Below are positions 1-64,000 of a DNA stretch of 64,000 nt, piece after piece. Origin of the DNA: an uncultured delta proteobacterium (GTDB taxonomy: Bacteria > Desulfobacterota > Binatia > Binatales > Binataceae); contig CAWEEQ010000004.1 of NCBI GenBank assembly GCA_963808235.1, positions 2,296,243-2,360,242 on the forward strand, in the 5' to 3' direction. How positions within the stretch are numbered: the first letter of the stretch is position 1; each line of letters starts with the position of its first letter. The position numbers were made by a program, and so were the translations under genes. The notes below the pieces were generated by a model. That model was not told where the DNA came from, did no database searches, and saw only the letters and a program-made list of their open reading frames with translations.

Positions 1-527
1 ACGTCGTAGATCTTCCACGCGCCGTCTTTTTGCAAAAGGCGATAGTTCACATGAATCGGGTCTTTGCCCTGCTGCACGATATCGGTATTTATCTGGGCTT
101 CCTGGGGACTCTCCGCGGTTGCTTTCAAAAAGGTGACCTGCTGTCCCTTGTAGTCGTTGATCTTGCTCAGGTACGAATCCTCGATAAACGAAATAAAGAC
201 GTTGGTGAACTCCTGCTGCTGGTCCGGAGTGATTTGCTTCCAATGGTAGCCGAGCGCCGATTTCGCCATCTCGGTGAAATCAAAGGTGGAAGACACGATC
301 TGACGGAGCTTGTCCTGGCGCTGGGCCAGAGGAGCGCTCTTGTCGCTTAGGACGCTCAGCGCCTGATTCACGGTTTGCTGCACGACCGCCATCGGCGTGG
401 TCGTATCCTGAGCGCGGGCGATACCTACGACGCTCGATTGAAAAAGGAACACGGCGATCGCCGTCGTTATCGTGAGCAATCGGGGCAAGGTGAAGCGTCG
501 GAGCGATGAAGTTGTCATAGTCGTCAT
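1..527 (-). CDS. mlaC: MlaC (Ttg2D family) phospholipid-binding periplasmic protein, 3' end truncated by window edge
   Basis: Minus-strand translation from ATG at 525-527 gives a signal peptide then YHWKQITPDQQQEFTNVFISFIEDSY...VNYRLLQKDGAWKIYDV, typical MlaC. It lies directly downstream of mlaD. Confidence 0.8.
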   Translation of the reverse strand, partial: MTTMTTSSLRRFTLPRLLTITTAIAVFLFQSSVVGIARAQDTTTPMAVVQQTVNQALSVLSDKSAPLAQRQDKLRQIVSSTFDFTEMAKSALGYHWKQITPDQQQEFTNVFISFIEDSYLSKINDYKGQQVTFLKATAESPQEAQINTDIVQQGKDPIHVNYRLLQKDGAWKIYD

Positions 528-531
528 AATA

Positions 532-1095
532 TCACTTCTTGATATTGTCTCCCGGTTTCCCTGCTTCCGGCTTTGAGTCCTTACATGGACAGGGGTTTGT
601 GGTCGCGGATTTCGAACTCTTTTCGGAATCTCCATTGCCATTTCCATTGCTGCTTCCAGAGCCGTTGATTAGCTGTCCGATTGCGTCCTCGAGCACGAAT
701 GCCGACTGCGTCTGCCGGATCGTACTGCCGTCTCTGAGGATCCGGTCGCTCGGCCCGAGCTGGATCGAAACGTACTTGTCGCCAATTATCCCACTGGTTT
801 TGATTGCCGCAATCGCATCCGCATCGATCTGAACGCCCTCGTTCAGGCGCAACGCAATTCGCGCCCGCTCATTGTTCAGCATGATACCGGCGACCTTGCC
901 GATTTGCACACCTGCGAGTTGGACCTGGTCGCCAGTCTTCAATCCTGAAATGTTATCGAAACTCGCGTAGAGCGTGTAGCCCGGCGTTGGCAGAATCGAG
1001 ATTTTGCCGAGTGATATCGACAGAATCGCGAGCGCGACGATCCCCAGAAGCGCAAAAATCCCGACGATGAACTGCGTGGTTCGACTTGCGTACAT
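532..1095 (-). CDS. mlaD: MlaD (Mce-domain) outer membrane lipid asymmetry protein
   Basis: N-terminal TM anchor, then Mce domain (GDQVQLAGVQIGKV...IDADAIAAIKTSGIIGDKYV) and a low-complexity C-terminal tail. Confidence 0.85.
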   Translation of the reverse strand: MYASRTTQFIVGIFALLGIVALAILSISLGKISILPTPGYTLYASFDNISGLKTGDQVQLAGVQIGKVAGIMLNNERARIALRLNEGVQIDADAIAAIKTSGIIGDKYVSIQLGPSDRILRDGSTIRQTQSAFVLEDAIGQLINGSGSSNGNGNGDSEKSSKSATTNPCPCKDSKPEAGKPGDNIKK

Positions 1096-1107
1096 AGTCT
1101 GCTTGTT

Positions 1108-1920
1108 TCAGCCCGCCAGGGCCGTTTCATTCTCCTCGCCGGATGCTTTCCCGGCCAGAAACCGCTTAAAGACCTCGTCGTTCGCCGCCGTCACCTCTGC
1201 AACGGTGCCGTTCAGATGGGTCTTGCCATTGTGAAGAAAGGCGATCCGATCGGAAACCTCGAAGACCGCCGGCACGTCATGACTGACCATCACCGCGGTC
1301 AAGTCGAAGTTCTTCTGAGTTCGCCGGATAAGCTCATGGATCGCGCCGGTCCGCGACGGATCGAGGCCGGTGGTCGGCTCGTCGAGCATCAGGATTTTCG
1401 GCCGATGCACCAAGGCTCGCGCGAGCGCTGCGCGTTTCTGCATCCCGCCGCTCATCTGCGACGGAAATTTTTGCTCCATACCTTCGAGCCCGACCGCCTT
1501 CAAGGTTTCATGCACGCGATCGGCGATCTCGCTCCGGCTCAATTTGGATTTCTCGACCAGCGGGAACGCGACGTTGTCGAATATCGGCATCGAATCGAAC
1601 AACGCACCCGCCTGAAAGAGCATCCCGAATTTTTCCCGGATCGCGTCGATTCCGCGCGCGCCAAGTTTGGTCACTTCAATGCGATCGATCATGATCGTGC
1701 CCGAGTCGGGTCTCAGCAACAGGTTCAGATGCTTCAACAAGACCGTCTTGCCCGAGCCGCTCGGCCCCACGATCGTCGTGATCTGACCGGCCGGGAAATC
1801 GAGGGTAACCCCGTCGAGCACCTGTTGATGGCCGAAGCGGCGGCGAAGATCGCGCACTTCGATCGCATTGCCGTTCTTGGCGCCGTTTCCAGCCGTGGCA
1901 GTGTTTGCAGCTTCGCTCAT
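1108..1920 (-). CDS. mlaF: MlaF ABC transporter ATP-binding protein
   Basis: Walker A GPSGSGKT, ABC signature LSGGMQKRAALARAL and Walker B ILMLDEPTTGLD. Start chosen at the internal MSEAAN because the longer ORF would overlap mlaE. Confidence 0.9.
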   Translation of the reverse strand: MSEAANTATAGNGAKNGNAIEVRDLRRRFGHQQVLDGVTLDFPAGQITTIVGPSGSGKTVLLKHLNLLLRPDSGTIMIDRIEVTKLGARGIDAIREKFGMLFQAGALFDSMPIFDNVAFPLVEKSKLSRSEIADRVHETLKAVGLEGMEQKFPSQMSGGMQKRAALARALVHRPKILMLDEPTTGLDPSRTGAIHELIRRTQKNFDLTAVMVSHDVPAVFEVSDRIAFLHNGKTHLNGTVAEVTAANDEVFKRFLAGKASGEENETALAG

Positions 1921-1942
1921 GACTCCAGCTCGCGAAAATTCG

Positions 1943-2719
1943 TCACAAAAGTATAGACGTAAGGAAGTAATCCCATGCAAGAATCAGCACGCTCGAAAGC
2001 ACCACCGCCTCGGTGGTGGCGCGGCTAACCCCGGTCGCCATCCGTTCTGCGTGGTATCCCTTGTAGCAACAGACCCACATTACAACCACGCCGAAGACCA
2101 GCGCCTTGTAGAGACCGGTCATGATGTCGTGGCCGCTCATGTTCGCCGCGATGCCATTGAAGTACGCCCCCGATGGCGCTCCCATCAGGCCGACCCCGAC
2201 CGCATAGCCGCCCCAGATTCCGATCACGTCGAAGATGGCGGTCAAGAGCGGAAAACTTATGATGCCCGCCAGCATGCGCGGCGAGATCAAGTATTGAACC
2301 GGGTTGATCGCCATCACGGTCAGCGCATCGATTTGCTCGGTCGATTGCATCGAGCCGAGCTCCGCCGCCATCGCGGAGCCGGCGCGCGCCGCGATCATGA
2401 GCGCGGCGAGCACGGGACCAAGCTCACGCACCAGGACCAGGGCGACCACGGTGCCGAGCGCTCCGTCAGAGCCAAAGCGCCGGAGCGTGTTGTAGCCCTG
2501 TAAGCCCAGCACCATTCCAGTGAAAGCGCCGATCAGGATGATCAGGAACAGCGAATCGGCGCCGATGATCCTGATTTGACGGATCCACAAGCGCGGCTTG
2601 AACGGCGGGACAAATGTATAAAAGACCGCGCCGAGCAGAAAAATTACAAAATTGCCGAGCTGGACAACGCCGTCCAGGACCCGAGCCCCAAGCTGCTCAA
2701 TCATTTCCACGATCGACAT
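1943..2719 (-). CDS. mlaE: MlaE ABC transporter permease
   Basis: 258-aa polytopic membrane protein with the MlaE/Ttg2B pattern, directly upstream of mlaF. Confidence 0.9.
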   Translation of the reverse strand: MSIVEMIEQLGARVLDGVVQLGNFVIFLLGAVFYTFVPPFKPRLWIRQIRIIGADSLFLIILIGAFTGMVLGLQGYNTLRRFGSDGALGTVVALVLVRELGPVLAALMIAARAGSAMAAELGSMQSTEQIDALTVMAINPVQYLISPRMLAGIISFPLLTAIFDVIGIWGGYAVGVGLMGAPSGAYFNGIAANMSGHDIMTGLYKALVFGVVVMWVCCYKGYHAERMATGVSRATTEAVVLSSVLILAWDYFLTSILL

Positions 2720-2731
2720 CGGTCTGGTTTT

Positions 2732-3382
2732 TTAATGATGAGCAATCCCGAGCCGGGCCAGCTGATTGTGAGTATGCGTGTGCGATCCTGCACGCTCGAA
2801 TTCGGCGAGATCCGCGACGACGTCAAGGTCAAGCGCCGGTCGTGCAAGTCGCAGCACTGTAGCGGGAACATCGGTCGTTCGGCAATCGTCCAGATGCCGC
2901 ACCAGGCTCATCCGTCCGAACCGCGTCGCGACCGCGTCGGCCGGCGCCCGGCAGATCACGTTGGTGCCGGAGAAATCGCGCGACGGGACCAGCACCACGC
3001 CGCGGTCGGACCTGGACGGCATCGCGGCGAACACGGCGTCGATATCCTCTGCGGTAATGAGCGGGATGTCGGATAGCACGGTGCAAACGATGGAGGCGCC
3101 CTGGTCGATCAGCGCGGAGGTCGCAAGCGCGACGGCGGCGTTGAGCCCGCGCGGAAATTCCTCGTCGATGGTCAGCGCTTGCGCCGAGCGCGCCAGCTCG
3201 AGCAGCGCCGCATCGGAGGTCACCACGGCAACGTGATCGGCGGCGCGGGCGGATGACGATGCGGCCAGTACGTCACGGAACATTGCCTCGGCTAGCGCAC
3301 GACGCTCAGTCGGCGCAAATGCGCCCGCGAGCCTCGTCTTGGCAAATTCGAGCTGCTTGGCAGCGATAAGGATGACCCGCAC
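2732..3382 (-). CDS. CofC/FbiD-like 2-phospho-L-lactate guanylyltransferase (MobA-like nucleotidyltransferase)
   Basis: N-terminus MRVILIAAKQLEFAKTRL and an internal FSGTN motif resemble the CofC family. The call is by similarity only. Confidence 0.5.
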   Translation of the reverse strand: MRVILIAAKQLEFAKTRLAGAFAPTERRALAEAMFRDVLAASSSARAADHVAVVTSDAALLELARSAQALTIDEEFPRGLNAAVALATSALIDQGASIVCTVLSDIPLITAEDIDAVFAAMPSRSDRGVVLVPSRDFSGTNVICRAPADAVATRFGRMSLVRHLDDCRTTDVPATVLRLARPALDLDVVADLAEFERAGSHTHTHNQLARLGIAHH

Positions 3383-3637
3383 GGCGTATGTTTATAACCT
3401 ATCGCGCCCGCTTCTATCCAACGACGGAAGCCTGCATTGATCTTGCCTGCTTCGTCCTTCATTGGTACATGCCACAGGCCACGCGACCGGCGCAAAACCA
3501 TGGAGTCAGGTGCAGACTTGACAGTGTTTCCGTGTACGTCTCAACATAAAAGCTGGAGCCGTTATCGCTAGCGTCGTTTGTGCTCGTCGCCGGCCGCTAT
3601 TGAGCGAAGACCCGATTTCCCGGAGGGGACTATACCT

Positions 3638-4541
3638 GATGAACAAGAAGCCCTATTTCGAGAGCCGGAAAACAAGTGTGTGGTCGTGGGCCGGAGCCCT
3701 GCTTGCGGCCGGCGCGATAAGCCTGATCGTTGCCGGATGCCATCGCAAGACCGCCGATGACTATCTGGCCGAAGGCGACGCCGACATGCAGGCGACGAAA
3801 CTCCCCGACGCGGAGAAAGCGTACCAGGAGGCGGTCAAGCTGGCGCCGACCGATCCGCGAACACATATCGCGTTAGGCAACCTTTACGTTTTTGAACATA
3901 AGCCCGCCGACGCGCAGATCGAGTTCATGACCGTGCTCGAGTCCGATCCGAAAAACGCCGCGACTCACGTGGCGCTCGGCAACCTGTACGGCGATCAGAA
4001 CCAGCTCGGGCTGGCGGAAAATCAATTCCGCGCGGCGGTCGCGCTGGAACCCGATCGTCCGAACTACCATCTCGATCTCGGCGAAGCGCTGCGCAAAGAG
4101 GGCAAGACGTTGCCCGCGGAAGATCAAATCCGCACCGCAATCGGACTCAATCCAAAAGACGCGCAGGCGCATCTGGCGCTGGCAAATCTGCTCGCGAGCG
4201 CTCCAGGCCGCTCGGCTGAGGCCAACGCCGAGTTCGACCAGGTGCGAGCGCTCGACGCGAAGCTGGCACCCGCGCCAGTTAGTACCGCTTCGGCAGCGCC
4301 GGAGGCAGGCGCCACTGCCGCGACGGCGCCGGCTGGTCCGCCTCAAGTCAAGCCGCTCAACAAGCTCTTCGTGCTGACAAAGAATTCTCCGGTCTACCAG
4401 AATCCCGACGAGACCAGTTCCACGATCGGAGAAGTGCGCCGCAAGAAATATGTTCACGTGACCGGAATCGCAGGCAACTTTCTGCAAATCAAACTGAAAA
4501 ACGGCACCATCGGTTTCATACCGGTGGCCGCAGCGGAGTAG
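3638..4541 (+). CDS. TPR-repeat lipoprotein with C-terminal SH3b-like domain
   Basis: RBS GGAGGGG lies 9 nt before the ATG. Lipobox LIVAGC, several TPR repeats (ALGNLY x3), and a C-terminal SH3b-like segment. Confidence 0.6.
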
Positions 4542-4586
4542 CGCTCGCGGACTGGTCCTGAATTTTAATTTTCGAGGTGGACAGCG

Positions 4587-5296
4587 ATGGCGAATGAAGA
4601 CGTCGTCAGCCGTGAAGTGACCTATCCTGGCCGCGCGTGCGCCATGAAAGCATTTGTGGTCGAGCCCGCCAAAACGACGGCGCGCGTCCGGCGGTAATCG
4701 TGGTCCAGGAATGGTGGGGACTGAATGAACATATCCGCGACGTCGCGCGGCGCCTGGCGCGCGAAGGATATTTTACGATCGCGCCGGACCTGTACTCGCG
4801 CCAGGGGCACAAGGTTGCGACCGAGCCGAACCTCGCTGCGCAGCTCATGGGCGGGCTCAAGAAGGAAAACGGTATCGCGGATCTGCAGACCACGATCGAA
4901 TGGCTGCGCGCACAGAAACAAGCCCAATCGGCGCGAATCGGCATCACCGGATTCTGCATGGGCGGCAGCTACGCGACGCTGCTGCCGTGCGAGAGCCGCG
5001 AAATTTCTGCGGCAGCGCCGTTTTACGGCGAAATTCCTTCCGATGACAAACTTCAGAATCTCGGCTGCCCGATCTTTTATGCCTACGGAGAGAACGACGG
5101 CTGGATTCAGCGGATAGACGTCGATCGATTGGCGGGCGCGCTGAAGGAGTTCGACAAGCGCGGCGAGGTCAAAGTCTACAAGGGATGCTCGCATGGATTC
5201 TTCAACGACACTCGCCCTGACGTCTATCGTGCCGCCGAGGCAAAGGATGCGTGGGCGCACACGCTCAAGCTGTTCGCCGAAAATTTGAAGGCGTAA
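4587..5296 (+). CDS. Dienelactone hydrolase family protein, interrupted by a -1 frameshift near 4686-4690
   Basis: RBS GAGGTGG plus ATG at 4587 encode EVTYPGRACAMKAFVVEPAKTT, a DLH N-terminus. The rest (PAVIVVQEWWGLN...GFCMGG...CSHGF) continues in the other frame from about 4690. Confidence 0.7.
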
Positions 5297-5424
5297 TCCG
5301 CTGCACACCTTGCTGGCGCGCTAACTTCTTTGTGTCATTCTGAGCGCAGCGAAGAAACCCGAATCTTTCTCGGCGCAGAACACTTCGACTCACTGAGGGC
5401 ATGCGAAGCCGAGTTGCTCCGAAT

Positions 5425-7314
5425 TCAATCGATTCCCAGCAGCGCCGGATCGAGGTCCGGAGCGCTCAGATAGACGAGTCGCCCCTCGTCGGACGGGCGC
5501 TCCCGGAGCCATCGTGCGACGATGCTCATAGCCTCCAGCTCTCCGCGCTCGACGGGCTTCAGGTTGAATCGCTCGTAGTTGTTCGCGACGAACGCCGCGA
5601 CTTCTTGCGCCGCGCCCGCGCCGTCCAACTTCCGCGTCATCGCGAGTCGCCCAGCCAGCACCACGTGCGCCGCGCGATCGCCATTCTCACCGGTGACTAT
5701 CGCCAGGTTGTTTTCCGTGACCACCTGGCTAAGACGAGTCGCGCGATGAGCGAGCGTGGTCAGCGCTTCGAGATCGCGGCGGAACCGCCCCGCCTCCTCG
5801 AAGCGCATCGCGGCGGCCGCATGGTCGCGTGCTCTCGCCATCTCGCCGAGGAGCGGGCCAGCGCGCCCGCGCAGAAATCCGACCGCGCGCCGTACTCTCT
5901 CGCCATACGCGTCGACGCCGATGCTCACATTGCACGGCGCCGTGCAGTGACCCATCTGCCCATAGATGCACGGTGAAAAGTCTTCATGCGGTTTGAGCCT
6001 TCCCGAGCAAGTACGAAGCCCGAGGATTCGCGACAGCGCGCGAACAGAGTGATCGAGGCTCCGCCGTCCGATGAACGGCCCAAGATGCATCACGCCGCGC
6101 CGCGTGGTCATCTTGGTCGAGGTCGTCACGCGCGGAAACTCGTCCATCATGTCGAGCTTGATAAAATACGCCGGCGCCGCCGACTTGAGCTGCCGGTTGA
6201 ACGGCGGCTTGAGCTCGCGGATGAGCCGCGCTTCGTCGAGCGCCGCCTCGAGCGCCGAGCGCGTCGTCCGCGTCTCGATCTTGTACACGTGCGAGATTAG
6301 GTCGGCCGTCTTGGCGCTCACCGACGCTGAGAAGTACGACCCCACCCGCTCCCTGAGCCGTCGCGCCTTCCCGATATAGAGTAGGTCGCCGCGCTCATTG
6401 CGCATCAGGTACACGCCGGGCGCGAGCGGAAGTGCCACCACCTCCTCTGGCGTGACGTGACGCTCGATTCGCCGGCCCGCGATTCCGCGATGATGGTCGT
6501 CGAGCAGCCGATCGAGCCGCGTGATTCCCATCTTCTCCGCGATGTCGATAAAAATCGAAAGTATCTCCGCCGCCATCCGCGCGTCGCCGAGTCCGCGATG
6601 CCGCCCGTCGAGCGACAGCCCGAAGTGACCCGCGAGCAAGTCGAGGCGCCGGCGCTTGAGGGACGGCATGTAGCGCCGCGACATCCGGAGCGTGCACAGA
6701 ACCGGATTGGCGAGGCCGATTCCGAAGATGCGCCGGAATTCGAAGTTGAGAAAGCCGAAGTCGAACGCTGCGTTGTGCGCGACCATCACGCGGTCGCCCA
6801 TGAAGTCGCGAAACGCGGGCAACACCTCTTCAATAGGTGGCGCCTCGCGAACCATCTCGGTGGTGATCGACGTGAGCCCCGTGATAAATCGCGGCACCAC
6901 TCCGCCCTGCGGACGCACTAGGGTCTGGAATGATTCGGTCAGCCTCCGTCCGACCATCCGGTATGCGCCGATCTCGATAATGTTGCCGGGACCAGCGCGT
7001 CCGCCGGTGGTTTCCAGGTCAACGACGGTGAACTCTGCCTCGCTCAGCGGGACGCGCAGCCGATCGCTCTGCCGCAGCCGCCACTGTGCGTTCTCGGAAT
7101 CGAAAGCGAAATTAGGATCGCCGGCCAGGATTTGCGCAACGATCCGCGCGCCCAACTCGGGATCCGAGCCCGCGCCGCTAAAGAGAAGATCGACCAATTC
7201 TCCGGCGTCGGCGCCCGCCGGCCGCGAGCACAGAAACTGGTAGAGCTTCTGCTTCGTCGAAACCCCAAAATCGCGATGATTCCCGCCCGGAACTATCCCT
7301 TCTTCCACCGCCAA
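5425..7314 (-). CDS. DnaQ-like 3'-5' exonuclease fused to a GIY-YIG (UvrC N-terminal-like) nuclease domain
   Basis: DEDD exonuclease motifs (FTVVDLETTGG...HNAAFDFGFL...H..GDA) followed by GIY-YIG (PGVYLMRNERGDLLYIGKARRLRERV). Confidence 0.75.
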   Translation of the reverse strand: MAVEEGIVPGGNHRDFGVSTKQKLYQFLCSRPAGADAGELVDLLFSGAGSDPELGARIVAQILAGDPNFAFDSENAQWRLRQSDRLRVPLSEAEFTVVDLETTGGRAGPGNIIEIGAYRMVGRRLTESFQTLVRPQGGVVPRFITGLTSITTEMVREAPPIEEVLPAFRDFMGDRVMVAHNAAFDFGFLNFEFRRIFGIGLANPVLCTLRMSRRYMPSLKRRRLDLLAGHFGLSLDGRHRGLGDARMAAEILSIFIDIAEKMGITRLDRLLDDHHRGIAGRRIERHVTPEEVVALPLAPGVYLMRNERGDLLYIGKARRLRERVGSYFSASVSAKTADLISHVYKIETRTTRSALEAALDEARLIRELKPPFNRQLKSAAPAYFIKLDMMDEFPRVTTSTKMTTRRGVMHLGPFIGRRSLDHSVRALSRILGLRTCSGRLKPHEDFSPCIYGQMGHCTAPCNVSIGVDAYGERVRRAVGFLRGRAGPLLGEMARARDHAAAAMRFEEAGRFRRDLEALTTLAHRATRLSQVVTENNLAIVTGENGDRAAHVVLAGRLAMTRKLDGAGAAQEVAAFVANNYERFNLKPVERGELEAMSIVARWLRERPSDEGRLVYLSAPDLDPALLGID

Positions 7315-7415
7315 CTCCCCTTCGTCCTTTGTTCGCTTTAGCAGGGACTGCGCGTCTCGGCAATGTCTTTCGGCAACGTCCGCCGCATCGCGAATCGTGT
7401 ATAAGTGACGATTCG

Positions 7416-8111
7416 ATGCGTACCGATAGCGACGAACTCGCCCGTTACGTCACGGCGGAACTTCGCCGTCTTGCCGATCCCGCGAAAGCGCCGGCGATGG
7501 CGGCCTACATGAAAACCGCGCAAGCGTTCTACGGCGTGCAGACTCCAGCTCGCGCCATCATCATGCGCGAGACTCGCGATCGATTCGTGCCGAACGCCGA
7601 TAAATCGTACCAACGCAATGTACTCGCACTATGGAAGCTGCCCCATCGCGAGGAGCAATACTGCGCGATCGCGTATGCGCGGCAGCATCCGCGATTTACC
7701 ACGCCGGCCGCACTCCCGCTCTACGAGCGCATGATCCGCGAAGGAGCGTGGTGGGACTTTGTCGATGAGATCGCGATTAACCTGGTCGGCGCCGTGTTCG
7801 GAAATTTCCGCGCGAAGACCCGCCCCATCATCCAGCGATGGATCGACGACCCCGATATGTGGATTCGGCGCACCGCCCTGCTCTCACATATGAAGCACAA
7901 AGATCAGACCGACGCGGCACTGTTATTCGATCACTGCCTCCGGCGCGCGGGTGAGAGCGAGTTTTTCATTCGCAAAGCGATTGGATGGGCGCTTCGCGAA
8001 TACAGCAAGACCGACCCGCGCGCGGTTCGCGCGTTCCTCAAGAAGAACCGCAAACGGTTGTCGCGCCTCAGCTTCGACGAAGGCTCGAAGCATCTCGCAC
8101 GCGCGAAGTGA
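7416..8111 (+). CDS. DNA alkylation repair protein (AlkD/AlkC HEAT-like repeat family)
   Basis: DPAKAPAMAAYMKTAQAFYGV...WWDFVDEIA...WIRRTAL motifs. Start set at the ATG at 7416. Confidence 0.7.
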   Translation: MRTDSDELARYVTAELRRLADPAKAPAMAAYMKTAQAFYGVQTPARAIIMRETRDRFVPNADKSYQRNVLALWKLPHREEQYCAIAYARQHPRFTTPAALPLYERMIREGAWWDFVDEIAINLVGAVFGNFRAKTRPIIQRWIDDPDMWIRRTALLSHMKHKDQTDAALLFDHCLRRAGESEFFIRKAIGWALREYSKTDPRAVRAFLKKNRKRLSRLSFDEGSKHLARAK

Positions 8112-8134
8112 TCTCACTCAAACGAAAATGTGCG

Positions 8135-8428
8135 TCAGGCAACCGCCTTGATGATCTTTCTATACTCGTCCTCGCTGAATGCGCGATGCGTCTCGGTGCG
8201 CACGTTGCCCTGCGCGCCAACCGTCAGCGCAAGCTGGGCCATCACGTCGTCGTTGGGCGCCTCGACGATAAACATCGAATCGTACTGACCCATCAGCGAG
8301 TAGAAATCCTTCACCTTGGCGCCGTGCTGATGAAAGGTCTTCTTCGCCGCGTCAACCCGGTCGGGCGACCCGCGCAAATGATCGAGTCCCTGGTGAGTTA
8401 GATGAAAAAAGACAACGTATGTAGGCAT
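8135..8428 (-). CDS. GYD domain protein
   Basis: 97-aa protein MPTYVVFFHLTHQGLDHLRGSPDRVDAAKK...SLMGQYDSMFIVEAPNDD, typical of the GYD family. Confidence 0.7.
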   Translation of the reverse strand: MPTYVVFFHLTHQGLDHLRGSPDRVDAAKKTFHQHGAKVKDFYSLMGQYDSMFIVEAPNDDVMAQLALTVGAQGNVRTETHRAFSEDEYRKIIKAVA

Positions 8429-8557
8429 CGCAAAATCACCTCCGCGCTATTTCTGCAAATATTCCAAACCACGAAGTTCCCGGCAAACCGTTTCCCGCGA
8501 TTGTTCCCCTTCCAGGGAAGAGGCATCCTGCCGATCGACCATGCCACGGTCTGATTC

Positions 8558-8884
8558 CTAGTTGCCCTTGAGGCGCGGATCGTCCTTCGCAATACACGCT
8601 GAATGCCACGCATTATCGAAATTGTCGTTGTCAGCCATCTCCTGCTCTAAGGCCTTTTGGTTGTGCGAAATGTTAGCTCGCTGTTGGTCGGTCATGCTGT
8701 CGTACTGTCTAAGCTTGGCGGAGGATTGGTCTCGATACACGGTCTGGGCGGATTGGCAGGCTTCCGTTGAATCAAAAGAACGCCAAACGATCCATTCACT
8801 AAGCGGCGCATCGTCTTTCTTGTTCGGCGGGATCATCAGGTACCAGACCACAAGCGCGAGCGCGGCTGCGTGGCGGGATCTCAT
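8558..8884 (-). CDS. Hypothetical secreted protein
   Basis: Internal ATG followed by a signal peptide (MRSRHAAALALVVWYLMIPP). No recognisable domain. Confidence 0.35.
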   Translation of the reverse strand: MRSRHAAALALVVWYLMIPPNKKDDAPLSEWIVWRSFDSTEACQSAQTVYRDQSSAKLRQYDSMTDQQRANISHNQKALEQEMADNDNFDNAWHSACIAKDDPRLKGN

Positions 8885-9015
8885 GTCGCCCTTGTAGCGC
8901 GAGCTTCGGGAAAGCGAAAGGCGTGGACATTTCGAGAGTCCACAATGCTCGGGCGTATGGTGCCTATCGGCCAGTCGCGGTACAATTGTGGATCTGAGAA
9001 GGAAGGTATTTGCCA

Positions 9016-9552
9016 ATGGAACGCGTTGAATTGACCCGCGAGTGCGAAGGCGTGCAAGTCCCCGCCGGCAACACGATTAAACTCGAAAAAGGCATCGAAG
9101 CCTTTATCACTCAATCGCTCGGCGGAACTTTCACCGTCCAGGTGCCCGCATACGGCGGCCTGTTCCGAATCGCCGGCAAAGATGCTGACGCGCTCGGCAA
9201 GACACCGGCCGAAGCGGGCGGCGTCACGAGCGCGGGCGGCGATCTCGAAGCGATGGTCTGGGAGCAGCTCAAGACCTGCTTCGACCCGGAAATCCCAGTG
9301 AACATCGTGGACTTGGGGCTCGTGTACGGGATGGAAGTAAAGGACGCCGACGACGGCACCAAGAAAGTCGAAATCAAGATGACGCTGACCGCGCAAGGCT
9401 GCGGCATGGGCGCATCGATCGCGATGGACGCCCGTCACAAGATCATGGGCCTCCCCGGCGTGTCGGAAGCCGACGTCGATCTGGTCTGGGATCCACCATG
9501 GACCCCGCAAATGATCTCGCCCGAAGGCCGCGAGCGCCTCGGGATTGACTGA
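9016..9552 (+). CDS. DUF59/MIP18-family Fe-S cluster assembly protein (SufT-like) with ~75-aa N-terminal extension
   Basis: RBS GGAAGG upstream. C-terminal DUF59 motifs (CFDPEIPVNIVDLGLVYG...MTLTAQGCGMG...VWDPPWTP). Confidence 0.7.
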   Translation: MERVELTRECEGVQVPAGNTIKLEKGIEAFITQSLGGTFTVQVPAYGGLFRIAGKDADALGKTPAEAGGVTSAGGDLEAMVWEQLKTCFDPEIPVNIVDLGLVYGMEVKDADDGTKKVEIKMTLTAQGCGMGASIAMDARHKIMGLPGVSEADVDLVWDPPWTPQMISPEGRERLGID

Positions 9553-9558
9553 GCCCGC

Positions 9559-10041
9559 CTACTGCTTGTCGAAGACCAGCGCGGTCTTCGCGGTTTTGCC
9601 GTCTGGGTCTTTTCCCTTGGCCATGATCTTCAGGACCTTCCCATCCTTGGAGACCACGAGCCACGCCGTACGAACCACCGTTCCGCCCTTCTTGAGAGTC
9701 GCTTCCGTCTTGTTCGCGCTGATGCGCTTAAGTGCGATGGTATCGGCGCCGCCTGGCACTCCTGTGCCGGTAGTCGGACTATCCTTGTCGTCGTAGTTCG
9801 CCGTGTAGCTCCATGAAGTGCTGGTCCCATCCGCGCCAGTCGCCTGCGAGGTGGACTTAATACCATCGCCCGCAACTTCCATCGTAAGCGTAAGACTCTT
9901 CGGCACGGGCCTCGGACTGTCCTTCGACTTTTCGGCGTTCATGTTCCACGTGCCGATTATCGGATTGGTCTGGGCAAGCACGACTCCCTGCACCAGCACG
10001 GCCATCGCCACGACACTGACAAATCCTAAAACCCGCTTCAT
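9559..10041 (-). CDS. Hypothetical secreted protein (beta-rich, lipocalin-like?)
   Basis: Signal peptide MKRVLGFVSVVAMAVLVQGVVLAQ followed by a Lys/Thr-rich beta-strand pattern. Confidence 0.4.
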   Translation of the reverse strand: MKRVLGFVSVVAMAVLVQGVVLAQTNPIIGTWNMNAEKSKDSPRPVPKSLTLTMEVAGDGIKSTSQATGADGTSTSWSYTANYDDKDSPTTGTGVPGGADTIALKRISANKTEATLKKGGTVVRTAWLVVSKDGKVLKIMAKGKDPDGKTAKTALVFDKQ

Positions 10042-10211
10042 CGGAACTCTCCTCCTGAGTTTTCTCCAACTGAAATTTGACACTTCCCCAAGCCGCAAAC
10101 GAAAAAGAACATAATTAAGTTCCGCGATCGCGGCAAGCGCGCCGACGCCTCTCGGAGTGATGCGTTGACATGCACCGATGGGTCCGATAATTTGACTCGT
10201 TCGGGCACATC

Positions 10212-10526
10212 ATGTTTGCAATCGTAAGGACAGGCGGAAAACAGTACCGCGTCGGCGTCGGCGACCAGATTACGGTCGAGCGGCTGGTCGGCGAGGTTGG
10301 CGCGGCGATATCGCTCGACGAGGTGTTGGCCGTCGGCGGCGAAGCGCCCCAGGTCGGCACTCCGGTAATCGCGGGCGCATCGGTAACGGCGAAAATTCTC
10401 CAGCAGCCGCGCGGCACGAAAGTGATCGTGTTCAAGAAGAAGCGGCGCAAGAACTACCGCCGCAAACGCGGGCATCGGCAGGAACTTACAGTGCTGAAGA
10501 TCGAGGAAATCTCCGCCGGCGCATAG
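10212..10526 (+). CDS. rplU: 50S ribosomal protein L21
   Basis: [20 protein letters not shown] is the canonical L21 N-terminus. Confidence 0.95.
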
Positions 10527-10554
10527 CCCGGCGTTCATTTTAGGGAGACTCTCC

Positions 10555-10839
10555 GTGGCGCATAAGAAAGGACAAGGTTCGACGCGCAACGGCCGCGACA
10601 GTCCGGGCCAGCGCCGCGGAATCAAGATTTACGCGGGCCAGACCGTCAAGGCCGGCAACATCATTATCCGCCAGCTCGGCACCCGGGTTCATCCGGGGCG
10701 CAACGTCGGGCTCGGGCGCGACTACACGATTTACGCGCTCATCGACGGTGTGGTTAAGTACGAACCGAAAGGCGAGAAGCGGCAGGTCAGTGTCGAGCCG
10801 CTTCCCGCAACCAGCGACACCGCAGGGGCGTCCGCATAG
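10555..10839 (+). CDS. rpmA: 50S ribosomal protein L27
   Basis: [16 protein letters not shown]...IIIRQLGT is the canonical L27 sequence. Confidence 0.95.
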
Positions 10840-10865
10840 GGACCATCATCCCGCAAGATCGAATT

Positions 10866-10901
10866 GAAGCCCTGCGGTACGCCGTGGGGCTTTTTATTTT
10901 T
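10866..10901 (+). terminator. Putative intrinsic terminator after rplU-rpmA
   Basis: GC-rich hairpin AGCCC...GGGCT followed by a TTTTTATTTTT tract. Confidence 0.4.
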
Positions 10902-10927
10902 GCCGAACCTGCTCAGGAGGAAATGCG

Positions 10928-11956
10928 ATGCGACTAGGCTTAATCACCGGTTATTCGGACGCGCGGATGGGCTTGCCGATGGACACGATTCTCGAAGCCG
11001 AAAAAGCCGGCTTCGACTCGGTCTGGACCGCCGAGGCTTACGGCTCCGACGCGATCACACCGCTCGCGTGGATCGGCGCGCTTACCAAAAAGATTCGCCT
11101 CGGCACCGGTATCATGCAGATGCCCGCGCGCACCCCGGCAGCCACTGCGATGACCGCGATGACGCTCGACGCGCTTTCCGGCGGACGCTTCATCCTCGGG
11201 ATCGGACCGTCGGGGCCGCAGGTCGTAGAAGGATGGCACGGCGTGTCGTACGGCAAACCGCTCCAGCGCACTCGCGAATATATTGAAATCGTGCGAACGA
11301 TCCTTGCGCGCGAAGTTCCGCTCGAGCATCACGGCAAGGAATTCGACATCCCGTACACCGGGCCGGGCGCCTCGGGCCTGGGCAAGCCGCTCAAGAGCAT
11401 CCTGCACGGGCGCAAGGACATGCCGATCTACACCGCATCGATCAGTCCCAAGGGAATCGCGTTGGCGGCGGAAATCGCCGACGGCGTGATCCCAGTTTGG
11501 ATGAATCCCGACCGGTGGGACATCTACGACGCGCCGGTTAAAGAAGGCTTCGCGAAAAGCGGCGGCCGCAAGAACATGGAGAATTTCGAAGTCGCGCCGT
11601 TCGTCACCTGCGTGATGGGCCCGGACCTCGAGAAATGCCGGATGCCGGTGAAGGGAATGATGGCGCTTTATATCGGCGGGATGGGCGCGCGCAACAAAAA
11701 TTTCTACAACGACTACGCCAAGCGTCTCGGCTACGAAAAAGAAGCGGTCCAGATCCAGGACCTGTTTCTTGCCGGCAAAAGGGCCGAGGCGATGGCGCTG
11801 GTGCCGGACAAGCTGGTCGACGAAGTCGCGCTGGTCGGGAACCGCGAGCGCATCGCGGATCGTCTGAAGGCGTGGAAAGACTCGCCGGTCAAAACGATGT
11901 TGATCGGCACCGGCGACGTCAACACAGTCCGCGCCCTGGCGGAGATTTGTCTGTAG
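10928..11956 (+). CDS. LLM-class (luciferase-like) flavin/F420-dependent oxidoreductase
   Basis: RBS GGAGG upstream. Motifs FDSVWTAEAYGSDA...GTGIMQMPARTP...GRFILGIGPSGPQVVEGWHGV are typical of F420-dependent LLM oxidoreductases. Confidence 0.8.
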   Translation: MRLGLITGYSDARMGLPMDTILEAEKAGFDSVWTAEAYGSDAITPLAWIGALTKKIRLGTGIMQMPARTPAATAMTAMTLDALSGGRFILGIGPSGPQVVEGWHGVSYGKPLQRTREYIEIVRTILAREVPLEHHGKEFDIPYTGPGASGLGKPLKSILHGRKDMPIYTASISPKGIALAAEIADGVIPVWMNPDRWDIYDAPVKEGFAKSGGRKNMENFEVAPFVTCVMGPDLEKCRMPVKGMMALYIGGMGARNKNFYNDYAKRLGYEKEAVQIQDLFLAGKRAEAMALVPDKLVDEVALVGNRERIADRLKAWKDSPVKTMLIGTGDVNTVRALAEICL

Positions 11957-12026
11957 GCGTCTGCTGGCACTGACGCGCCGGCATCGCGGTTGGCTTCGCA
12001 GGTTGACGCCTGTCGCGCGACAGGCG

Positions 12027-12326
12027 ATGATTGTGCTGAATGGGTTAATCCGTTCGATTCGGCACAGAGGGTTGAGGCGGCTGTACGAGAGCGGAGACGG
12101 TCGGGATCTGCCGGCGGCCCAGGTGGAGAAAATCTCGGACATTTTGCTGGCGATCGACGAAGCGGCGCACGCGAAAGAAGTCGGATTGTTCCCAGGCTGG
12201 CGGCTGCATCCGTTGAAAGGGAACCTGAAGGGTTTTTGGAGCGTCACTGTGAGCGGAAACTGGCGAGTAATCTTCCGGTTTGAGGAGGGTGACGCCTTCG
12301 ACCTTGATTTTGTTGACTATCATTGA
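12027..12326 (+). CDS. higB: HigB-family (RelE/ParE superfamily) toxin
   Basis: IRSIRHRGLRRLYESG...LPGWRLHPLKGNLKGFWSVTVSGNWRVIFRFEEGDAFDLDFVDYH matches HigB killer proteins. Confidence 0.75.
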   Translation: MIVLNGLIRSIRHRGLRRLYESGDGRDLPAAQVEKISDILLAIDEAAHAKEVGLFPGWRLHPLKGNLKGFWSVTVSGNWRVIFRFEEGDAFDLDFVDYH

Positions 12327-12343
12327 AGGAGTCATTGGAAATT

Positions 12344-12727
12344 ATGGCGATGAAGAGTCCACCGCACGTCGGCGGTTTAATCCGACGTCAGGTGATCGAT
12401 CCTCTCGGATTGTCAGTAACCGAAGCCGCGAAGGTCCTCGGGGTCGGGCGGCAGGCGCTTTCGAGCCTGCTGAACGGGAAGACGGCTCTTACCACCAAGA
12501 TGGGCTTGCGGGTCGAGAAAGCGTTTGGGCCGAAGATGGAGCACTTGATGCGAATGCAGCTTGCTTTCGATTTGGCTCAGGCACGTAAAGGGGAGCGCGG
12601 AGTGCGCGTAGAGCGCTACGTTGCGAAAAGAGACGCGAATCATCCGGGACGGCGCCGCAAAAAAGGTGCGCGGCGAATGGAGAGGCCGACCCGGAGTGAC
12701 CGGGCGGCGCGACGGCTGATACTATGA
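12344..12727 (+). CDS. higA: HigA-family HTH (XRE) antitoxin with basic C-terminal tail
   Basis: RBS AAGGAG lies 10 nt before the ATG. HPGEIL-like N-terminus (HVGGLIRRQVIDPLGLSVTEAAKVLGVGRQALSSLLNGK) and an Arg/Lys-rich tail that overlaps the obg start. Confidence 0.7.
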   Translation: MAMKSPPHVGGLIRRQVIDPLGLSVTEAAKVLGVGRQALSSLLNGKTALTTKMGLRVEKAFGPKMEHLMRMQLAFDLAQARKGERGVRVERYVAKRDANHPGRRRKKGARRMERPTRSDRAARRLIL

Positions 12728-12740
12728 CGGTTGCGCCGCC

Positions 12741-13754
12741 ATGCGATTTATTGATGAAGCCAGGGTGTTTGTGCACGCCGGAAAGGGCGGCGACGGTGCG
12801 ATTGCGTTTCTGCGCGAAAAATTTAGGCCCTTCGGCGGGCCTGCCGGCGGCAACGGCGGGCGCGGCGGCAGCGTTGTCTTCCAGGTAGACGAAGGGCTTT
12901 CGACGCTGCTCGATTTCAAGTACCAGCCGCGGTTAATCGCGAAGGACGGCGAGTCGGGTCGCGGCAAGGAACAGTACGGACACGGCGCCGACGACATCTT
13001 GGTGCGGGTGCCTCCCGGCACGATCGTCTTCGATGAGGAAACCGGCGACACGCTGGCCGACCTCGTGATGCCGGGCGACAAAGCGATCATCGCGCAGGGT
13101 GGCGAGGGCGGCCGCGGCAACATGCATTTCGCCTCGTCGACGCGGCGCTCACCGAAAATTGCGACGCCGGGCACAGCCGGCGAACAGCGATGGATCCGGA
13201 TGGAACTCCGGCTGGTCGCTGAGGCCGGCCTCGTGGGACTTCCGAACGCGGGCAAATCGACGCTGCTCACCGCGCTCAGCGCGGCGCGGCCGAAGATTGC
13301 GTCGTACCCGTTCACGACGCTCGCGCCGAATATCGGCCGGGTGTCGATCTCCGACGCTGAAAGCTTCACCCTCGCCGATATTCCGGGGCTGATCGAAGGG
13401 GCGCATCGCGGGCTCGGACTCGGGATCCGTTTTCTGCGTCATCTCGCGCGCACGCGGCTTATCGTTTACGTGCTCGACGTGGCCGAGAATCCCGACGCGG
13501 CGTTCGACACGGTGCGCGGTGAAATCGCGGCGTTCGATCCGGCGCTCGCGGATCGGCCGGCGCTGATTGCGCTCAACAAGATCGATCTCGTGAGCTCTGA
13601 CGAGGCGGACAAAACTGCGCGCAAACTCCGCAAACGTACCCGGCTCGAAGTGTTCCCGATTTCCGCCGACCGCGCAGAAGGTCTGGCGCCGCTGGTCGAC
13701 GCGATCGCGCGGACGCTGCATCAGATGGATCAACCGGCGGCATGTCCCAGCTGA
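12741..13754 (+). CDS. obgE: GTPase ObgE/CgtA
   Basis: MRFIDEARVFVHAGKGGDGAIAFLREKFRPFGGPAGGNGGRGG plus G-domain motifs GLPNAGKST and DIPGLIEGA. Confidence 0.95.
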   Translation: MRFIDEARVFVHAGKGGDGAIAFLREKFRPFGGPAGGNGGRGGSVVFQVDEGLSTLLDFKYQPRLIAKDGESGRGKEQYGHGADDILVRVPPGTIVFDEETGDTLADLVMPGDKAIIAQGGEGGRGNMHFASSTRRSPKIATPGTAGEQRWIRMELRLVAEAGLVGLPNAGKSTLLTALSAARPKIASYPFTTLAPNIGRVSISDAESFTLADIPGLIEGAHRGLGLGIRFLRHLARTRLIVYVLDVAENPDAAFDTVRGEIAAFDPALADRPALIALNKIDLVSSDEADKTARKLRKRTRLEVFPISADRAEGLAPLVDAIARTLHQMDQPAACPS

Positions 13755-14887
13755 ACTACAAGGAATCGACGGTGGCTCGCGCGCGGCGGGTCGTGATCAA
13801 GGTCGGCAGCGCGGTGCTTTCCGAGGCCGCGGGACTGCGCTTCGACGTGATCGAGCGCCTGGCAAACCAGGTCGAAGCCGCAGTGAGCGCCGGCATGGAA
13901 ATCGTGATCGTCACCTCGGGTGCGGTCGCGGCCGGGCGCGCGCGGATGGCGAAACTCCATGGCGCGACGATCGCGGCGCGGCAGGCCGCGGCGGCGACCG
14001 GGCAAATCGAGCTGATGTCGGCGTGGGCGCGCGCATTCGGCGCGCACGATCGCGCGGTTGCACAGATTTTGCTCACCCATCAAGACTTAGCGGAACGGCG
14101 CCGGCGCGCGAACGCAACCTCGACTATCTCGGAGCTGCTCGGCGCGGGCGTGATCCCGATCGTCAATGAGAACGACACGGTTGCGGTTGAGGAAATCCGG
14201 CTCGGCGACAACGACGTGCTGTCGTCGCTGGTCGCGAGCCTGGTGCAGGCGCAGCTACTGATCCTGCTGAGCGACGTGGCCGGCGTTCTGACCGGCGACC
14301 CGCGCGAGCGCTCGGATGCGAGGCTGATTGCGGTGATTACCGATCCGGAAGCGGAGATGCGCGGCCTCGTTGCCGAGAGCGCGGGACCGCTCGGGGTCGG
14401 CGGGATGGCGACCAAGCTGAAGGCGGCGCGGCAGGCGGCGCGCGCGGGAATCGCGGTGATAATCTCGGATGGGCGCGAAGACGATGTTATCGCGATCGCG
14501 CTCGATCCGGCGCGCGAGACCGGCACGTTGATCGTGCCGGCGGGCGTGCGGCTGAAGAGCCGAAAGCATTGGATAGCGTTCGCGCTGCGCCCGGCGGGTT
14601 CGCTAGGCGTCGATCGCGGCGCGACGGAAGCGCTCTGCAATAAGGGCCGTTCGCTGCTACCCTCGGGCGTCCGCGAGGTGCGCGGTGATTTCGGCGGCGG
14701 CGACTGCGTGAGCCTGCTCGATCCCGACGGCGTCGAGTTCGGCCGCGGACTGGTAAACTATCCTGCGGCGGACGTGCTGAAGGTGGCGGGCCGGCGCTCG
14801 ACGGAGATTCCGAACCTGCTCGGCTACAAGGTCGCCGACGAGATTATCCATCGCGACAACTTCGTGCTGATGAAGGAACTCGGCTGA
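13742..14887 (+). CDS. proB: Glutamate 5-kinase
   Basis: VVIKVGSAVL kinase N-terminus and a C-terminal PUA domain. Overlaps the obg stop. Confidence 0.95.
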   Translation: MSQLNYKESTVARARRVVIKVGSAVLSEAAGLRFDVIERLANQVEAAVSAGMEIVIVTSGAVAAGRARMAKLHGATIAARQAAAATGQIELMSAWARAFGAHDRAVAQILLTHQDLAERRRRANATSTISELLGAGVIPIVNENDTVAVEEIRLGDNDVLSSLVASLVQAQLLILLSDVAGVLTGDPRERSDARLIAVITDPEAEMRGLVAESAGPLGVGGMATKLKAARQAARAGIAVIISDGREDDVIAIALDPARETGTLIVPAGVRLKSRKHWIAFALRPAGSLGVDRGATEALCNKGRSLLPSGVREVRGDFGGGDCVSLLDPDGVEFGRGLVNYPAADVLKVAGRRSTEIPNLLGYKVADEIIHRDNFVLMKELG

Positions 14888-14896
14888 AGGAAGCAG

Positions 14897-16150
14897 ATGA
14901 CGCTCGAATCGGAAGTAATTGGCGCACTGACTCGCGCACGCGCGGCAGCGCCGCGGATGGCGCTGGCGACGACCGTCGAGAAAAACTCGGCGCTAAAAAA
15001 ACTCGCGGATGCGATTCGCGCGTCCGCGGCCGACGTGATCGCCGCAAATCAAAAAGATCTGAAGCGCGCCGCCGAGGACGGACGCACCGGCGCATTCGTC
15101 GAGCGCCTGACGCTCAGTCCCGCGCGGATCGAGGCGATGGCGCACAGCGTCGAGGAAGTCGCAGCGCTGCCCGACCCGGTTGGAGGCGTGATCGAGCGAT
15201 CGACGCGTCCCAATGGTCTCGAAATCTCCAAGGTGCGGGTGCCGCTCGGCGTGATCGCGATGATCTACGAATCGCGTCCGAACGTCACCATCGACGCAGG
15301 CGCGCTCTGCTTCAAGGCAGGTAACACGGCCGTGTTGCGCGGCGGCAAGGAAGCTCTCGAGACCAACGCTTATCTCGCGAATTTGATTGGCGCGGCGCTG
15401 AAGGAAAGCGGCCTCAATCCCGACGCAGTGACGTTCATTCGCAATGTGGATCGCGAAGTAATCCAGATAATGAAGCGCCAAGGCGAATTGATCGACTTGA
15501 TAATTCCGCGCGGCGGCCAGGCGTTGAAGGACGCGCTGAAGGGCTCGTCGGTCCCGATCCTGCCGCATTTCGACGGACTCTGTCACACCTACGTCGATCG
15601 CGCGGCGGATCTGAAGATGGCGCTGGAAATTTGCGTTAATGCGAAATGTTCGCGGCCGTCGGTCTGCAATTCGATGGAAAACTTGGCTGTGCATCGCGAG
15701 GTCGCGGAGAAGTTCCTGCCCGAGCTTGGCAAGCGGATGAAAGCGGCAGGCGTCGAGCTGCGCGGCGACGATCGCACGCGGAAAATCATTCCCGACGCAC
15801 GCCCCGCGACCGACGAGGATTGGGACACCGAGTACCTGGACATGATTCTCGCTGTGAAGGTTGTCGATTCGCTCGACGACGCGATCGCGTTTATCGAGCG
15901 CCACAGCTCGCATCTTGCCGACGCGATCGTCACCAGTGATCCGGAAGCTGCGCACCGCTTTGAACGCGAGGTCGATTCGGCTACCGTTTATGTGAACGCA
16001 TCGACGCGGTTCACCGACGGCTTTGAGTTCGGCTTCGGCGCCGAAACCGGAATCTCCACCAACCGCCTGCATGCGCGAGGCCCGATGGGGTTGAACGAGT
16101 TGACTACCTACAAGTACGTCATTTCCGGGAACGGACAGATCCGCGCCTGA
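14897..16150 (+). CDS. proA: Gamma-glutamyl phosphate reductase
   Basis: 417 aa with ALDH-fold motifs. Canonical position after proB. Confidence 0.95.
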   Translation: MTLESEVIGALTRARAAAPRMALATTVEKNSALKKLADAIRASAADVIAANQKDLKRAAEDGRTGAFVERLTLSPARIEAMAHSVEEVAALPDPVGGVIERSTRPNGLEISKVRVPLGVIAMIYESRPNVTIDAGALCFKAGNTAVLRGGKEALETNAYLANLIGAALKESGLNPDAVTFIRNVDREVIQIMKRQGELIDLIIPRGGQALKDALKGSSVPILPHFDGLCHTYVDRAADLKMALEICVNAKCSRPSVCNSMENLAVHREVAEKFLPELGKRMKAAGVELRGDDRTRKIIPDARPATDEDWDTEYLDMILAVKVVDSLDDAIAFIERHSSHLADAIVTSDPEAAHRFEREVDSATVYVNASTRFTDGFEFGFGAETGISTNRLHARGPMGLNELTTYKYVISGNGQIRA

Positions 16151-16192
16151 CAGGCGCGCGGGCACAAGTTAAAAGTTAAAAAGTCAAATCGT

Positions 16193-16831
16193 ATGCGGGT
16201 AGGATTGTTCGGCGGCAGTTTCAATCCGATCCACTTCGGTCATCTTCGCGCGGCCGAGGAAGATCGAGAGGCGCTCGGCCTCGACCTCGTTTATTTCATT
16301 CCGGCCGCATCGCCGCCGCACAAAGCAGCCGGCGATCTCGCCCCGGCGGAGCATCGGCTCGCGATGGTGCGTCTGGCGACCAAGGGCAACCGCCACTTCA
16401 TGGCGTCAGACGTCGAGATTCGGCGCTCGGGAAGCTCGTACACTATCGAGACGATTCGATACTTCCTGGCGACGCTGCGGCAACCCGCGTCGCTGTACCT
16501 GTTGATGGGTGCGGATCAGTTTGCGGAGCTCGCCACTTGGAAAGATCCCGAAGAGCTGGTGCGCCTCGCGAATATCGCGGTTCACACACGATTCATACAG
16601 GGAGAATCGGGGCACCCGCGAATTTCGGTTGCCGCGCTGAAACGGTTTGGCTACACTCGGGAAGACGATCATTACGTGCATGCGAGCGGAACCACGCTTT
16701 CATTTGTCGAAACTACTTTCTTTCCAATCTCGGCCACTGAAATACGCGGCAAGCTGCAGCGGAACGAATCGATCAGGTATCTCATGCCGGCCGACGTGTT
16801 CGATTACGTTCAGCGTCACTCTCTCTATTGA
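16193..16831 (+). CDS. nadD: Nicotinate-nucleotide adenylyltransferase
   Basis: MRVGLFGGSFNPIHFGHL (HxGH) and an ISATEIR motif. Confidence 0.9.
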   Translation: MRVGLFGGSFNPIHFGHLRAAEEDREALGLDLVYFIPAASPPHKAAGDLAPAEHRLAMVRLATKGNRHFMASDVEIRRSGSSYTIETIRYFLATLRQPASLYLLMGADQFAELATWKDPEELVRLANIAVHTRFIQGESGHPRISVAALKRFGYTREDDHYVHASGTTLSFVETTFFPISATEIRGKLQRNESIRYLMPADVFDYVQRHSLY

Positions 16832-16925
16832 GGATCACTCTGCTTAGGCTTCTCTCCCTCACCGGATCGAATCGCAACCCCGCGGCAACTGCCGCGCAAT
16901 TCTCTTCGCCCATAGGTACGGCTTA

Positions 16926-17315
16926 TTGAAAGCACTCGCGAAGGCATACGCCGCAGTCGAAGCGGCACTCGAAAAAAAAGCTTACGACCTGGTGGTGCTC
17001 GAGGCCGAGCATCTTAAACCCGTCGCCGACTACTTCCTGGTGGCGACCGGGCGATCCAACGTGCAGGTGCAGGCGATCGCGCGCGGGATCGAGGAGCGGA
17101 TGGGCAAGGCCGGGCAGCGGCCGCTCTCAGTCGAGGGGCTTCATCACGCGCATTGGGTCGTGCTCGACTACGATGACGTCGTGGTGCATCTTTTCTACGA
17201 GCCGGCACGTGAGTTCTATCGGCTCGAGCGGAATTGGATCGACGCGCGTGAAGTGAAATTGCCGGAGCCGTTTCGCTCGCAGGCAGAGGGATTGAGAATC
17301 CGCGCGCTCGGCTAG
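16926..17315 (+). CDS. rsfS: Ribosome silencing factor RsfS (Iojap)
   Basis: DLVVLEAEHLKPVADYFLVATGRSNVQVQAIA...VVLDYDDVVVHLF is the RsfS pattern. Start is a TTG. Confidence 0.9.
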   Translation: MKALAKAYAAVEAALEKKAYDLVVLEAEHLKPVADYFLVATGRSNVQVQAIARGIEERMGKAGQRPLSVEGLHHAHWVVLDYDDVVVHLFYEPAREFYRLERNWIDAREVKLPEPFRSQAEGLRIRALG

Positions 17316-17551
17316 ACGCTGCGGACGGCGTGAGCGATTGCGACCAGGATCACCGCCCCAACCGTAGCAACCACCAAGGCGCCAAGGGCGCCGTTGGGAC
17401 TGTGAATAGCAAGCTTCTCGAAGACCCATCTGCCGATGACGCCGCCGATCAGGCCGAGCACAAGATCGGCAATCAGCCCAAAGCCACGACCGCGCACCAC
17501 CTTGCCGGCGAGCCACCCGGCCAGAATTCCGATTACGATCGCGCCTAGCAT
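17312..17551 (-). CDS. GlsB/YeaQ/YmgE-family (transglycosylase-associated) membrane protein
   Basis: 79-aa Gly-rich double-TM protein MLGAIVIGILAGWLAGKVV...GLIGGVIGRWVF. Confidence 0.75.
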   Translation of the reverse strand: MLGAIVIGILAGWLAGKVVRGRGFGLIADLVLGLIGGVIGRWVFEKLAIHSPNGALGALVVATVGAVILVAIAHAVRSV

Positions 17552-17582
17552 CGGTGGTTCCCCCTGATTCGGCGGCTCGCGG

Positions 17583-17702
17583 CTACTTCTTTTGTTCCAT
17601 CGGGACGCCGCAGCATTTCAACTGACCGGTTCCGGCCTTGGTGACGATGACCTGTGAGGCGCAATTTCCGCAGATATAAACTTTGCCGAGCTGGTTAGCC
17701 AT
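17583..17702 (-). CDS. Desulforedoxin-like (Dx) small metal-binding protein, 39 aa, unannotated mini-ORF
   Basis: Minus-strand ATG at 17700-17702 gives MANQLGKVYICGNCASQVIVTKAGTGQLKCCGVPMEQKK. The CxxC...CC spacing aligns with D. gigas desulforedoxin ([13 protein letters not shown]...[10 protein letters not shown]). Confidence 0.55.
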   Translation of the reverse strand: MANQLGKVYICGNCASQVIVTKAGTGQLKCCGVPMEQKK

Positions 17703-17754
17703 TCTTAAATCCTGTCCTCTGTGTGCATTCTTGCACGAAAGCGTTTGCGAACGA

Positions 17755-18399
17755 TCACGCGCCTCTGAATAGTGGTTTGCGCTTTTCCAGGAAAGCGCGC
17801 ACGCCTTCGGCGCGGTCGGAAGTCGTTTGTAGCAGGGCGTATAGATCCTCCTCAAGTCTGATGCCCTGCTCCAACGTCATGTCGAAACCCTTCAGCACCG
17901 CGTCCTTGACCAGGCGGGTGGCAATTGGCGCGCGGCTCAAGATCGCCTCGGCGACGCGTCCACCCACTTGAGCCAGCTCGCCTCGACCTTTCGCGAGGTA
18001 GGTAACTAGACCGATGCGCATGGCCTCGTCGGCTCCCAGAGCCACTCCCGTGAGCATCATTCGCAGCGCATTGCCGGCGCCGGCAAGCCGCGGCAAGCGC
18101 TGAGTAGCGCCGAAATGCGGCATCGCGCCGCGCTTCAAATGAGTGATCGCGAATCGGGCGCTTGAGATTGCGACGCGAATATCGGCCGCCAGGGCGAGTT
18201 CCAGGCCTTCGTCGAACGCGTCGCCGTTGATGATTGCGACGGTGGGCTTGGAAAGCACGGCGAGCGACTCGACCAAGCGCGCATCCACGCCCGCGTCGAA
18301 GCCGACGCAAAAGGCGGCGCCGGCGCCGGTGATCGCGAGCACTCGCGCTTCGGGGTCGTCTTCGACTTGCTCGATCAGCTCGAGCATCCGCACTGCCAT
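17755..18399 (-). CDS. Enoyl-CoA hydratase/isomerase family protein (possibly N-terminally truncated or non-canonical start)
   Basis: Crotonase core VLAITGAGAAFCVGFD...GAMPHFGATQRLPRL. About 30 crotonase-like codons in frame upstream of the ATG lack any ATG/GTG/TTG. Confidence 0.65.
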   Translation of the reverse strand: MAVRMLELIEQVEDDPEARVLAITGAGAAFCVGFDAGVDARLVESLAVLSKPTVAIINGDAFDEGLELALAADIRVAISSARFAITHLKRGAMPHFGATQRLPRLAGAGNALRMMLTGVALGADEAMRIGLVTYLAKGRGELAQVGGRVAEAILSRAPIATRLVKDAVLKGFDMTLEQGIRLEEDLYALLQTTSDRAEGVRAFLEKRKPLFRGA

Positions 18400-18539
18400 C
18401 GCGGGCGTCAGCTGCGCGCGCGCGCCCGCATGGCGAAGCGTCGCGGTGACGCACCGGCTTGCGAAGACGACTTCAACCGCGCCGCCCGAGGCGGTGGAGC
18501 GAGTGCGGCGACCCGAATCTTTTTTCGCGCGGCGGGGCG

Positions 18540-20087
18540 TCAGATGCCTCCGGCCGGTGCGCGCAGATCCTTGCGCAGGATCTTGCCGAGCGGATTTTTA
18601 GGCAGCGCGTCGATGAATTCGATGCTCTCGGGGCGCTTGAAGCTGGCAAGGCGAGATCGACAGAATTCCGCGAGCTCGGGCTGGCTTAGCTTCTGCCCCT
18701 TGCGCGCGACGACGAACGCCTTAACGGTCTGCCCCCACTCGATCGAAGGCACGCCGATAACGGCGCATTCGTCGACCGCTGGATGACTCATCAGGACGGT
18801 CTCGATTTCCGCGGGCGCGATATTCTCACCGCCGCGGATGATCATGTCGTCCTTGCGTCCGGCGAAAAACACGTAGCCGTCGTCGTCAAGCCATCCGAGG
18901 TCGCCGGTCGCGCGCCATCCGTCGGGCAATCGCGCGTCGTCCTCGCGGCCTGCGTATCCCTTCATGATGCGCGGGGTGCGGATTATTATTTCGCCGACCT
19001 GCCCGTGGGGGAGAAACTTTCCATCTTCGTCCCGCACCTGGATCTCGACGTCGGGCAGGGGCTTGCCGATCGAATTGAGACGCTTCAGCTTGAGTTCGAT
19101 TTCCTTGGCCGTGCCTTCAAGGCGATGGTCATCGGGGCCGAGCACGGTCAGCGAGGACGTGGTTTCGGTCTGCCCGTACGCGTTCACGAAGCCGACCTTT
19201 TTCGGGAAGACTTCGATCGCGCGGCGAATCACCTGCACCGGCATCGCGGCGCCGCCGTAGGCAAGATTCGTAAGACTCGCGAAGTCGGTCTTCGCAAACG
19301 ATGGCTCGTCGATAATCTGCTTCATCATGGTGGGCACCACGAAAGCATGGGTGACGCGTTCGCGCTGGACGAGCTCGAGCCACGCCTTCGCGTCGAACTG
19401 CGGCATCACGATAACTTTGCGCCCCGTCCAGATGTTGGTCATGTACGCGGTGGTGCCGGCGATGTGGTAAAAAGGCACGCACACCAGCGCAACGCCGCGA
19501 TCGGTGCCGTCGGCCATCTCGACGTTGGCGGTCACGTAGGCCGCGAAATCGCGAAAGCGCAGCATCACGCCCTTGGGCAGCGAGGTGGTGCCGCTGGTGT
19601 ACATCAGGATCGAAATATCTTCGTCTTCGACTTCGGCCTCGGAATCGTCGGGCTCGGCCTTCGCGACGAGATCCGCGAGCCGCACCATCCCTTTCGCGCC
19701 GTTGCCCAGCGCGACGATCTTGTCGAGCTTGAGCCGCGGCTGAATCCTGGCGATCAGATCGAGATAGCGATCGCCGACAATCAGAACCTTCGCGTCGGCG
19801 GTGTTGATCATGTACTCGAGCTCGTTATCTTTCGCGCGATAGTTGAGCGGCAGGAAAGTCAGGCCAGCCTTGGCGGCGCCGTAGTAGCACTCGATGTAAA
19901 GATCGGAATTGGTGTCGAGCACCGCGATGACATCGCGCGGCTTGAGACCGAACTGTTTGAAGACGGTGCTCAGGCGCGCGACTCGATCGTTCAGCTCAGC
20001 ATAAGTGAGCCGCGCCGCGCCGAAGACCAGGATCTCCTGCTCGGGCACGATCGACGCAGGGATCGTTACGAAGTTAACCGTGTTCAC
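18540..20087 (-). CDS. AMP-dependent acyl-CoA synthetase/ligase
   Basis: Adenylation motifs YTSGTTSLPKGVML, YGQTETT, GWLDDDGYVFFAGRKDD and a C-terminal LPKNPLGKILRKDL. Confidence 0.85.
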   Translation of the reverse strand: MNTVNFVTIPASIVPEQEILVFGAARLTYAELNDRVARLSTVFKQFGLKPRDVIAVLDTNSDLYIECYYGAAKAGLTFLPLNYRAKDNELEYMINTADAKVLIVGDRYLDLIARIQPRLKLDKIVALGNGAKGMVRLADLVAKAEPDDSEAEVEDEDISILMYTSGTTSLPKGVMLRFRDFAAYVTANVEMADGTDRGVALVCVPFYHIAGTTAYMTNIWTGRKVIVMPQFDAKAWLELVQRERVTHAFVVPTMMKQIIDEPSFAKTDFASLTNLAYGGAAMPVQVIRRAIEVFPKKVGFVNAYGQTETTSSLTVLGPDDHRLEGTAKEIELKLKRLNSIGKPLPDVEIQVRDEDGKFLPHGQVGEIIIRTPRIMKGYAGREDDARLPDGWRATGDLGWLDDDGYVFFAGRKDDMIIRGGENIAPAEIETVLMSHPAVDECAVIGVPSIEWGQTVKAFVVARKGQKLSQPELAEFCRSRLASFKRPESIEFIDALPKNPLGKILRKDLRAPAGGI

Positions 20088-20879
20088 TTAGGCGAGATTC
20101 CTCCCGGACGCCGGCATTTTCCGAGGCCTGGCCCGGCGGCGATTGTCGCGCGAATTTATGTTCTCAAATCGTTTCGCGAGGCGCTGTTCGAGTTCGAGTC
20201 CCTCCCGCAGAGGCAGATCGAGCCCTTCCCACACCGCCAGCTTGAGCATCGCGGCCTGCTCACGGGCGACTCCGCCAAGCTCGCGTGCAATGGTGAGAGC
20301 GCGTGCATCCAACTCTGCCAAGGGAACCACTTCGGCGACCAAACCTACAAGTAACGCGTCTTGGGCGTCAATCCAACGGCCGGTGAGACAGAGATCTAGC
20401 GCGCGCCCGAGGCCGAGACGACGCGCGGCGGTCTGAGTGCCGGCGACTCCGGGAATCATCCCGGCGCCGGTTTCGGGCAAGGAAATTCGAGTGTCGTCAG
20501 CGGCTATCGCAACGTCGCACAGCAGCGCCATCTCGAGTCCTCCGCCGACTGTGTAGCCGTGGATTGCGGCGACGGTCGGTATCGGCAGCGCTCGCATCAT
20601 GCCCCAAACGTCGCGGCGAAAGCGCACCCATCGCGCAACGATCGGCGACGGCGCCATCCCGAATTCCGCGAGATCGCCGCCGGTCGAGAACGCTTTGCCG
20701 GCGCCGCGCAGTACCATCGCGCGGACCGTGGAGTCCTCGTGAACCGCGGCGAGGATTTGAAACAGCTCGTCGCGCATCGCCATGTTGTAGGCGTTGAACT
20801 GATCGGGGCGATTGAGCGTGACCCACGCTACCGCGCCGCGCTTGGCGTACAGCACCGCACTGGAACCGTTTGAAGACAT
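20088..20879 (-). CDS. Enoyl-CoA hydratase/isomerase (crotonase)
   Basis: VAWVTLNRPDQFNA...VLRGAGKAFSTGGDL...VAAIHGYTVGGGLEMAL. Confidence 0.85.
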   Translation of the reverse strand: MSSNGSSAVLYAKRGAVAWVTLNRPDQFNAYNMAMRDELFQILAAVHEDSTVRAMVLRGAGKAFSTGGDLAEFGMAPSPIVARWVRFRRDVWGMMRALPIPTVAAIHGYTVGGGLEMALLCDVAIAADDTRISLPETGAGMIPGVAGTQTAARRLGLGRALDLCLTGRWIDAQDALLVGLVAEVVPLAELDARALTIARELGGVAREQAAMLKLAVWEGLDLPLREGLELEQRLAKRFENINSRDNRRRARPRKMPASGRNLA

Positions 20880-22438
20880 CAGCCCGAATGCAAGTCTGCG
20901 CTGTCGCTGCTCGCGATAGCGGGACGGCCGCGCTCATAAACAACGCGCCCGCCGACGATAGTTATATCGACCGCGAGGTTCATCAGGTCGGCGGGCGGGA
21001 GCGAAAACGGGTCGCGCGGGAGAACGATCAGGTCGGCGACGCGGCCGGGTTCGATCGAGCCGGCGGCGACTTGCCCGAGATGCGCGGCGTCAGTCGTGAA
21101 GAGCGCGAACGCATCGGTGATCGAAAGCGCCTCGGCGGGCGCAAGCTCGAGGCCCTCGAGCGTGGTGCGTGATACCGCGGACGCAATCGCGGCAAGCGGC
21201 CTGGCAGGCGTAACCGGCGCGTCGGTAGCCCCCGCAAGATGCACTCCCGCGGCTTTGAGGCTTCGCGCGCGGTAGAGATGTGCGATCAGGCCGCCCTCTT
21301 CGGCGTACTTCGCGCCGCGAAAATGAATGAAGCCGGGATTGGTGACGACCCAGGAATTCATCGCGGCGAGCCGGTCGATATAGTTGGGCGGGATCAGTCC
21401 GCCATGCTCGATGCGAAACCGCGGAATCTCGTTTCGGCCGGCGTATCCTGCCTTTGCGGTTTCAATAGCGGCCAGCGCTTCTTCCAGTTCCTCGACCTCG
21501 GTCACATGAAATGCGCAATCGAGTCCGCGCGCCAGCGCGATTCCAACAGGACGCGAAAGGCCGGCGCGATCGTACTGATAGCCGGGCATGAACTTGACTC
21601 CGGCGAGCCTGATTCCCGCGGCGCCCGCGATCTGTTCGCATCGCTCGGCGGTTTCGAGATGCTGCCCGCCGATCATCACGCCAACGTGCTGGCAAATTGC
21701 GCCCGACTGCGAAAGCTTCGCGAACAGTTCGACCTCGAAGAGACCGTTGCGAGTGGTCGCGTCGGTGAAGTTCGTCACGCCGGCCGCGGCCAATTCCCGG
21801 CTCATGATTCGCGCGCGCGATTCGGACTCCGCCGCGGTCACGGGCGGAAGATGCTGCGAGAGCCAGGTTTCCATGCCGACAACCAGGCCGGTCAACTTTC
21901 CGGCCGCGTCGCGAACCATGTTGGCACCGACGGGCTGCATGAAATCAGGAGCCTCGAGACCGAGCAGCGCGATCGCGCGCGAGTTGAGCCACGTCGCGTG
22001 TAGCGTCTGATGTTTGAGTCGCAGCGGATTCTTCGGCACCGAATGATCGAGCTCGGCGCGCGTCAGCCCGCGCTTGTCGAGCATCAGCGCCTCATCGCAT
22101 CCGAACGCGCGCAGCCAGTTTCCCGGCGGAGTCTTGCCGGCGGCGATTCGCAAATCGGCAAGCACGTCGCCAACCGCGCGGCATCGCTGCACAGAAATTC
22201 CCGTCGCGGCCGCAGCCGCTTCCAGAAAATGCAGATGCGAATCGATGAAGCCCGGCGCAACGGCGCGGCCCCCGAGTTTCAGCAGATGAGTTTGCGGTCC
22301 GACCAGCGGTTTTATTTCCGCGAATCTGCCCTGCGCGATGATTTGTCCGGCCGCGATTGCAATCGAGTCGACCCCCGGATGCCCGAGGACAAGACCTTCG
22401 TGCACAACCAGGTCGGCTTTCCCGGGGGCGGCGTCCAC
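20879..22438 (-). CDS. Amidohydrolase-3 family metal-dependent hydrolase
   Basis: GFIDSHLHF metal-binding motif near the N-terminus. The 519-aa length fits a TIM-barrel amidohydrolase. Confidence 0.75.
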   Translation of the reverse strand: MDAAPGKADLVVHEGLVLGHPGVDSIAIAAGQIIAQGRFAEIKPLVGPQTHLLKLGGRAVAPGFIDSHLHFLEAAAAATGISVQRCRAVGDVLADLRIAAGKTPPGNWLRAFGCDEALMLDKRGLTRAELDHSVPKNPLRLKHQTLHATWLNSRAIALLGLEAPDFMQPVGANMVRDAAGKLTGLVVGMETWLSQHLPPVTAAESESRARIMSRELAAAGVTNFTDATTRNGLFEVELFAKLSQSGAICQHVGVMIGGQHLETAERCEQIAGAAGIRLAGVKFMPGYQYDRAGLSRPVGIALARGLDCAFHVTEVEELEEALAAIETAKAGYAGRNEIPRFRIEHGGLIPPNYIDRLAAMNSWVVTNPGFIHFRGAKYAEEGGLIAHLYRARSLKAAGVHLAGATDAPVTPARPLAAIASAVSRTTLEGLELAPAEALSITDAFALFTTDAAHLGQVAAGSIEPGRVADLIVLPRDPFSLPPADLMNLAVDITIVGGRVVYERGRPAIASSDSADLHSG

Positions 22439-22492
22439 GTCGAATCGTTCACCTTCACCGCCTGCGCCGATGCGCGGCAGCGTTTCGATTTC

Positions 22493-22636
22493 CTAGTCGG
22501 AAGACGGAAGCGGCTTCGCTTCCTTGATTTTCATTTCGTTATCGCAACACTGCAGACCGCCGGGGCCGGCCTTGTTGCAGAGCACTTCGGTGCCGCATTT
22601 TTCGCACATGTAACGCTTGCCGAGTACGTTTGCCAT
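22493..22636 (-). CDS. Desulforedoxin-like (Dx) small metal-binding protein, 47 aa, unannotated mini-ORF
   Basis: Minus-strand ATG at 22634-22636 gives MANVLGKRYMCEKCGTEVLCNKAGPGGLQCCDNEMKIKEAKPLPSSD. It is a paralog of the 17583-17702 ORF with the same CxxC...CC pattern. Confidence 0.55.
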   Translation of the reverse strand: MANVLGKRYMCEKCGTEVLCNKAGPGGLQCCDNEMKIKEAKPLPSSD

Positions 22637-22693
22637 CTGGTCCGCTCCTGAAATCAGGCGATAAGCGCCTTTTGAGTAACTTAAAGTATCACT

Positions 22694-23692
22694 TCAATCT
22701 TGGCTGAACGGCAAATCGGTCACGATCGCGCTGCCGTCCGCATCGACTTTCAATTCGGTTCCCGGCCGCCAGGCGCTGTGATGCAAAATTGCGAGTCCGA
22801 TCGCACCCAATCGCGGCGAGCGAGTCGCGCTGCTCACCCGCCCGACTTCCTTGCCTTCGAGACTCAAGCCCGCGCCAAGCCTCCGCGATTCTTTAAACTT
22901 GAGTCCGAACATCCGTTTTTTCAAGCCGCCGCGCGCAGTCGCCCGCTCGATAGTTTCCTGCCCGAGGTAGCATCCCTTGTTCAGCGAGATCGCGCGATCG
23001 AGCCGCGCCTCGAGCGCGATCGTTTTGTCGAAGGTGTCGACGCCGACGCGCGCGACTCCATTCTCGATTCGTATCGCTTCGAGCACTGCGGAATCGATTC
23101 TGCGCGAATTCGGTATCGAGGTCAGAAGTTTGCCGACAATCGTGTCTACCTGCGCGCGCGGGGCAATAATCGATGCTGCAGGCGCGCCGAAGCGCGGCAG
23201 GTTCGCGACTCGAAGATCGCCGGTGAGCACCGCGCGCCACGCGGCAAGCGAACCCGCATCGTCGCCACCCACGATGCGCGCCGCGTCATGCGCCTTTGGA
23301 CCTTCGACATCGATAACCGACAAGTCCGGGCCGTCTTCGAATTCGACATCATCGGCAACCAGCAGGCGCTCGAGATGCGCCCGCGCGCGCGCCCACGCGT
23401 CGGCGTCGATATCCAGAATGAGCGCGTCGTCGGTTACCCAGACGAACAAGTCGGCGATCACGTGCGCGTGCTCGGTCAGAAACAGCGCCGGCAGGACCGA
23501 ACCGGGCTTGGCGCCCTTGATATCCGCACTGGACGTGCCGTGAAAGAACGACACGCGATCGTCGCCGACCACGCGCACCACCGTTCGGCCGTCGAGTATG
23601 CGAACGCCCACCGCCTTGATGACCGCATCGTAATCAGCGTCGAAGGCGGCCGCAGCGGAGCCGCGCTCGGGTGTCATTTCAAGATGGCCCAT
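22694..23692 (-). CDS. ygfZ: YgfZ/CAF17-family folate-binding Fe-S maintenance protein (GcvT fold)
   Basis: Signature KGCYLGQE (LNKGCYLGQETIERA) within an aminomethyltransferase-like fold. Confidence 0.7.
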   Translation of the reverse strand: MGHLEMTPERGSAAAAFDADYDAVIKAVGVRILDGRTVVRVVGDDRVSFFHGTSSADIKGAKPGSVLPALFLTEHAHVIADLFVWVTDDALILDIDADAWARARAHLERLLVADDVEFEDGPDLSVIDVEGPKAHDAARIVGGDDAGSLAAWRAVLTGDLRVANLPRFGAPAASIIAPRAQVDTIVGKLLTSIPNSRRIDSAVLEAIRIENGVARVGVDTFDKTIALEARLDRAISLNKGCYLGQETIERATARGGLKKRMFGLKFKESRRLGAGLSLEGKEVGRVSSATRSPRLGAIGLAILHHSAWRPGTELKVDADGSAIVTDLPFSQD

Positions 23693-23810
23693 ATCAGGAT
23701 CACGATACTAGAAAGTGGCTGTCTTGCGTACCGCAATGCGCTCATATTCTCGGTTTCATTTACGTCGTACAATTTGAATATAATCATGCGTTCCCGAAGG
23801 AGCCAAAAAT

Positions 23811-23948
23811 ATGGGCGCATTCATCCTCGGTCTGATTGTCGGCGTCGGCGGCGCGCTGGCGCTCTTCATCTACGATGAGGGTGATTTGTTTTTGAAGCTC
23901 TCCCGTCAAATTAAGCAAACGGCGGAACGCTACAAGCAAACGCCGTAG
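23811..23948 (+). CDS. Small hydrophobic protein (45 aa)
   Basis: Strong RBS AAGGAG lies 8 nt before the ATG. MGAFILGLIVGVGGALALFIY forms a TM helix. The gene sits immediately upstream of the secreted repeat protein. Confidence 0.4.
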   Translation: MGAFILGLIVGVGGALALFIYDEGDLFLKLSRQIKQTAERYKQTP

Positions 23949-23968
23949 GAGGGGCAGACTTAAGCCGC

Positions 23969-25459
23969 GTGATCAGAGGGATCGCGCATCCAGGGCGCGG
24001 TAGTACGCACCGCCGCCGCTTCTTTGCTTCCGCAGCCGGGGCGCTGTTGGCATTTGTGCTCACCCTGGGAGCTGCGCCGCGTTGTTACGCAGACGATGCG
24101 AGCACGCAGGCCCTGCAGTTGAGCGATCACGCATTCGCGATGCTCAACGCGATAAACGCTTCCGCCGCCGCCGGCAAGCCTGGACCGATACTCGAACCCG
24201 CGGCAAGCCTGGCCGGCGACGCGCAGACGCTTTCGACCGCGCTCGGCGCGCACGACAACGCGGCGGCGAGCAGCGCGATGGCCGCGGTGCTTGGCGACCG
24301 CGACCGAATCGAAGCGGCTGCGAAGGTTGCGGGCGGAGGCTATCCGGAAGAGTGGACCAGCATAAGAGAAAAAATCGCGGCGCTCGAAAAGGCGGTGCCC
24401 GCTGCCAAAGGCTCGACTGCATCCGCGATGCACGCTCTGATACCGGCCGTCTCGGTCGCTCCGCCGGCGGGTGAGAAATTGCCTGCCGCGCCAACCGTCT
24501 CGATCGGGTCGCGGGTCTTCAAGGGCGATGCGGTTCGGGTCAGGGGATATTTGGAAGGCACCGATTTGAAGTCGGCCGGGATTTTCGATGCCGACCAGAA
24601 GAGCAAGGACATCGAGGTCGCATCGACGCCCGGCGAGCAGCGAATCAATTTCGACTTCACGATCCAGCAGCCGTCGCAGACGCAATCGATTCGCGTCGCT
24701 GACGCGTACGGACGCGAAGCAAGCGCGATGATCGCGCCAGACCCTGCGGGCGTCGGCGCCATGAAGGGCGACGAGGAATTGATCGAGGTCGAGCCGAGTG
24801 CCGGGTCTTCATCAGGCATGGCTAGTGCCGAGCCTGACGATCGGCTCGCGTCAGCAGGTCCCGCGGGGGGCAACAATACCGCGGAGATTCCGCGCAGCAC
24901 CGATGCGCTCTCGCCGTCCCGTCGTCATATTGACGAAAGCCGCAATCTCGAGCCGTTAACGAACGTGCAGATCAACGTGCTCGACGCCGAAGAACTCATG
25001 TCGGCTCCCGGGATGGTACAGGTAGTCGGGCAAATCGCCGGACCGGGCGTGCTCCGCGCGGGCGTGTACGTCAACGGCAAGCTCGCCAAACCGATTCCTG
25101 TCAGCGCCGGCGGCTACAGCTCCTTCGACGTGACGTTTCCGATGCCGCCTGGCAGCGACGCGCGAATTCGCGCCTACGGCAACGGCAACTCTTTCGTGGA
25201 AGCGTCGATCGATACCGTCAGCGGAGGCGCCGGGATAACGGAGTACCGCAATCCTCCGATGTACACTTATCCGGGGTCGCCATATTACGCGCCAAATCCG
25301 TACGCCTACGCCAATCCCTATGCACCCGGCTACAATCCTTACGCGCCAAATCCTTATGGATACGCGCCCGGCTACGGACCGCCACCCTACGGCACGCCTT
25401 ACTACGGCACCCCGCCACCCACCGCGAACAAGCCGTGGTACAGCAAGCTGTTCCATTGA
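23969..25459 (+). CDS. Secreted protein with C-terminal Tyr/Pro-rich NPYAP-type repeats
   Basis: GTG start. RRRFF signal (possibly Tat) plus a hydrophobic helix. C-terminal YAPNPYAYANPYAPGYNPYAPNPYGYAPGYGPPPYGTPYYGTPPP. Confidence 0.5.
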   Translation: MIRGIAHPGRGSTHRRRFFASAAGALLAFVLTLGAAPRCYADDASTQALQLSDHAFAMLNAINASAAAGKPGPILEPAASLAGDAQTLSTALGAHDNAAASSAMAAVLGDRDRIEAAAKVAGGGYPEEWTSIREKIAALEKAVPAAKGSTASAMHALIPAVSVAPPAGEKLPAAPTVSIGSRVFKGDAVRVRGYLEGTDLKSAGIFDADQKSKDIEVASTPGEQRINFDFTIQQPSQTQSIRVADAYGREASAMIAPDPAGVGAMKGDEELIEVEPSAGSSSGMASAEPDDRLASAGPAGGNNTAEIPRSTDALSPSRRHIDESRNLEPLTNVQINVLDAEELMSAPGMVQVVGQIAGPGVLRAGVYVNGKLAKPIPVSAGGYSSFDVTFPMPPGSDARIRAYGNGNSFVEASIDTVSGGAGITEYRNPPMYTYPGSPYYAPNPYAYANPYAPGYNPYAPNPYGYAPGYGPPPYGTPYYGTPPPTANKPWYSKLFH

Positions 25460-25553
25460 CGCGCATGCCACCTGAACTTGCCGCGCCGGGCGGGCTTGCG
25501 TAGAATTTCCTTTCTCACTTAAACCTTCGCATCGCATCGAGAGTGTTCACCTA

Positions 25554-26117
25554 ATGCTGATTCAAGCGACGCAACTGCGCCCGGGTATGATCGTTGAATA
25601 CAACAACGACCTCTACCGCATCATGACCATCACCCACATCACGCCCGGCAACTGGCGCGGGATGGTGCAGACCAAGCTGCGCAACATCAAAACCGGCTCG
25701 CAGACCGAGAACCGCTTTCGCTCGGAAGATCGAGTCGAGCGCGTGATTCTGAATCAGCACACGATGCAGTTCCTTTACCAGGACGGCGACGATTTCCATT
25801 TCATGAACACCGAGAACTACGAGCAGATCACGATTCCGAAGGAACTGATCGAAGACGTGGTCGGATTCCTGACTCCGAACCTGGAAGTCGAAGTCGAGTT
25901 TTACGAGACCACGCCGCTCAACGTAACACTGCCCAAGACCGTCGCGCTCAAGGTGATGCAGACCGATCCGGGAATGAAAACTGCCGCGGTCAACAACACG
26001 CTCAAGCCCGCGACCCTCGAGACCGGGATGATCATCAACGTGCCGCACTTCGTAGCCGAGGGCGACACGATTACGATCAATACCGAAACGCACGAGTACC
26101 TCTCACGCTCGAAGTAA
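25554..26117 (+). CDS. efp: Elongation factor P
   Basis: 187 aa with the KOW-OB-OB pattern. MLIQATQLRPGMIVEYNNDLYRI...KLRNIKTG. Confidence 0.95.
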   Translation: MLIQATQLRPGMIVEYNNDLYRIMTITHITPGNWRGMVQTKLRNIKTGSQTENRFRSEDRVERVILNQHTMQFLYQDGDDFHFMNTENYEQITIPKELIEDVVGFLTPNLEVEVEFYETTPLNVTLPKTVALKVMQTDPGMKTAAVNNTLKPATLETGMIINVPHFVAEGDTITINTETHEYLSRSK

Positions 26118-26160
26118 CTCGGGCGATTAGCCGCGCGAGATCGCGGAATGAGCAAACCGT

Positions 26161-27351
26161 TTGATTCGCGCGCCACACGTAAAACGATCGCGAACTTCTC
26201 AAGCGCTGCGACGCAAGCCGGCGCGCGATCGCGCCGACGCTCGCGAACGAATCGAGCCCCATCCGATTCGACTCGGACCGAATCTCTACATCGCACATAC
26301 TCAGCCCGGTTTTGAGGCGGTCGCCTCCGACGAGATTGCGACCCGCATCGCCGGCGCTCGCGAGATAACCCGGCGCAGCGTGCCCGATCGCGCCGGCATG
26401 ACGATCTTCTTCGCACCCGCCGCGCAGAAGCTCGGCGCGCTTCGCACCGTCGAAGATCTGTTCGGATTGGCCGGTTATCGCCCCGGCCTTGCGCCGGAAA
26501 TGCAGACGCTGGAGAAAGTCCGCGCTGCGGCGCGTGAGGCTCCGCTCGTCGAGCCTGCGCTACAGTCCCGGGTCAAAATTTCACCGGGCGCGCGCGCAGG
26601 CAGACGGCTCAAGTTCCGGGTGATCGCAAGGATGGCCGGGGAGCACGAGTTTCGCCGAGTCGATTTTCAGCATGCGGTGGAACGCGGAATCGTGGAACGG
26701 ACCGATCACACCTGGCGCCTGGAAGAAGAAGACGCCGAGGTCGAGTTGTGGGCCACCATGATCGACTCGGAGTTCTTTCTGACCGTGCGACTCAGCGACG
26801 ACCGGATGCGGCATCGCGAATATAAGGCCGCGCATCGGCCGGCTTCGCTCCGCGCGTCAAGTGCGGCGGCGATGGCGTGGCTGTCCGAGCCGCGCGACGA
26901 CGATGTGGTGCTCGATCCTTTTTGCGGAGCGGGAACGATTCTGATCGAGCGCGCGCATCTGGGTAAGTACGCGATGCTCCTGGGCAGCGATCGTGACCAG
27001 GGCGCGCTCGCGGCCGCGCGAATCAACGTAGGCGCTCGCTACAAGCCGATACAGCTTGAACCTTGGGACGCGGCTGCGCTCCCGGTCGCCGACGCGAGCG
27101 TCAGCAAAATAGTCACCAACCTGCCGTGGGGAATCCGCTACGGTTCGCACGGCGAGAATCGAAAACTCTATCCCCAATGGTTCCGCGAGTTCGCGCGCGT
27201 GCTCAAAAACGGCGGCACGACGGTGATCCTCACCGCGGAATGGCGGCTGATGCGCGATCTCGAGCGCAGCCATAAGATTGCGCCGGGCAAGATCATCCGC
27301 GTGTCGATCCTCGGCACGCCCGCTTCCGTGTATGTAATCAAAAAGTCGTAG
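26161..27351 (+). CDS. THUMP-domain SAM-dependent RNA methyltransferase (UPF0020/RlmL-like)
   Basis: Methyltransferase motifs VVLDPFCGAGTILIE and NLPWG. N-terminal THUMP-like region. TTG start and an Arg-rich N-terminus make the start uncertain. Confidence 0.65.
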   Translation: MIRAPHVKRSRTSQALRRKPARDRADARERIEPHPIRLGPNLYIAHTQPGFEAVASDEIATRIAGAREITRRSVPDRAGMTIFFAPAAQKLGALRTVEDLFGLAGYRPGLAPEMQTLEKVRAAAREAPLVEPALQSRVKISPGARAGRRLKFRVIARMAGEHEFRRVDFQHAVERGIVERTDHTWRLEEEDAEVELWATMIDSEFFLTVRLSDDRMRHREYKAAHRPASLRASSAAAMAWLSEPRDDDVVLDPFCGAGTILIERAHLGKYAMLLGSDRDQGALAAARINVGARYKPIQLEPWDAAALPVADASVSKIVTNLPWGIRYGSHGENRKLYPQWFREFARVLKNGGTTVILTAEWRLMRDLERSHKIAPGKIIRVSILGTPASVYVIKKS

Positions 27352-27357
27352 CGACTC

Positions 27358-28205
27358 TTACACCGCGGTAAAGCCGGCGCGGCTGATGAGCACACGGTGG
27401 GCGCCGAGCCGCAAACTCATCGCCTCGACCAGCTCGCGCTCGGCACCGGGTTGGAACCATCGTTCGTAGCCATGCCTCGCGTACAGCTCGCGCATCCCGA
27501 GCGCGCAGATCGCGCACCCCCTGCGCCGTCGCCGTCGAAGTAGGTGTCAACTATCACGCGATCGGCTGAGTCGGCTGCGAGCTCGGCGAATCGCTCGGGA
27601 TTGTTGGGCATCATCGGCGCGATTGCGAGTTGCACGAAAATGCCGCGCGCGCGGAACATCCGCGCCGTGCGGAGCCGCCGCTCGATCGACGGCGAAGTCG
27701 GCGTGATCGCGCGGCGCACGCAGTCGTCGTCGGTCTCGAGCGTGATCGAGACGATCGCGCGGTCACCGAGCGCGCGAATTATTTCGACATCGCGCTCGAC
27801 AAGCGGGCTTCGGGTCTGGATCAGGAGCCGGCGGATCGGATGGCGCACGAATGCCTCGAGCGCGGCGCACGTCAGTCCGAGCCGCCGCTCGATTCCCTGG
27901 TACGGATCGGTCGCGCTGGACATGAAGATCGTCGTTTCGCCGAGTCGGTGCTTTTCTTCGAGCGCGACCAGTTCATGTTCGAGACGCTCGGCGAGATTTG
28001 ACTTGGCGATCACCCAACTTCCCCAGTCTCCCGATTCGGTCCGCGCGACGGGCAGCGTGCGGACGTAGCAGTACGGGCATCCGCCGGCGTCGCCGAAAGC
28101 GCATCCGACGTAGGGGTTGAGTGAGAACGCGAAGCCCTTAAGGAAACCGCCGGTCGGCGTGAGCGCGCGCGTGGCCGGCTTCAGCCTATAGCGTTTGGTC
28201 GACAA
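27358..28205 (-). CDS. Radical SAM protein, SPL/SplB-like family (DNA-repair-photolyase-like), frameshifted at a C5 homopolymer
   Basis: LNPYVGCAFGDAGGCPYCYV Cys motif. The frame is lost after DTYFDGDGAGG at the CCCCC run 27527-27531. The C-terminus ...CAICALGMRELYARHGYERWF...AV* continues in another frame to the stop at 27358. Confidence 0.6.
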
Positions 28206-29579
28206 CTACTTCGCGGCGGGCGAGAAGAAAGCCAGCACCGCGGTCGAGATTTGACGCTGCTCACTGCCGTCGATAGGCACCACCCAGGCCATCGGGGGCG
28301 GCGCGGTTCCGATCGCCTGGTCGGGAGAGCCCAGCAATCGCACCCCGGCATAAATGAACGACGACGAATCGGGAGACCAGATTGTGTGGGAGACCGCGAG
28401 CTGATCGAAGAAACGATACGCGGTCGATTCCTCAGTCGTGGTGAGAAAATTCCCGAGCTCTTTTCCCTTGCCGCTCTGAACGTCGACCACCGCCCACGTG
28501 TAATACGGCTTTTCTTCGGGCACCTGGATATAGGCGAGGTGGCGCGAGTCGGGCGCGAAGAAAAATGCGGCGACCTCGTTCTTGGTCAGCCACTTCGAAT
28601 TCGCGTTCGCGATATCGACCAGTTTGATCCCGTGATAGACCGGATTTTGCGGCGTCAGCGCGGTCGAGTATGCCAGATGCGCCGAGTCGGGCGCCCAAAT
28701 GAAGCTGTTCTCTCCAACTGGCAGGCTCACGATCGAGCGCGGATTTTTCGCGTCCGCGTCGGCAACCACAATGTTAGATTCGGCGTGGTAATTTGCGATG
28801 TAGGCGAGATGCTTTCCGTCTGGCGACCAGCATGGAGTCTTGAACGGCGTGCGCCCGCTCGAGAGCACTTTCTCGACGTTCTGGCTGGTCGGCGTCAGGC
28901 TCATCAGCGAAACCTGCTCGGTGCGATCGGAATTCAGTGCCAGCGTATGCACCGCCAGCTCGCCCGCATTCGCGCCCCAATCGAAATAGAGCGGCATCCC
29001 GGTGGTGACGATTCTGACCGGCGACGATTCCTTGATCTCCGCGAGCATCAGGCTCAGTCCGCGCGGCTCGTCGATGAGGAACGACAGATGCTGCCCGTCG
29101 GAGAGCCAGCTCATGTAAATGATACGCTCGGTGCGGCTTTCGAAGATCTCAGTCGGCTGCTGGCGCGCCAGATCGTAAACCCAGAGCGCGAACGAGTTGT
29201 CGGAATCCTTGCGCCCCTCGGACCAGTACGCGAGGCGTTTGCCGTCGGGCGAGAAGGTCGGGAATCCATACTGAGTGCCGCTGCCGGGGCGATCTTCGGA
29301 GCCGTCGTCGGCGACTCGAACGATTAGATCGTCGCGCCCGTCGTCGCGCCGCACGCGGGTCGCCGGAGCCCTGCAGGTGACACATTTGGGCTCCGCACAT
29401 TTCGCGTCGCAGTAGTAGATATTGCCGTCCGTGCCGACGAACGTGATCGCGCCGCCCGGGACAGGAGCACCGTGTGCAATCGTCGCGACCAACAGCAGCA
29501 GGCATCCGGCCGCAGCCGAGATTCGGAGCCAGGCGCGAATAGACAAGACACGTATGGAAAAAATCGCTGATATCGTCAT
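28206..29579 (-). CDS. TolB-like WD40/PD40 beta-propeller periplasmic protein
   Basis: Signal peptide, then repeated PD40-like blades (WSPDG..LAY, FAPDS.HLAY, WSPDSS). Confidence 0.7.
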   Translation of the reverse strand: MTISAIFSIRVLSIRAWLRISAAAGCLLLLVATIAHGAPVPGGAITFVGTDGNIYYCDAKCAEPKCVTCRAPATRVRRDDGRDDLIVRVADDGSEDRPGSGTQYGFPTFSPDGKRLAYWSEGRKDSDNSFALWVYDLARQQPTEIFESRTERIIYMSWLSDGQHLSFLIDEPRGLSLMLAEIKESSPVRIVTTGMPLYFDWGANAGELAVHTLALNSDRTEQVSLMSLTPTSQNVEKVLSSGRTPFKTPCWSPDGKHLAYIANYHAESNIVVADADAKNPRSIVSLPVGENSFIWAPDSAHLAYSTALTPQNPVYHGIKLVDIANANSKWLTKNEVAAFFFAPDSRHLAYIQVPEEKPYYTWAVVDVQSGKGKELGNFLTTTEESTAYRFFDQLAVSHTIWSPDSSSFIYAGVRLLGSPDQAIGTAPPPMAWVVPIDGSEQRQISTAVLAFFSPAAK

Positions 29580-29704
29580 CGAACTTTAGAATCGAGCTTT
29601 AGAATTGCGCCTGCACGGGGGGCAAGGCAAGAACAGTTCGGTCGAAGCAAGAACGATCTCTGCCGTGTGTTGACTTGACCCTCCGATCAGGCAAAGTTGG
29701 ACGG

Positions 29705-30157
29705 ATGCGGCGAGCTGCAATAATTTTAAGCGCTGCGCTTTTGCTTGGCCTCCCCTCCATTACGAACGCGCAGTACAACGACAGCGATCGGCAGAATCCC
29801 AAGGAATATCACGACGAGGATTCGCAGCCTCTCGCGATAGTCAGCTACCTGTTTTACCCGATTGGGTACGCGTTCGAATGGCTGGTGGGACGTCCGCTCC
29901 ACTACGTCGCCACCGAAAGTCCGGTGGCGCCTATATTCCGACCGGTCGGCGGCAATGACGAATCTCCTCCGCCGCCGGTTCCGGTGATCCCCGATAACTC
30001 GCTCAATTCCGCCGCAGCGGAAGCGCCGCCGCCTCAGGATTGGACGCCCACGCATCAGCACACGACTCCGCCGGCTGCAGGGGGCGTCGCGCAGCCCGCG
30101 TCACCGTCGCAATCGTCGGGGATGCCGCCCACGAGTGTTCAGCCGACGATGCACTGA
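29705..30157 (+). CDS. Hypothetical secreted Pro-rich protein
   Basis: Signal peptide MRRAAIILSAALLLGLPSITNAQ followed by a Pro/Ser-rich low-complexity tail. Confidence 0.4.
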   Translation: MRRAAIILSAALLLGLPSITNAQYNDSDRQNPKEYHDEDSQPLAIVSYLFYPIGYAFEWLVGRPLHYVATESPVAPIFRPVGGNDESPPPPVPVIPDNSLNSAAAEAPPPQDWTPTHQHTTPPAAGGVAQPASPSQSSGMPPTSVQPTMH

Positions 30158-30338
30158 GACTGCGCGTTTCACGCGAAATGTAACCGTCTGGGCGATCCAC
30201 CAGAACATCGCGGCGCTATGTTGCCCTTGTAATGTTGCGTATCTTTAGGCAATAGAATTTTTGCTAATCGGCTACGTCCAATCTGATAGGGTGAGCTAAT
30301 GTGTCCTCATCCACTTGTGGGAGGTCCTGACACCTGAA

Positions 30339-30950
30339 ATGGCTGTTGCAGCGAAAGAAAAAGCTCCGACCGATCCGGCCGAACTGAAGAAGTGGCGTGA
30401 GGACGAGCAAGCCAAGGAACGCGCGAAACGCGACAAGGAAAAGACCGAACTCGGCACGCTGTGGAGCCGTCGCGATTTCCTGGGCGTGCTCGGATGGAGC
30501 GGCTTCGGCGCATTCTCGCTGATCGGATTGCTCGCGGCCGTGCGGTCCGCATTTCCGCGCGTGCTGTTTCTGCCCCCGTCGAAGTTCAAGGCCGGCTTGC
30601 CTGACGATTACGTAGTCGGCGAAGTCAGCGAGAAGTACAAGCAGGATTTCCGCACCTGGATTATCCGCACCAAGGCCGGCTTCTACGCGATCTTCGCCAA
30701 GTGCACTCACCTCGGATGCACTCCGCGATGGCTCAAGACCGAACAGAAGTTCAAGTGCCCGTGCCACGGCTCCGGCTACTACATCAGCGGGCTGAACTTC
30801 GAGGGCCCCGCGCCGCGCCCGATGGATCGATTTAAGATCTACGTCGGCGACGACGGCCAGCTCGTGGTCGATAAAGCGGTCATCTACACGATGGAACCAG
30901 GAGTCGATCCCAACGAGCAGCATCCAGAGAGCATCCTGAAAATCGTCTGA
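30339..30950 (+). CDS. Tat-exported Rieske [2Fe-2S] protein (bc1/b6f-type Rieske subunit-like), orphan
   Basis: Twin-arginine motif SRRDFLGVLG. Rieske boxes CTHLGC and CPCHGS. The start could alternatively be at 30315. Confidence 0.8.
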   Translation: MAVAAKEKAPTDPAELKKWREDEQAKERAKRDKEKTELGTLWSRRDFLGVLGWSGFGAFSLIGLLAAVRSAFPRVLFLPPSKFKAGLPDDYVVGEVSEKYKQDFRTWIIRTKAGFYAIFAKCTHLGCTPRWLKTEQKFKCPCHGSGYYISGLNFEGPAPRPMDRFKIYVGDDGQLVVDKAVIYTMEPGVDPNEQHPESILKIV

Positions 30951-30954
30951 GGGA

Positions 30955-32478
30955 CTACGCGAGCGCGAGACGCTCGAGCTGATCTTTGGGCGCTTCCATC
31001 TCGAGTAGGGCGGCGCGGAGTTTTTCGGCCGCTCGTTTTTCTTCCGTGGTACCAGCTAAGTTCGCTTCTTCGGCGGGATCGTCGCGCACGCGATACAGAT
31101 TGTTGCCGCTGAACTTGCCCATCGCCCAGTACGGAAGCAAATCGCCAGCTCTGAACGGCTGGCGGATTACCGGAATCCGCGAGCCCGGCATCCGGTCGAG
31201 CACCGCGCGCTCATCGGGCGGTGGTAGCAGGAGCTCGGGACGCTGCGGGATCGGCATCGTGGACCATCGATTCGACCACAGACTTAAGGGGGCGTTGTCG
31301 CCCGCCGGAGCGCGCGCGTACTTCATTTCTGCGTCGATTAGGTGCACCTCGCGGCCCCATATTCCGGCGATCGCCCAGTCGCGAATCGAGTTCGCCTCGC
31401 GAGTCATCAGCGGGAGCATCGAGCGCCCGTGCGTGCGATGCGCCAGCTCCACGCCGAAGATGTCGGCGAGCGTTGCGCAGATATCCACGTTGGTCGTGAG
31501 CGCGTCGACGCTGCCCGCGCCGATTCCCGGCGATGCGATCAGCAACGGCGTATGCCCGAGCGGCTCGTAGATAGGCACCGCGGGCTTGCCCCAGATATCT
31601 TTTTCGCCGAGGTAATGACCGTGATCGGTGCATACGATCACGGCGGTATCGTCATAAAATCCGCCTCGCTCGATTGCCGCCAGCAGCTTGCCGAGCCACA
31701 TGTCGATCATCGTGAGCTTCGCTCCGTACGACGCGCGAATCTGCGTCGCATCTCTTTTCGTGATCACGCCGCGTTCAATCGCGCCGCGTAAATACGGCGG
31801 CCAGATCAGATGCGCGCCTTGCCACGACGAATCGTACATCGAAGCGTACGGCTCCGGCGTGTCGAACGGCTCATGCGGATCGAATTCGTCGATGAACAGC
31901 ATGAACCGATCGTGGCTGCGCGCCGAGCGCTCGAGCCATTCGGTCGCGGCAACCATCGTGCGCGGCCCCGGAAAATCCGCCTCGTCGCGAAAATAGCCGC
32001 GCGAATTGTCATACGGAGTCTGACCGCGCCCGAAAGACGGCGCTCCAATCCAGCTTGGGTCCGGACGCGTCTGCCAGGGGTCGCTCTCGTGCCCGCGCTG
32101 GTAGTCCCAGGCGGTGAAGTCGGTGTGATAGTTCTCGCCGCCGACTTCAAACAAATGCGGATGGTCCGAGACGAGCTTGGTGACGACGCCGGCCGCGCGA
32201 AGGTACGCGGTCAGCGGCCGTTCCCAGATCTCGATCGAGCCCCACGGCTTCCACAGGAAATCGATCGCACCGCATAGGATGTCGTGACGGGCTGGGATGC
32301 ATGGCAGCGAACCGGCGTAATGACGATCGAAGCGAACGGCCCGGCGCGCGAACGCGTCAAGGTTGGGTGTTGAGAACTCGCGCCCGCCGTATGCACCGAG
32401 CATGTGGCGATTGAGGCTGTCGAGCAGGATTACGATGGCGTTTTGCGGCCGCAGCGCAGTGGCGTGATTCGGGGTCAT
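30955..32478 (-). CDS. Sulfatase (Cys-type, formylglycine-dependent)
   Basis: Sulfatase N-terminus ILLDSLNRHMLGAYGG and the modification motif C-I-P-A-R (CxPxR) in GSLPCIPARHD. Confidence 0.85.
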   Translation of the reverse strand: MTPNHATALRPQNAIVILLDSLNRHMLGAYGGREFSTPNLDAFARRAVRFDRHYAGSLPCIPARHDILCGAIDFLWKPWGSIEIWERPLTAYLRAAGVVTKLVSDHPHLFEVGGENYHTDFTAWDYQRGHESDPWQTRPDPSWIGAPSFGRGQTPYDNSRGYFRDEADFPGPRTMVAATEWLERSARSHDRFMLFIDEFDPHEPFDTPEPYASMYDSSWQGAHLIWPPYLRGAIERGVITKRDATQIRASYGAKLTMIDMWLGKLLAAIERGGFYDDTAVIVCTDHGHYLGEKDIWGKPAVPIYEPLGHTPLLIASPGIGAGSVDALTTNVDICATLADIFGVELAHRTHGRSMLPLMTREANSIRDWAIAGIWGREVHLIDAEMKYARAPAGDNAPLSLWSNRWSTMPIPQRPELLLPPPDERAVLDRMPGSRIPVIRQPFRAGDLLPYWAMGKFSGNNLYRVRDDPAEEANLAGTTEEKRAAEKLRAALLEMEAPKDQLERLALA

Positions 32479-32584
32479 CGTCTCTGAATCCCTGACTCAG
32501 ACTCAGTTTATATGCGAATTGGCAATTTGATAGTGTGCTTGACGCCGCAATGGATTCAACGCCGTGTAGTCAGGCAGGGGGACT

Positions 32585-32935
32585 ATGCTCGAAGAGCACA
32601 AATTCTTTACCGGGATGTTCGCATTCGGAGGTCGCGGGCTGGAAGAGCCGGTCAGCTTGGAGCCCAAGGCGGTCTATACAGTGCCACCGAACAAACGCGC
32701 GCAATTCATCTACGGACGGATCGGCAACCCGACGACCGAGTTTCTCTATGTGGCGCTCCAGCGCGACGGCAAATCGGTTCGTTTGTTCCCGTGCGGTCCG
32801 AAGAGCGGGATTACCGTACCGCTCGCGATCATCGATGACTGCCTGCCCGGCAGCATGGTCGAACTGAAGATCGCGGCGCCCGAGGGGCTCGCGGCGAAGG
32901 TGATGATAGACGTCGGCTTCGTGGAGTTCGAATGA
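32585..32935 (+). CDS. Hypothetical 116-aa protein, translationally coupled to the downstream oxidoreductase fusion
   Basis: No recognised motif. Its stop overlaps the ATG of the next gene (ATGA overlap at 32932-32935). Confidence 0.45.
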   Translation: MLEEHKFFTGMFAFGGRGLEEPVSLEPKAVYTVPPNKRAQFIYGRIGNPTTEFLYVALQRDGKSVRLFPCGPKSGITVPLAIIDDCLPGSMVELKIAAPEGLAAKVMIDVGFVEFE

Positions 32936-35031
32936 AGAACAAGCGCAATCTGGTCGTGATTGGCAACGGCATGGCGGGAGCGCGGACCGTGGAAGAGATT
33001 CTCGCCCGCGGCGGCGCCGAGATGTTCAACATCGCGATGTTCGGGGGCGAGCCGTTCGGAAACTACAACCGGATCATGTTGTCCGGGGTGCTTGACGGGT
33101 CTCACAAGGCGGCCGAAATCGTTCTCAATCCGCTCGCATGGTATGAGCAGAACCATATCCGACTGCATGCGGGTGTTCGCGCCGCGCGGATCTTGCGCTT
33201 CGCCCGCCGCGTGCTCGGAGCCGACGGATCCGAAGAGTCATATGACAAGCTTATCATCGCGACCGGCAGCCGCTCCTTCATTCCGCCGATTCCCGGGTTG
33301 ACGCAAAGCGACGGCGGCATGAAACCGGGCGTCTTCGGGTTTCGCTCGCTTGAAGATTGCCGACGGATGGCAGACTATGCGCACGGCAAAAAGCGCGCGG
33401 CGGTAATCGGCGGCGGTCTGCTCGGGCTTGAATGCGCGCACGGGCTGCAAAGCCTCGGCCTCGAAGTCCACGTCATGCATCGCTCGACCCACTTGATGAA
33501 TCAACAGCTCGACCCTGCGGCCGGCGCGATCCTGCGGTCGCTGGTCGAAGAAAAGGGCATCCGCGTGCATCTGGGGGCGGACACGGCCGCGGTCCTCGGG
33601 GACGAGCGCGTCAGCGGACTCGAATTCAAGAACGGCGAGACGCAAGAGTGCGAGCTGGTGGTCTTCGCCACCGGAATTCGGCCCAATGCCGAAATCGGGA
33701 CCCAATGCGGCCTCACTGTCCAGCTTGCGATCGTGGTCAACAACCAGATGCGCAGCGATGACGATCCGCACATCTACGCGGTCGGCGAGTGCGTGCAGCA
33801 TCGCGGGCAGACCTACGGCCTGGTGGCGCCGATATGGGAACAGGCCAAGGTGCTCGCCGATCATATAACCGGAACCAATTCCAACGCGTCGTATTTCGGC
33901 TCCAAGATCGCGACCCGGCTCAAGGTCGCGGGCGTCGAGTTGGCCTCGATGGGACTGACGGAGCCCGTCGAGGCGCGCGACGAGGTAGTGCAGTTTGCCG
34001 AACCGAAGCATGGGACCTACAAGAAGCTGATCATCCGCGACGGTCGCCTGATAGGCGGTATATTGCTCGGCGACAGTGGCAAGGCTGCCTACCTGCTGCA
34101 TGCATTCGAGAGCGACGCGCAGCTGCCCGATGAACGAATCCATTTGCTGTTCGATATTGGCGCCGCGCCCAAACGAGTGACGCTCGATCAGATCCCGCTT
34201 GATGCGCAGATCTGCAATTGCGAGAAGATCAACAAGGGCGCGATCGTCGAATGCGTGAAGAGCGGTCTGCGCACGGTGGAAGAGGTAAAAGCGGCGACGC
34301 GCGCCGGTCTTGCATGCGGGTCGTGCGCGGCGATGGTCGGCGAGATCGTCGAGTGGGCGTGCGGCGGTCAAAATTCCGCGCCCGCTCAGGAAGAAGCGGA
34401 ATTGCCGGGTTCGGATGGAGAGCATGAGCTACAGGACAAGTACGGCACGAGCTTCCAGGCACTCGCGTTCTACAACCATCGCGTGCTGGACCACCTGAAT
34501 TCCGCGATGCAGGAATTCATCGTTCAGCAGGAAATGATGTTCGTCGGAACTGCGGACAGGAACGGGAACGCGGACGCCTCGTTCCGGGCGGGGCACGCGA
34601 ACTTTGTTAAAGTGCTCGACCAACGAACCATCGCCTACCCGGAGTTTCGCGGCAACGGGGTGATGTCGAGCATGGGAAACATTTCGGAAAATCCGCACGT
34701 CGGGCTGATGTTCATCGATTTCGGGAAGGACCGGATCGGTCTGCACGTGAACGGAAGCGCACGCATCGTCGAGCACGACGAGTTCGTGCGATTGCTGGAG
34801 GCTCGTTCGGCCGCGAACGTTGTGCTCGGGGACTCGATGCTTACTGACCTGATCGCCAAGGATGCCGGCAACCTCGAGCGCTGGGTGATCGTTTCAGTCG
34901 ACGAGGCATTCATGCACTGTTCCAAGCATATCCCGCTGATGAAGAAGGCCGACCTTGAAGTGAGTTGGGGAACCGACGACGTGAAGGCCAAAGGCGGAGA
35001 TTACTTCGGCGCTGACCGAGTCGGGAAGTGA
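32932..35031 (+). CDS. NirB-like FAD/NAD(P)-dependent oxidoreductase + BFD-like [2Fe-2S] domain + C-terminal PNPOx-like FMN/F420-binding split-barrel domain (fusion protein)
   Basis: N-terminus LVVIGNGMAGARTVEEI plus a second Rossmann motif AAVIGGGLLGLECA. BFD-like CNCEKINKGAIVECVK...AGLACGSCAAM. C-terminal FVGTADRNGNADASFRAG...ENPHVGLMFIDF is PNPOx-like. Confidence 0.7.
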   Translation: MKNKRNLVVIGNGMAGARTVEEILARGGAEMFNIAMFGGEPFGNYNRIMLSGVLDGSHKAAEIVLNPLAWYEQNHIRLHAGVRAARILRFARRVLGADGSEESYDKLIIATGSRSFIPPIPGLTQSDGGMKPGVFGFRSLEDCRRMADYAHGKKRAAVIGGGLLGLECAHGLQSLGLEVHVMHRSTHLMNQQLDPAAGAILRSLVEEKGIRVHLGADTAAVLGDERVSGLEFKNGETQECELVVFATGIRPNAEIGTQCGLTVQLAIVVNNQMRSDDDPHIYAVGECVQHRGQTYGLVAPIWEQAKVLADHITGTNSNASYFGSKIATRLKVAGVELASMGLTEPVEARDEVVQFAEPKHGTYKKLIIRDGRLIGGILLGDSGKAAYLLHAFESDAQLPDERIHLLFDIGAAPKRVTLDQIPLDAQICNCEKINKGAIVECVKSGLRTVEEVKAATRAGLACGSCAAMVGEIVEWACGGQNSAPAQEEAELPGSDGEHELQDKYGTSFQALAFYNHRVLDHLNSAMQEFIVQQEMMFVGTADRNGNADASFRAGHANFVKVLDQRTIAYPEFRGNGVMSSMGNISENPHVGLMFIDFGKDRIGLHVNGSARIVEHDEFVRLLEARSAANVVLGDSMLTDLIAKDAGNLERWVIVSVDEAFMHCSKHIPLMKKADLEVSWGTDDVKAKGGDYFGADRVGK

Positions 35032-35035
35032 GGCA

Positions 35036-36106
35036 TCAGAAGTTGCGCCGATAGGTCACGTAGTTCGCGCAGACTTTGGCGCCCAGCTTTTCCGCCGTGC
35101 GCCGCGACGGCCAGTTGTCGTCGAGGACCAGCGTGTAGCTCAGGTACTTCGAACCGCTTTTGATCAAGTGCAAGTACGAATACGCCGCCATCGCGAGGTT
35201 CACGCCGCGGTGGCGGGCTGACTCGAGCACGCCGATGCCGAGGAAGTTCAACTTCTCGTGATCGCCGAGCTTGCGTCCCACTTTCACAATCGCAGCGTCC
35301 GGATTCGCCGGCGTAACCATCAGCGCGCCAACTGGTTGGCCGTCGCGATAGGCGAGCACCGAGGTCTCGAGCGCGCCTGACATCGCGAAGAAATCGAACA
35401 AGTACGCCAACTCGGCGGTCGTGAACGGTGTCGTGCCCCAATGGCGTGCGAACGCCTGGTTCCAGGTAGTTTCGAAATCGCGGAGCCGCGAACCGGCTGG
35501 CAGGTCTTTCATCGCAACGATTTCAAACCCCGCGGCGCGGCATCCTTCGAGTGCGCTTTCATAGCGCGCGACCAGTTCGGGCGTGACCTTAATCTTGTAG
35601 TCGACCCATCCCTGCTCGGTTTCGAAGCCGGCATCTTTGAGTAGCGCGTGATAGTAACCGGGATTCTGCCGCGCGATGTCGGGGGGCAGGGATTCGTAGT
35701 CGTCGATCACGAACGGGAATTCGAGCAGTCCGAATCCGGCGCGAGCCGCGATTGCGCCCTGCCCTTTAAGCCACTCCGACGCTTCGTCGATCATCGCTCT
35801 AACACTCGCGCTCGTGCCCGGCATCGCCTCGAACATCACGATATGTCCGAGCGCTTCATTCCAATGAAGCTGGTAACGGCGATCTATTACCGCGACCGCG
35901 CGCGCCGCTATCCGGCCGTCTACGCGCGCCACGAACGGGCGAATGATACGGCCCTCTGCAAACGGCCCTTCACCCATCAGGAGCGGCAGTTGCACCGCAA
36001 CCATCGCGGGCCATCGCGCGCTGCGGTACTCATAAACCCGATCCTGAAATAAAATGAACTCGGTCAGCGCTTCTTCGCCTGACGGACTCTCGATGTTGAA
36101 TGCCAA
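35036..36106 (-). CDS. GNAT-family N-acetyltransferase (tandem GNAT-like)
   Basis: Acetyl-CoA binding-like segment GIGVLESARHRGVNLAMAAYSYL. The 356-aa length is consistent with two GNAT folds. Confidence 0.6.
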   Translation of the reverse strand: MAFNIESPSGEEALTEFILFQDRVYEYRSARWPAMVAVQLPLLMGEGPFAEGRIIRPFVARVDGRIAARAVAVIDRRYQLHWNEALGHIVMFEAMPGTSASVRAMIDEASEWLKGQGAIAARAGFGLLEFPFVIDDYESLPPDIARQNPGYYHALLKDAGFETEQGWVDYKIKVTPELVARYESALEGCRAAGFEIVAMKDLPAGSRLRDFETTWNQAFARHWGTTPFTTAELAYLFDFFAMSGALETSVLAYRDGQPVGALMVTPANPDAAIVKVGRKLGDHEKLNFLGIGVLESARHRGVNLAMAAYSYLHLIKSGSKYLSYTLVLDDNWPSRRTAEKLGAKVCANYVTYRRNF

Positions 36107-36296
36107 GTGTGGATTCTCCAGCCGAAAATTAATCGTCGCGAGGGAGTTTCGCGCGGCTCGCCTTGTTTCAGATCTCGGCGTGCGCTAACCCGTATGCAAG
36201 GGCGAGCGTAGCGCCGCGCGTGTCAGAGGGTCAAACATTTGCACAATCGCCACGCGCTTCGAGCAATCGCCAACCGCCGGCCAAGGAGCGAATTGT

Positions 36297-36509
36297 ATGG
36301 TTGAGAAAACGATCGAGCTTACCGGTATCTCGGCCAACTCCGTCGAAGATGCGGTGCAGTTAGCGGTCTCCCGAGCCGGCGTAACGATCAAGGGCATCCA
36401 CACGGCGCACGTCGAGGATATCGCGGCGACGGTGGAGGCCAACAAAGTAGTGCGCTGGAAGGTCAGAATTAAGGCGACCTTCCAGGTCAAGGACGAGCTT
36501 CACGAGTGA
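36297..36509 (+). CDS. Dodecin-family flavin-binding protein
   Basis: 70-aa MVEKTIELTGISANSVEDAVQLAVSRAG...WKVRIKATFQVKDE matches the dodecin fold signature. RBS AAGGAG upstream. Confidence 0.8.
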   Translation: MVEKTIELTGISANSVEDAVQLAVSRAGVTIKGIHTAHVEDIAATVEANKVVRWKVRIKATFQVKDELHE

Positions 36510-36602
36510 ACGAGATCCGCGCGCTACTCGCGCGGCACGCAATCAAGGCGGCGGAGCGCAAGGACTTAAACGTCATGCGAAACCGCCACCGAAGAGCAGT
36601 AG

Positions 36603-37601
36603 ATGGCTACCAAAATAGTTGAGGTTCACCCGGGTATCTACGAAATCTTTCTGCCGCTGCCGATGCGGCCGACAATCATCAATGTGTACCTGGTCGATTG
36701 TCATGGCGCGTGGACGCTTATCGATACCGGGATGCATACGGACGACAGCATCGCGGCGCTGGAAGCGGCGTTTGCGGAAGTCGGAATCAAGGTCGAGGAT
36801 CTGGACGCACTGATCGCGACTCATCACCATATCGATCACTTCGGCGCGTCGGGCGAGATTCGCCGGCGCAGTCATGCGGTAACGCACATCCATCGCCTTG
36901 AGGCAGAACGCGCGGGAAGGATGATCGAGTTCGGGAAAATGAGTCCCAACGATCGGCCTGAATCGCGAGCTTTCTTCGCGCGCCACGGATTTCCGATCGA
37001 ACAGTTCTCGCCGGCCGGGATGCGTCCGGCGTGGATGGGAACCTCGATGTACGGACCGGTGACCAAGCCCGACAAGTTCATCGACGACCACGACGTGGTC
37101 AAAGTCGGGGACCGCGAATTCGAAGTCATCTGGACGCCGGGCCATTCGCCGGGACACAACGTGATTTACCTGCGTAAGGAAAAAGTGATGATCGTCGGCG
37201 ATCACTTGCTGCCCAAAATTACCCCGCACGTCGGCATCTACCCGGACAATGTGGGCGGCAATCCGCTCGGCGACTTTATAAATTCACAGCTCAAGGTGCA
37301 GAAGTTCGACGTTGAGCTGGTCCTCCCCGCGCACGGCGGCATCTACCACGACCATCGTCATCGCGCGAATCAACTTATCGAGCATCACCGCTATCGCGAA
37401 GCCGAGATGCTCGATCTGACGCGCAAAGCCCCGCAGACGGCATATGAAGTGGCGAGCCAGGTCTTCGGCGGGGAAGAAAGACCCATATTCCACGTGATGG
37501 CTGCGACCTTTGAAACCCTCGCGCACCTGGAACTGGCCTGTTTCGAGGGCCGGGCGCGCAAGTCCGAACGGGGCGAACGGACGGTGTTCCAAGCATTATG
37601 A
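36603..37601 (+). CDS. MBL-fold metallo-hydrolase
   Basis: HHHIDHFGASG (HxHxDH) and a later HSPGH motif. Confidence 0.8.
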   Translation: MATKIVEVHPGIYEIFLPLPMRPTIINVYLVDCHGAWTLIDTGMHTDDSIAALEAAFAEVGIKVEDLDALIATHHHIDHFGASGEIRRRSHAVTHIHRLEAERAGRMIEFGKMSPNDRPESRAFFARHGFPIEQFSPAGMRPAWMGTSMYGPVTKPDKFIDDHDVVKVGDREFEVIWTPGHSPGHNVIYLRKEKVMIVGDHLLPKITPHVGIYPDNVGGNPLGDFINSQLKVQKFDVELVLPAHGGIYHDHRHRANQLIEHHRYREAEMLDLTRKAPQTAYEVASQVFGGEERPIFHVMAATFETLAHLELACFEGRARKSERGERTVFQAL

Positions 37602-37718
37602 GCACGTTACAGGGGTTTGCTAATTCTTCCATTCGGTGTATTTTGACGCTGCTCATAAAGTGAGCGGCGTTAAACTTGTTAGCTGTGCGGAGGGGTCGCT
37701 AGATTGAAGGAGGATGCC

Positions 37719-38099
37719 ATGAAAGGGAAGATTGGTTTAGTGCTGGCCTCGGGGCTGGCATTATTGGTCGCCGGATGCGCTAGCCAGGGAGGCGGCACAT
37801 CATCTTCGTCGGCACCAGGTGGGGCGGCTGCCGCAGCGCAGAGTGCCAGCGCGCCGGCTGCTACCAGAAATTTCAACCTGGCCGTCAAGTGCCCGGGCGT
37901 CCATTGGGAAAAGTCCCACGGCTGGTCGGATGCGCAAATCATGCAGCAGGAATCGCTTGACGAGGGCGACATTCCCGCTTGTGAACAATGGGTAGCAGCT
38001 CAACCCAAGGGCTACGTGCCTCCTCCGCCCGGAGGAGCAACGGCATCGGCCGCGGCACCTGCCCCGGCGGGTGGCGCTCCAGCACCGACGAAGCAGTAA
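37719..38099 (+). CDS. Hypothetical lipoprotein
   Basis: RBS AAGGAGG upstream. Lipobox LLVAGCAS. Ala/Pro-rich mature region. Confidence 0.5.
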   Translation: MKGKIGLVLASGLALLVAGCASQGGGTSSSSAPGGAAAAAQSASAPAATRNFNLAVKCPGVHWEKSHGWSDAQIMQQESLDEGDIPACEQWVAAQPKGYVPPPPGGATASAAAPAPAGGAPAPTKQ

Positions 38100-38172
38100 T
38101 ATCCTCGCTTGAGAGGGGCACCCAGCGTAAATCACGCGGGTCAAACCCGGCCTCAGGAGAGCAAAAACTAAG

Positions 38173-38216
38173 GCGGCGTGGCATCTTCGATCAGATGCCG
38201 CGCCGCCTTTCTATTA
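38173..38216. terminator. Bidirectional intrinsic terminator between convergent genes
   Basis: Near-perfect 15-bp inverted repeat GGCGGCGTGGCATCT / AGATGCCGCGCCGCC with a 6-nt loop. It is flanked by an A-tract upstream and TTTCTATT downstream. Confidence 0.6.
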
Positions 38217-38262
38217 TGCGGAAGTTTCGCTGGGCGCGATTGGCGCCAGTTTCCAGTTCGTG

Positions 38263-38787
38263 TTAGCGAGCGCGCACGGCGCGCTTTGCATCGCGACGGG
38301 CCGGAGCGCTGATTCGTCCGCTGCGCACCACTGGCGAGCGGCGCGCCAAACGACGAGTGGACACGCCCGCAAGCTGCTGACTGCGCCAGTCACGCAAACC
38401 ACTGCGCAGGAATTGCGGCTCGATCCCGAGCGTCTCGCAAACCGTCTCGAACGAGAACGGTCCTTCTCCACCCTCGCCGCACAGCCAATGTTCAGCCTCG
38501 CTGAATAAGCGCTTGCGAGGACCGCCCTTGGCGTCGGCGTTGTTCTGAAAGCATCTGAGGGCGTCTTCAAGGATCGCCATCATCAGCTTCTTCACAGGCC
38601 GGATCGAACTATCATCGCGGCGGCTGTCGTAGAACTGCTCGGGCGTAAGCACGTCCGGCACAAAGAGGTTACCGATTGCGGTGTTTTCCCATTCCATCGT
38701 TCTTTGCCTTCTCACCCGCCCGCCCCCCGCGCTCAAGCGCCCGGCGATCGGCATCGGGATTCTAATTAAACGGTCTTCTTTCACCAC
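38263..38787 (-). CDS. Conserved hypothetical protein (possible regulator) with Arg-rich C-terminal tail
   Basis: The ORF is preceded by an unusually AT-rich intergenic region. Internal ATG (MEWENT) at 38697 is an alternative start. No confident domain. Confidence 0.45.
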   Translation of the reverse strand: MVKEDRLIRIPMPIAGRLSAGGGRVRRQRTMEWENTAIGNLFVPDVLTPEQFYDSRRDDSSIRPVKKLMMAILEDALRCFQNNADAKGGPRKRLFSEAEHWLCGEGGEGPFSFETVCETLGIEPQFLRSGLRDWRSQQLAGVSTRRLARRSPVVRSGRISAPARRDAKRAVRAR

Positions 38788-38913
38788 TACTTACGCAATG
38801 ATCATGCCGATTTGATGAGCAGGTGCCGCGATCATAATTTACGCAGCAAGACAAGGGGCGGAGGATGCAAATTAGGCGTTTTAGTTGTTGGAGAATTCAA
38901 AAAATATCATACT

Positions 38914-38943
38914 TTTCGCAAAACTGTTCCGCATTTTGCGAAA
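38914..38943. promoter_or_regulatory. Perfect 10-bp inverted repeat TTTCGCAAAA-N9-TTTTGCGAAA inside AT-rich intergenic island
   Basis: Seen directly in the sequence. It sits in a 320-bp AT-rich stretch between two minus-strand genes. A TATGAT -10-like box lies on the minus strand nearby. Confidence 0.35.
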
Positions 38944-39104
38944 TATTGCGCTGTGCGCGATTGTTGACTCATTTGCGACATGCGTTACGCTTTGGCCACA
39001 AATGAGCGCCAAGCGTCGGTATTTTGCCGCCCGCACAGAACTGACTCTGCCGCGCTACTTTTGTGCGAATTTAGAAACAAGCTGACAGATCGGATCAGTC
39101 GCGG

Positions 39105-39779
39105 CTACTGAACGCTGTCGGGACCGCCACTGGTCCCGGCTGGGCCGCGCTTTCGCTCCTCGAGTTTGAAGGTCAGCACATCGAGCAGGCAATCCACCCG
39201 ATCTGCCATCGCTTCGAGCATCGTCTGCTTCTCGAGCGGCGTAACGTCGAGATGGAAGCACAGGAAGTTGATCAATTCAGCACCGCGAAGGCCGCGCTGC
39301 TCAACGATCGTGCGCCACGCCTCTTGTGCAGGCTGACCCAGGTAGCGGAGGAGCATTTCGCGCAGTGCGTCCATGGTCTCGGCGTCGCAATCAAGCGCGC
39401 CACGGCGCACGGGGCACCAATTCACCTCGGCCTGTCGATACGGACGATCGCGAATCTCGCGAATGATTCGAAACTCTGCGACGCCCTCGAGCACCAGGTT
39501 GTAGCGGCCGTCAGGAAGTTTGACCAGGCCGCCTATTCGCCCAGCGCATCCGACTTCGAAGATGTCCGGAAAGTTGTCCTTGTCCTGCTCAAATTCGGCC
39601 TTGAGCAGCATCATGCCGATCATACCGTGAGTGTCGGAGACGTCCGCGATCATCTCGCGATAGCGCGGTTCGAAAATGTGCAGCGGCACGCTCAACCCGG
39701 GGAACAGCACAAGGTTCGGCAGCGGGAAGATCGGAATGATAGTGGGTACGTCAGCCACGTTGGGAATTTCGCGTCTCAA
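39105..39779 (-). CDS. LON N-terminal (substrate-binding) domain protein
   Basis: IPIFPLPNLVLFPGLSVPLHIFEPRYREMI is the canonical Lon N-domain start. There is no AAA+ or protease domain. Confidence 0.75.
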   Translation of the reverse strand: MRREIPNVADVPTIIPIFPLPNLVLFPGLSVPLHIFEPRYREMIADVSDTHGMIGMMLLKAEFEQDKDNFPDIFEVGCAGRIGGLVKLPDGRYNLVLEGVAEFRIIREIRDRPYRQAEVNWCPVRRGALDCDAETMDALREMLLRYLGQPAQEAWRTIVEQRGLRGAELINFLCFHLDVTPLEKQTMLEAMADRVDCLLDVLTFKLEERKRGPAGTSGGPDSVQ

Positions 39780-39885
39780 GTCAGGTTAAGGCCGTTACGA
39801 GTGAGGGTCAAGGAAGCGGTCGAGCGATGCGGACGGATGGTGGACATAGCACTGCGCCGCGGTTTTGCTATGTTTCGAGTTATCG

Positions 39886-41361
39886 ATGGAAAGCAGACTG
39901 TTCATCGCCGGACGCTATATCGATGCCGCCAAATCCTCGCGCTTCGCCGACGTCGAGCCTGCGACTGAGCGCGAACTCGCGCAAGTCGCGAGCGCCAGCG
40001 CCGACGACGTCAATCGCGCGGTCGTTGCGGCGCGCGAGGCTGCCGATCACGGCCCCTGGCCACGCATGAGCGCCGATACTCGCGCGGGAATCATTGGCAA
40101 GTTCGCCGACGGGATCGAAAAGCGCGCGCGGGAACTGGGCACGCTCGAGGCGCGCGACGTCGGCAAGCCGGTCTCCGAGTGCGTCAATCACGACGTGTCG
40201 CGCGCGGCGCGCAATCTGCGCTTCTTTGCCGCCGCGGCGCAGACCTGGACTCATGAGGCGGCGCAAAGCGACGCGAAATTTCTCGGCCGCGATTTGAAGC
40301 TGGTGAACTTCACCGAGCGTCCTCCGGTCGGCGTCGGCGCGATCATCATTCCGTGGAACTCGCCGCTGATGCTCGCGACGTGGAACCTGGGCCCCTGTCT
40401 GGCCGCGGGAAATAGCTGCGTGCTGAAGCCGTCGGAGCTGGCGCCGCTCACTTCGATTGCGCTCGGTGAGATCGCGAACGAAGCGGGACTGCCGCGCGGA
40501 GTGTTGAGCATCGTGCCGGGGCTCGGCGACGCAGGCGCTGCGCTGGTGTCGCATCCAGGCGTCGACGCGGTCGCGTTCACCGGCGGCGTCGAGACGGGGC
40601 GACTGCGTGATGGCAAGCGCGGCGACGACGCTCAAGCGCGTGATGCTCGAACTCGGCGGCAAGTCGCCCAACATAGTATTCGCCGACGCGAATCTGAAAC
40701 GCACTGCCGCCGGAGTGGCGCGATCGATCTATCGCAGCCAGGGACAATCATGCGTAGCGGGCGCGCGATTGCTGGTCGAGAGCAGCGTCGCCGCGGAATT
40801 CATCGAATTGCTGATCGCCGAAATACCAAAACTGAAAATAGGCGACCCGCTGAAAGACGACACCGAGTACGGCCCGCTCATCTCGGGGGCGCATCGTGAG
40901 CGCGTGCATGCGCTGGTCGCCGACGCGATCGCCAACGGCGCGAGCGTGCTGGCGGGCGGCAAGATTCCCGCCGAGCCCGCGACCGGTTTCTACTATATGC
41001 CCACGATTCTCGACGGCGTCGACGCGAAGTCGCGCGCCGCGTCCGAGGAAATATTCGGGCCGGTGCTGACTGTGGAGAGATTCGACGACGAAGAGCAGGC
41101 AATCGCGAGTGCGAACGCATCGCGCTACGGCCTCGCGGCTTACGTATGGACCTCGAAATCGATCGCGCGCTCAGAGTCGCAAACTCACTCAAGACCGGGA
41201 TGGTGTGGGTCAACAGTTTCTTCTTGCGCGATCTGCGGACTCCGTTCGGCGGCGCGAGGATGAGCGGACTCGGCCGGCAAGGCGGCCGCTTCAGCATGGA
41301 GTTCTGGACCGAGCCGAAACTTGTTTGTATCGCTTACGGTGAGGAGGAGCACGATGGGTAG
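39886..41361 (+). pseudogene. Aldehyde dehydrogenase (CHMS-dehydrogenase-like) with two compensating frameshifts (+1 near 40605, -1 near 41150)
   Basis: ALDH motifs are split over three ORFs: ...VAFTGGVETGR | VMASAATTLKRVMLELGGKSP...EEIFGPVLTV...YGLAAYVWTS | IDRALRVANSLKTGMVWVNSF. The outer segments share one frame. Confidence 0.75.
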
Positions 41362-42251
41362 GGTGGTCGCCGCGGTGTTCACGACGCACGTGCCGAGGTT
41401 GATGATCCTCGATCAGAGCGCGCGGGTCAGGTACATGGGCCGCAATGTGACGACCTTCTACGACGCGATGCCGCGGCTTGAGCGCGAGCGGTTGCACACG
41501 CTCGACTTCGACACCTTCCTGCTCTTCGACACTCACTGGTTCTCGACCCTCGAATACGTGCTCAACGCGCACGAGCAGCTGCGCGGCGTGTACACCTCGG
41601 AAGAATTGCCGGCAGATGCTCCACGATCTCGAGTACGACTACCAGGGCGACGCCGAACTCGCGCGCGCGGTCGAGTTAGAGGCTCGCGAACGGGGCATTC
41701 GGGCAATCGCGTCGGCGCATCGGAACCTGCCGATACATTATCCGACGCTTAACGTGATGCACTATTTCAATCCCGATGCGCGCCGACGAGTGCTATCGGC
41801 AAGCGTTTGTCAGACCGCGTCAGTGAGGAACGACCTCGCTTATGGCGCGGCGATTGGCCAGGCAATTTGGAAATCCAATCGGCGCGTGGTGATCGTCGCG
41901 TCGGGCGGAATGTCGCACAAGTTCTGGGACTACGATCGAATTTTAGATCGCGCGTCGGCGTCGCCCGAGGACATCGCGTCGACCGCCAATCGCCTTTACG
42001 ACGAGCGGATCATGGAATGGTTCAAGCAGGGGCGTCACGATGCGGTGCTCGCCGCCGCCGACGATTTCCGCGCGCATTGCTCGCCGGAGGGCCGCTTCTC
42101 GCACTACATAATGATGGCGGGCGCGATGGGCGGCGACTCGTGGAACTGGCGCGGCGAGCAATTTGGAAAATACGAGGCAGCGATCGGAACCGGCCAGGCA
42201 ATCTTCTTCTTCCAACCATCAAGCGGCGGCGCCGCCCGCGCGGCTGCCTGA
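41354..42251 (+). pseudogene. LigB-type (class III) extradiol ring-cleavage dioxygenase with +1 frameshift near 41618
   Basis: N-terminus MGRVVAAVFTTHVPRL and later ...YDYQGDAELA...NLPIHYPTLNVMHYFNP...VVIVASGGMSHKF lie in two frames that join at EELP|QMLHD. Confidence 0.7.
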
Positions 42252-42272
42252 GTCAGTTCCTGGAGGTGCGCA

Positions 42273-43162
42273 TTGAAACTTGCACGCGGAATATTGGCGA
42301 TGCTGGTGACGCCGTTTCATGATGATTATCGGCTGAATGAGGCGGCGCTCCGGAAAGAGGTGCAGTGGGCGATCGCAAGCGGCGCGCAGGGCGTGGTTGC
42401 GGCGCCGAGTATCGGCGAGTTCCTCCATATGAACGAAGCGGAACGTGCGAGAGTCTTCGAGATCGTCGTTGAAGAAGCGCGCAAGCATCCGAATGTCTCG
42501 ACAGTCGCGATGACCTCGGGCGCGACGACGCTCGAAACGCTCCACTACGCGAAGATCGCCGCGCGACTCGGATACGACGCGCAGCAGGTGATCCCGCCCT
42601 ACTACTGGCGATGCGGCGAGGCCGAAGTCGAGCGTCATTACAGGATGATCGCCGAGGCTGGCGATTTGCCGGTCGTCATCTACCACAATCCCGCGCTCAG
42701 CAAGTTCAACATCTCGCCGAAGTTTCGCGGGGAGACTCGCGACGATCGAGGGCGTCGTGGCATTCAAGGAAGTGCTGACCGATTTGCAGCATCTCGAGGC
42801 GCTCTACGACGAAGTGGACGGCCGCGCCGATATTTACAATACGTTTCGCGCGATGCTGGCCGGGTTGATGCTCGGAGCGGCCGGGCGGCTTCATCAACAT
42901 TTTCGCGGTGCCGGCGTCGGTCGCATTGATGAAGGCCTTCAAGGCCGGCGATTACAAACGCGCAGAGGAAATTCAGCGTCGTCTCAACCGATGCTTCCCG
43001 CGCGGTGGCGAGGAAACTCTGGGCCATCTCGGAACGACCAAAGTAACCGCCTCGGTAGCGACCGGAATCGAGATGGGTCCGGCGCGGCCGCCGTACATGG
43101 CGCCCGCGGACGCCGCGGAGCGAATCCGGAAACGCTTGCCGCTGCTCAACGAGGTCATCTGA
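42273..43162 (+). pseudogene. DapA/NAL-family (dihydrodipicolinate synthase-like) aldolase with two frameshifts (near 42726 and 42887)
   Basis: LAMLVTPF...IYHNPALSKFNISPKF | AGRLATIEGVVAFKEVLTDL...AMLAGLMLGAAG | GFINIFAVPASVALMKAFKAGDY lies across three frames. Confidence 0.7.
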
Positions 43163-43163
43163 T

Positions 43164-44609
43164 ATGGGCGCGCGATCGGGCAACAACTATCTGACCTCGC
43201 TGAAAAAGCTTGGCGCTGAAATCTGGATTGGCGGCGCACGAGCCGGTGATGTGACCGCGCATCCGGCGTTCGCAAACTGCGCGCGTTCAGTCGCCTCGCT
43301 CTACGACATGCAGATGGAGCATCCCGAGACGATGACCTTCCGCACCGACGATGGCGGACGCGCCGGGATGTCGTTCATGATTCCGAAAAGCGTCGAGGAC
43401 GTTCGCAAGCGAACCCGCATGATGAAGTCATGGGCGGACTTCGGATGCGGGATGCTCGGGCGCACACCCGATTATCTGAACGTGAGTATCGCGGCGATGG
43501 CAGCGGCGCGCGAATTCTTTGCAGCCAGCGACAAACGCCACGGCGACAATATCTGGAACTATTATCTCGAGGCGCGCCATCACGACTGGTGCGCGACGCA
43601 TACGCTGGTAAATCCGCGGGCGAGCCGCGCACAAGGATGGTCAGGACACACCGACGCCGAGTTGGCTCTGAGACTGGTCGAGAAGACCAAGGACGGCATC
43701 ATCGTGAACGGATGCCGGATGCTGGCGACGTTGGCGCCACTCTCGGAAGAATTGCTGGTCTTTCCTTCGACAGTGCTTAAGGCCGAACCGGCTGCCGAGC
43801 CGTTCGCGCTCTCGTTCGCAATCCAGTGCAACACGAAGGGTCTCAAGTTCCTGTGCCGCGACACATATGACCTCGGACGCTCGCGCTTCGACCATCCGCT
43901 CGCGTCGCGCTTCGACGAAATGGACGCGGTGGTCGTGTTCGACAATGTGCTGGTTCCGTGGGAGCGGGTGTTCCTGTGCGGCGATGTTGCGCGATGCAAC
44001 GCGCTGTATGGAGAGACCGGCGCAGTCGTCCACATGATGCATCAGGTGGCGGTGAAGAACGTTGCGAAGAGCGAGTTCCTGCTCGGACTGGCCGCGCGGA
44101 TCGCGGAGGCGAGCGACGCGATGGTGTTGCCGCATGTACGCGAGCGGCTTGCGGAGATGATCACGACCACCGAAACGATGCGGTCCTGTCTGCGCGCCGC
44201 GGAGGCTGACTCAAGTGCGGACAAGTGGGGAGTGTTCGCGCCGGCGCGCGCGCCGCTCGACGCGGCGCGCAACCTCTTTCCGCGCCTGTATCCGCGGATG
44301 GTGGATATAATCCAGCTCAACAGCTCGAGCTCGCTGATGGCGACGCCGGCGGAGAGCGATTTCGCCAATCCTGCCGAGCTGCCCGATATCGAGCGTTACT
44401 TCGCGGCAGCGGACTCACCGGCGCGCGAGCGCGTCGCGCTTTACCGGCTGGCGTGGGAAGTCGCATGCAGCTCCTTCGGCGGTCGCCAGGTCTTGTACGA
44501 GCGGTTTTTCTTTGGCGATCCGGTCCGGATGGCCAGCGCGCTGGTAGATAACACGGATCTGAAGCCGCTTGTCGAGAAGGTTAGGGCGTTTCTGAAGCGC
44601 CCCGACTGA
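43164..44609 (+). CDS. HpaB-family 4-hydroxyphenylacetate 3-monooxygenase-like oxygenase component (two-component flavin monooxygenase)
   Basis: N-terminus NYLTSLKKLGAEIWIGGARAGDVTAHPAFAN.ARSVASLYD matches HpaB. 481 aa, intact. Overlaps the stop of the preceding gene. Confidence 0.75.
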   Translation: MGARSGNNYLTSLKKLGAEIWIGGARAGDVTAHPAFANCARSVASLYDMQMEHPETMTFRTDDGGRAGMSFMIPKSVEDVRKRTRMMKSWADFGCGMLGRTPDYLNVSIAAMAAAREFFAASDKRHGDNIWNYYLEARHHDWCATHTLVNPRASRAQGWSGHTDAELALRLVEKTKDGIIVNGCRMLATLAPLSEELLVFPSTVLKAEPAAEPFALSFAIQCNTKGLKFLCRDTYDLGRSRFDHPLASRFDEMDAVVVFDNVLVPWERVFLCGDVARCNALYGETGAVVHMMHQVAVKNVAKSEFLLGLAARIAEASDAMVLPHVRERLAEMITTTETMRSCLRAAEADSSADKWGVFAPARAPLDAARNLFPRLYPRMVDIIQLNSSSSLMATPAESDFANPAELPDIERYFAAADSPARERVALYRLAWEVACSSFGGRQVLYERFFFGDPVRMASALVDNTDLKPLVEKVRAFLKRPD

Positions 44610-44610
44610 A

Positions 44611-44660
44611 GCCTTGCCATTTGACATTTCGAGATACCATTTGTTCGAACCAAATGGCAG
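44611..44660. promoter_or_regulatory. Putative VapB operator: nested inverted repeats GCCATTTG...CCATTTG-TTCGAAC-CAAATGGC
   Basis: Seen directly in the sequence, 15-60 nt upstream of the vapB ATG. Autoregulatory operators are typical for AbrB/MazE-type antitoxins. Confidence 0.4.
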
Positions 44661-44675
44661 AGTATAGTGGTTTCG

Positions 44676-44951
44676 ATGACGGCAAAATTGAGAGTCGATA
44701 AAGCCGGTCGAGTTGTTCTTCCCAAACCGGTGCGGGAAAAATTGCGGCTTGCCCCAGGTGACGAGTTGGAACTCAAGACGACCGACGACCAGATTACGCT
44801 GCGTCCGTTGCGCGGCACCGCACAGCTCCGGAAAAAGTGCGGCGTGTGGGTGTTCCATTCCGGCGAGCCACTATCCGCCTCGGCAGTCGAGGAGACAATC
44901 GAGCAGATTCGGCGTGAGCGCGATGAGCGGAACACTGGACGGAGGCATTGA
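44676..44951 (+). CDS. vapB: AbrB/MazE/SpoVT-family antitoxin VapB
   Basis: MTAKLRVDKAGRVVLPKPVREKLRLAPGDELEL is the swapped-hairpin antitoxin pattern. Confidence 0.75.
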   Translation: MTAKLRVDKAGRVVLPKPVREKLRLAPGDELELKTTDDQITLRPLRGTAQLRKKCGVWVFHSGEPLSASAVEETIEQIRRERDERNTGRRH

Positions 44952-45373
44952 GAGCCTTCTTCGATACCTCGGTTCTGATCCCCGTCTTTATCGAGGAGCA
45001 TGAACATCACGAGCGAAGTCTGCGCGCTTTTGTCGATGCTGATAAAAAGCGGGACTGCTGTGCCGCTCACAGCATGGCCGAAGTCTACTCCACGATGACC
45101 CGGTTGCCAGGACGACATCGCTTAAGCGGCGAGCAGGTGTTCCTCTTTCTTGAGAACATTCGGGAGCGTCTTACGCTCATCACCCTCACCGGCGACGAGT
45201 ACCACGGGGCGATCAAGGAGGCAGCTGAGGTTGGTATCGTGGGCGGCACGATCTATGACGCCTTGATTGCACGTTGTGCGCTGAAGGCGAAGGCCGAGGC
45301 TATCTACACTTGGAATACGAGACACTTCGAGCAGTTCGGAGCGGAGGTTGTGAGGCGGCTCCGAGCACTTTGA
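44948..45373 (+). CDS. vapC: PIN-domain toxin VapC
   Basis: MRAFFDTSVLIPVF start and acidic PIN residues. 4-nt overlap with vapB. Confidence 0.8.
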   Translation: MRAFFDTSVLIPVFIEEHEHHERSLRAFVDADKKRDCCAAHSMAEVYSTMTRLPGRHRLSGEQVFLFLENIRERLTLITLTGDEYHGAIKEAAEVGIVGGTIYDALIARCALKAKAEAIYTWNTRHFEQFGAEVVRRLRAL

Positions 45374-45427
45374 TCGACCCAGGGCGGTGGCGGTGCTTGA
45401 CGCGTACCGCTATGGTCAGACCTATCC

Positions 45428-46081
45428 ATGGCGAGGCTTCGAAAGGCGGCGCGGATTTGGGGCAATCCCAAGGCGCGCGAAATCGGCGAGCGAGTTCTGA
45501 TCAAGTCGGACGCGCGCCTTTTCACGATCGACCCATTGGCCATTTTCGGACGCCGGGCGCCGCTGGAAATCGAGATCGGCGCGGGCAAGGGCGAGTTTAT
45601 TATCGAGCGCGCGGCGGAGTTTCCGGAGCGCGACTTCATGGCCGTCGAGCTTTCGGGAACGATCACGCATGTGCTGGCGGTCCGATGCGGCCGCGCGGGA
45701 TTGAAGAACCTCCGGGTCGCGCGGATGGACGCGCGGACGCTCGTCAACCTGATGCTGCCCGACGCGAGCGTGAGCGCATTCCACATCTATTTTCCGGACC
45801 CATGGCCGAAGGAGCGTCACGTGAAGCATCGGCTGTTCACACCGACGCTGAGCGCGGGCCTGTTTCGCACCACCCTGCCGGGCGCGACCGCCTACGTCGC
45901 GACCGACGTGCGCAACTACGCCGGTGAGATCTTCCCCATGATGGAGGCGGCGGGCTTTATCCGAGCGGTCGAAGCCGCACCTGGAGCGGAGTTGACCGGC
46001 TTCGCACGCAAGTACGTAGCGCAGGGAAAGCCGGTCTTTTCGGGCTCATTTCGAAGGCCTCGCGCGGCCACGAGCTCCTGA
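45428..46081 (+). CDS. trmB: tRNA (guanine-N7)-methyltransferase
   Basis: LEIEIGAGKGEF and FPDPWPKERHVKHRL motifs. Confidence 0.9.
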   Translation: MARLRKAARIWGNPKAREIGERVLIKSDARLFTIDPLAIFGRRAPLEIEIGAGKGEFIIERAAEFPERDFMAVELSGTITHVLAVRCGRAGLKNLRVARMDARTLVNLMLPDASVSAFHIYFPDPWPKERHVKHRLFTPTLSAGLFRTTLPGATAYVATDVRNYAGEIFPMMEAAGFIRAVEAAPGAELTGFARKYVAQGKPVFSGSFRRPRAATSS

Positions 46082-46172
46082 TTTCTGCTATGTCAATCTC
46101 GACGCCGTAAAAACTCGGCCCGGGGGCTGGATTGCAATGACGGACAGCGTTGTTTAACCTTTTGCGCATTCG

Positions 46173-47795
46173 ATGAAACGCTTCCTGCTGATACTGGTGG
46201 CTTCGGCTCTGCTGCCGGCGACCGCGTGTAGCTTACGCCAGAAACCCACCGGCGAAGACTACTATGCGCAGGGCCAGCTTGACTTCGCCCAAAAGGAATA
46301 CAAGGCCTCGATCGAAAACTATCAGCTTCTGATCGACCAGTTCCCGTTCAGTCCGTATGCCGAAGACGCCGAGATGAAAATCGGGCTGGCCTACTATCAA
46401 TCGAAAGACTATGCCGAGGCGATCGGAGCGCTCGACGACTTTCAGCGGATGCATCCGACCAGCCCGAACCTGGAACTCGTCACCTACTACATCGGGATGA
46501 GCTACTACGATCAGATGGGGCGCGAGGACCAGGATCAGAGCAAGACGCAGCAGGCGCTGAAGCGGTTCCAGGAACTCGAGCAACGCTTCCCCGAGGGCGG
46601 CTTCGCCGAACTGGCGCATGAAAAAGTGGTGGTATGCCGCGAGATGCTGGCGCGGAACGAGATGGTGGTCGGCGACTACTACTACAAGCGCGCGAACTTC
46701 CGCGCGGCCGAGTCACGATTCGCCGAGCTGATGCAGAAATATCCGGATACACCGGTCGCGCCTGACGCGCTGTTCGAGCTCGGCATCTCGCTCGAAAAAG
46801 AAGGCAAGAAGTATTCGGCGGCACAGGCGTTCACCGCCGTAGAGAAACACTTTCCCGACAGCAATTATGCCAAGCGGGCCGCAGCCGAGCTCAGGAAGCT
46901 GCACGAGCCAATCGATACCGAAGAGGATCCGCTGCCGCTGGTGCTTGCCGAAACCGGTTACGGCGGAGATGCCGAGGACGCCAATGCCGACAAGATAGTC
47001 GTGCGCCAGCGCGGGGACACGACGCGCGGCGCGCCGACGGCGTCGGCCTACGGACCGGACGGATTACCTCTGTTCAACAGTCCCGCGCCGTCAACCGCGG
47101 GCGCATCGGCACTCGCGTCGAGGACGCCTGACATGATGCATGTCCCCGATGCGGCGCCGCCACCCGCGGGCGCATCGGCGCCGGCGCCTAAGGCGCCAGA
47201 CATGATGCATGCCCCCGATGCGGCGCCGGCGGCAGCCTCCGCGCCGAGCGGCAGTATCGTGGGCGCGGCGGCGGCGCAGGCGCGCGCGATGACCGGTCCC
47301 GCGGATTCGGTGCCCAGCGCGGCGCAGGTGAAGCAGATTGTCAGCCCGGATTCGACGCCGCCTGAGCAGCCTTTGCATCCGATGACTACCGCAGATTCAG
47401 CTGCGCCGCCGCTTTCGCTAAGAGAGCCGCCGACAACCGGACCCGCCACGTTGAAGACGATCAGGTTGTCGTCGAACGATCCGCCGCTGTCGGTCATCCT
47501 CGAACTAAGCGGACCAGTGCACTTCGACAAGAACCTGGAATCGAATCCCGAGGGCGCGATCGCAACCGTGGTGCTGAAGGATGTCACTCCCGATTCCGGG
47601 CTGCAGACTCACCTGGTGTTCGACAAGTCTATCTTCAAGGACTGCAGTATCTCGAGCAGCTCTTCCGGAACGACGGTGACGCTGAACACGCAGCCAGTGG
47701 CGCACTTCGCGGTGGTCCCGCTCGACGGGCCGCCGCGCCTGTTGATGACCTTCACTCCGCAGGCCGCGGGTCAGAAGACCAGCGCCGCAAGATAA
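46173..47795 (+). CDS. BamD-like TPR lipoprotein with long Pro/Ala-rich linker, PDMMH repeats and unknown C-terminal domain
   Basis: Lipobox LLPATAC. BamD-like N-terminal ~270 aa (YYAQGQLDFAQKEYKASIENYQLLIDQFPFSPYAEDAEMKIGLAYYQSKDY). Extended to 540 aa. Confidence 0.65.
   Translation: MKRFLLILVASALLPATACSLRQKPTGEDYYAQGQLDFAQKEYKASIENYQLLIDQFPFSPYAEDAEMKIGLAYYQSKDYAEAIGALDDFQRMHPTSPNLELVTYYIGMSYYDQMGREDQDQSKTQQALKRFQELEQRFPEGGFAELAHEKVVVCREMLARNEMVVGDYYYKRANFRAAESRFAELMQKYPDTPVAPDALFELGISLEKEGKKYSAAQAFTAVEKHFPDSNYAKRAAAELRKLHEPIDTEEDPLPLVLAETGYGGDAEDANADKIVVRQRGDTTRGAPTASAYGPDGLPLFNSPAPSTAGASALASRTPDMMHVPDAAPPPAGASAPAPKAPDMMHAPDAAPAAASAPSGSIVGAAAAQARAMTGPADSVPSAAQVKQIVSPDSTPPEQPLHPMTTADSAAPPLSLREPPTTGPATLKTIRLSSNDPPLSVILELSGPVHFDKNLESNPEGAIATVVLKDVTPDSGLQTHLVFDKSIFKDCSISSSSSGTTVTLNTQPVAHFAVVPLDGPPRLLMTFTPQAAGQKTSAAR
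47094..47232 (+). repeat. Tandem ~69-nt direct repeat (2 copies) inside the BamD-like gene encoding TPDMMHVPDAAP / APDMMHAPDAAP
   Basis: GCGGGCGCATCGGC...GACATGATGCATG(T/C)CCCCGATGCGGCGCCG occurs twice, 69 nt apart. Confidence 0.5.
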
Positions 47796-47818
47796 AATCA
47801 GGCCGGTACTCGATCGAA

Positions 47819-49099
47819 TCAGGAAAAGACTTCGTCAAACCTGATGCCGAGGAATTTCAGAACGACCTCGGCGTAGACCTTCAGCCCCCAATTGAAGCCG
47901 TCGATCGGCAGGCGCTCGTCGTTGCCGTGATAGAGCGAGCCGAACGGCATGTGCGGCTCGAGTCTGACCGGTGAGAATCCGTAACAGGCCGCGCCGAGCT
48001 TCGAGTAAAATTTGTTGTCGGTCGCGCCGGGAATCATCCAGGGGATCGCGAGTGAGCCCGGGTCGGCCGCCTCGATGGTGCTCTTTATCAATTCGAACAA
48101 CGGAGTGTCGGCGCTGGTTTCGGCCGGCGGCGCGGATTTGATCAGCTCGAAGGTCGGTTCCGGCCCGACGATTTGGCGCAGCTCGGCCATGAAGCTTTCG
48201 GGATCTTCGCCGGGCAGCGTGCGTCCGTCGAGCACGATCGTCGCCTCGCCGGGGATCACGTTGTCCTTGTAGCCGGCGCGCAGAATCGTCGGCGAGACCG
48301 TGTTGGCGAGCATCGGCTGAAACAACGGCCCCGGAGAATCCACCGACACTCCCAGCTCCTCGAGCGTCTTGCGCATAAACGGCGAAACGTTCTTGCGCAT
48401 CGGCGTCTTCACGATCCTGGTGATCAGTTCGGAGATTCGCGAGATAGCGGTGTCGCTGCGCGGCATCGATCCATGCCCCGGCATCGCAGTCACCTTCATC
48501 TTGACCGTGACGAAGCCCTTCTCCGCAATCTGGATCGGATAGTAGCGGCGATTTCCCAGGTGGATCGTGAAGCCGCCCACCTCGTTGAGCACGTAGGCCG
48601 CGCGGACCAGCTCGGGATGGCGCTCGACGAGGAATTTTGCGCCATAGTCGGAGCCGGCCTCCTCGTCAGCGACCGCGGCCATGATGACGTTGCGATCAGG
48701 CTTCACGCTCGCGCGCTTCATCGCGGTCATCAGCACGAGATCCATCACGCATTTCGATTTCATGTCGATGGAGCCGCGCCCCCAGACGCATCCGTCGGCG
48801 ATTTCGCCGCTGAACGGCTCCCGCGTCCATCCCGAGCGCTCGACGGGCACGACATCGGTATGCGAGGAGAGCAGCAACGCGCCCTTGGATGAATCGGTAC
48901 CGGGATATCGGGCGACCAGATTGCCCCGGGTCGGCGCGCCCTCGCGGATCACGGACTCTACACCGTGGGCGCCGAGCACGTCGGCTAAATAGTCGGCGGC
49001 GACTCGTTCATTGCCGGGCGGATTGGTGGTGTCGAGGCGGATGAGCGCGCGCAAAGAGTCGAGCGCCTGATTCTGAAACGTCTGCCACGAGGTCGTCAT
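47819..49099 (-). CDS. M20-family metallopeptidase (ArgE/DapE/CPG2-like)
   Basis: LLSSHTDVVPV...GRGSIDMKS and HGHGSMP motifs. Confidence 0.85.
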   Translation of the reverse strand: MTTSWQTFQNQALDSLRALIRLDTTNPPGNERVAADYLADVLGAHGVESVIREGAPTRGNLVARYPGTDSSKGALLLSSHTDVVPVERSGWTREPFSGEIADGCVWGRGSIDMKSKCVMDLVLMTAMKRASVKPDRNVIMAAVADEEAGSDYGAKFLVERHPELVRAAYVLNEVGGFTIHLGNRRYYPIQIAEKGFVTVKMKVTAMPGHGSMPRSDTAISRISELITRIVKTPMRKNVSPFMRKTLEELGVSVDSPGPLFQPMLANTVSPTILRAGYKDNVIPGEATIVLDGRTLPGEDPESFMAELRQIVGPEPTFELIKSAPPAETSADTPLFELIKSTIEAADPGSLAIPWMIPGATDNKFYSKLGAACYGFSPVRLEPHMPFGSLYHGNDERLPIDGFNWGLKVYAEVVLKFLGIRFDEVFS

Positions 49100-49278
49100 C
49101 GGGTCCTCATTAATGATGCTCCCTTGTCATATAAAAGCTACAATCAGTTACGACACAAGTATAGACGTTTCGACGCCGATTATTGCGACAAGTAGCGCAC
49201 AAAGAAAGCCTTTCGGAGCGGCGCAATCGTGGGCGATAGCGTCCGGTTGCCGCCGGATATACGCTCGGGCGAAAGTCG

Positions 49279-50109
49279 ATGGGGATGAAAATCATATGTA
49301 TCGAGCGGGTAATCGTCGCGGTTCGGGCGCTTGACGAGTCGCGCGAGAGCTGGCGGCAGGCTGGATTCGGTATCGCGCCGGCTACCTTCGAGGATCGCGG
49401 GATGCGCCTTGCGAGGATGGCCGCGGGGGCGGTGGAAATCGATCTTTGTGAAGTCGACGCTCACGGTGAAGCTGGGTGGTTGGCGGCGCCGATACGCGAA
49501 GCCGTCGAGAACGGCGGCGGAATCGTCGGATGGGTCTGGGGCGTGAAGGGCACGCAGGCTCCGAATCCCGCACCATCGTCCAACGAATCAATCGTGCTGC
49601 CGAGTTTGGTGGAGCCGACGACAGGCGTGGAGATGCTTTCGTCGGAGCTACCCGGGGTTGTTACCGCGGCAGCGAAAACGAACCTCGATATTGAGTCGCG
49701 GCGGCTGAAGCTTCGCGACTTGTGCGGGCCCAACTCCAACTCGGTCGACTATCTCGAGCATATCGTCGTGATGACACCGGCTCTGGATGACGCAATCGCA
49801 GCGAACGAAGCGGTCGGCGTAGCGTGCAAAAGAGTCCGTGAAGTTGGGAACGGAGCGCGGCAGGCGTTCTTCAAGCTCGAGCAGACGGTGGTCGAAGTGG
49901 TCGGTCCCGCGCGCGGAAAGCCCGGGTGCTGGGGACTCGCGCTGATGTGCACAGATATCGCGCATGCGGTCGCGACCGTGCGCGCCGGTGGGCTCCAGGC
50001 GACCGAGCCGAAGCTCGCGATCCAGGGCGGACAGATCGCGCGAGTCGTCGAGCCGCTCGATGGGGTCGCGATCGCGTTCATGCAAGCAGGCCCGCGCCGC
50101 GACGACTAG
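49279..50109 (+). CDS. VOC-family (glyoxalase/bleomycin-resistance/dioxygenase) two-domain protein
   Basis: Two ~120-aa halves, each beginning with a beta-alpha-beta-beta-beta-like pattern (IERVIVAV..., LEHIVVMTP...). Weak call. Confidence 0.45.
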   Translation: MGMKIICIERVIVAVRALDESRESWRQAGFGIAPATFEDRGMRLARMAAGAVEIDLCEVDAHGEAGWLAAPIREAVENGGGIVGWVWGVKGTQAPNPAPSSNESIVLPSLVEPTTGVEMLSSELPGVVTAAAKTNLDIESRRLKLRDLCGPNSNSVDYLEHIVVMTPALDDAIAANEAVGVACKRVREVGNGARQAFFKLEQTVVEVVGPARGKPGCWGLALMCTDIAHAVATVRAGGLQATEPKLAIQGGQIARVVEPLDGVAIAFMQAGPRRDD

Positions 50110-50173
50110 GTTATCGCAGTCGGTGGAAGACGGCAGGTCGGCAAACTATGCTTTACGGTCAGGAGAGCAATCG

Positions 50174-51064
50174 ATGAGCATCAAACATCTGGCGGCCTCG
50201 GCTTCCGGCGATGAAATCTGCGCGGCGCTTAATGAGGACGGAGCCTGCGTGGTCGATCACGTTGTGGCGCCGGAGATCATGGACGAGGTCGCGGCGGAAC
50301 TGCGTCCGTTCACCGAGGCTACCGCGTTCGGCCCCGATGATTTCAGCGGGCGGCGCACCAAGCGCACCGGCGGTCTAATCGCGCGGTCGAAGACATGCCG
50401 GGACCTCGTGATGCATCCGACGGTGCTCGGCGGAGTCGGCAAGCTGCTCGGTCACGCCACCAGCTTTCAGTTGCATCTGACGCAAATCATTTCGATCGGC
50501 GCGGGAGAGCCGGCGCAAACGATTCATCGCGATCAGTGGGCGTTTGATTTCTTCTCTTTTCCCCGCGGCTACGAGGTTCAGTGCAATACGATCTGGGCGA
50601 TGACCGACTTCACGGCGGAGAACGGCGCGACGCGCGTCATTCCGGGAAGCAATCGATACGACGACAAGCTGCGCTTTACCGAGAGCGATACCGAGCCGGC
50701 CGAGATGGCAAAGGGGTCGGTGCTATTCTATACGGGCAGCATCTACCACGGCGGCGGCGCCAACCGCTCGAATGGTACTCGCAGCGGAATTAACATTACC
50801 TACAACGTTTCGTGGTTGCGCCAGGAAGAAAACCAATACCTATCGTGCCCGCCGGAAATTGCGCGGACGCTGCCGGTCGAGTTGCTCCGTCTGATGGGGT
50901 ACAGGCTCGGCGCGTATGCCCTTGGCTACGTGGACGATCTGCGCGATCCGATCGAAGTAGTTCGTCCCGATTTGGCCCGAAATGGTTTCAGCCCCGTGCT
51001 GGATACGGAAAAATCTGCGCCGCCCTCGAATACTCAGTCGGTCAGATCGAACGGACAAAACTGA
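50174..51064 (+). CDS. Phytanoyl-CoA dioxygenase (PhyH) family Fe(II)/2OG oxygenase
   Basis: RBS AGGAGAG upstream. HRDQ...GATRVIPGS...H pattern (HxD...H). Confidence 0.7.
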   Translation: MSIKHLAASASGDEICAALNEDGACVVDHVVAPEIMDEVAAELRPFTEATAFGPDDFSGRRTKRTGGLIARSKTCRDLVMHPTVLGGVGKLLGHATSFQLHLTQIISIGAGEPAQTIHRDQWAFDFFSFPRGYEVQCNTIWAMTDFTAENGATRVIPGSNRYDDKLRFTESDTEPAEMAKGSVLFYTGSIYHGGGANRSNGTRSGINITYNVSWLRQEENQYLSCPPEIARTLPVELLRLMGYRLGAYALGYVDDLRDPIEVVRPDLARNGFSPVLDTEKSAPPSNTQSVRSNGQN

Positions 51065-51511
51065 TTAGTCAGTCGGGGTCCAGGACTCGTTGCCTTGCGA
51101 TCCGGCCATTTTGTCCCGATCGGTTCCGATAAGTCCGAGATGGGTGCTTCCGAATGAAGTTGGATACTTGAGCCCATAGCCGAGAAAGCGATCCAGGCCA
51201 ATGTGGGCGGTCCATATACAAAGGAACGGGAGTATCCCGGCTCTGTAGATGGCGATCGCGACCGTCGCCAGACCGAGCGGCAACAAGTAACTATGGACGA
51301 TGTTGTAAGAGAGGCTCCCGGCTTTCGTGTTGAGAAGGTAGGGAAGCATCGCAAGATCGGGGACCAGGAGCAGCCCGATAAACATCCACCAGCTCGACCC
51401 TGTGTGCCAATAGAAAAGCGCGCTGAGTACCAGGACGGCCAGTCCTTCGGCTTTGAGCCAAGTGCGAACGGCGCCAGTGACGGCGCCGTCCGATAGTGCT
51501 TTAGCAGTCAT
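51065..51511 (-). CDS. DUF4260-like membrane protein
   Basis: Four TM helices. WTAHIGLDRFLGYGLKY motif. Confidence 0.5.
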   Translation of the reverse strand: MTAKALSDGAVTGAVRTWLKAEGLAVLVLSALFYWHTGSSWWMFIGLLLVPDLAMLPYLLNTKAGSLSYNIVHSYLLPLGLATVAIAIYRAGILPFLCIWTAHIGLDRFLGYGLKYPTSFGSTHLGLIGTDRDKMAGSQGNESWTPTD

Positions 51512-51595
51512 TTCGACGAGCCCCTCCTTACCGTCGCAAAATCTCCTGGCTCGTCGCTGAGGCTCAAGGCCGTAGCTTCGATTAGACTCGCGAGA

Positions 51596-52621
51596 CTATT
51601 GCGGGTCGGCGAGCTTTAGCAGTTGCTTGCCGAAGTTTGCGCCGGTGAACAGGCGGATGATCGTTTTCGGCGCGTTCTCGAGGCCATGCTGCAGGTCGAC
51701 CTGATTTTTGAGTTTTCCTTCCGCATACCATTTCTGCAGGTCGGCAATCGCCTCGGAGTAGCGCTGGAGGAAATGAAAGACGAGGAATCCTTCCATCCGC
51801 GCGTGATGCAGGATCAGGTTGAAGTAATTCTTCGGACCGGTCGGCTGTTTGCTGCCCATGTCGTTGTATTGCGAGATCGCGCCGCACACAACGATTCGAG
51901 CACGGTCGGCGATCCGCGCGAGTGCATCATCGAGGATCTCGCCGCCGACGTTGTCGAAGTAGACGTCGATCCCCTTGGGGCAGTGGCGCGACAGCGCCGC
52001 GCCGACTTTCTCGTTCTTGTAATCGATCGCGGCGTCGAATTCGGCCACCTTCGTGAGCCATTCGCACTTCTCGCGTCCGCCCGCGATTCCGACCACGTTG
52101 CATCCTTTGATCTTTGCGATCATGCCGGAAACTGAGCCGGTGGCGCCGGCCGCACCGGAGACCACGAATGTCTCGCCCGCTTTCGCCTGCCCGACCGCAA
52201 GCGTGCCGAAGTATGCGGTCAATCCGGTCGTTCCGAACAGTGAAAGCGCCAGGACTGGATCGGTGCCTGCGGGCAGCTTTTGCAATCCCATCAGGCCCTC
52301 ACCGCCGTTGACCGTGTAGTCCTCCCATCCGAAGAGTCCCTGCACGAGATCGCCCTTGGCGAAGCCGGGCCGCTTTGATTCCACGACTTGTCCGATGGTG
52401 CCGGCCTTCATCACCTCGCCAATTGGGATCGCCTTCATGTAAGTATCCATCGACATCCACCCGCGCTGGGTCGGGTCGAACGAGAAGGCGAGATTGCGCA
52501 CCAGGACCTGTCCATCCTTGAGCGGCGCGACTGGCGCTTCATTCCATCGGAAATCGCTTTCCTTGATCATGCCGCTCGGGCGCGCCGCGAGCAGCCATTG
52601 CCGATTTTTCAGTTCTGCCAT
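51596..52621 (-). CDS. NADP-dependent oxidoreductase, MDR superfamily (YncB/prostaglandin-reductase-like)
   Basis: VVSGAAGATGSVSGMIAKIKGCNVVGIAG nucleotide-binding segment. 341 aa. Confidence 0.85.
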   Translation of the reverse strand: MAELKNRQWLLAARPSGMIKESDFRWNEAPVAPLKDGQVLVRNLAFSFDPTQRGWMSMDTYMKAIPIGEVMKAGTIGQVVESKRPGFAKGDLVQGLFGWEDYTVNGGEGLMGLQKLPAGTDPVLALSLFGTTGLTAYFGTLAVGQAKAGETFVVSGAAGATGSVSGMIAKIKGCNVVGIAGGREKCEWLTKVAEFDAAIDYKNEKVGAALSRHCPKGIDVYFDNVGGEILDDALARIADRARIVVCGAISQYNDMGSKQPTGPKNYFNLILHHARMEGFLVFHFLQRYSEAIADLQKWYAEGKLKNQVDLQHGLENAPKTIIRLFTGANFGKQLLKLADPQ

Positions 52622-52758
52622 CGAGATATCTCCGGAACCGAACTTGCCTACCTGGAACTGGACTTAGCGGATAAGCAAAAAAGTCGCAAACCTCTTTCCC
52701 GGAATCAAGGGCGACACAAATCGAAGAAGGTCTATAATGTACGCGAGGCGCGGCGAAA

Positions 52759-53403
52759 GTGAGCGTCAATATTCGAGCGGGAAAAAGAGAAGACGCGAGC
52801 TTTCTGGCGCGGGTGATGATGCTCTCGTCGCGGGGCCATCTGCAGCGCGGGGTCTGGGATCTGATTGCCGGAGGTTCGGAGCAATACTGCCAGGACTATC
52901 TGCGGCGGCTCGCGCTAACGGAGCCGGTGTCGCTGTGTCACTATTCGAGTTTCATCGTCGCGGAGCACGATCGCATTCCGGCGGCGGCGCTGTGCGGATT
53001 CGATCCGACCGCGGGTGGATGGCAACTGCTGGCGGAGGCGATGAAGAACGTCCAGCGAGCTATGGGCTGGAGTCAAACGCACGAAAAGGCGTCGGCCGAG
53101 CGATCGGCGCCGGTCTGGACCTGCACGTTCGACACGCTCGACGGCGCGTGGGTGATCGAGTCGGTCGCGACGATGCCCGAGTTCCGCAGGCGCGGCCTGG
53201 CCGATTCGTTGATGGCTGAGATACTCGAAGCCGGCCGGGCAGGCGGGCATCGGCTCGCCCAGCTCACGATTCTCATCGGCAATGTTGCGGCGCAGCGCGC
53301 TTACGAGAAGGCCGGGTTCAGAGTGCTGGACGAAAAGCGGCATCGCGACTTCGAGGCCGCGCTCGGCGCGCCGGGCTTCATGCGGATGGTCCGCGATTAC
53401 TAG
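52759..53403 (+). CDS. GNAT-family N-acetyltransferase
   Basis: VATMPEFRRRGLADSLMAEILEAGRAGG...AYEKAGFRV. Confidence 0.75.
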   Translation: MSVNIRAGKREDASFLARVMMLSSRGHLQRGVWDLIAGGSEQYCQDYLRRLALTEPVSLCHYSSFIVAEHDRIPAAALCGFDPTAGGWQLLAEAMKNVQRAMGWSQTHEKASAERSAPVWTCTFDTLDGAWVIESVATMPEFRRRGLADSLMAEILEAGRAGGHRLAQLTILIGNVAAQRAYEKAGFRVLDEKRHRDFEAALGAPGFMRMVRDY

Positions 53404-53472
53404 TCGGCACTATACTCAGTAGGGTGATTGGCATAGCTACTGAGTAATCGCCGGGGACAAGGAGAAGCATCC

Positions 53473-54237
53473 ATGTCAATGATGGGACGGTTCGTGCAGG
53501 TCACGCCGGAGCGGCTTGCTCAAATCATCGACGATCCTTCGCAGGTAACTGCGCTGCTCGAAGGCGATGAGAGTTCCGGCGCCCCCGGCGGATTCCCGTC
53601 GGGGCCGATCGGAGACATGACGCAGTTGCTGGCTCGCGCTCCGAAGCTTCTCGAGGCTTCCATGAAGACGATGGATCCGGCGATGAGAGAAATGATCAAG
53701 CAGCGGCTTGCCGCCGCGGGAATCAACACCGACGCGATGGCGAGCGGCAAAGACGCCGACGCACTCGTGAAATTGATGACCGAACGCAGCCAGGCGCTCG
53801 CCGCGAAGCTCGGCACGCGAACGCCGGGTAAAACGCCTGCCCCTTTCGGCAAATCGAGCCCGGGCGCCAAGATCTCAATCGATAAAGCGTGGCACGGAGT
53901 CCACTACCTGCTATGCGGTCAGGTCGAGCCCGGCGCCACCATTCCGAGTCAGGCCGTGATGGGCGGGACCGAGATCGGCGAAGATCTCGGCTACGGCCCG
54001 GCACGATACTTCGTGGCCGACAAGGTGCGCGAGATCGCCGAGGAACTGAGCCGCCCCGATCTCGAAGCGGAAATGATCGCGCGCTACGATCCCCACGAGA
54101 TGGTCCGCCTGGGAATCTATCCCGACGGTTGGAAGCCTGGTGATAGGGGTTGGCTGATGGAAGCGTTTCACTGCCTGCGGCAATTCTATCTCGACGCAAG
54201 CGCAGCAAACCTGGCCGTCATCGCGACGCTGGATTGA
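53473..54237 (+). CDS. DUF1877 (YfbM-like) family protein with N-terminal extension
   Basis: IDKAWHGVHYLLCG motif as in YfbM. Weak call. Confidence 0.45.
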   Translation: MSMMGRFVQVTPERLAQIIDDPSQVTALLEGDESSGAPGGFPSGPIGDMTQLLARAPKLLEASMKTMDPAMREMIKQRLAAAGINTDAMASGKDADALVKLMTERSQALAAKLGTRTPGKTPAPFGKSSPGAKISIDKAWHGVHYLLCGQVEPGATIPSQAVMGGTEIGEDLGYGPARYFVADKVREIAEELSRPDLEAEMIARYDPHEMVRLGIYPDGWKPGDRGWLMEAFHCLRQFYLDASAANLAVIATLD

Positions 54238-54240
54238 ACG

Positions 54241-54948
54241 CTAGAAATTGCGCTGGCCGAAGAAGACGGCGTTGATGCCGCGTTTGGTCGCAGCGATCGC
54301 TTCCGGCGATTTCGCCGCCATCGATTTAGCCAGTTCCCGCGCGGCCGGCATCAACTCGGCGGGCTTCACGACTCGATTCAGCAGGCCCATCGCGAGCAGC
54401 TCCTCAGCCTTGTAGTGGCTGCATCCGAGGATAGCTTCCTTGGCGCGCCATGGACCGAGCCTCGCGGCGAGCACGTTGGCCGGCGCGCCGCGAAACGGCA
54501 CCTCGAGATCGACTTCCGGCACCCAGAACTCAGCGCCCTCGACCGCGATTGCAAAATCGAGCGCGAGTGCGAATGACCATCCGCCGCCGACTGCGGCGCC
54601 GTTGATCGCGCCGATCGTTACCTGGTCGAGATGCGCCAGCACGTCGAATGCGCGTCCGATCAGCCGGGGCAATCTTTTTGCGAAGTCGCTCGCGCGTCGG
54701 CGCTGCTCGCCAGGATCGGTCGGGGAGCCGGCGTCATCCCTGAATAGGGCTGTGTCGGCGCCGGCGCAAAATGCGGCGCCCTGCCCGGTCACGATCAAGA
54801 CGCGGCAGTCGCGATCATCTCGGACTTCCTGAAGATGGCGCTCGAATTCGAGGATCACTTCCTGGTTCAAACAGTTGCGGCGCTCGGGGCGGCTGAAGGT
54901 CAGCGTGGTGATCGGACCTTCTTTCTCGACGAGGAAGTTTGATGGCAT
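54241..54948 (-). CDS. Enoyl-CoA hydratase/isomerase (crotonase)
   Basis: ITTLTFSRPERRNCL...VLIVTGQGAAFCAGAD. Confidence 0.85.
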   Translation of the reverse strand: MPSNFLVEKEGPITTLTFSRPERRNCLNQEVILEFERHLQEVRDDRDCRVLIVTGQGAAFCAGADTALFRDDAGSPTDPGEQRRRASDFAKRLPRLIGRAFDVLAHLDQVTIGAINGAAVGGGWSFALALDFAIAVEGAEFWVPEVDLEVPFRGAPANVLAARLGPWRAKEAILGCSHYKAEELLAMGLLNRVVKPAELMPAARELAKSMAAKSPEAIAATKRGINAVFFGQRNF

Positions 54949-55011
54949 CAGGTCTACTGTTTACTGGTTGAATCGGCGGAAAACCAGCAATTCGTAAAAT
55001 CTGTTGAGGCG

Positions 55012-56559
55012 TTACGGAGTGCAGCGGCCCGTGCGGATTGCGATTTCGCGCAGCTTGGCGACGCGCAACTTGATTGCGCGGCTGCGGCGCAGCCGTTCCA
55101 GGGTCATCGGCAATCTATATGTCCAGTTCGAATCGTCGACCGTGCCTGGGCGGTTGATTTGATCGGTCCATCCGTACAAATCCTGAATCGGAATGATCAG
55201 CAGGCGCGACGGAGCCGCGTAGAGCGCCGCGAGGATCGCGTCGCGCGCTGAGTCGTCGAGCATCGCCCGCGGATTCAGCCGCATTTCAATTCCGAGCGCG
55301 CGCACCAGCTTTTCGCGATCGGCAATGGACTGCTCGCTCCACCACGTCGTGAGAGATTCCGTATCGTGGGTGCCAGTGGTCGCAAGCGACAATTCAGGAT
55401 AGGTCGCGGGGCTCAGAAACGTTTCGTCGGGTTCGCCCCAATTGCGCTCCCATTGCATCACCTTGTATCCCGGCACACCGAGATGCGTAAGCGATGCGCG
55501 CACCCATGGCGGCACGGTGCCGAGGTCCTCCGCGATGATCTCAGCGGTGCCGGCTTCGTTCTTGATAGCGCGGACGATCTCCTCGCCCTGGATTCGCTGC
55601 TGGTCTTCGTTCTCGGGGGTGAAGACTCCGGCTTCATCGGAATCGGCGCCAAAGTTGAAAGTTCGATAAAGCCCGACCACGTGATCGATGCGGATCAAAT
55701 CGTAGCGCGAACTGGCGAGACGAACGCGCGCACGCAGGAATGTGAAGCCGTTGACGCGCATCCGCTCCCAGTGCGGCAGCGGCAGACCCCATCGCTGACC
55801 GGTGAGATTGAAACCGTCGGGGGGCGCGCCGACCGAGCGCACGAGATCGAAGTCATTTTGATTGGCCCATACTTCGGCGCTCTCGCGGCACGGCGAGAAC
55901 GCAAGGTCGCCGCCAATTCGCACTCCGCGCGCGGCCGCGTACGCGCGCATCGATGACCACTGACGATGCGCGACGAATTGCCAGTAGCGGTACATCTCGA
56001 TCGAGTCGGCCAATTCGCGCCACGCCGCCGCGAGCGCTTTGGGATCGCGGCGGACTAGCTCGGCGGGCCACGACTCCCAGCTCGACCATTCGAAATGTTC
56101 TTTCAACGCACGGAACAACGCGTAGTCGTCGAGCCAGTAGGCATTGGCCGTCGCGAAGGCCCCACGCTGCGCGGCCTCGTCGCGTCCGTCACGCGCGCCA
56201 GTCGCGCGATATGCGCGCTCGAGCAGAGCCAGCTTTTCGCGCCGCACCGTCAACCGAGGAACGACGCTTGCCTTTCCGACCGCCGTGCGTGCGCGGGCGA
56301 GCACGACGCGCCCTACTCCGGGAAGGTCGCGGATCGAGATGTACATTGGATCGATCGCATTCACGCTTAGCGCACTGTAGGGGCTCTGTTCGTCGGGGCC
56401 GGTCTCGTCGAGCGGCAGGAGCTGGATCACCGAGCAGCCCATCTCGATCGCGAAATCGATCGTCGGCGCGAGATCGAGAATCTCGCCGCGTCCGAGACTG
56501 TCGCGGGTGCGAAGTGAGAAGAGCGGCACAAGAACGCCCGCCGATCGGGTGACCATCAC
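55012..56559 (-). CDS. malQ: 4-alpha-glucanotransferase (amylomaltase, GH77)
   Basis: SAGVLVPLFSLRT...GEILDLAP...IQLLPL and a GDLAF catalytic region. Confidence 0.9.
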   Translation of the reverse strand: MMVTRSAGVLVPLFSLRTRDSLGRGEILDLAPTIDFAIEMGCSVIQLLPLDETGPDEQSPYSALSVNAIDPMYISIRDLPGVGRVVLARARTAVGKASVVPRLTVRREKLALLERAYRATGARDGRDEAAQRGAFATANAYWLDDYALFRALKEHFEWSSWESWPAELVRRDPKALAAAWRELADSIEMYRYWQFVAHRQWSSMRAYAAARGVRIGGDLAFSPCRESAEVWANQNDFDLVRSVGAPPDGFNLTGQRWGLPLPHWERMRVNGFTFLRARVRLASSRYDLIRIDHVVGLYRTFNFGADSDEAGVFTPENEDQQRIQGEEIVRAIKNEAGTAEIIAEDLGTVPPWVRASLTHLGVPGYKVMQWERNWGEPDETFLSPATYPELSLATTGTHDTESLTTWWSEQSIADREKLVRALGIEMRLNPRAMLDDSARDAILAALYAAPSRLLIIPIQDLYGWTDQINRPGTVDDSNWTYRLPMTLERLRRSRAIKLRVAKLREIAIRTGRCTP

Positions 56560-56609
56560 GTGGACTGCATCTTGCTTGAGTTCTCAGGGATTCCGGCAAT
56601 CGCGATTGT

Positions 56610-57368
56610 TCAGATCACGTAGCCGCCGTTGGGGCTGATTACCTGGCCGACCATGAATTTCGAATCCTCGCAGGCGAGGAACAGCGCGGCGGCGGCGATG
56701 TCACTTGGCTCTCCGAAGCGGCCAATCGGCGTGATCGCTTCTATCTGCTGGCGCATCTCGCCTTCGATGAACGAGGTCATCGGCGTGTCGATGAAGCCGG
56801 GCGCGATGCAATTGACGAGGATTCCCATCGCCACCACTTCGCGCGCGACTGACTTCGTAAACGAGATGATCCCGCCCTTCGCCGCGCAGTAGTCCGACGC
56901 GAACGCGAGCCCGGTCGTGCCTGCGATCGAACCGAGGTTAATGATGCGGCCTGACAGTTTCGGGATCATCACCTTGAGCGCCTCGCGGGTGCAGAAGAAC
57001 GTCGAGTCGAGATGCGTCGCGAGCATCTTGTGCCAATCCTCGTCGGTCTTTTCGTGAGTGGGGATGACCTCGCTCGACTCGCGAATCCGTCCAACGCCCG
57101 CATTGTTAATGAGTATGTCGATAGTGCCAAACGCCGCGATGAAGTCGGTGAACATTTTCTTGACGGCCGCGCTGCTCGAGACGTCGGCGACGAAAGGCCG
57201 CGCCTTGCCGCCGGCGCGCTCGATCTCCGTCGCGACGTTTTGCGCGGATTCGGGCTTGATGTCGTTGACGCCGACCTTTGCACCCTCGCGCGCGAAGGTC
57301 AGTCCCATCTCGCGGCCTAGACCTGATCCTCCGCCGGTGATCAGCACGACTTTGTCTTTCAGCTTCAT
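56610..57368 (-). CDS. SDR-family oxidoreductase (FabG-like)
   Basis: TGGGSGLG Rossmann motif, NNAG and YxxxK. Confidence 0.9.
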   Translation of the reverse strand: MKLKDKVVLITGGGSGLGREMGLTFAREGAKVGVNDIKPESAQNVATEIERAGGKARPFVADVSSSAAVKKMFTDFIAAFGTIDILINNAGVGRIRESSEVIPTHEKTDEDWHKMLATHLDSTFFCTREALKVMIPKLSGRIINLGSIAGTTGLAFASDYCAAKGGIISFTKSVAREVVAMGILVNCIAPGFIDTPMTSFIEGEMRQQIEAITPIGRFGEPSDIAAAALFLACEDSKFMVGQVISPNGGYVI

Positions 57369-57419
57369 CGCGACCCTCTCTCCACTTCATGTTCCCCTTC
57401 CCTCAAGGGAAGGGTTTGG

Positions 57420-57758
57420 CTATTTCTTGCCTTCCTTGAGTTGGCGTTTCCAATCGAGCCGGCGCGCTTCGGCGCCAGCAGCCTCGGCTTCCTGAATCAT
57501 GCCCTTCTTCTGGTAGAACATGCTGAGGTTGGTAAACGCCAAAATGTCTTCGGGCGCCTGCTCGATAAACTTTTTCGTCAGCTCGATAGCCGAATCGAGA
57601 TCGCCCTTGGCCTGATAGCACATGGTCATCCCATGGAGGGCGTCGACAAACTTGGGATCGATCTCGAGCGCCTGCTTGTATAGCGCGATCGCTTCGTCGA
57701 ATTTATCGTCGGCGTACGCGTCGATCGCTTCGTCGTAAAGCTCTTCCTTGTCGGCCAT
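57420..57758 (-). CDS. TPR-repeat protein
   Basis: Three TPR-like units (AIALYKQALEIDPKF...). Confidence 0.55.
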   Translation of the reverse strand: MADKEELYDEAIDAYADDKFDEAIALYKQALEIDPKFVDALHGMTMCYQAKGDLDSAIELTKKFIEQAPEDILAFTNLSMFYQKKGMIQEAEAAGAEARRLDWKRQLKEGKK

Positions 57759-57835
57759 CGTGAAACCTCCGCTGATGCAGGAGGGACGCACGGATACCGC
57801 GCGCCGCCACCCTCTTATATACTAGCTAGTGTCTT

Positions 57836-58153
57836 ATGGAGAATTCACCCGCACTCACTGAAGCCGAAGTCTACGAAGTGCTGCGCGAGTGCTACGACCC
57901 CGAAATACCGGTAAACCTCGTCGACCTTGGATTGATTTACGGCGTTGAGATCGAGAACCGCGTAGTCAACGTCACGATGACGCTGACGGCGCCCGGCTGC
58001 CAGATGGGCATGATGATCACGCAGGAGATCCAGGACAAGCTGCTCGGGATTCCCGGATGCGACGACGCCCTGGTGGAGATTGTGTGGGATCCGCCGTGGA
58101 CGCCGCACATGATGACCGAGGCAGCGAAAAAGCAACTAAAGATCGACGACTGA
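57836..58153 (+). CDS. DUF59/MIP18-family Fe-S assembly protein (SufT-like), second paralog
   Basis: CYDPEIPVNLVDLGLIYG...MTLTAPGCQMG...VWDPPWTP. It lacks the N-terminal extension seen in the 9016-9552 copy. Confidence 0.75.
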   Translation: MENSPALTEAEVYEVLRECYDPEIPVNLVDLGLIYGVEIENRVVNVTMTLTAPGCQMGMMITQEIQDKLLGIPGCDDALVEIVWDPPWTPHMMTEAAKKQLKIDD

Positions 58154-58156
58154 CGA

Positions 58157-58396
58157 CTAGTGTTCGGGAACGATTCGCAGATCAGCACTAACCGGTATTT
58201 CAAACAGATCGCCGCGTAAGAGGCGCGTTGAGAAGAACAAAACCTCGACGTTTTCGACTTCACCCGATTCAGGATTGAGCCGCACCACGACTTCGTCGGG
58301 CAGTTCTTCTGACTTTTGCGCCGGATACGGATCGCGTTTGTTGATGTACAAAATGTCGGCATCGCGGTCATATTTGAAACTTAACTTTGCTTCCAT
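58157..58396 (-). CDS. DUF2283 family protein
   Basis: MEAKLSFKYDRDADILYI...VVRLNPESGEVENVEV. Confidence 0.5.
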   Translation of the reverse strand: MEAKLSFKYDRDADILYINKRDPYPAQKSEELPDEVVVRLNPESGEVENVEVLFFSTRLLRGDLFEIPVSADLRIVPEH

Positions 58397-58466
58397 TCGA
58401 CATCTCCTGCCGCGATACTGCGCGCGATGTACGGACACGCGAACTTCTTCAAGTTGCCGCTCCCCT

Positions 58467-60080
58467 TCAGTCAGGATCGATCAGCACCCCCGGATTCAGA
58501 ATCGAGCGCGGATCGAGAGCCTTTTTTGCGGCCTTGAGCGCGAGTGCGAAGCCGTCGGGACGCTGGCGATCGTACCACGGCCGATGATAGCGGCCGACGG
58601 CGTGATGATGCGTGATCGTGCCGCCCAACTTGATCAGCTTGTCCGATACCGCGGATTTGATTTCATTCCACTGCTCGATTTCGGAGCCGCGTCTTCCCGG
58701 CGCAAGCACCGTGTAGTACGGCGCGGGACCGTCGGGGTAGACGTGCGTGAATCGGCACGTCACCGAACCCTTGCCGCACACGCGCGCGATCGCGTCGCGC
58801 GCGCATTCCATCATCTGACGATGAAAGTCCGGAAACCGCTCCCACGTGATCGAAGTCTCGAAAGTATCGCTGACCATTCCGAGCGCGGCGACGGTATCCA
58901 TCAGGTACGGCGCGTTCAGGAACGCGTTGCGCCATGCTCCCGCCGAGCCTTCGTGAGTTGCGTCGGCGTCGGTGCGAGTCTTTGCCGCGTCGGCGGGAAC
59001 TTTGCCGCCGTGATCGGCGCAGCACTCGAGCGCGCGCTTCATCCATGGTTCCAGTGGATGATCTGCGGACTCGAACGCGAGCACCAGCACGGCTTCCTCG
59101 CCATTGCCGGCGCCGGAGTTGAACGCCTCGCCTTCATCCAGGACGCGGCAATTCGCGGGATAGATTCCGGCCTGTGAGATCTGGCGAACTGCTTCGGCCG
59201 CTTTGAAGATGTCGGGAAACGGTACCGACGCGCCGGCGCGAAAGGTGGGCCGATCCTGCAGGCGCATCCACGCTTCAGTAATAACGCCGAGGATTCCTTC
59301 CGAGCCGATGAACATCCGATCGGGACTCGGGCCCGCGCCGGAACCGGGTAATCGGCGCGACTCGACGATTCCAGTTGGAGTGACGACGCGAAGCGACTCG
59401 ACGAAATCGTCGATGTGCGTATAGAGCGTCGCGAAGTGACCGCCCGAGCGAGTCGCGATCCATCCGCCGAGCGTCGAGAACTCGAACGACTGCGGGAAAT
59501 GCCGAATCGTCAGTCCGTGCGACTTGAGCTGCGCGTCGAGCGCGGGGCCGTAAACTCCCGCCTGGATTCGCGCGGCGCGCGAGACATTGTCGACTTCGAG
59601 GACTTTGTCCAGATGCATCAGATCGATCGAGACCGCGCCGCGATAGCGATCGTCGTTGGGCGGCTCAACTCCACCGACGACGCTCGATCCGCCGCCGTAA
59701 GGAACCGCCGCCAGCCGCGCACCGTCGCACCATTCGAGCAGCCGGAGCAGATCGTGCTCATCGCGCGGATACGCAACCAGGTCGATTGGATTTGGGTAGT
59801 CGCGCCGGAACGCGCGCCGGATATCGCCGGAACTCTTGCCGTAGGTGTGCCCCGCGCGCTCGTGGATGCTGGTCGAGCAAAGCGCTTCGAGTGCGGGCGG
59901 TGGCTTGATACGCGGCGCGCGGAGATTTAGTTCGCTCTCTTTTGGTGGCGGTATGAGTTCGAGCGGGCCAAGGCCGAATCGCTTGGCCATCCGCTCGGCC
60001 ATATGCTTTTGCTGCTCGAGATTCGGCCCCTGATCTTCGTAACCCCATCCCCAAAACTTTCGCTTGCGATTCTCCGCCAT
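58467..60080 (-). CDS. FAD-linked oxidase, alkyldihydroxyacetonephosphate synthase (ADPS)-like
   Basis: N-terminal FWGWGYED box, FAD-binding PCMH domain, and a C-terminal LDPRSILNPGVLID tail. Confidence 0.7.
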   Translation of the reverse strand: MAENRKRKFWGWGYEDQGPNLEQQKHMAERMAKRFGLGPLELIPPPKESELNLRAPRIKPPPALEALCSTSIHERAGHTYGKSSGDIRRAFRRDYPNPIDLVAYPRDEHDLLRLLEWCDGARLAAVPYGGGSSVVGGVEPPNDDRYRGAVSIDLMHLDKVLEVDNVSRAARIQAGVYGPALDAQLKSHGLTIRHFPQSFEFSTLGGWIATRSGGHFATLYTHIDDFVESLRVVTPTGIVESRRLPGSGAGPSPDRMFIGSEGILGVITEAWMRLQDRPTFRAGASVPFPDIFKAAEAVRQISQAGIYPANCRVLDEGEAFNSGAGNGEEAVLVLAFESADHPLEPWMKRALECCADHGGKVPADAAKTRTDADATHEGSAGAWRNAFLNAPYLMDTVAALGMVSDTFETSITWERFPDFHRQMMECARDAIARVCGKGSVTCRFTHVYPDGPAPYYTVLAPGRRGSEIEQWNEIKSAVSDKLIKLGGTITHHHAVGRYHRPWYDRQRPDGFALALKAAKKALDPRSILNPGVLIDPD

Positions 60081-60191
60081 AGAAATGTTCCTCGCATTTG
60101 CCGACTGCGCGATTTTGCGCTTGACGCAGCTTAGAGGGCAAACGCGAATTGAAGCTTGCGCAGATCCGGGTGAGGTCGTATCAATCAAGTC

Positions 60192-61085
60192 ATGAGCGAC
60201 AAAGAAATATCGGCACAAATCTCAGCGGCAGACCCGCATCCGCGGAAGAAACTCGAACTGCTCAACACCTGGATGTCATACGCGGACACCGGAAGCGGCG
60301 ACCCGGTAGTCTTTCTGCATGGCAATCCGACCTCGTCGTATCTCTGGCGCAATATCATTCCGCACGTCGCGCCGCTCGCGCGATGCATCGCGCCGGACCT
60401 GATCGGGATGGGCGCGTCAGGGAAGTCGGCGACGGGGACGTATCGCTTCGTCGATCACGCGCGGCATCTCGACGCGTTCTTCGAGGGCCTGAATCTCAAG
60501 AGCAAGGTCACTCTGGTCGTGCATGATTGGGGCTCGGCGCTCGGCTTTTATTGGGCATCGCGGCATCGCGAGGTCGTGAAGGGAATCGCGTACATGGAGG
60601 CGATCGTGCGGCCGCTGAAATGGTCGGAATGGCCGGCGGCCGCGACCGATGTTTTCAAAGCGATGCGCAGTCCGGCCGGCGACGACATGATCCTGAACCA
60701 AAACCTCTTCGTGGAGGTGATTTTGCCCCGCAGTGTCATTCGGAAACTGAGCGACGCCGAAATGAAAGAGTATCGCAAACCGTATGTGCAGGCCGGCGAG
60801 TCACGCCGTCCGATGCTCACCTGGCCGCGCGAGATTCCGATCGACGGCGAGCCCAAGGACGTAACCGAGATCGCGAAGGGCTACTCGGAGTGGCTAGCGA
60901 AGAGTCCGATGCCGAAGCTGTTCATCAACGCCGAGCCCGGCGTTATCTTGACGGGTCCGCAGCGCGAGTTCTGCCGCACGTTTCCGAATCAGCACGAGGT
61001 GACCGTCAAGGGCATGCACTTCATCCAGGAAGATTCGCCGCACGAGATCGGCGCAGCGATCGCCGACTGGTATCGCTCGATCTGA
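60192..61085 (+). CDS. Haloalkane dehalogenase (alpha/beta hydrolase, HLD-II)
   Basis: FLHGNPTSSYLWRNIIPH signature. Nucleophile elbow VVHDWGSALG. Confidence 0.85.
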   Translation: MSDKEISAQISAADPHPRKKLELLNTWMSYADTGSGDPVVFLHGNPTSSYLWRNIIPHVAPLARCIAPDLIGMGASGKSATGTYRFVDHARHLDAFFEGLNLKSKVTLVVHDWGSALGFYWASRHREVVKGIAYMEAIVRPLKWSEWPAAATDVFKAMRSPAGDDMILNQNLFVEVILPRSVIRKLSDAEMKEYRKPYVQAGESRRPMLTWPREIPIDGEPKDVTEIAKGYSEWLAKSPMPKLFINAEPGVILTGPQREFCRTFPNQHEVTVKGMHFIQEDSPHEIGAAIADWYRSI

Positions 61086-61270
61086 AGCTGATCAGCCAGG
61101 ACATGTTCGCCGTTCTCGATACGATCGGCGATCACTCGAAGCGCCAGCGCTTCGACAGCGGCGACCGCGCGAGCACGCGTCTTGCCGTACGCCATCACTC
61201 CGGGCAGATCGGTTACGTCGGCAATCCAGCGGCCGTCTACCTCGCGTTCGATTTCTAGCGTGAGCTTCAT
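60989..61270 (-). CDS. HicB-like (UPF0150) antitoxin-family protein, orphan
   Basis: MKLTLEIEREVDGRWIADVTDLPGVMAYGKTRARAVAAVEALALRVI. No HicA partner is visible. The 3' end overlaps the convergent dehalogenase gene. Confidence 0.5.
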   Translation of the reverse strand: MKLTLEIEREVDGRWIADVTDLPGVMAYGKTRARAVAAVEALALRVIADRIENGEHVLADQLQIERYQSAIAAPISCGESSWMKCMPLTVTSC

Positions 61271-61278
61271 GCGTCAAC

Positions 61279-62787
61279 TCAGCCCTGCCGGCGGTTGCGG
61301 AGCGCTGGGCGCGATGGCTTCGGCATGTGGATGTACAGCTTGTCGGCGGCCGGACGTCCGTCGGTGTGCATCGAGGGCGGGCGCATCGCGTACTTCACTT
61401 CTTTGGAATGCTCCGCGAACTGACGCTCGGGGTTGTACACGCTGTTGAACTTCCAGAGCATCTTGATGAAGTTCGTCTGCCCCTTGAGCGCGAGCCGGCC
61501 GGCAATCGACGCGACCGATTTCAGCGCGGCAAAGCCAAGATGCTTGCGATTGAGCACGTCCTGCGTCTTCACCAGCTCCTGGTAGAACTGGAGCAGCGGC
61601 AGCTTGGTCGGCAACACCGCGTGCTGGATGTCGAACAGGCGATAGTCGAGGGTCGTGAGCTTGCGCGATTCGGTGAACCACAACTCAGTGCCGGGATACG
61701 GTGTCGCGACCGTCAGGTGCACGATTTCCGGGATGCTCATCGCCCATTCGCGGATGACCTGGAAGCGGCGCTCATCCCATGACGGGTCCGCGATCAGGTT
61801 GATCGCGACGGTCAGCCCGATCTCGCGCGCGACTTCGAGCGCCTTGAAGTTGACGCCCATCGAGGAGCGCTTGCGATGCAGCTTCAGGCCTTCCTCGTCG
61901 ATCGCCTCGAGACCGAGGAACATGTATTCCATGCCGAGCGAGCGCCAGTACTTGAAGACTTCCGGGTTGCGGCATAGAACGTCGGCGCGGGTCTCGAGGT
62001 AATACTGTTTTTTGATTTTGCGCTTTTCGATTTCGTGGCCGATCGCGAAGCCATGCTCGGGATGGATGAACGCTACGTCGTCGACGATGAAGACGTTGGG
62101 CTCCTTGATCGAGAGCATATCTTCGGCGGCGGCTTCCGGAGTGGATTTGCGGTAGCTGCGGCCGTAGAAGGTCCAAGCGCTGCAGAAGGAGCAATCCCAC
62201 GGACATCCGCGGGTGAACTCGATCGACGCACACGGATCGAGCACGCCGATGAAGTACTTGTTGCGCTGCCGTCCGAGATCGCGCGCCGGGAAAAACTGGT
62301 CGAGGTCGTCGAGCATCACCGGCGTCGGTCCGGTGCCTCGCGTGGTCACGACGCCGGGGACTTTGCCGATTGCGCCGCCGTCGCCAATCGCGTCGAGCAG
62401 CATCGGGGTCGCGGTCTCGCCCTCGCCACGAATGATCGCGTCGATGTTTCCTCGCGCATGCTCCAGGATCTCGTCCGCAACGAACGAACCGCTATGGCCG
62501 CCGGTGAATACGAAGCAGTCCTTGAGAAGGCGCTTCACGTCGACGGCGAGGTCGATCACTTCGGGAACATTGGCGAGATAGTTGAGCGAGAAGCCGACCG
62601 CATTCGGACGAAAACTCTCAAGTTCCGCGTACAGGTCGCGGTGCTTGAAGATCTGCAGGTCGAGTATCCTGACGTCGTGGCCGGCAGCGCGCACCGCGGC
62701 GGCGACCCGTTCCATCCCGAGCGGTTCCAGGCGCAGGTAGATCTCGCTGTACATGAGCGGACTCGGGTGCACGAATAGGACCCGCAT
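61279..62787 (-). CDS. B12-binding-domain radical SAM protein (class B, HpnP/HpnR-like methylase?)
   Basis: N-terminal cobalamin-binding-like region (MRVLFVHPSP...). CX3CX2C in IEFTRGCPWDCSFCSAW. Start set at the ATG at 62787. Confidence 0.8.
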   Translation of the reverse strand: MRVLFVHPSPLMYSEIYLRLEPLGMERVAAAVRAAGHDVRILDLQIFKHRDLYAELESFRPNAVGFSLNYLANVPEVIDLAVDVKRLLKDCFVFTGGHSGSFVADEILEHARGNIDAIIRGEGETATPMLLDAIGDGGAIGKVPGVVTTRGTGPTPVMLDDLDQFFPARDLGRQRNKYFIGVLDPCASIEFTRGCPWDCSFCSAWTFYGRSYRKSTPEAAAEDMLSIKEPNVFIVDDVAFIHPEHGFAIGHEIEKRKIKKQYYLETRADVLCRNPEVFKYWRSLGMEYMFLGLEAIDEEGLKLHRKRSSMGVNFKALEVAREIGLTVAINLIADPSWDERRFQVIREWAMSIPEIVHLTVATPYPGTELWFTESRKLTTLDYRLFDIQHAVLPTKLPLLQFYQELVKTQDVLNRKHLGFAALKSVASIAGRLALKGQTNFIKMLWKFNSVYNPERQFAEHSKEVKYAMRPPSMHTDGRPAADKLYIHMPKPSRPALRNRRQG

Positions 62788-62857
62788 ATAAGTACCTCTG
62801 GCGGAGCGCATCTACGCTTTGCGTCAGCTCCGCGATTCGCTAGTCGTCGATCCCTAG

Positions 62858-62879
62858 TCGCGATTTTATCGCGATTTTA
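62858..62879. promoter_or_regulatory. Tandem direct repeat TCGCGATTTTA x2 in promoter region of the B12-radical-SAM gene
   Basis: Seen in the sequence, about 70-90 nt upstream of the rSAM start. A CTAGTCG x2 motif is adjacent. Confidence 0.3.
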
Positions 62880-63258
62880 CCCGCCTGACCAATCGGCCAG
62901 TCCGGGTCCGGGGCCATCCTAGTACACTGGCGAAGGTTAATGAAATAGCCGTGCGAGCCTCTGATAAGTTAGCTGTGCTAATATTTCGGGCGTGGAAGTC
63001 ATGGTGCCGCCTGAGGTTCCAAAAAAGAGAAGGTTTGTATTCGTGACGGTCGTGTTCGCGGCGGTGCTGATCGATGCGATTCTGCTGGCCCATGTCCACG
63101 CGCAATATGTTCATGACCACGGCTACGACGTTCGTCCGCGGCATCGCGCGGTCGCCAAGCCTGCACCTCCTTGACAGATCGTTCGATCGAATCAGAACAT
63201 CAATTGACCTGTAGCGGCCGCTCAGGCGAAAAAATCGACTAACCGATTTGGAGAAGTG

Positions 63259-64000
63259 ATGCATTATTCGAAACTCGGCAAAACCGGAATGACCGTCTCG
63301 CGCATCTGTCTCGGGTGCATGAGCTACGGGGACAAGAAATGGCGCGATTGGGTGCTCACGATGGATGAGGCGCGCGAGCATTTCGCGACCGCGCTCGAAT
63401 CGGGAATCAACTTCTTCGACACCGCGAACGTGTACTCGGTCGGGGTGAGCGAGGAGGTCACCGGGCGATGGCTCGGCGAGATGGCGAAGCGCGACGAGTT
63501 CGTGGTCGCGACCAAAGTGTACGGGCCGATGGCGTCGGGGCAGAATCGCGGCGGGCTTAGCCGCAAGAGCATTCTAGAAGCGTGCGAAGCGTCGCTGCGA
63601 AGGCTCAAGATGGATTTCATCGACCTGTATCAAATCCATCGATGGGACTACACGACGCCGATCGAGGAGACACTCGAAGCACTCGACTCGCTGGTGCGCG
63701 CGGGCAAGGTGCGTTACCTCGGCGCGAGCTCGATGGCGGCGTGGCAGTTCGCCAAGGCGCTCAGCATCCAGAAGGAAAACGGATGGCATCGGTTTGTCTC
63801 GATGCAAAACCACTACAACCTGGTGTATCGCGAAGAAGAGCGCGAGATGAATCCGCTTTGCATCGACAACGGAGTCGGACTGATTCCATGGAGTCCGCTG
63901 GCGCGCGGATTCCTTGCGGGCAATCGCGACAAGGGCGGTAGCGGCCCGACCGCGCGCGCGAAGACCGACGACTTTGCCAAGAACATGTACTTCCGCGAGT
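63259..64000 (+). CDS. Aldo/keto reductase (YajO/Tas-like), 3' end beyond window
   Basis: RBS GGAGAAG upstream. MHYSKLGKTGMTVSRICLGCMSYG...FFDTANVY...YLGASS. No stop codon before the window end. Confidence 0.85.
   Translation, partial: MHYSKLGKTGMTVSRICLGCMSYGDKKWRDWVLTMDEAREHFATALESGINFFDTANVYSVGVSEEVTGRWLGEMAKRDEFVVATKVYGPMASGQNRGGLSRKSILEACEASLRRLKMDFIDLYQIHRWDYTTPIEETLEALDSLVRAGKVRYLGASSMAAWQFAKALSIQKENGWHRFVSMQNHYNLVYREEEREMNPLCIDNGVGLIPWSPLARGFLAGNRDKGGSGPTARAKTDDFAKNMYFRE

Follow-up and report, generated by a model that had tools for sequence, protein, structure and literature searches.

An LLM-class oxidoreductase gene and a patchily retained higBA cassette between rpmA and obg in a Candidatus Binatus genome

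Background

The rplU-rpmA-obgE-proB-proA-nadD-ybeB(rsfS) neighbourhood is conserved in bacteria (PMC3351149). The type II toxin-antitoxin system HigBA is known from the Proteus vulgaris plasmid Rts1 (structures 4MCT and 4MCX; HigB on the ribosome, 4YPB and 4ZSN), and the catalytic residues of P. vulgaris HigB are His54, Asp90, Tyr91 and His92 (PMC5027501). Both are represented in the DNA considered here, a stretch of 64,000 nucleotides (the window) from a genome of Candidatus Binatus (Binataceae, phylum Binatota), a soil bacterium, the Obg of which is 91% identical to that of Ca. Binatus soli and of other Binatus MAGs.

An initial annotation described the two elements lying between rpmA and obg, a gene for an LLM-class F420-type oxidoreductase (LLM) and a higBA module, as an accessory insertion into this cluster. 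We consider it very probable that the LLM gene is family-wide, that higBA is old, patchily retained and possibly decaying here, and that obg keeps its own promoter. The main value of the analysis is a correction, by which an apparent accessory insertion is split into a family-wide fixed LLM gene and an old, patchy toxin-antitoxin cassette; no new mechanism is implied by the locus.

Results and discussion

Gene content of the locus

The gene order read in the window is rplU-rpmA-terminator-LLM-higB-higA-obg-proB-proA-nadD-rsfS (Table 1). The seven cluster genes (rplU-rpmA-obg-proBA-nadD-rsfS) were all found on the same strand and in canonical order, matching Figure 1 of PMC3351149, and all ten annotated ORFs were confirmed at the coordinates first given, with family assignments that score above curated cut-offs. 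Compared with the conserved bacterial cluster described there, Binataceae add the LLM gene between rpmA and obg, their rpmA-LLM, LLM-obg and proB-proA spacers house variable extra genes depending on the species, and the window is without rlmH after rsfS. The premise that obg comes right after rpmA in most bacteria can be called fair, rpmA being less than 400 nt from obg in about 22 of 46 loci from outside the Binataceae.

Table 1. Features of the rplU-rsfS locus, with positions in the window
Feature	Position	Strand	Remarks
rplU (ribosomal protein L21)	10212..10526	+	PF00829, 132.7 bits
rpmA (ribosomal protein L27)	10555..10839	+	PF01016, 122.1 bits; TIGR00062
Intrinsic terminator 3' of rpmA	10866..10901	+	12-bp stem and T-run; hairpin 10866-10893, -19.8 kcal/mol
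LLM-class F420-type oxidoreductase	10928..11956	+	TIGR03559, Rv3520c subfamily; AGGAGG 8 nt before ATG
Predicted higBA promoter and putative HigA operator	12003..12031	+	promoter scan and palindrome: -35 TTGACG, 17-nt spacer, -10 GATGAT
higB ORF as readable	12027..12326	+	99 aa from ATG 12027 (inside -10 hexamer); body intact
Family-typical leaderless higB start ATG, disabled in the window	12040..12048	+	ATG GGT TAA
higA	12344..12727	+	127 aa; Shine-Dalgarno site GAAGGAG at 12325-12331; TIGR02607
Predicted obg promoter	12696..12728	+	-35-like GTGACC 12696-12701, 18-nt spacer, TG-extended -10 TACTAT 12720-12725
obg (GTPase Obg/CgtA)	12741..13754	+	TIGR02729, 421 bits
proB (glutamate 5-kinase)	13742..14887	+	TIGR01027, 395 bits; 13-nt overlap with obg end
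proA (glutamate-5-semialdehyde dehydrogenase)	14897..16150	+	NF001221, 573 bits
nadD (nicotinate-nucleotide adenylyltransferase)	16193..16831	+	NF000840, 177 bits
rsfS (ribosome silencing factor)	16926..17315	+	TIGR00090, 100.7 bits

The LLM gene and the terminator after rpmA

The LLM protein matches TIGR03559 with 415.8 bits (cut-off 335), its residues 2-326 falling on profile positions 1-324 of 325. It has the TIM-barrel luciferase-like family (PF00296) in common with LLM-class F420-dependent oxidoreductases, and the closest solved structures are those of F420-dependent methylene-H4MPT reductases (Mer; 8QPL, 1Z69), to which it is distant (E 1.9e-25, under Mer's cut-off). Of 35 informative Binataceae loci, tblastn synteny and a neighbour-joining tree put the gene between rpmA and obg in 31, with copies of 65-92% amino acid identity; none of the 46 loci from other phyla has it there. 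This presence at the site within the family rules out a recent insertion of the LLM gene. Judged from the synteny, the LLM gene at rpmA-obg is the ancestral state across Binataceae, and its fixed position there appears to be specific to the family; it would have been fixed early in the family and would now be a stable component of the locus.

The terminator suspected after rpmA proved to be real, a strong hairpin with 12 pairs followed by a T-run, which is kept in 31/31 Binataceae loci examined, the stem sequence differing and the pairing being preserved. It is ancestral and has no connection to any insertion, and it sets the LLM gene apart from rplU-rpmA.

A single hint that F420 may be in use comes from another Binatus contig, which has a gene of the F420H2-dependent quinone reductase family (PF04075).

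The higBA cassette and its age

HigB matches PF05015 (64.7 bits, cut-off 27) and aligns end to end with P. vulgaris HigB (4MCT, E 1.7e-23), retaining the equivalents of His54, Asp90, Tyr91 and His92 (LHPLKG pairs with LHPLKG and the C-terminal DYH with DYH), and HigA matches TIGR02607 (78.2 bits, cut-off 47.7). The antitoxin gene, starting at 12344, lies immediately 3' of the toxin gene, the stop of which is at 12326. As in P. vulgaris, the toxin gene thus comes first and the antitoxin gene second (inverted order), HigA is of the XRE-type HTH and a palindrome overlaps the predicted promoter. Unlike the P. vulgaris system, the window copy is chromosomal and belongs to an uncultured soil lineage, the higB start of its family would be leaderless and is disrupted in the window, and the HigA of its family has a basic C-terminal extension of about 30 aa, lengthened further by stop loss. 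By family assignment, HigB would be a ribosome-dependent mRNA endonuclease, and HigA, as an XRE-HTH antitoxin, would neutralise it and probably act on the palindrome between -35 and -10 to repress the promoter of the cassette.

The module forms a self-contained unit about 685 bp long (12003 to about 12688), a cassette with no other content. A perfect 18-nt palindrome, GCCTGTCGC-GCGACAGGC (12008-12025), lies inside the spacer between its -35 and -10, and the block formed by promoter, palindrome and leaderless higB start is conserved in about 45 loci, in many unrelated genomic contexts. Similarity among higBA loci ends just 5' of the -35; with copies at other sites (L083, L087) it spans from the -35 hexamer to the usual higA stop, past which the window aligns with relatives that have no higBA (L001, L002, L004). 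The GC content is 0.56 over 12000-12600, as against 0.62-0.68 in the flanks. The cassette would have inserted into the LLM-obg spacer, 5' of the obg promoter, in an ancestral member of the genus, bringing its own promoter and operator, leaderless higB start and higA Shine-Dalgarno site.

higBA is accessory and is missing from most species representatives, and most of its homologues are elsewhere in the chromosome (L083; orphan higA in L084-87; 77 of 80 metagenome loci). Other Binatus lineages (L081, L082, L088, L089, L093) nevertheless have it at exactly the LLM-obg position, and at least 16 of the 120 best HigA clusters have junction-specific tails. Since the cassette occurs at this site in other lineages and has diverged (84-94% nt) to much the same degree as the flanks (83-92%), it is old and patchily retained rather than recent. 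Copies from other sites show about the same similarity (85-87% nt) as those from the same site, and the obg+proB neighbour-joining tree does not unite the carriers in one clade; a single old gain with later losses and a spread between lineages by homologous recombination cannot be told apart cleanly. In other relatives the same spacer holds unrelated cargo (NMO, GNAT, an IS3 transposase, a FecR-domain protein, an HNH endonuclease). It would seem to tolerate small insertions generally, and the cassette, once inserted, would have been passed on, eroded bit by bit or exchanged for other cargo, lineage by lineage.

A recent insertion of LLM and higBA together, placing obg under toxin-antitoxin control, would account for the presence of both genes between rpmA and obg, for the finding of LLM there in no other phylum sampled, for the lower GC across higBA and for the lack of a terminator from higA to obg. 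We nevertheless hold it to be extremely unlikely, as the LLM gene is conserved at the site across the family, higBA is a separate unit with its own boundaries and is old at the site, obg retains a conserved promoter of its own and higA and obg do not overlap. The initial reading was correct in regarding higBA as accessory, but not in including the LLM gene or in the implied recency; comparison of the relatives at rpmA-obg largely contradicts it, the LLM gene and, in several Binatus, higBA occupying the same position.

The predicted obg promoter and possible read-through from higBA

The tail of HigA does not overlap the obg start, as had been proposed: the higA TGA (12725-12727) is separated from the obg ATG (12741) by a 13-nt gap, and an in-frame TGA (12717-12719) excludes any earlier obg start. 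What the higA tail overlaps is the predicted obg promoter. The part of higA that is conserved in the family extends to about 12675, and the final 17 codons or so are read-through into this promoter, the usual stop having been lost; at other sites higA ends in ...STA* (114 aa), and at the obg junction it ends in either of two frames within GGCTGATACTATGA.

The predicted obg -10 (TACTAT, overlapping TATGAC) is 12-15 nt upstream of the obg ATG, which would leave a very short 5' UTR, and no Shine-Dalgarno site was found for obg. A match of at least 5/6 to TATAAT, with its end 9-16 nt upstream of the obg ATG, is present in 21 of 36 Binataceae loci (shuffles, mean 0.38 and maximum 3; control positions, 0-1). 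The -10 of the window (TACTAT or TATGAC) matches at 4/6 and falls short of the family consensus TATAAT, and the promoter region aligns with L001, L002 and L004, all of them without higBA. Most likely, the conserved extended -10 of obg itself would still drive its transcription, giving a near-leaderless mRNA. For both higB and obg, we infer promoters, start sites and leaderless status from sequence conservation alone, and this provides sequence-level evidence in an uncultured phylum for promoters whose position would give leaderless or near-leaderless mRNAs.

As initially described, higBA physically precedes obg, and no terminator-like site was found between higA and obg in the window. Co-transcription is therefore possible, and read-through from higBA into obg may occur; obg has its own conserved promoter immediately upstream. 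A functional coupling would follow if stress led to degradation of HigA, derepression of the higBA promoter and read-through into obg-proB-proA-nadD-rsfS; the cassette would then be a stress-responsive upstream promoter for a growth-control GTPase and a ribosome silencing factor, which would explain its retention at the site in several lineages. Besides the open path from higA to obg, this is favoured by the retention of the junction in no fewer than 6 independent genomes or contigs and by the higA stop being only 13 nt before the obg ATG, making termination-reinitiation conceivable; in E. coli, the type I toxin HokB is known to link Obg levels with toxin-mediated persistence (PMC5349102). We consider such coupling unlikely, however. 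The cassette is missing in most Binatus species and several have lost or are losing it, and the unrelated cargo found in this spacer elsewhere points to a permissive site rather than to selected coupling. Lacking a Shine-Dalgarno site, obg seems built for near-leaderless initiation, and an internal AUG on a read-through RNA would be poorly used; on such an RNA the bases before the obg AUG can moreover pair with 12704-12714, the whole fold being not significant (z = -1.8). Among carriers, two frames are used for the higA tail, so that the position of termination is not conserved. There is no evidence that read-through from higBA matters for obg, the own promoter of which is retained in the reading that we prefer.

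Possible decay of the toxin gene

Homologous HigB proteins have 94 aa, beginning M[GS]IRSIRHRGL, from an ATG equivalent to 12040. In the window, this start is destroyed by a 2-nt insertion (TA, 12046-12047) that is specific to it, not being found in DNA alignments with L081, L082, L088, L089 or about 45 metagenome loci. The family start runs here into GGT TAA, so that the window has no intact translatable toxin gene, unless the insertion is an assembly error, which it could be. Because the insertion disables the normal higB start, HigB is probably poorly made or not made in the window. The sole in-frame ATG of the window higB, at 12027, is not the family start, and HigB might be translated from it on read-through transcripts from LLM.

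The module could still be fully active, either with HigB made from ATG 12027 with 5 extra N-terminal residues or with the TA insertion being a sequencing or assembly error. We regard this as somewhat doubtful, although higB has an intact body that reads in frame from ATG 12027 and keeps the catalytic residues, higA is intact, and the source contig of 3.85 Mb suggests a long-read assembly, in which case indel errors would be likelier. ATG 12027 is inside the conserved -10 hexamer, and therefore upstream of the expected transcription start, and has no Shine-Dalgarno site; neither the insertion nor a start at ATG 12027 occurs in any of about 50 homologous loci, and the toxin was lost before the antitoxin at the same site (L092, L090) and elsewhere (L084-87). 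Taken as decaying, the window copy would represent an early stage, with the toxin start lost and the antitoxin kept; the module itself is an ordinary one, an old chromosomal toxin-antitoxin system that is possibly in decay.

At the same site, L092 has higA with higB deleted and L090 is without higB. A kept higA beside obg after higB loss (window, L092, L090) would be explained if the LLM-obg spacer were a recurrent landing site for small cassettes and a HigA-repressed leaderless higBA promoter gave stress-inducible read-through into obg-proBA-nadD-rsfS, which would tie a toxin-antitoxin or antitoxin-only module to the growth-control GTPase Obg and to RsfS, the ribosome silencing factor; we find this combination very improbable. 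Read as decay, these loci would form a natural series at a single chromosomal site, from the intact module through loss of the toxin start and deletion of the toxin to an antitoxin remnant. The remnant is found in L011, where 91 nt of the higA 3' end stand alone immediately 3' of the LLM stop, with an alignment score of 77 (shuffle maximum 30) and a translation that is the HigA C-terminal consensus.

Gene order around rpmA and obg

The ORF list and family scans confirm the order rplU-rpmA-LLM-higB-higA-obg-proB-proA-nadD-rsfS proposed in the initial annotation, in which a luciferase-like F420-type oxidoreductase gene (LLM) and a higBA toxin-antitoxin cassette lie within the generally known cluster rplU-rpmA-obg-proB-proA-nadD-rsfS (PMC3351149). 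The terminator suspected after rpmA was recovered as a terminator-like hairpin with a T-run at 10866-10893. That annotation describes a real arrangement, apart from the claimed overlap of higA and obg: the higA TGA (12725-12727) and the obg ATG (12741) are separated by 13 nt, and obg cannot start further upstream because of the in-frame TGA at 12717-12719. On the other side of obg, its last 13 nt overlap proB (13742-13754). Most Binataceae loci show a comparable overlap, of about 10 nt, which points to proB being translationally coupled to obg. Scanning the whole window with Rfam at gathering thresholds gave no match, neither to an L21 leader nor to any other known RNA element.

Features of the window and of the compared loci of relatives (L numbers)
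Feature	Location	Strand	Basis or context
rplU	window 10212-10526	+	ORF list and family scans
rpmA	window 10555-10839	+	ORF list and family scans
LLM-class oxidoreductase	window 10928-11956	+	ORF list; TIGR03559, 415.8 bits (cut-off 335)
higB	window 12027-12326	+	ORF list and family scans
higA	window 12344-12727	+	ORF list and family scans
obg	window 12741-13754	+	ORF list and family scans
proB	window 13742-14887	+	ORF list and family scans
proA	window 14897-16150	+	ORF list and family scans
nadD	window 16193-16831	+	ORF list and family scans
rsfS	window 16926-17315	+	ORF list and family scans
Nitronate monooxygenase (PF03060)	L004 6792-7769	-	LLM-obg spacer
GNAT acetyltransferase	L039		LLM-obg spacer
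IS3 transposase and other ORFs	L003		LLM-obg spacer
FecR-domain protein and 709-aa protein	L002		LLM-obg spacer
HNH endonuclease	L032		LLM-obg spacer
204-aa ORF, no Pfam match	L010		LLM-obg spacer
Catalase	L002 10468-11949	-	proB-proA spacer
421-aa ORF, no Pfam match	L010 10286-11551	-	proB-proA spacer
579-aa ORF	L031 4136-5875	-	proB-proA spacer
REP/MITE-like element	L007 ~7850-7900		
REP/MITE-like element	L009 ~7950-7990		inverted
REP/MITE-like element	L010 ~7020-7070		
REP/MITE-like element	L090 ~75-140		

Distribution of the LLM gene and of the rpmA terminator

Synteny of rpmA and obg, a check proposed in the initial annotation, was compared using tblastn of the window proteins against the fetched loci, and a Neighbor-Joining tree was built from a MAFFT alignment of obg and proB. 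Obg is at most 91% identical to that of Candidatus Binatus and other Binataceae MAGs. Relatives share the LLM gene at this position, and several also carry higBA. The gene was found between rpmA and obg at 31 of the 35 Binataceae loci that were informative (65-92% amino acid identity, tblastn). The 46 loci sampled in other phyla all lack it there, and about 22 of them have rpmA less than 400 nt from obg; this distribution makes LLM an ancient, lineage-specific addition that became fixed. LLM, described as part of an accessory insertion, is therefore ancestral to the family as judged from these loci, and higBA is old and patchy at the site. In L024 rpmA is directly 5' of obg without LLM, and the locus is rearranged in L001, L025 and L028. 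L001 (Ca. Binatus soli UBA7539, 1-8000) keeps the obg promoter block, and rplU, rpmA and LLM were not found up to 8 kb upstream of obg, where hydrolase genes and one for a tadA-like deaminase stand instead; rearrangement has thus broken the linkage of rplU-rpmA-LLM to obg.

The rpmA terminator is found in all 31 Binataceae loci (31/31), with a variable stem sequence and preserved pairing; judging from this conservation, the rplU-rpmA unit ends at an ancestral terminator.

Boundaries and structure of the higBA cassette

Copies elsewhere in the chromosome, in unrelated contexts (L083, L087), set the limits of the cassette when aligned with the window. The shared stretch runs from the -35 hexamer (window 12003) to the position of the usual higA stop (window about 12676-12690), beyond which the window aligns with the higBA-less relatives L001, L002 and L004. 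A promoter, higB and higA make up the whole of this cassette of about 685 bp. Target-site duplications, searched by eye at the cassette ends, gave nothing convincing, only AGGC(G/A) at 11955 and 12579.

About 45 loci in many contexts have in common TTGACG, a 17-nt spacer, GAT(A/G)AT, 8-9 nt and ATG, the spacer holding the palindrome GCCTGTCGC/GCGACAGGC, with variant spacers in some loci. By its layout this block is a sigma-70-type promoter, with a likely HigA operator as its spacer, and with the higB start codon at the expected transcription start, the higB mRNA would be leaderless; higA has a GAAGGAG of its own, 12 nt before its start. Only two other sites in the window match the palindrome (three mismatches); as each falls within a long coding ORF, they are treated as chance. 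A HigA operator at obg was also rejected, as the GC-rich promoter spacer there shares only GCGCGAC..GGC with the operator, too little for a site.

HigB aligns end to end with Proteus vulgaris HigB (E 1.7e-23) and conserves all four of His54, Asp90, Tyr91 and His92, which are critical for the activity of the latter (PMC5027501), and HigA matches TIGR02607 as well as solved HigA structures. By sequence, higBA is an ordinary member of the HigBA family. This family is mobile over a longer timescale, judging from its contexts: among 80 metagenome loci that have a HigA relative, 77 adjoin neither obg nor LLM, and copies in other contexts occur in L083 and, as orphan higA genes, in L084-L087. The orphans (5001-5387, in Ca. 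Binatus soli and relatives), 83% identical to the higA of the window and without higB, have a Prok-JAB gene on one side and a PhdYeFM antitoxin gene on the other; they are, from this arrangement, a further case of a toxin lost and an antitoxin kept.

Inferred gain and loss of higBA at the obg site

Using exact-protein look-ups and a metagenome scan, we found LLM-higB-higA-obg also in L081, L082, L088, L089 and L093; none of 34 Binataceae species representatives has higBA adjoining obg. Other loci hold partial cassettes. In L092 higA follows the LLM stop by at most about 20 nt, with its usual stop kept and higB deleted; L090 keeps higA-obg and has a REP-like element in the place expected for higB; and in L011 nothing remains but about 91 nt from the 3' end of higA, directly after the LLM stop. 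The L011 remnant, which encodes the consensus C terminus of HigA, QARKAERGIRVRRYVAKREGIVRAGPEKKAR, was missed by blastn-short of the LLM-obg spacer against the loci and found by Smith-Waterman with shuffle controls (score 77 vs a shuffle maximum of 30). The cassette has diverged between carriers (84-94% at the nucleotide level) about as much as LLM, obg and proB (83-92%). These data suggest that the cassette entered the genus long ago and was then lost step by step. Exchange among lineages by recombination could also have contributed to the distribution, as carriers are not monophyletic on the obg+proB Neighbor-Joining tree.

State of the higBA copy in the window

In the window this old and patchy cassette probably has a disabled toxin start. 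With TA inserted at 12046-12047, just past the second codon from the usual higB start of the family (ATG 12040), the reading becomes ATG GGT TAA. This 2-nt insertion is seen in the window only, being present in none of about 50 homologous loci, including the closest, L088 and L089, whose HigA is 97% identical. ATG 12027, the start of the initial annotation, shares its frame with the body of higB; it falls within the -10 hexamer and lacks a ribosome-binding site. HigB, if the insertion is real, is therefore probably not produced from the cassette promoter; the insertion represents an early mutation inactivating the toxin or, alternatively, an assembly error.

Members of the obg-junction clade have lost the usual higA stop (...STA-stop, 114 aa) by mutation, and the ORF continues into the obg promoter, stopping at 12717 or 12725 by small indels. 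At least 16 of the best 120 HigA clusters have tails that are pre-obg DNA read in one of two frames. The HigA tail previously annotated is, by this comparison, read-through past the lost stop.

Promoter and expression of obg

At least five of the six positions of TATAAT, usually as TGCTATAAT, end 9-16 nt 5' of the obg ATG in 21 of 36 Binataceae loci (shuffles: mean 0.38, maximum 3; control positions: 0-1), and no Shine-Dalgarno sequence was found at obg; the pattern indicates an extended -10 promoter with a very short 5' UTR. The element of the window is TGATACTAT(GAC) at 12717-12728, with GTGACC 18 nt upstream; its -10 is intact, weaker than consensus, and downstream of the cassette boundary, so the cassette was inserted upstream without replacing the promoter. 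On this sequence evidence, obg retains its own promoter. No terminator was found between higA and obg in the window and read-through into obg is therefore possible; the near-leaderless obg start would be poorly used from inside a longer transcript, and nothing in the comparative data points to a selected higBA-obg coupling. An insulating hairpin was considered and rejected: the fold of 12600-12760 lacks a U-run, and its stability does not significantly exceed that of shuffles (z = -1.8).

The mode of obg expression seems to vary within the genus. L006, L008, L014, L021 and L031 have an LLM-obg gap of 16-46 nt without a recognisable -10 element, and obg is presumably co-transcribed with LLM there. 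L009 has GGAGAGGAG, a Shine-Dalgarno-like sequence, before obg instead of a -10, and in L004 (7880-8000) two tandem copies of the promoter block (GAGGGTGACCGG…GCTGATACTAT) stand immediately before obg.

Variable spacers in relatives

The LLM-obg spacer is, from its contents across relatives, permissive to unrelated cargo (Table), and inserts also occur in the rpmA-LLM and proB-proA spacers; those between proB and proA are species-specific, so that these genes are not always adjacent in Binataceae. A nitronate monooxygenase gene very similar to that of L004 lies between rpmA and LLM in L011 (5585-6634, minus strand), the same cargo thus being on opposite sides of LLM in close relatives. A REP/MITE-like short palindrome (…CCCCTCTCCCTG-TTA-GGGAGAGGATGAAGGTG(A/G)GGGTCCG…) is shared by several Binatus genomes, where it lies between LLM and obg in either orientation. 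In L012 (2340-2500) and L017 (7800-7960) the LLM-obg spacer has an inverted repeat, long and imperfect, with repeated CACAGATTT / AATCTGTG units around a GC-rich hairpin; this inverted repeat may be a MITE or a terminator.

Follow-up and report, generated by a model that had tools for sequence, protein, structure and literature searches.

A tailed desulforedoxin-like mini-protein of an uncultured Binataceae bacterium belongs to a widespread two-part family and may be an accessory component of CoA-dependent enzyme modules

Background

The DNA analysed here, in the following called the window, is a stretch of 64,000 nucleotides from an uncultured bacterium of the family Binataceae. Between a ygfZ gene and the gene of a metal-dependent hydrolase it contains an open reading frame for only 47 amino acids, with the translation MANVLGKRYMCEKCGTEVLCNKAGPGGLQCCDNEMKIKEAKPLPSSD. 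The question raised by this locus is whether such a short reading frame encodes a protein at all and, if so, which role this protein might play. The initial annotation had noticed a desulforedoxin-like cysteine pattern in this reading frame and in a second one of the same window, and had proposed that the product, encoded directly downstream of ygfZ, might be a metal or electron donor in Fe-S cluster repair. In the following, desulforedoxin is abbreviated as Dx, the 47-aa protein is called DxT for its C-terminal tail, and its tail-less paralog is called Dx39.

Results

The 47-aa reading frame exists exactly where it had been described (Table 1). It lies on the minus strand, which had not been given, and its placement was correct, since it follows ygfZ at a distance of 57 nt and precedes the amidohydrolase gene by 54 nt. 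The upstream neighbor is a genuine YgfZ/CAF17 protein that passes the respective model (TIGR03317: 75 bits vs a cut-off of 49) and possesses the motif KGCYLGQE.

A very short reading frame that is overlapped on the opposite strand by a longer ORF of 213 aa might be taken for a chance ORF or a mis-called gene in a GC-rich intergenic region. The comparative data refute this reading, and we regard its probability as negligible. Across 84 distinct orthologous sequences, the entropy at the first, second and third codon position amounts to 0.31, 0.18 and 1.03, respectively, and synonymous changes make up 72% of the codon differences. Stops break two of the three antisense frames in 81 of these 84 sequences, and the third one, which holds the 213-aa plus-strand ORF of the window, has stops in 27 of them and near-zero synonymous change (only 6% of the differences). 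An SD-like motif is kept in 84 of 86 related loci. The length of the gene is fixed at 144 nt in all 80 Binataceae-type loci, while it is 141 nt in a distant lineage (loci L001-L006). Among Binataceae-type loci, DxT is better conserved than its neighbors, with a median identity to the window of 89%, compared with 64% (YgfZ) and 68% (amidohydrolase). The signature peptide CGTEVLC[NT]K is present in 320 species-representative genomes, counting the Binataceae-type form alone, and the whole DxT subfamily comprises 2403 clusters at 90% identity and 1164 clusters at 50% identity. DxT is hereby confirmed as a real gene under strong purifying selection, well beyond what chance would produce. A palindrome in its tail-coding region (GGAAGCG-aagc-CGCTTCC) resembles a terminator on the plus strand; this candidate was rejected, as only 33 of 80 orthologous loci have a perfect stem of 6 bp or more, and the palindrome is probably a by-product of conserved codons.

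Table 1. Location of DxT and of the surrounding features within the window
Feature	Position	Strand	Basis
Dx39, tail-less Dx paralog, 39 aa, probable partner half of DxT	17583..17702	minus	PF06397, 31 bits (above the 23-bit cut-off)
ECH b, second crotonase family gene	17755..18399	minus	Pfam, synteny
ANL, class I adenylate-forming enzyme, acyl-CoA ligase, 515 aa	18540..20087	minus	identity to linked ANLs, synteny
ECH a, crotonase/enoyl-CoA hydratase family gene	20088..20879	minus	ORF, synteny
Amidohydro_3, YtcJ-type metal-dependent hydrolase, 519 aa, directly downstream of DxT	20879..22438	minus	Pfam
DxT, tailed Dx-like mini-protein gene, 47 aa	22493..22636	minus	ORF and translation, coding selection, family hallmark
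Shine-Dalgarno motif AGGAG, 8 nt 5' of the DxT ATG	22645..22649	minus	sequence
YgfZ/CAF17-type folate-binding GcvT-fold gene, upstream neighbor of DxT	22694..23692	minus	TIGR03317, KGCYLGQE
Sigma-70-like promoter match, upstream of ygfZ	23777..23806	minus	weak consensus match; sole minus-strand match in 17000..24200

Concerning transcription, no terminator-like site was found on the minus strand between ygfZ, DxT and the amidohydrolase gene, and ygfZ is probably the first gene of the transcription unit. The promoter match in front of it is only suggestive, because one match was found where 1.4 would be expected by chance. The real start of ECH b may be located further upstream, since its relatives have approximately 253 aa. 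The PDB relatives of the ANL enzyme are feruloyl- and fatty-acyl-CoA synthetases, and those of the amidohydrolase are exclusively uncharacterized proteins (3igh, 3icj). The YtcJ-like amidohydrolases are in general a class that is structurally known but functionally unassigned. Neither a CoA-transferase of type I or III nor an SCS-like ligase was detected in the window, which contains only one extra ECH gene (54274..54939).

The Dx-like pattern described in the initial annotation holds up in the alignment, where Cys11, Cys14, Cys30 and Cys31 of DxT are in register with C9, C12, C28 and C29 of the Dx from Desulfovibrio gigas (C-x2-C-x15-C-C). DxT carries an additional Cys20. A lack of cysteine conservation had been named as an argument against the pattern, and all five cysteines turned out to be invariant across the 47 family sequences of the Binataceae clade. 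The top PDB matches of DxT, in sequence as well as in fold, are Dx and the N-terminal domains of desulfoferrodoxin (Dfx), the best sequence matches being the N-domain of desulfoferrodoxin or 2Fe superoxide reductase (PF06397; 1dfx, 2ji1). The scores of the corresponding models stay below their cut-offs, both for PF06397 (Desulfoferrod_N; 20.5 bits, E = 3.7e-4, Pfam cut-off 23 bits) and for TIGR00319 (14.7 bits, cut-off 36.05), and many DxT orthologs have a precomputed PF06397 match. The AF2 model of DxT has a pLDDT of 77.5 overall and of 61 in the tail, the latter being consistent with a flexible arm. Its top fold match is 1dxg (probability 0.93, target-normalized TM 0.62, rmsd 2.3 Å over 36 columns), and the six best PDB fold matches are all Dx or Dfx N-domains, with E-values of at least 0.24 that are not significant for so short a chain.

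There are also clear differences between DxT and its relatives of known structure. The D. gigas Dx (PDB 1dxg/1dcd) has the ligand spacing, the G-x-x-Y-x-C start and the tiny size in common with DxT. However, it consists of 36 aa and ends just after the CC knuckle, whereas the 47 aa of DxT include a conserved tail of 11 residues ending in Asp. In addition, DxT differs from it in the extra Cys20, in having a separate tail-less partner gene, in scoring below the Pfam and TIGRFAM cut-offs and in having many relatives without the metal ligands. Desulfoferrodoxin (TIGR00320) possesses a catalytic superoxide reductase (SOR) domain that DxT lacks, since the protein stops at residue 47 and scores 22.8 bits vs a cut-off of 146.9. 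A SOR gene was not seen in any of the neighborhoods read. Annotation pipelines name proteins of the DxT family after the desulfoferrodoxin N-domain. An identity as rubredoxin or FmdB-type Zn-ribbon was rejected, as DxT has neither a CPxCG second knuckle nor a second CxxC 17 residues past the first, which are motifs of these proteins. Judged by sequence and model, DxT appears to be a desulforedoxin-fold mini-protein, but not a plain Dx.

The tailed family was defined operationally by an LGKRY start, the core E-x-L-C-[TN]-K-x-G-x-G and the C-terminus [KR]-x-[LIV]-P-[SA]-[SA]-D. All three elements are present in DxT of the window (LGKRY, EVLCNKAGPG and KPLPSSD-COOH), the tail of which reads KEAKPLPSSD. 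The terminal Asp (Asp47) occurs in 119 of 119 aligned family representatives, D is the last residue of 118 of 146 proteins, and the tail residues P44 and [KR]41 are near-invariant across the representatives. The four cysteines of the metal site are retained in approximately 88 of 146 representatives, while the fourth is replaced by His in 23 and the CxxC is gone in about 18. Five of the six plasmid-encoded fused proteins read have no or only one cysteine in the tailed domain, with the tail and the linkage to ANL being retained. These alignments show that the feature conserved throughout the family is the C-terminal tail and not the metal site.

The claim of two related paralogs within the window was also correct, as Dx39 and DxT share 49% identity (BLASTP E = 4e-12); a third copy was not found in the window by tblastn. 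Dx39 sits 4.8 kb from DxT at the far end of the enzyme block, neither immediately upstream of DxT nor fused to it, and it is located downstream of DxT in 56 of 61 Binataceae-type loci. In 73 of 75 metagenome loci, the tailed gene is preceded by a tail-less Dx gene within 400 nt, and the median gap is 30 nt. Side-by-side pairs of Dx and DxT occur in Dehalococcoidia, Syntrophales and Deltaproteobacteria, and both are fused on plasmids of Rhodococcus, Mycobacterium, Streptomyces and Sphingobium. Fused proteins are, for instance, WP_016881672 of Rhodococcus sp. DK17, WP_037476724 of Sphingobium sp. RAC03 and WP_083130646 of M. branderi. The RefSeq plasmid fusions are genuine, but some short metagenome 'fusions' (for instance P0346, from one contig) were discarded because they look like assembly or frameshift artefacts. 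Two Dx-like stretches are present in 55 of the 146 representatives, and the C-terminal one prefers the tailed (Dx47) over the Dx39 profile in all 55. The N-terminal halves cannot be called specifically Dx39-like, since the Dx39 HMM gives a better score than the Dx47 HMM for only 21 of the 55. The subfamily assignment thus does not carry the Rosetta-stone argument, which is based on the architecture (a tail-less plus a tailed domain) and on the adjacency of the genes. In D. gigas, Dx forms a homodimer with two Fe(Cys)4 centers, and Dx-type sites of this kind absorb near 370 and 507 nm. For DxT and Dx39, the pairing and fusion of both halves in other lineages rather point to a heterodimer, which they most likely form.

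In Binataceae-type genomes the gene order around DxT is very stable. The amidohydrolase gene lies directly downstream in 71 of 72 loci, and of 77 evaluable species loci, 75 have ygfZ immediately in front of DxT. The adjacency persists in the distant lineage L001-L006, the YgfZ of which shares only 35% identity. Its loci retain the order YgfZ, Dx, ..., Dx, with genes for BolA and a CGFS monothiol glutaredoxin (Grx), two Fe-S trafficking factors, behind the second Dx, and with flavin reductase and Rieske genes upstream of YgfZ. Together with the invariant cysteines of the Binataceae clade, the sole promoter-like site upstream of ygfZ and the missing terminator between the genes, this very tight link speaks for DxT being, in Binatia, an Fe(Cys)4 iron or electron donor that acts with YgfZ (and BolA/Grx) in the assembly or repair of Fe-S clusters. 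However, none of 62 metagenome loci outside Binatia has YgfZ, BolA or Grx near the family member, and the same is true for the contigs of Entotheonellia-type, Dehalococcoidia, Syntrophales and Deltaproteobacteria and for six annotated plasmids. A tblastn search with the proteins of the distant-lineage locus L002 also found no BolA or Grx in the window, which thus lacks the Fe-S gene flank of L001-L006. The metal ligands are missing from many members that retain the tail, and the midpoint potential of Dx, near -35 mV, is high for reductive coupling to [2Fe-2S] clusters. In the literature searched, we found no paper that deals with both desulforedoxin and YgfZ.

The expected co-occurrence with ygfZ is thus real in Binataceae-type genomes and one related lineage, but it does not extend to the rest of the family. 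The position next to ygfZ is an operon feature that is restricted to Binatia-type genomes. Since YgfZ is missing from the neighborhoods read elsewhere, the tail is conserved over the metal site and the neighbors are CoA enzymes, a role as Fe-S donor, as suggested by the initial annotation, would be conceivable within Binatia, where adjacency and cysteines are kept, but it is not the best-supported reading and does not hold as a general functional link. We consider it unlikely, and DxT is probably not a dedicated Fe-S repair donor.

Outside Binatia, the neighborhoods point to the enzyme block on the other side of DxT. The metagenome set consists of 80 loci that are the best matches to one consensus-like query (from an 8-sequence alignment) and are not phylogenetically independent; the assignment of their gene families relied on tblastn instead of a gene caller with HMMs. 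Genes of the CoA module are present within 4 kb of DxT in 38 of 62 of these loci. The recurring operon has the order ECH, ECH, (ANL or CoA-transferase I), Dx, DxT and two CoA-transferases III, and Amidohydro_3 follows in opposite orientation. Pairs of ECH genes are repeatedly found next to Dx/DxT, contigs of Entotheonellia-type and Dehalococcoidia also have the amidohydrolase as an immediate neighbor, and DUF35-thiolase pairs share clusters with DxT-family genes. On five of six plasmids the tailed gene abuts an ANL gene with gaps of 3-60 nt. The ANLs linked to DxT on these five plasmids share 48-57% identity among themselves and 36-41% with the ANL of the window, while both they and the window ANL reach only 27-32% with an unlinked ANL in the DK17 locus. 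By this comparison, the window ANL belongs to the subfamily that accompanies tailed proteins elsewhere. Hence, the recurrent neighbors of DxT in other lineages are the same enzyme classes as in the window block, namely ANL ligases, CoA-transferases, paired crotonases and the YtcJ-type amidohydrolase. In the literature searched, a connection between Dx-like proteins and operons of CoA-ligases, CoA-transferases or crotonases was not found.

This association is not without exceptions. CoA-module genes are absent from 24 of the 62 loci, 17 of which share the folE neighbor of one housekeeping context (carA, carB, pyrK, UPF0047, Dx, DxT), and another four sampled members are found by themselves among housekeeping genes. 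The system is therefore not exclusive to CoA operons. Furthermore, the partners vary from locus to locus (ANL, SCS-like ligase, CoA-transferases I and III, amidohydrolase), which argues against a fixed subunit of one enzyme.

Discussion

Starting from a real gene with a Dx-like signature, a tail, a paired or fused second half and recurrent genomic associations, we tentatively propose, with a probability of roughly 45%, that DxT is a metal-stabilized accessory or adaptor mini-protein of an enzyme module and the tailed half of a two-part Dx system. According to this proposal, the gene encodes a 47-aa mini-protein with desulforedoxin fold, the C-terminus of which is the flexible, family-defining tail. 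In the organism of the window, this protein would most likely coordinate a single metal ion (Fe or Zn) via Cys11, Cys14, Cys30 and Cys31. It would most likely pair with Dx39 as a heterodimer, and its most likely task would be that of a small subunit with accessory or adaptor function in the neighboring module of YtcJ-type amidohydrolase, ANL acyl-CoA ligase and two crotonases. The metal knuckles might stabilize the fold, while the C-terminal tail might dock into a partner enzyme. The loci without CoA genes, the variable partners and the tight YgfZ link in Binatia count against this proposal, and the intact Cys4 sites of both halves in the window leave room for a redox role.

Such a redox role would be that of a general-purpose, heterodimeric Dx-type electron carrier, for which the tail would be a docking peptide for lineage-specific redox partners. 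Most single-domain members have intact Cys4 sites, and several contexts fit: the housekeeping context adjoins PyrK, an Fe-S/FAD electron-transfer subunit, and a flavin reductase, one member (P0344) is fused to a [2Fe-2S] ferredoxin domain, in three of the six plasmid loci the stretch read contains ferredoxin genes at a distance of 0.04-8 kb from the fused gene, and the flavin reductase and Rieske genes of L001-L006 may be seen in the same light. However, the Cys-poor plasmid fusions are unable to hold a redox metal and nevertheless keep the tail and the ANL linkage, and the commonest adjacent enzymes (ANL, CoA-transferases, crotonases and amidohydrolase) are not redox enzymes. We consider a general electron carrier unlikely.

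An analogy to another small protein leads to a further possible function. The amino-group carrier protein LysW/ArgW (PDB 5eio chain C) has a small metal-knuckle domain and a flexible conserved tail with an invariant terminal acidic residue, and its gene has those of a ligase and a hydrolase as neighbors. DxT resembles it in architecture, with a small metal-knuckle domain and an extended tail ending in an invariant acidic residue, and its most persistent neighbors are a ligase and a hydrolase. By the same logic, the co-occurring ligase or transferase might attach a substrate covalently to the invariant C-terminal Asp of DxT, and the YtcJ-type amidohydrolase might remove it again. LysW is among the weak fold matches of DxT (rank 15, probability 0.13), but this match is not significant, and there is no sequence similarity between the two proteins. 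The LysW tail carries the motif EDWGE, where DxT has KPLPSSD, and no ATP-grasp gene for a LysX-type ligase is present in the DxT enzyme block. ANL enzymes are, to our knowledge, not known for loading the C-termini of proteins, the substrates of crotonases and CoA-transferases are CoA thioesters and not protein-bound compounds, and some contexts contain neither ligase nor hydrolase. A covalent carrier is thus very unlikely in our opinion. Even less probable is the specific version in which DxT would be a protein 'arm', the Asp of which is chemically engaged, being loaded by a co-evolving ANL or CoA-transferase and released by the YtcJ-type amidohydrolase. If this were true, the carrier logic of LysW would enter CoA-dependent catabolism in many phyla, including the cultivable genera Rhodococcus, Mycobacterium and Sphingobium.

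The proposed accessory role of DxT has a parallel in small partner proteins that are structural or scaffolding and not catalytic, like the DUF35/ChsH2-type Zn-ribbon-OB proteins of thiolase complexes and the MbtH-like proteins of adenylation domains. Like DxT, these are small and encoded beside CoA-thioester or adenylate-forming enzymes. The likeness is one of gene context, since their folds and motifs are unrelated and they possess neither the P-S-S-D tail nor the two-half Dx architecture.

Conclusions

Very small protein genes are routinely missed or labelled 'hypothetical', and DxT defines a very widespread family of them. The family signature is unusually sharp, as it describes a two-half, desulforedoxin-derived module with an invariant tail that seems to have outlasted the metal site in evolution. 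The ygfZ link is confined to one class of bacteria and should not be generalized for Fe-S biology. The two-part Dx/DxT small-protein system is widespread and uncharacterized, and its repeated placement with CoA ligases, CoA-transferases, crotonases and the YtcJ-like class suggests that it may be a missing accessory component of a common, yet undescribed CoA-dependent pathway. Since the fused version occurs in the genetically tractable genera Rhodococcus, Mycobacterium, Streptomyces and Sphingobium, the function of this system is directly testable.

Results

The mini-ORF between ygfZ and the amidohydrolase gene

The tailed desulforedoxin (Dx)-like mini-protein of 47 aa (DxT or Dx47) is encoded by a real gene. 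Its ORF, which the initial annotation had placed between ygfZ and an amidohydrolase gene, was confirmed exactly at its coordinates and lies on the minus strand, and both neighbors were verified by matches to TIGR03317 (upstream) and Amidohydro_3 (downstream). An AGGAG lies 8 nt 5' of the ATG, and 84 of 86 loci have a Shine-Dalgarno-like motif ahead of the start codon. The first protein search returned 127 clusters with at least 68% identity to DxT, almost all labelled Candidatus Binataceae, and the peptide CGTEVLC[NT]K was found in 320 species-representative genomes. The ORF measures 144 nt in all loci of our Binataceae-type sample (80 species loci) and 141 nt in six loci of a distant YgfZ lineage (L001-L006). 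With a median identity to the window of 89%, DxT is more conserved than YgfZ (64%) and the amidohydrolase (68%).

In a set of 84 distinct orthologous DNA sequences, entropy averages 0.31, 0.18 and 1.03 at codon positions 1, 2 and 3, and synonymous changes make up 72% of the codon differences. Stops interrupt two of the three antisense frames in 81 of these 84 sequences. The third holds a 213-aa ORF antisense to DxT and the amidohydrolase start, which is a shadow ORF of this GC-rich region, since over DxT only 6% of its codon differences are synonymous and stops occur in 27 of the 84 relatives. A perfect 7-bp palindrome within the stretch that encodes the conserved tail KEAKPLP, scored as terminator-like on the plus strand, is probably incidental, since just 33 of 80 orthologous loci retain a stem of 6 bp or more.

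Positions of the features in the window and in compared loci
Feature	Locus	Position	Strand	Remarks
proA-like gene, nadD, rsfS	window	14897..17315	+	convergent with block end
Transgly_assoc (GlsB-type) gene	window	17312..17551	-	small membrane protein; after Dx39 in most Binataceae-type loci
Dx39	window	17583..17702	-	39 aa, MANQLGKVYICGNCASQVIVTKAGTGQLKCCGVPMEQKK
Amidohydro_3 protein	window	20879..22438	-	519 aa; downstream of DxT
213-aa ORF	window	22010..22651	+	shadow ORF
DxT	window	22493..22636	-	encodes MANVLGKRYMCEKCGTEVLCNKAGPGGLQCCDNEMKIKEAKPLPSSD
Palindrome	window	22506..22523		GGAAGCG-n4-CGCTTCC
YgfZ/CAF17-type gene	window	22694..23692	-	GcvT fold; TIGR03317 (NCBIfam) 75 bits vs cut-off 49; KGCYLGQE
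496-aa ORF	window	23969..25459	+	signal-like N-terminus; C-terminal Pro/Tyr/Gly-rich short repeats (NPYAPGYNPYAPNPYGYAPGYGPPPYGTPYYGTPPP)
Second Dx, BolA, glutaredoxin	L001-L006	~10884..11872		in L002: 10884..11000, 11209..11523, 11549..11872
81-aa ORF	L087	4133..4378		also in L088-L091
Housekeeping arrangement	L172	225..12032		exemplar

Likeness to desulforedoxin and the conserved tail

DxT is largely desulforedoxin-like. Its four Cys are in register with the ligands of D. gigas Dx, at identical C-x2-C-x15-C-C spacing, which bears out the Cys pattern described initially, and the Dx-type signature is present in the clade of the window. DxT scores 20.5 bits and its tail-less 39-aa paralog Dx39 31 bits against PF06397 (Pfam; cut-off 23 bits), and both stay under the cut-off of TIGR00319. 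The top PDB sequence matches of DxT are desulfoferrodoxin (Dfx) N-domains and Dx. The AF2 model (pLDDT 77.5; 61 in the tail block) contains four short strands, and its best fold match is Dx 1dxg (probability 0.93, rmsd 2.3 A over 36 columns), followed by five Dfx N-domains, with E-values that are not significant for this very short chain. The Dx-like domain is already known and used in automatic names; members are called 'desulfoferrodoxin-like iron-binding protein', 'Desulfoferrodoxin, N-terminal domain' or 'hypothetical protein'.

Searching 1.84 billion representatives with a profile yielded 1164 clusters at E ≤ 1e-3 and 193 at E ≤ 1e-10; a second profile search yielded 2403 tailed-family clusters at 90% identity, with labels that include Chloroflexota, Dehalococcoidia, Syntrophales, Acidobacteriota and WOR-3. 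In the 146 best representatives, aligned to the family profile, the hallmark consists of an N-terminal L-G-K-R-Y, the core E-x-L-C-[TN]-K-x-G-x-G plus M35, and the C-terminus [KR]-x-[LIV]-P-[SA]-[SA]-D. Asp47 is found in 119 of 119 sequences reaching its column, and Asp is the last residue of 118 of the 146 proteins. All four metal ligands are complete in about 88 of the 146, so the conservation of Cys expected from the initial annotation does not hold family-wide: the fourth Cys is replaced by His in 23 representatives and CxxC is lost in about 18 (Asp at position 11). The extra Cys20 of the window's DxT is shared by 97. As judged from this alignment, with its invariant Asp47 and incomplete ligand sets, it is therefore the tail, rather than the metal site, that defines the family.

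Other architectures also exist. In P0344 (234 aa), the tailed module is fused to an N-terminal ISC-type [2Fe-2S] ferredoxin domain, and in P0271, P0291, P0300 and similar proteins (about 105-118 aa) it stands behind an unassigned helical N-terminal domain of ~65 aa, which replaces the tail-less Dx domain. Two 520-aa Clostridia 'spore germination protein' entries within the cluster of P0097 (a 46-aa Dx) are probably a clustering artefact of the protein collection.

The tail-less partner

The two paralogs reported for the window, DxT and Dx39, are indeed related (49% identity, E = 4e-12), and tblastn detected no third Dx copy in the window. Two Dx-like stretches are present in 55 of the 146 representatives, and in all 55 the C-terminal one matches the Dx47 profile more closely than the Dx39 profile. 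Genuine fusions of ~100 aa are encoded on megaplasmids of Rhodococcus (DK17, opacus, erythropolis, others), Streptomyces, Mycobacterium branderi, Sphingobium and Sphingomonas; every one is annotated 'hypothetical protein', and most have lost nearly all Cys and retain ...KPLP[SA]SD.

In the metagenome loci, which are the best 80 matches to one consensus-like query, belong to a few operon types and cannot count as independent samples, DxT has a tail-less 39-aa Dx gene no more than 400 nt upstream, in the same orientation, in 73 of 75 evaluable cases (median gap 30 nt). Adjacent pairs also occur in contigs of Dehalococcoidia, Syntrophales and Deltaproteobacteria. Binataceae-type genomes are unusual, since Dx39, which 56 of 61 evaluable loci carry downstream, and DxT are separated, one at each end of the enzyme block. 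As D. gigas Dx is a homodimer, the simplest inference would be a heterodimer of tail-less and tailed Dx. In Entotheonellia-type loci, a coiled-coil-like 81-aa ORF with no Pfam match is located 17 nt upstream of DxT, in the place of the tail-less Dx of other lineages.

YgfZ and the Binatia-type loci

YgfZ is encoded immediately upstream of DxT in 75 of 77 Binataceae-type loci (median gap 71 nt) and the amidohydrolase immediately downstream in 71 of 72 (59 nt), followed in most loci by a crotonase (ECH), an acyl-CoA ligase (ANL), a second ECH and Dx39. A weak consensus scan revealed a sole promoter-like match on the block's strand, upstream of ygfZ, and no terminator-like sites between the block genes. 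The distant lineage (cluster label 'Desulfurellaceae bacterium'; 5-Mb circular genome; YgfZ 35% identical) preserves the entire block order and carries BolA and CGFS monothiol glutaredoxin (Grx) genes directly after the second Dx; with these at one end and YgfZ at the other, its enzyme block is therefore flanked on both sides by Fe-S trafficking genes.

The initially proposed role of DxT in Fe-S repair thus has some probability in Binatia, where DxT and ygfZ have long been tightly adjacent and BolA-Grx was added in one lineage. However, it leaves the family as a whole unexplained. The proposed co-occurrence with ygfZ stands in the Binataceae-type loci and the one distant lineage but fails in the metagenome loci, as YgfZ, BolA and Grx were found in none of the 62 evaluable ones. 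YgfZ is not present in the Entotheonellia-type contigs examined either, and its linkage is confined to Binatia-type lineages.

Linkage to CoA-thioester genes

The linkage that recurs in at least six phylum-level groups is that to a CoA-thioester module and the YtcJ-type amidohydrolase. Gene orders are SLT/LysM, 81-aa ORF, DxT, 519-aa Amidohydro_3, Metallophos in Entotheonellia-type contigs; Dx, DxT, convergent Amidohydro_3 in Dehalococcoidia; ECH, ECH, ANL, Dx, DxT, CoA-transferase III in Syntrophales; thiolase/DUF35, carboxyltransferase, SCS-like ligase, Dx, DxT in a deltaproteobacterial contig; and ECH, ECH, CoA-transferase I (A and B subunits), DxT in a further contig. On plasmids, the fused gene adjoins a class I adenylate-forming enzyme of ~500 aa in five of six loci (gaps 3-60 nt); CaiB/BaiF CoA-transferases with crotonases, and thiolase with OB-fold (DUF35-type) genes, each occur in three of six.

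Of the 62 evaluable metagenome loci, 38 have module genes within 4 kb (CoA-transferase III in 24, ANL 15, CoA-transferase I 15, ECH 14, Amidohydro_3 10), as assigned by tblastn (E < 1e-6, coverage ≥ 35%) from a small set of queries that misses divergent neighbors. The recurrent order is ECH, ECH, ANL or CoA-transferase I A/B, Dx, DxT, two CoA-transferase III genes and an opposite-strand Amidohydro_3. As a crude background, one ECH match and no other module gene occur in the 58 kb that lie outside the block in the window.

Of the 24 metagenome loci without a module gene, 17 have folE as neighbor, as in one conserved housekeeping arrangement (L172 and 16 similar loci, among them L112, L117, L120, L143, L160, L184, L185 and L191): carA, carB, pyrK, UPF0047 (YjbQ-like), Dx and DxT, convergent with folE, flavin reductase, PLP enzyme, hom and a SurA-like gene. 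Here the pair occupies a second context, one of non-CoA genes. Four more sampled family members are solitary in housekeeping contexts.

The ANLs beside the fused proteins (five plasmids, two phyla) share 48-57% mutual identity, and the window's ANL matches them at 36-41% (E = 1e-103 to 1e-127). An unlinked ANL of the same DK17 locus reaches only 27-32% identity with these ligases, the window's included. By these identities, the window's AMP-binding gene is a member of the ligase subfamily that travels with the tailed small protein. Among solved structures, feruloyl- and fatty-acyl-CoA synthetases are closest to its product. The amidohydrolases of the window, L002 and the Entotheonellia-type locus, each of 519 aa, are 36-43% identical; the only structural relatives of the window's enzyme are the uncharacterised structural-genomics entries 3igh and 3icj. 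The window contains no CoA-transferase gene.

Discussion

Tailed Dx proteins are paired with, or fused to, a tail-less Dx. For their predicted metal site, a structural function fits better than a catalytic one, because Cys-poor versions retain the tail and the ligase linkage. The same versions speak against a redox role, which Cys-complete forms may nevertheless have, given the context of PyrK and flavin reductase, the ferredoxin-domain fusion P0344 and the ferredoxin genes that three of six plasmid loci contain in the stretch read.

The fused proteins have no Pfam or NCBIfam model, and family libraries and searchable literature yielded no description of the tailed subfamily, its tail-less partner, the Cys-depleted fusions or the linkage to the CoA module and amidohydrolase. 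Since cultivable hosts carry the fused gene, the function of tailed Dx is readily testable. In the organism of the window, DxT would bind a metal via its four Cys and pair with Dx39, and its flexible tail would dock onto a partner enzyme of the adjacent module.

Follow-up and report, generated by a model that had tools for sequence, protein, structure and literature searches.

The 64,000-nucleotide stretch of Binataceae DNA analysed here (the window) contains a radical SAM gene with two irregularities, a three-cysteine motif of unusually wide spacing and a reading frame that is lost before the C-terminus of the family sequence. The question raised by this locus is whether both are signs of a decaying gene. 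Our analysis identifies the locus as the Binataceae ortholog of an uncharacterised SPL-like (COG1533) radical SAM enzyme, which is found family-wide in soil Binataceae. It is an ordinary gene family, recognised correctly in the preliminary description of this DNA, with a clade-wide loop variant and a single-base interruption that the same description placed wrongly.

Gene structure and coordinates

Homologs of 280-282 aa span 100% of the radical SAM gene, which starts with TTG at 28203-28205 and stops with TAA at 27358-27360; these positions bear out the span given for it in the preliminary description, and the gene lies on the minus strand (Table 1). The open reading frame that is actually read opens with MSTKRYRLKPATRALTPTGGFLKGFAFSLNPYVGCAFGDAGGCPYCYV and follows the family sequence over residues 1-233. 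After DTYFDGDGAGGARS it continues with 29 unrelated residues, an out-of-frame tail (ARSGCASCTRGMATNDGSNPVPSASWSRR, residues 234-262), and stops at 27417. The displaced C-terminus lies in another frame and is identical at 46 of its 48 residues to P0001, the closest intact homolog. The exact 262-aa frameshifted product is also found as P0019, on a 3.85 Mb NCBI/ENA contig and on a Logan contig. Three syntenic loci (L002-L004) share 85-87% DNA identity with the radical SAM gene.

Table 1. Window coordinates of the radical SAM locus, its immediate neighbours and the split genes elsewhere in the window.
Feature	Position	Strand	Remarks
SPL-like (COG1533) radical SAM gene, whole, as if intact	27358..28205	-	Homologs have 282 codons and a stop; one base short here
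ORF as actually read	27417..28205	-	262 aa; identical to P0019
Displaced C-terminal 48 codons and stop	27358..27504	-	ALGMRELYARHGYERWF...AGFTAV, then stop; out of frame with the start
Putative cluster-binding loop (CX7CX2C)	28068..28103	-	C35-AFGDAGG-C43-PY-C46; read from the sequence
Frameshift site	27505..27509	-	Ser233 is TCT (27507-27509); Arg234 codon reduced to GC (27505-27506)
C5 run (G5 on the coding strand)	27517..27521		Blamed in the preliminary description; not the lesion
PD40/Tricorn-type beta-propeller gene	28206..29579	-	Intact, co-oriented, upstream; TAG stop abuts the radical SAM TTG start
UPF0020/RMKL-like methyltransferase gene	26161..27351	+	Intact, convergent; PF01170, 116 bits; 89% identical to L004 ortholog
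Aldehyde dehydrogenase gene, split in three ORFs	39865-40899, 40607-41263, 41146-41361	+	Pfam positions 4-219, 222-404, 405-461
LigB-type extradiol dioxygenase gene, split in two	41321-41752, 41478-42251	+	Extra G at 41612 compared with L009
DHDPS-like gene, split in two or three	42273-42929, 42757-43194, 42908-43162	+	

Family membership and fold

The protein belongs to the radical SAM superfamily by its Pfam match (PF04055, 54.9 bits against a cut-off of 29.5, residues 30-210), and it carries three cysteines with CX7CX2C spacing instead of the canonical CX3CX2C. Its best NCBIfam matches, the PA0069 family (NF033668) and the Rv2578c family (NF038135), are both partial and below threshold, with 94.8 bits against a curated cut-off of 360 (profile positions 57-228 of 348) and 73.6 bits against a curated cut-off of 430, respectively. 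No SPL model was present among the NCBIfam matches at E ≤ 1. A database search produced 1540 relatives. The best 120 of these show 67-89% identity with a coverage of 98-100% of the repaired query, and almost all have 280-283 aa. Those with a name are annotated as "radical SAM protein [Candidatus Binataceae]", "SPL family radical SAM protein" or "DNA repair photolyase".

An AlphaFold2 model of P0001, built with a 138-sequence alignment, has a pLDDT of 96.3 and a pTM of 0.93. Its top six matches in the PDB are all SPL structures (TMq 0.61-0.66), the best being 4K9R and 4FHC with a TMq of 0.66, a Foldseek E-value of 1.6e-7 and 12% identity. At the level of sequence, a profile of 17 family members matched the SPL entries of the PDB with E-values of just 0.2-0.9, and in a weak HMMER alignment, which is indicative at most, the catalytic Cys140 of SPL from G. 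thermodenitrificans falls on Ala98 within the motif SSATDPYQ. The earlier assignment to the SPL family is therefore sound for the fold and for COG1533, but it does not extend to orthology with SPL, given the 12% identity, an E-value of 0.2 and the alanine at position 98. The protein is SPL-like in fold and falls within the wider COG1533 group, but it is no SPL ortholog and lies outside both named NCBIfam families.

For the purposes of this work, a Binataceae CX7CX2C ortholog group was defined by a length of about 282 aa, the motifs GCAFGxxGGCPFCY, SSATDPYQ, QTRSP, ETDD and GDGxxGxRSR, and at least 67% identity to P0001-P0120. The product of the window gene belongs to this group: all motifs are present and the reading frame alone is broken. 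Compared with P0001, it is 89% identical in residues 1-233 and 96% identical in residues 235-282.

The putative CX7CX2C cluster loop

The three cysteines, which would hold the [4Fe-4S]/SAM cluster, are encoded at 28101-28103 (Cys35), 28077-28079 (Cys43) and 28068-28070 (Cys46) within the motif LNPYVGCAFGDAGGCPYCYV. The preliminary description had reported CX7CX2C spacing with a four-residue insertion, and both the sequence and its alignment to canonical relatives agree with this. The insertion follows the conserved GCAFG, with canonical proteins reading GCAFG----CSYCY where the window reads GCAFGDAGGCPFCY. In the AlphaFold2 model of P0001, the 10-residue blocks that span the loop have mean pLDDT values of 92-95, and a short helix is formed by residues 36-41.

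The same spacing was found in 119 of the 120 closest homologs (the best 120 of 1540 relatives), with the consensus GCAFG(D/A)xGGCPFCY, and in all 17 Binataceae loci checked; the spacing is no chance pattern. The sole exception among the 120 is P0108 (282 aa, 68% identical), in which Gly replaces the first cluster Cys (NPYVGGVFGAGGGCPFCY); the substitution may reflect a sequencing error or a variant that has no cluster. The loop is thus unusual when set against the canonical motif, but it is no oddity of this copy. Because it is common to the close homologs, it is a trait of the subfamily and not a symptom of decay, an outcome which the preliminary description had itself named as contrary to its proposal. 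As judged from these alignments, CX7CX2C is the normal and apparently selected state of the clade, derived from the four-residue Gly-rich insertion DAGG. It should not be taken for damage; the proteins that share it are a coherent and as yet unnamed subfamily of SPL-like radical SAM proteins in Binataceae.

A wider survey used one representative per 50%-identity cluster and covered 120 proteins with a readable N-terminus. The canonical CX3CX2C was present in 86 of these representatives, followed by CX6CX3C (15, one of them corrected by eye), CX7CX2C (12) and CX6CX2C (4), with CX11CX2C, CX26CX2C and CX30CX2C represented by one protein each. Relatives from Bacillales (40-46% identity), Paenibacillus or Bacillus species among them, have the canonical spacing, CX6CX3C occurs in Dehalococcoidia relatives and CX6CX2C in an Entotheonellaceae relative. 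The CX6CX3C proteins form a sister clade (P0126, P0134, P0149, P0151, P0166 and others; loci L027 and L039), for example GCAFGDGGCGVYCY, in which the change extends to CX2C, a stretch of the radical SAM motif that is usually fixed. P0125 and P0132 carry acidic or Gly-rich insertions of 26-30 residues between the first two cysteines.

Position of the frameshift

The preliminary description had the reading frame lost in a run of five C residues at 27527-27531. A loss of frame is evident, as the family C-terminus continues in another frame down to 27358, but the break is at codon 234, and the C5 run itself lies ten bases away from the position given for it (Table 1). The Arg234 codon lacks its first base, which would fall between plus-strand positions 27506 and 27507. 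In tblastn searches, each of 24 homolog ORFs from related loci aligned in two parts, residues 1-233 down to 27507 and residues 235-282 from 27504 onwards. When aligned with the DNA of three loci, the window has TCT -GC GCG CTC where the homologs have TCG CGC GCG CTC. At the protein level, the homologs read DTYFDGDGAGGARSRALGMRELYARHGYERWF; the first frame of the window matches them through GGARS and the other frame from ALGM. The alternative sequences across the lesion region (27480-27540) are TCTGCGCG and TCTCGCGCG.

The first frame keeps the family sequence GDGAGGARS for four codons beyond the C5 run. Moreover, the run exists solely through a synonymous change of GGC to GGG, the homologs having GGC GGT and no homopolymer at this place. 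The proposed extra C does open an uninterrupted frame of 282 codons, but its product would read GGCAICALGM instead of the family GGARSRALGM, with CAIC where every homolog has ARSR or RRSR. Ser233 and Arg234 lie within the conserved GDGxxGxRSR block, in which G225, D226, G227, G230 and R232 are invariant in a 17-sequence alignment, so the invariant Arg232 would be lost in such a repair. For annotation or expression of the radical SAM gene, the frame is to be repaired at codon 234 and not in the homopolymer.

The product of the frameshifted gene would keep the radical SAM core (residues 1-233), with the last 49 residues replaced by 29 unrelated ones. In the P0001 model, residues 234-282 form three helices and a strand with pLDDT values of 93-98, and the displaced tail holds G246, G278 and F279, which are invariant in the 17-sequence alignment. 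Based on this model, the truncated product is predicted to be inactive, and the lesion would amount to a loss of function.

Origin of the one-base deletion

The displaced tail is conserved and its stop codon is retained, which points to a lesion that is very recent or else not real. When read in the old frame, the tail differs from L002 by 12 synonymous and 3 non-synonymous substitutions (dN/dS 0.063), compared with a dN/dS of 0.119 for the first 233 codons; the tail is thus still under purifying selection in that frame, and no less conserved than the remainder of the gene. We give an even chance to the reading in which the one-base deletion is a genuine and very recent loss-of-function allele present in the sequenced DNA. 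The decay suggested in the preliminary description is in this sense possible, through a single very recent one-base deletion, whereas the homopolymer mechanism and the coordinates attached to it are incorrect.

An assembly or consensus error, with the gene and its motif as described above and an organism that would encode an intact 282-aa enzyme, is a serious contender that we rate somewhat below even. The source of such an error could be long-read basecalling in a GC-rich context beside GATC, or the consensus of a strain mixture. The Logan contig ERR10755935_38738 (1456 bp), from a separate k-mer assembly of reads, is 100% identical to window positions 27114-28569, deletion included, which speaks for a real allele; if ERR10755935 is the assembly's own long-read set, however, this contig is not independent and would have copied a systematic basecalling error. 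The source is a single contig of 3.85 Mb, which suggests long reads, and the deletion abuts a GATC site (27508-27511). On the other hand, the TCT^GC site is not a homopolymer, while longer runs elsewhere in the window (A7, A8 and G6) sit inside intact genes. The perfectly preserved downstream frame with its retained stop codon is predicted by an artefact as well. GATC occurs 569 times in the whole window, compared with about 225 expected from base composition.

The surroundings of the gene can be read in both directions. Five neighbouring genes within 5 kb, encoding EF-P, the methyltransferase, the beta-propeller, a ~180-aa protein and a Rieske protein, are intact compared with their L004 orthologs, and the other genes of the window, about 55, are intact too, which indicates a low background rate of indels. 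Against this, the window has at least five further frameshifts, which lie in three adjacent genes at 39865-43162, with sites near 40603, 41148, 41612, 42725 and 42885; their confinement to one accessory operon would fit real decay too. The genes flanking these split catabolic genes on the plus strand are intact, and the segment represents either an accessory operon in decay or a stretch where the consensus is poor. Plus-strand ORFs that seemed to switch frame at ~18.0-18.5 kb were rejected as frameshifts, being shadow ORFs of two minus-strand genes.

Similar damage is seen in two related Microflora Danica Nanopore MAGs. In L043 (positions 10001-10848; MAG MFD05512.bin.1.184) the radical SAM ortholog has two frameshifts, near residues 84 and 240, and in L012 (MAG MFD03399.bin.2.12) many frame switches relative to intact window genes occur at ~4-7 kb and 15-17 kb. 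Microflora Danica assemblies are Nanopore-only and were polished with one round of Medaka (PMC12313526). Frameshifts appear to be common in these long-read Binataceae MAGs, and their presence in comparable long-contig MAGs makes indel errors plausible in such assemblies. An intact allele from the same species was not found in the protein database, where the best non-self match has 89% identity, and a degenerate DNA pattern across the lesion site had no match in the JGI metagenomes.

A broader reading, improbable as a whole, combines a genuine deletion with a functional loop. It would make the stretch between the first and second Cys an evolutionary hot spot, with 3, 6, 7, 11 or 26-30 residues and a CX6CX3C sister clade, and would have the Binatota-wide DAGG insertion tune the cluster potential, shield the cluster from oxygen or dock a reductase in aerobic soil bacteria. 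The frameshift would then show a lineage caught losing a conserved putative DNA-repair enzyme.

We consider it very unlikely that the interruption is tolerated or used, be it through an active 262-aa enzyme, a C-terminal ORF acting in trans or ribosomal recoding at the site. Upstream, the radical SAM core is indeed preserved together with the GDGxxGxR block, and an ORF of 45 codons (27358-27495, with ATG at 27495, MRELYARHG...) covers most of the lost C-terminus. However, residues 234-237 would be absent from such a pair, the AlphaFold2 model shows the C-terminal elements, with high confidence, as integral to the fold, none of more than 100 homologs is split at this site, and the site has no slippery heptamer or homopolymer. 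Programmed frameshifting and transcriptional slippage were rejected, as the site lacks a slippery sequence and the gene is uninterrupted in the homologs. Least credible of all is the version in the preliminary description, a slip at the C5 run in which a sixth C restores GGCAICALGMRELY and the CX7CX2C loop belongs to that decay: alignment at both the DNA and the protein level rules out the slip, and the loop is conserved throughout the clade.

Gene context and putative function

The radical SAM gene directly follows the beta-propeller gene, which encodes a protein with a hydrophobic, signal-peptide-like segment at its N-terminus. This arrangement was found in 10 of the 17 Binataceae loci, the window included. 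The conserved neighbours are the beta-propeller, an unknown protein of ~170 aa, a Rieske protein and a 267-aa protein, encoded in part by divergent genes, and they gave no clue to a pathway in the Binataceae loci. On the other side, the stops of the methyltransferase and radical SAM genes are 6 nt apart (27345-27360) with no obvious terminator, and a short palindrome, AGTCG-TAG-CGACT, lies across the methyltransferase stop codon.

Just upstream of the beta-propeller start, at ~29580-29660, there is a tandem duplication (ATTCTAAAGCTCG/ATTCTAAAGTTCG) as well as two copies of a motif resembling GATCGTTCTTG and CTGTTCTTG. The L004 counterpart has two copies of GGATCGTTCTTG and a single ATTCTA unit. 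These repeats may be operator or promoter elements of a divergent gene pair.

By analogy, the enzyme would be a DNA-lesion-directed radical SAM enzyme, a proposal which draws on the repair of a DNA photoproduct by SPL and on the LexA control of SplB-like relatives. Reductive cleavage of SAM would generate a 5'-deoxyadenosyl radical, and this radical may act on a nucleic-acid lesion. The splB-like genes of COG1533 are bound by LexA in Verrucomicrobia, and LexA regulation of such genes has been reported for several other phyla (PMC4951493). A LexA site at Rv2578c is known from ChIP-seq (PMC3381160). A regex scan for LexA boxes upstream of the operon in 16 loci, using seven published box types and one relaxed half-site variant, returned one isolated match and none of these box types upstream of the window gene, with the qualification that published boxes may not fit Binatota.

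Comparison with known systems

The protein resembles SPL (SplB, 4FHC/4K9R) in its radical SAM partial barrel, in which the first strand is followed by the cluster loop, and the GC...C..CY context and the xxTD motif of the two proteins align. In contrast to the Binataceae protein, SPL carries CX3CX2C (GCMGHCHYCY), and with 340 aa against 282 aa the Binataceae protein is shorter by about 60 residues. Binataceae are not known to form spores, which is another contrast to SPL. With the PA0069 and Rv2578c families, the "SplB-like" proteins of COG1533, it has the motifs NPYxGC...CY, TDPYQ and TR/ET in common, and these families are uncharacterised, like the Binataceae gene.

Other radical SAM enzymes with expanded loops also have extra residues between the first and second Cys and keep CX2C. 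QueE of Burkholderia multivorans, for example, has CX14CX2C. PoyB and PoyC carry CX7CX2C, and the expanded loop of PoyC is compatible with activity (PMC5682303). RadicalSAM.org lists CX7CX2C for Megacluster-2-5, CX6CX2C for Megacluster-5-2 (DUF5131) and further clusters from CX4 to CX11. Such variants count as members of the superfamily; none is listed there for the SPL subgroup, Megacluster-5-3 (PMC9477430). As expanded loops are known in other subfamilies, the CX7CX2C motif described here adds a data point and no new principle. The known cases, however, belong to unrelated subfamilies (B12-dependent methyltransferases, ELP3/YhcC-like proteins, DUF5131 and QueE), whereas here the loop length varies between sister clades of a single family, with 3, 6, 7, 11 and 26-30 residues in addition to CX6CX3C. 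This family thus provides, in otherwise alignable proteins, a set of naturally occurring loop lengths at a single cluster site, which could be used to probe the tolerance of the site to cysteine spacing.

Follow-up and report, generated by a model that had tools for sequence, protein, structure and literature searches.

A two-gene unit found in a soil bacterium from Binatota, a phylum without cultured members (positions 32585-35031, + strand, of the window, i.e., the whole 64,000-nucleotide stretch of DNA that was analyzed) is, with a probability that we put somewhat above even, the source of a NirB-derived cytoplasmic NAD(P)H electron-transfer enzyme. In this enzyme a NirB-type reductase half would pass electrons to the cofactor of a split barrel, and a small protein, here termed X, would act as an inherited accessory; it is not a nitrite-to-ammonia reductase of the familiar sirohaem type. 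A complete copy of a highly conserved standalone split-barrel protein is fused in place of the sirohaem/[4Fe-4S] half and the NirD partner. Literature searches found no description of X or of the fusion.

Gene X (116 aa; 32585..32935, + strand) was recognized as an ORF, and the fusion gene (699 aa; 32932..35031, + strand), which joins a NirB-type reductase half to a PNPOx-like split-barrel module, was defined from its ORF, Pfam matches and relatives. Read from the sequence were a purine-rich, Shine-Dalgarno-like AGGGGGA (32576..32582, + strand), located 2 nt 5' of the ATG of gene X, and a translational coupling site composed of GGAG, a 5-nt spacer and ATGA (32923..32935, + strand). At 32932-32935 the start codon of the fusion gene and the stop codon of gene X overlap as ATGA, which confirms the coupled gene pair that the sequence-only reading had described here, and the canonical operons L093, L035 and L044, among others, have X-nirB junctions that are just as tight. 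A scan of the locus for sigma-70 consensus promoters and terminators gave nothing above chance. Both ORFs are genuine genes, not products of chance, because about 85 clusters share the fusion architecture (63-92% identity), 75 clusters carry X, and the two genes are adjacent in all 22 related loci, nearly all of which belong to Binatia-type MAGs.

Two sets of loci were compared, one from a close-family genome scan (22 loci) and one from a distant-family metagenome scan (80 loci). Across the 22 fusion loci, no neighbour other than X is recurrent and no flanking gene is syntenic; X itself is duplicated in tandem in three of them. In the window, gene X is preceded by a divergent sulfatase gene and the fusion gene is followed by a convergent GNAT-like ORF. 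A functional link to the flanking sulfatase, Rieske, GNAT, MBL hydrolase, and CofC-like genes was considered and rejected for lack of synteny. The CofC-like, LLM, and dodecin genes, once offered as context, are likewise not linked to the unit; the CofC-like gene is real but lies 30 kb away. X and the fusion gene are a free-standing unit.

The Pfam matches of the 699-aa protein, all of which exceed their cut-offs, are Pyr_redox_2 (residues 6-293), Rubredoxin_C (327-394), Fer2_BFD (427-474), and PNPOx_N (524-630). The first of these (32947..33810, + strand; E = 4e-52) marks an FAD and NAD(P)H module of two dinucleotide folds, with GxGxxG motifs at residues 11-16 and 160-165, and its PDB relatives are rubredoxin reductase and putidaredoxin reductase. 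It is followed by the Rubredoxin_C-type C-terminal domain of the reductase (33910..34113, + strand; PF18267, E = 3.5e-15) and by a BFD-type [2Fe-2S] domain (34210..34353, + strand; PF04324, E = 2e-11), whose ligand cysteines C428, C430, C462, and C465 are complete in the fusion protein and conserved in all aligned fused and canonical NirBs. Positions 1-474 of the 794 in the NirB profile TIGR02374 align with residues 1-482 of the fusion (473 bits, below the cut-off of 578), and canonical NirBs of 812-817 aa share 65-73% identity with the N-terminal half. The NirB-like FAD/NAD(P)H and BFD [2Fe-2S] half that had been proposed for the N-terminus is borne out by these matches. Behind the NAD-binding strand, the fusion and canonical NirB carry the same HRS motif; a shift from NADH to NADPH specificity in the fusion was rejected, as this motif is common to the nearest canonical NirBs.

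NirB (TIGR02374) and the fusion have in common the FAD, NAD(P)H, [2Fe-2S], and HRS motifs and the upstream partner X, whereas the sirohaem/[4Fe-4S] half and NirD of the former are both missing from the latter, which also has no adjacent nasA or narK. The sirohaem/[4Fe-4S] domains NIR_SIR_ferr and NIR_SIR (PF03460 and PF01077), present in the canonical relatives, have no Pfam match in the 699-aa protein, and the NirD (Rieske_2) gene of canonical operons is not adjacent to the fusion gene. Therefore, the fusion cannot perform sirohaem-based nitrite reduction. The JGI name of the protein is 'NAD(P)H-dependent nitrite reductase large subunit' despite the missing catalytic half, so gene-centric nitrogen-cycle surveys would count Binatota as nirB carriers.

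A linker of about 15 residues (~475-490, WACGGQNSAPAQEEAE; 34354..34401, + strand), delimited from the junction sequence, leads from the BFD domain to the barrel module. Homologue alignment and fold identify the latter as a complete PNPOx-like split-barrel module (residues ~491-699; 34402..35028, + strand) that consists of a seven-strand barrel, a helical insert and an invariant C-terminal tail (CSKHIP...WG...GGDYF). PNPOx_N (PF01243) reaches 53.4 bits, above its cut-off of 28.1, and the predicted model has the split beta-barrel fold, at moderate confidence (pLDDT 68) and with the invariant tail unplaced; a PNPOx-like split barrel in place of the sirohaem half, as had been claimed, is thus upheld. 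The "further ~70-aa C-terminal segment" of the sequence-only reading is no extra, and falls inside the module: the last 217 residues can be aligned over their full length with standalone proteins of 209-240 aa (94-98% coverage, 57-67% identity), which start just ahead of the LPGSDGEH motif that comes after the linker. The standalone family is abundant (5,715 matches) and has about 60 invariant positions, with all invariant motifs common to the fused copy; so many invariant residues point to an exacting catalytic site more than to a mere relay, which is a point against the electron-transfer reading preferred here. The standalone barrels (COG3576-type, ~209-240 aa) have the same fold and motifs as the fused one, but only in the fusion does the barrel share a polypeptide with an NAD(P)H/FAD/[2Fe-2S] reductase. 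The fusion is a 'Rosetta stone' for this abundant family, as it predicts reduction of these barrel proteins by a NirB-type FAD/[2Fe-2S] module.

In fold comparison, FMN-, FAD-, F420-, and haem-binding relatives all match the barrel with similar scores, and the top structural matches are FMN or haem binders. The nearest curated family is TIGR04025 (MSMEG_1061 family, FMN-dependent PPOX), matched over profile positions 14-124 of 197 with 90.6 bits, below the cut-off of 170; the standalone relative P0265 reaches 94.9 bits. A search of solved structures in the PDB with the barrel sequence gave a single match, to the haem-binding HupZ, and this one is not significant (E = 0.05). The cofactor is most likely FMN, while haem is possible and F420 unlikely. 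The [2Fe-2S] cluster gives up electrons singly, whereas F420 can carry only hydride. On this established chemistry, a barrel that binds F420 and makes the protein an F420-linked oxidoreductase would sit poorly behind the cluster, and with an FMN-type nearest family, FMN or haem binders as the top structural matches and a distant, non-syntenic CofC-like gene, we hold this explanation to be very improbable; the deazaflavin suggested earlier gives way to FMN or haem, which fit better. Equally improbable is an enzyme that degrades or handles haem on its own, with a HugZ/HupZ-type barrel and a built-in reductase, since the match to HupZ is not significant, iron- or haem-uptake genes were not found nearby, and X and the N-terminal half both derive from nitrate-assimilation operons.

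The standalone barrels occur in various contexts: three of the seven sampled lie in nitrate clusters of one closely related lineage and the other four in unrelated contexts. The notion that they generally belong to nitrate clusters was rejected, as it is true of that lineage only, and X as a companion of the standalone barrel was also rejected, the two never being seen together. These contexts bear on the explanation that the split barrel is itself catalytic, with a flavin- or haem-based site that reduces or detoxifies nitrite, NO or hydroxylamine. Such a role is unlikely in our estimate, because the link of the barrels to nitrate clusters is limited to a single lineage and because, to our knowledge, no split barrel performs six-electron nitrite reduction.

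Protein X has no Pfam or NCBIfam match, and its sequence gave nothing significant against solved structures. The earlier description of a protein with no recognisable motif nevertheless needs correction: X is a cytoplasmic jelly-roll protein of a rare, conserved family without a Pfam model, found between nasA and nirB and often fused to NasA. The X of the window is 48% identical to that of locus L112 (E = 1e-38) and 37% identical to a Mycobacterium member (E = 2e-23), and a profile search recovers both groups. In a cultured Mycobacterium, X carries only the label 'molybdopterin oxidoreductase'. Cultured carriers of nasA-X-nirB include Mycobacterium sp. MS1601, and the NasA::X fusion occurs in Streptomyces/Amycolatopsis strains. 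In the metagenome set, a NirB-type gene lies directly 3' of X in 70 of 72 loci, and the NirBs that follow X in 36 long loci all have the sirohaem half (36/36) and none has PNPOx (0/36). A NasA-type gene is located just upstream of X, or fused to it, in 43 of 56 loci, the remaining 13 having no adjacent NasA. When 48 upstream NasC-type cases were assessed, 25 proved to be fused in frame to X and 23 to be separate genes. In the NasA::X fusions, X is attached to the C-terminus of NasA via a long Pro/Ala/Arg-rich linker; a resemblance of X to the Molydop_binding domain of NasA was rejected, as X comes after Molydop_binding in the fused proteins and folds as a jelly roll. The X that is 48% identical to that of the window lies in a narK-nasA-X-nirB-nirD operon, whose canonical NirB is a close relative (65% identical). 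Some otherwise identical nasA-nirB-nirD operons are without X, which is therefore not obligatory for NirB function.

A precedent exists in which nitrate assimilation uses NirB-type flavoprotein modules as electron hubs (PMC4724949). In the Flp (Bradyrhizobium) and NasB-NasG (Paracoccus) systems, an NAD(P)H flavoprotein that resembles the N-terminus of NirB hands electrons to separate acceptors, NasC and the haemoglobin Bjgb (PMC4724949). A NirB reductase half serving a non-sirohaem acceptor fits this logic, but Flp and NasB-NasG are encoded beside nasC and have neither a split barrel nor X, while the fusion loci lack nas genes. The Binatota unit could by analogy be a counterpart of Flp/NasB-NasG that provides NAD(P)H electrons specifically to a nitrate reductase whose gene lies elsewhere in the genome, with X docking on NasA. 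The frequent fusion of X to the C-terminus of NasA-type enzymes, the lack of a 2Fe-2S domain of their own in the X-fused NasA proteins, and the proposal of Flp as electron donor to NasC (PMC4724949) speak for it. However, no nas-type gene (nasA/nasC, narK, nirA-type) was found within ±8 kb of the 22 fusion loci or in the 64-kb window, a NasA reductase has no need of an added split barrel, and X occurs without an adjacent NasA as noted above, so that we assign this explanation a low probability.

X is more plausibly viewed as a partner of the reductase itself, probably as an accessory to its NirB-type half, and gene order suggests contact between the two. Because X is the sole neighbour that was kept when all else was lost, it most likely binds or modulates the NirB reductase half, and might for example serve the electron acceptor as a docking site or adaptor. 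It would have come as an accessory subunit from narK-nasA-X-nirB-nirD operons. As a conserved, often NasA-fused part of nitrate-assimilation operons that is also present in a cultured Mycobacterium, X is of interest beyond Binatota, and its persistence with the NirB reductase half offers a testable idea on electron routing between NirB and its acceptors. A more far-reaching proposal is that the split barrel, as a catalytic domain of a new kind, has taken over the function of the sirohaem domain in nitrogen-oxide chemistry, that the protein reduces nitrite, NO or hydroxylamine with NAD(P)H and without sirohaem, and that X is a widely conserved, hitherto unrecognised subunit coupling NirB-type reductases to acceptors, also in ordinary nasA-nirB operons of Actinobacteria. 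This combined proposal is speculative and, in our view, decidedly unlikely.

For the preferred reading, an NAD(P)H electron-transfer enzyme, the following route is proposed. NAD(P)H would first reduce FAD, from which electrons would move to the [2Fe-2S] cluster and then singly to the barrel cofactor, probably located at a dimer interface. This cofactor, most likely FMN and possibly haem, would finally reduce an acceptor that could be a small molecule or a partner protein. In NorW-NorV, Hcr-Hcp and the rubredoxin/putidaredoxin reductase systems, an NAD(P)H:FAD reductase of this class likewise delivers electrons to an iron centre and then to a terminal redox site, and the fusion protein matches NorW (E = 3e-44) and rubredoxin reductase 2V3A (1e-31). 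In all these systems, however, the iron carrier and terminal site have other folds (rubredoxin, flavodiiron, hybrid cluster) and usually are separate proteins.

A subclade of 916-920-aa variants, confined to three clusters (P0069, P0075, and P0076), contains the whole fusion plus a C-terminal membrane domain of about five TM helices, in which two conserved H-x13-H pairs predict a di-haem site. X is retained upstream of these variants; pentahaem and monohaem c-type cytochrome genes lie downstream, and the genes that follow include one for a Tll0287-like haem protein. The variants raise the alternative that the 699-aa form also feeds a membrane or extracytoplasmic chain, as their soluble counterpart. 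The entire fusion in the variants, the membrane domain and the neighbouring cytochrome genes agree with this; yet the extension is found in three clusters only, the protein of the window has no TM segment and no membrane partner is conserved beside the 699-aa form, which makes such a role quite improbable. For the electron-transfer enzyme favoured here, the domain order of the variants shows that the barrel can occupy the middle of an electron-transfer chain. The Pfam match of the variants to Ferric_reduct is weak. Like the NOX/FRE/MsrQ ferric-reductase systems, they, unlike the 699-aa form, link a cytoplasmic NAD(P)H-flavin module to a bis-His membrane domain (H-x13-H); the cytoplasmic part is of the ferredoxin-NADP reductase type in those systems, whereas in the variants it is composed of the NirB-type reductase, the [2Fe-2S] domain and the split barrel.

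The pair lies on the plus strand of the window, where the ORF positions agree with the coordinates of the earlier sequence-only reading: the gene for X, a jelly-roll protein of 116 aa, occupies 32585-32935 (+), and the fusion gene, encoding 699 aa, occupies 32932-35031 (+). The start/stop overlap claimed in that reading is seen in the sequence as ATGA, with a GGAG 5 bases 5' of the fusion-gene ATG and a purine-rich AGGGGGA ahead of the ATG of X. Upstream, the pair is flanked by a divergent sulfatase gene (507 aa, 30955-32478, -), next to a gene for a Rieske [2Fe-2S] protein (211 aa, 30315-30950, +), and downstream by a convergent GNAT-like gene whose stop lies 4 bases past the pair. Bracketed by these oppositely oriented genes, X and the fusion gene form a self-contained two-gene operon. 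The Rieske protein and the sulfatase are not conserved beside the pair in other loci, and the remaining tested window ORFs are housekeeping genes.

Four Pfam domains were detected above threshold in the fusion: Pyr_redox_2 (residues 6-293), Rubredoxin_C (327-394), Fer2_BFD (427-474), and PNPOx_N (524-630). The two GxGxxG dinucleotide motifs, at residues 11-16 and 160-165, are preserved, as are the BFD cysteines C428, C430, C462, and C465, a set conserved across both fused and canonical proteins. The NirB-type reductase and BFD [2Fe-2S] half proposed at first is thereby borne out, and the NAD(P)H/FAD/[2Fe-2S] input half is intact. The match to the NCBIfam NirB model TIGR02374 covers only profile positions 1-474 of 794 and scores 473 bits, under the cut-off of 578. 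The same ~700-aa architecture is found in ~85 database clusters (63-92% identity); the next matches are canonical NirBs of 812-817 aa that carry NIR_SIR domains and share 65-73% identity with the fusion across the N-terminal 70% of the query. The sirohaem half and NirD have been lost, with a complete split-barrel protein in frame instead. Among solved structures, the reductase half comes closest to rubredoxin reductase and putidaredoxin reductase, both of them FAD enzymes whose electron acceptors are small iron proteins. A changed nucleotide specificity was considered and dropped, because the fusion has the same HRS motif as the nearest canonical NirBs where the NAD-binding strand ends.

A linker of ~15 residues separates the reductase half from the C-terminal 217 residues, which match 5,715 proteins and belong to the PNPOx-like superfamily. 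Standalone barrels of 209-240 aa align with this module end to end (94-98% coverage, 57-67% identity). Therefore, the ~70 aa that had been set apart as an uncharacterised segment are the rear of the module, made up of the helical insert, the final barrel strand, and the invariant tail. The family alignment holds ~60 invariant columns, with the conserved motifs GSxGEHxLQxK, QEMMFVGTAD, YPExRGNGVM, ENPHVGL, CxKHIP, and GGDYF. The split-barrel fold assigned to the module was confirmed by a predicted model of moderate quality; the module falls below the cut-off of TIGR04025, the nearest curated family, and its sole sequence-level PDB match is HupZ (E = 0.05). Since electrons leave a [2Fe-2S] cluster singly and F420 is an obligate hydride carrier, FMN is predicted as the most likely cofactor, haem as the next, and F420 as the least likely. 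Fold and sequence do not tell these apart, and by similarity alone flavin binders and haem binders of this superfamily cannot be distinguished (PMC11602992). The CofC-like guanylyltransferase gene invoked as context is real (2732-3382, -; PF01983, 91 bits), so the organism may make F420, but it lies 30 kb from the operon, is not syntenic, and is unlinked to it.

Close X proteins are encoded at 19 loci in species-representative genomes titled Candidatus Binatus, Binataceae, 'uncultured delta proteobacterium', and, once, 'Candidatus Acidiferrales'; the lineage of the fusion carriers is the phylum Binatota. The conservation of the 116-aa ORF with the fusion gene was checked, and X directly precedes the fusion gene in 22/22 loci examined: the two are strictly co-inherited. 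Besides the pair, none of the window's 71 ORFs is syntenic in the related loci, where the only other recurrent neighbours are lineage-abundant paralogues. Tandem X copies precede the fusion gene in three of the 22 loci (L021:8001-8742, L023:8001-8713, L024:8001-8712), the duplicates being 64-73% identical to the window X. Two loci look degraded: at L020:8001-8630 X is followed by no more of the barrel module than its final ~75 residues, and at L027:8001-8949 X and the reductase half are both fragmentary.

No Pfam or NCBIfam family matched X. Its homologs occur as C-terminal extensions of NasA-type molybdoenzymes, past the Molydop_binding domain and a Pro/Ala/Arg-rich linker, and in some longer matches directly ahead of NirB-type N-termini. 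A metagenome scan with the distant X group yielded 393 relatives; 80 of these loci were retained. A NirB-type reductase half lies directly 3' of X in 70 of the 72 loci with sequence available, and a sirohaem half was present in all 36 with at least 2.7 kb downstream. Directly 5', a NasA/NasC-type gene was found in 43/56; among 48 upstream NasC-type cases assessed, 25 were fused in frame and 23 were separate genes. The PNPOx module occurs in none of the 80 loci. Representative loci are L093, with NasA::X (838 aa), NirB (849 aa), NirD (Rieske_2), and an MFS transporter, and L044, with X, full NirB, and a GlnR-type regulator; the regulator and the 64-73% GC of such loci point to Actinobacteria, and cultured Mycobacterium sp. 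MS1601 has an X-family member. A close canonical NirB, 65% identical to the fusion, is housed in a narK-nasA-X-nirB-nirD operon whose X is 48% identical to the window X (E = 1e-38). A sister operon is without X, and X is therefore accessory, not an obligatory subunit. A regulatory or binding role for its jelly-roll domain is hinted at by a divergent branch that is adjacent or fused to sigma-70 region-4 proteins: P0416, P0410, and P0452 (29-32% identity) are apparent single-ORF fusions, and P0420 is standalone.

Electrons would pass from NAD(P)H through FAD, the [2Fe-2S] cluster, and the barrel cofactor to an acceptor. The nasA, narK, nirD, and sirohaem-domain sequences would have been lost; X, the only gene kept with the reductase half, most likely binds or modulates that half, judging from gene order and fusions, and is plausibly a docking piece for the acceptor. 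In its working the fusion would resemble NirB/Flp-type electron hubs, yet it is no NirB, since tests for the defining catalytic domains showed them to be missing. A precedent exists for a NirB-like flavoprotein module that supplies more than one acceptor: Flp is the proposed supplier of NasC and the haemoglobin Bjgb, and in NasB electrons from the NADH site go via NasG to NasC and to the protein's own sirohaem site (PMC4724949). Haem is one candidate acceptor, ranked lowest, and a distant NasA is another; NasC-, NarK-, and sirohaem-type sequences are absent from the window and from the ±8 kb around every fusion locus. A third candidate is a nitrogen-oxide species, with the barrel as the site of its reduction. 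One standalone-barrel subclade (~209-214 aa) heads a nitrate-reductase cluster (L005:3286-9693, L006:227-6634, L028:8001-14418, with one remnant seen) in the order sigma-54 activator, barrel, NarK-family transporter, NasC-like nitrate reductase (788 bits), DmsB-like 4Fe-4S protein, Rieske protein, and DUF6755; nitrite reductase is absent from it. The loci with this cluster are closely related among themselves, and four other sampled barrels sit in unrelated contexts, so the barrel-nitrate link is treated as weak. X and NirB-type reductases were never found beside standalone barrels in the sampled contexts. The cluster's transporter carries a C-terminal extension resembling TcuB. A 300-aa protein adjoining the standalone barrel P0224 (L004:3280-4182) has two segments of weaker PNPOx-like similarity, 31% and 39% identical to the module, and may be a tandem-barrel paralogue.

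The fourth candidate is a membrane or cytochrome chain. In three clusters of variants of 916-920 aa (P0069, P0075, P0076; L001:885-5207, L002:751-5073), the entire fusion is followed by ~5 C-terminal TM helices and X is kept upstream. Two H-x13-H pairs, a spacing that is the hallmark of di-haem ferric-reductase-type domains, are conserved there, and genes follow for a membrane-anchored (N-terminal) pentahaem cytochrome c with 5 CXXCH and a Tll0287-like monohaem protein. This arrangement shows that the barrel can occupy a middle position in an electron-transfer chain, and the ensemble has the look of a new transmembrane electron conduit linked to NAD(P)H.

No description of the fusion or X was found in Pfam/NCBIfam models or the literature. 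The pair brings to light X, a conserved but unnamed component of nitrate-assimilation operons, and the fusion gives a clue to the function of a very large family of split barrels. The fusion also flags a systematic nirB mis-annotation: NCBI names it 'FAD-dependent oxidoreductase', and JGI, misleadingly, 'NAD(P)H-dependent nitrite reductase large subunit', a label on many members (P0008, P0009, P0017, and others) despite the missing sirohaem half. Some X proteins are named 'assimilatory nitrate reductase catalytic subunit' or, as in strain MS1601, 'molybdopterin oxidoreductase', mislabels that were transferred from NasA::X fusions.
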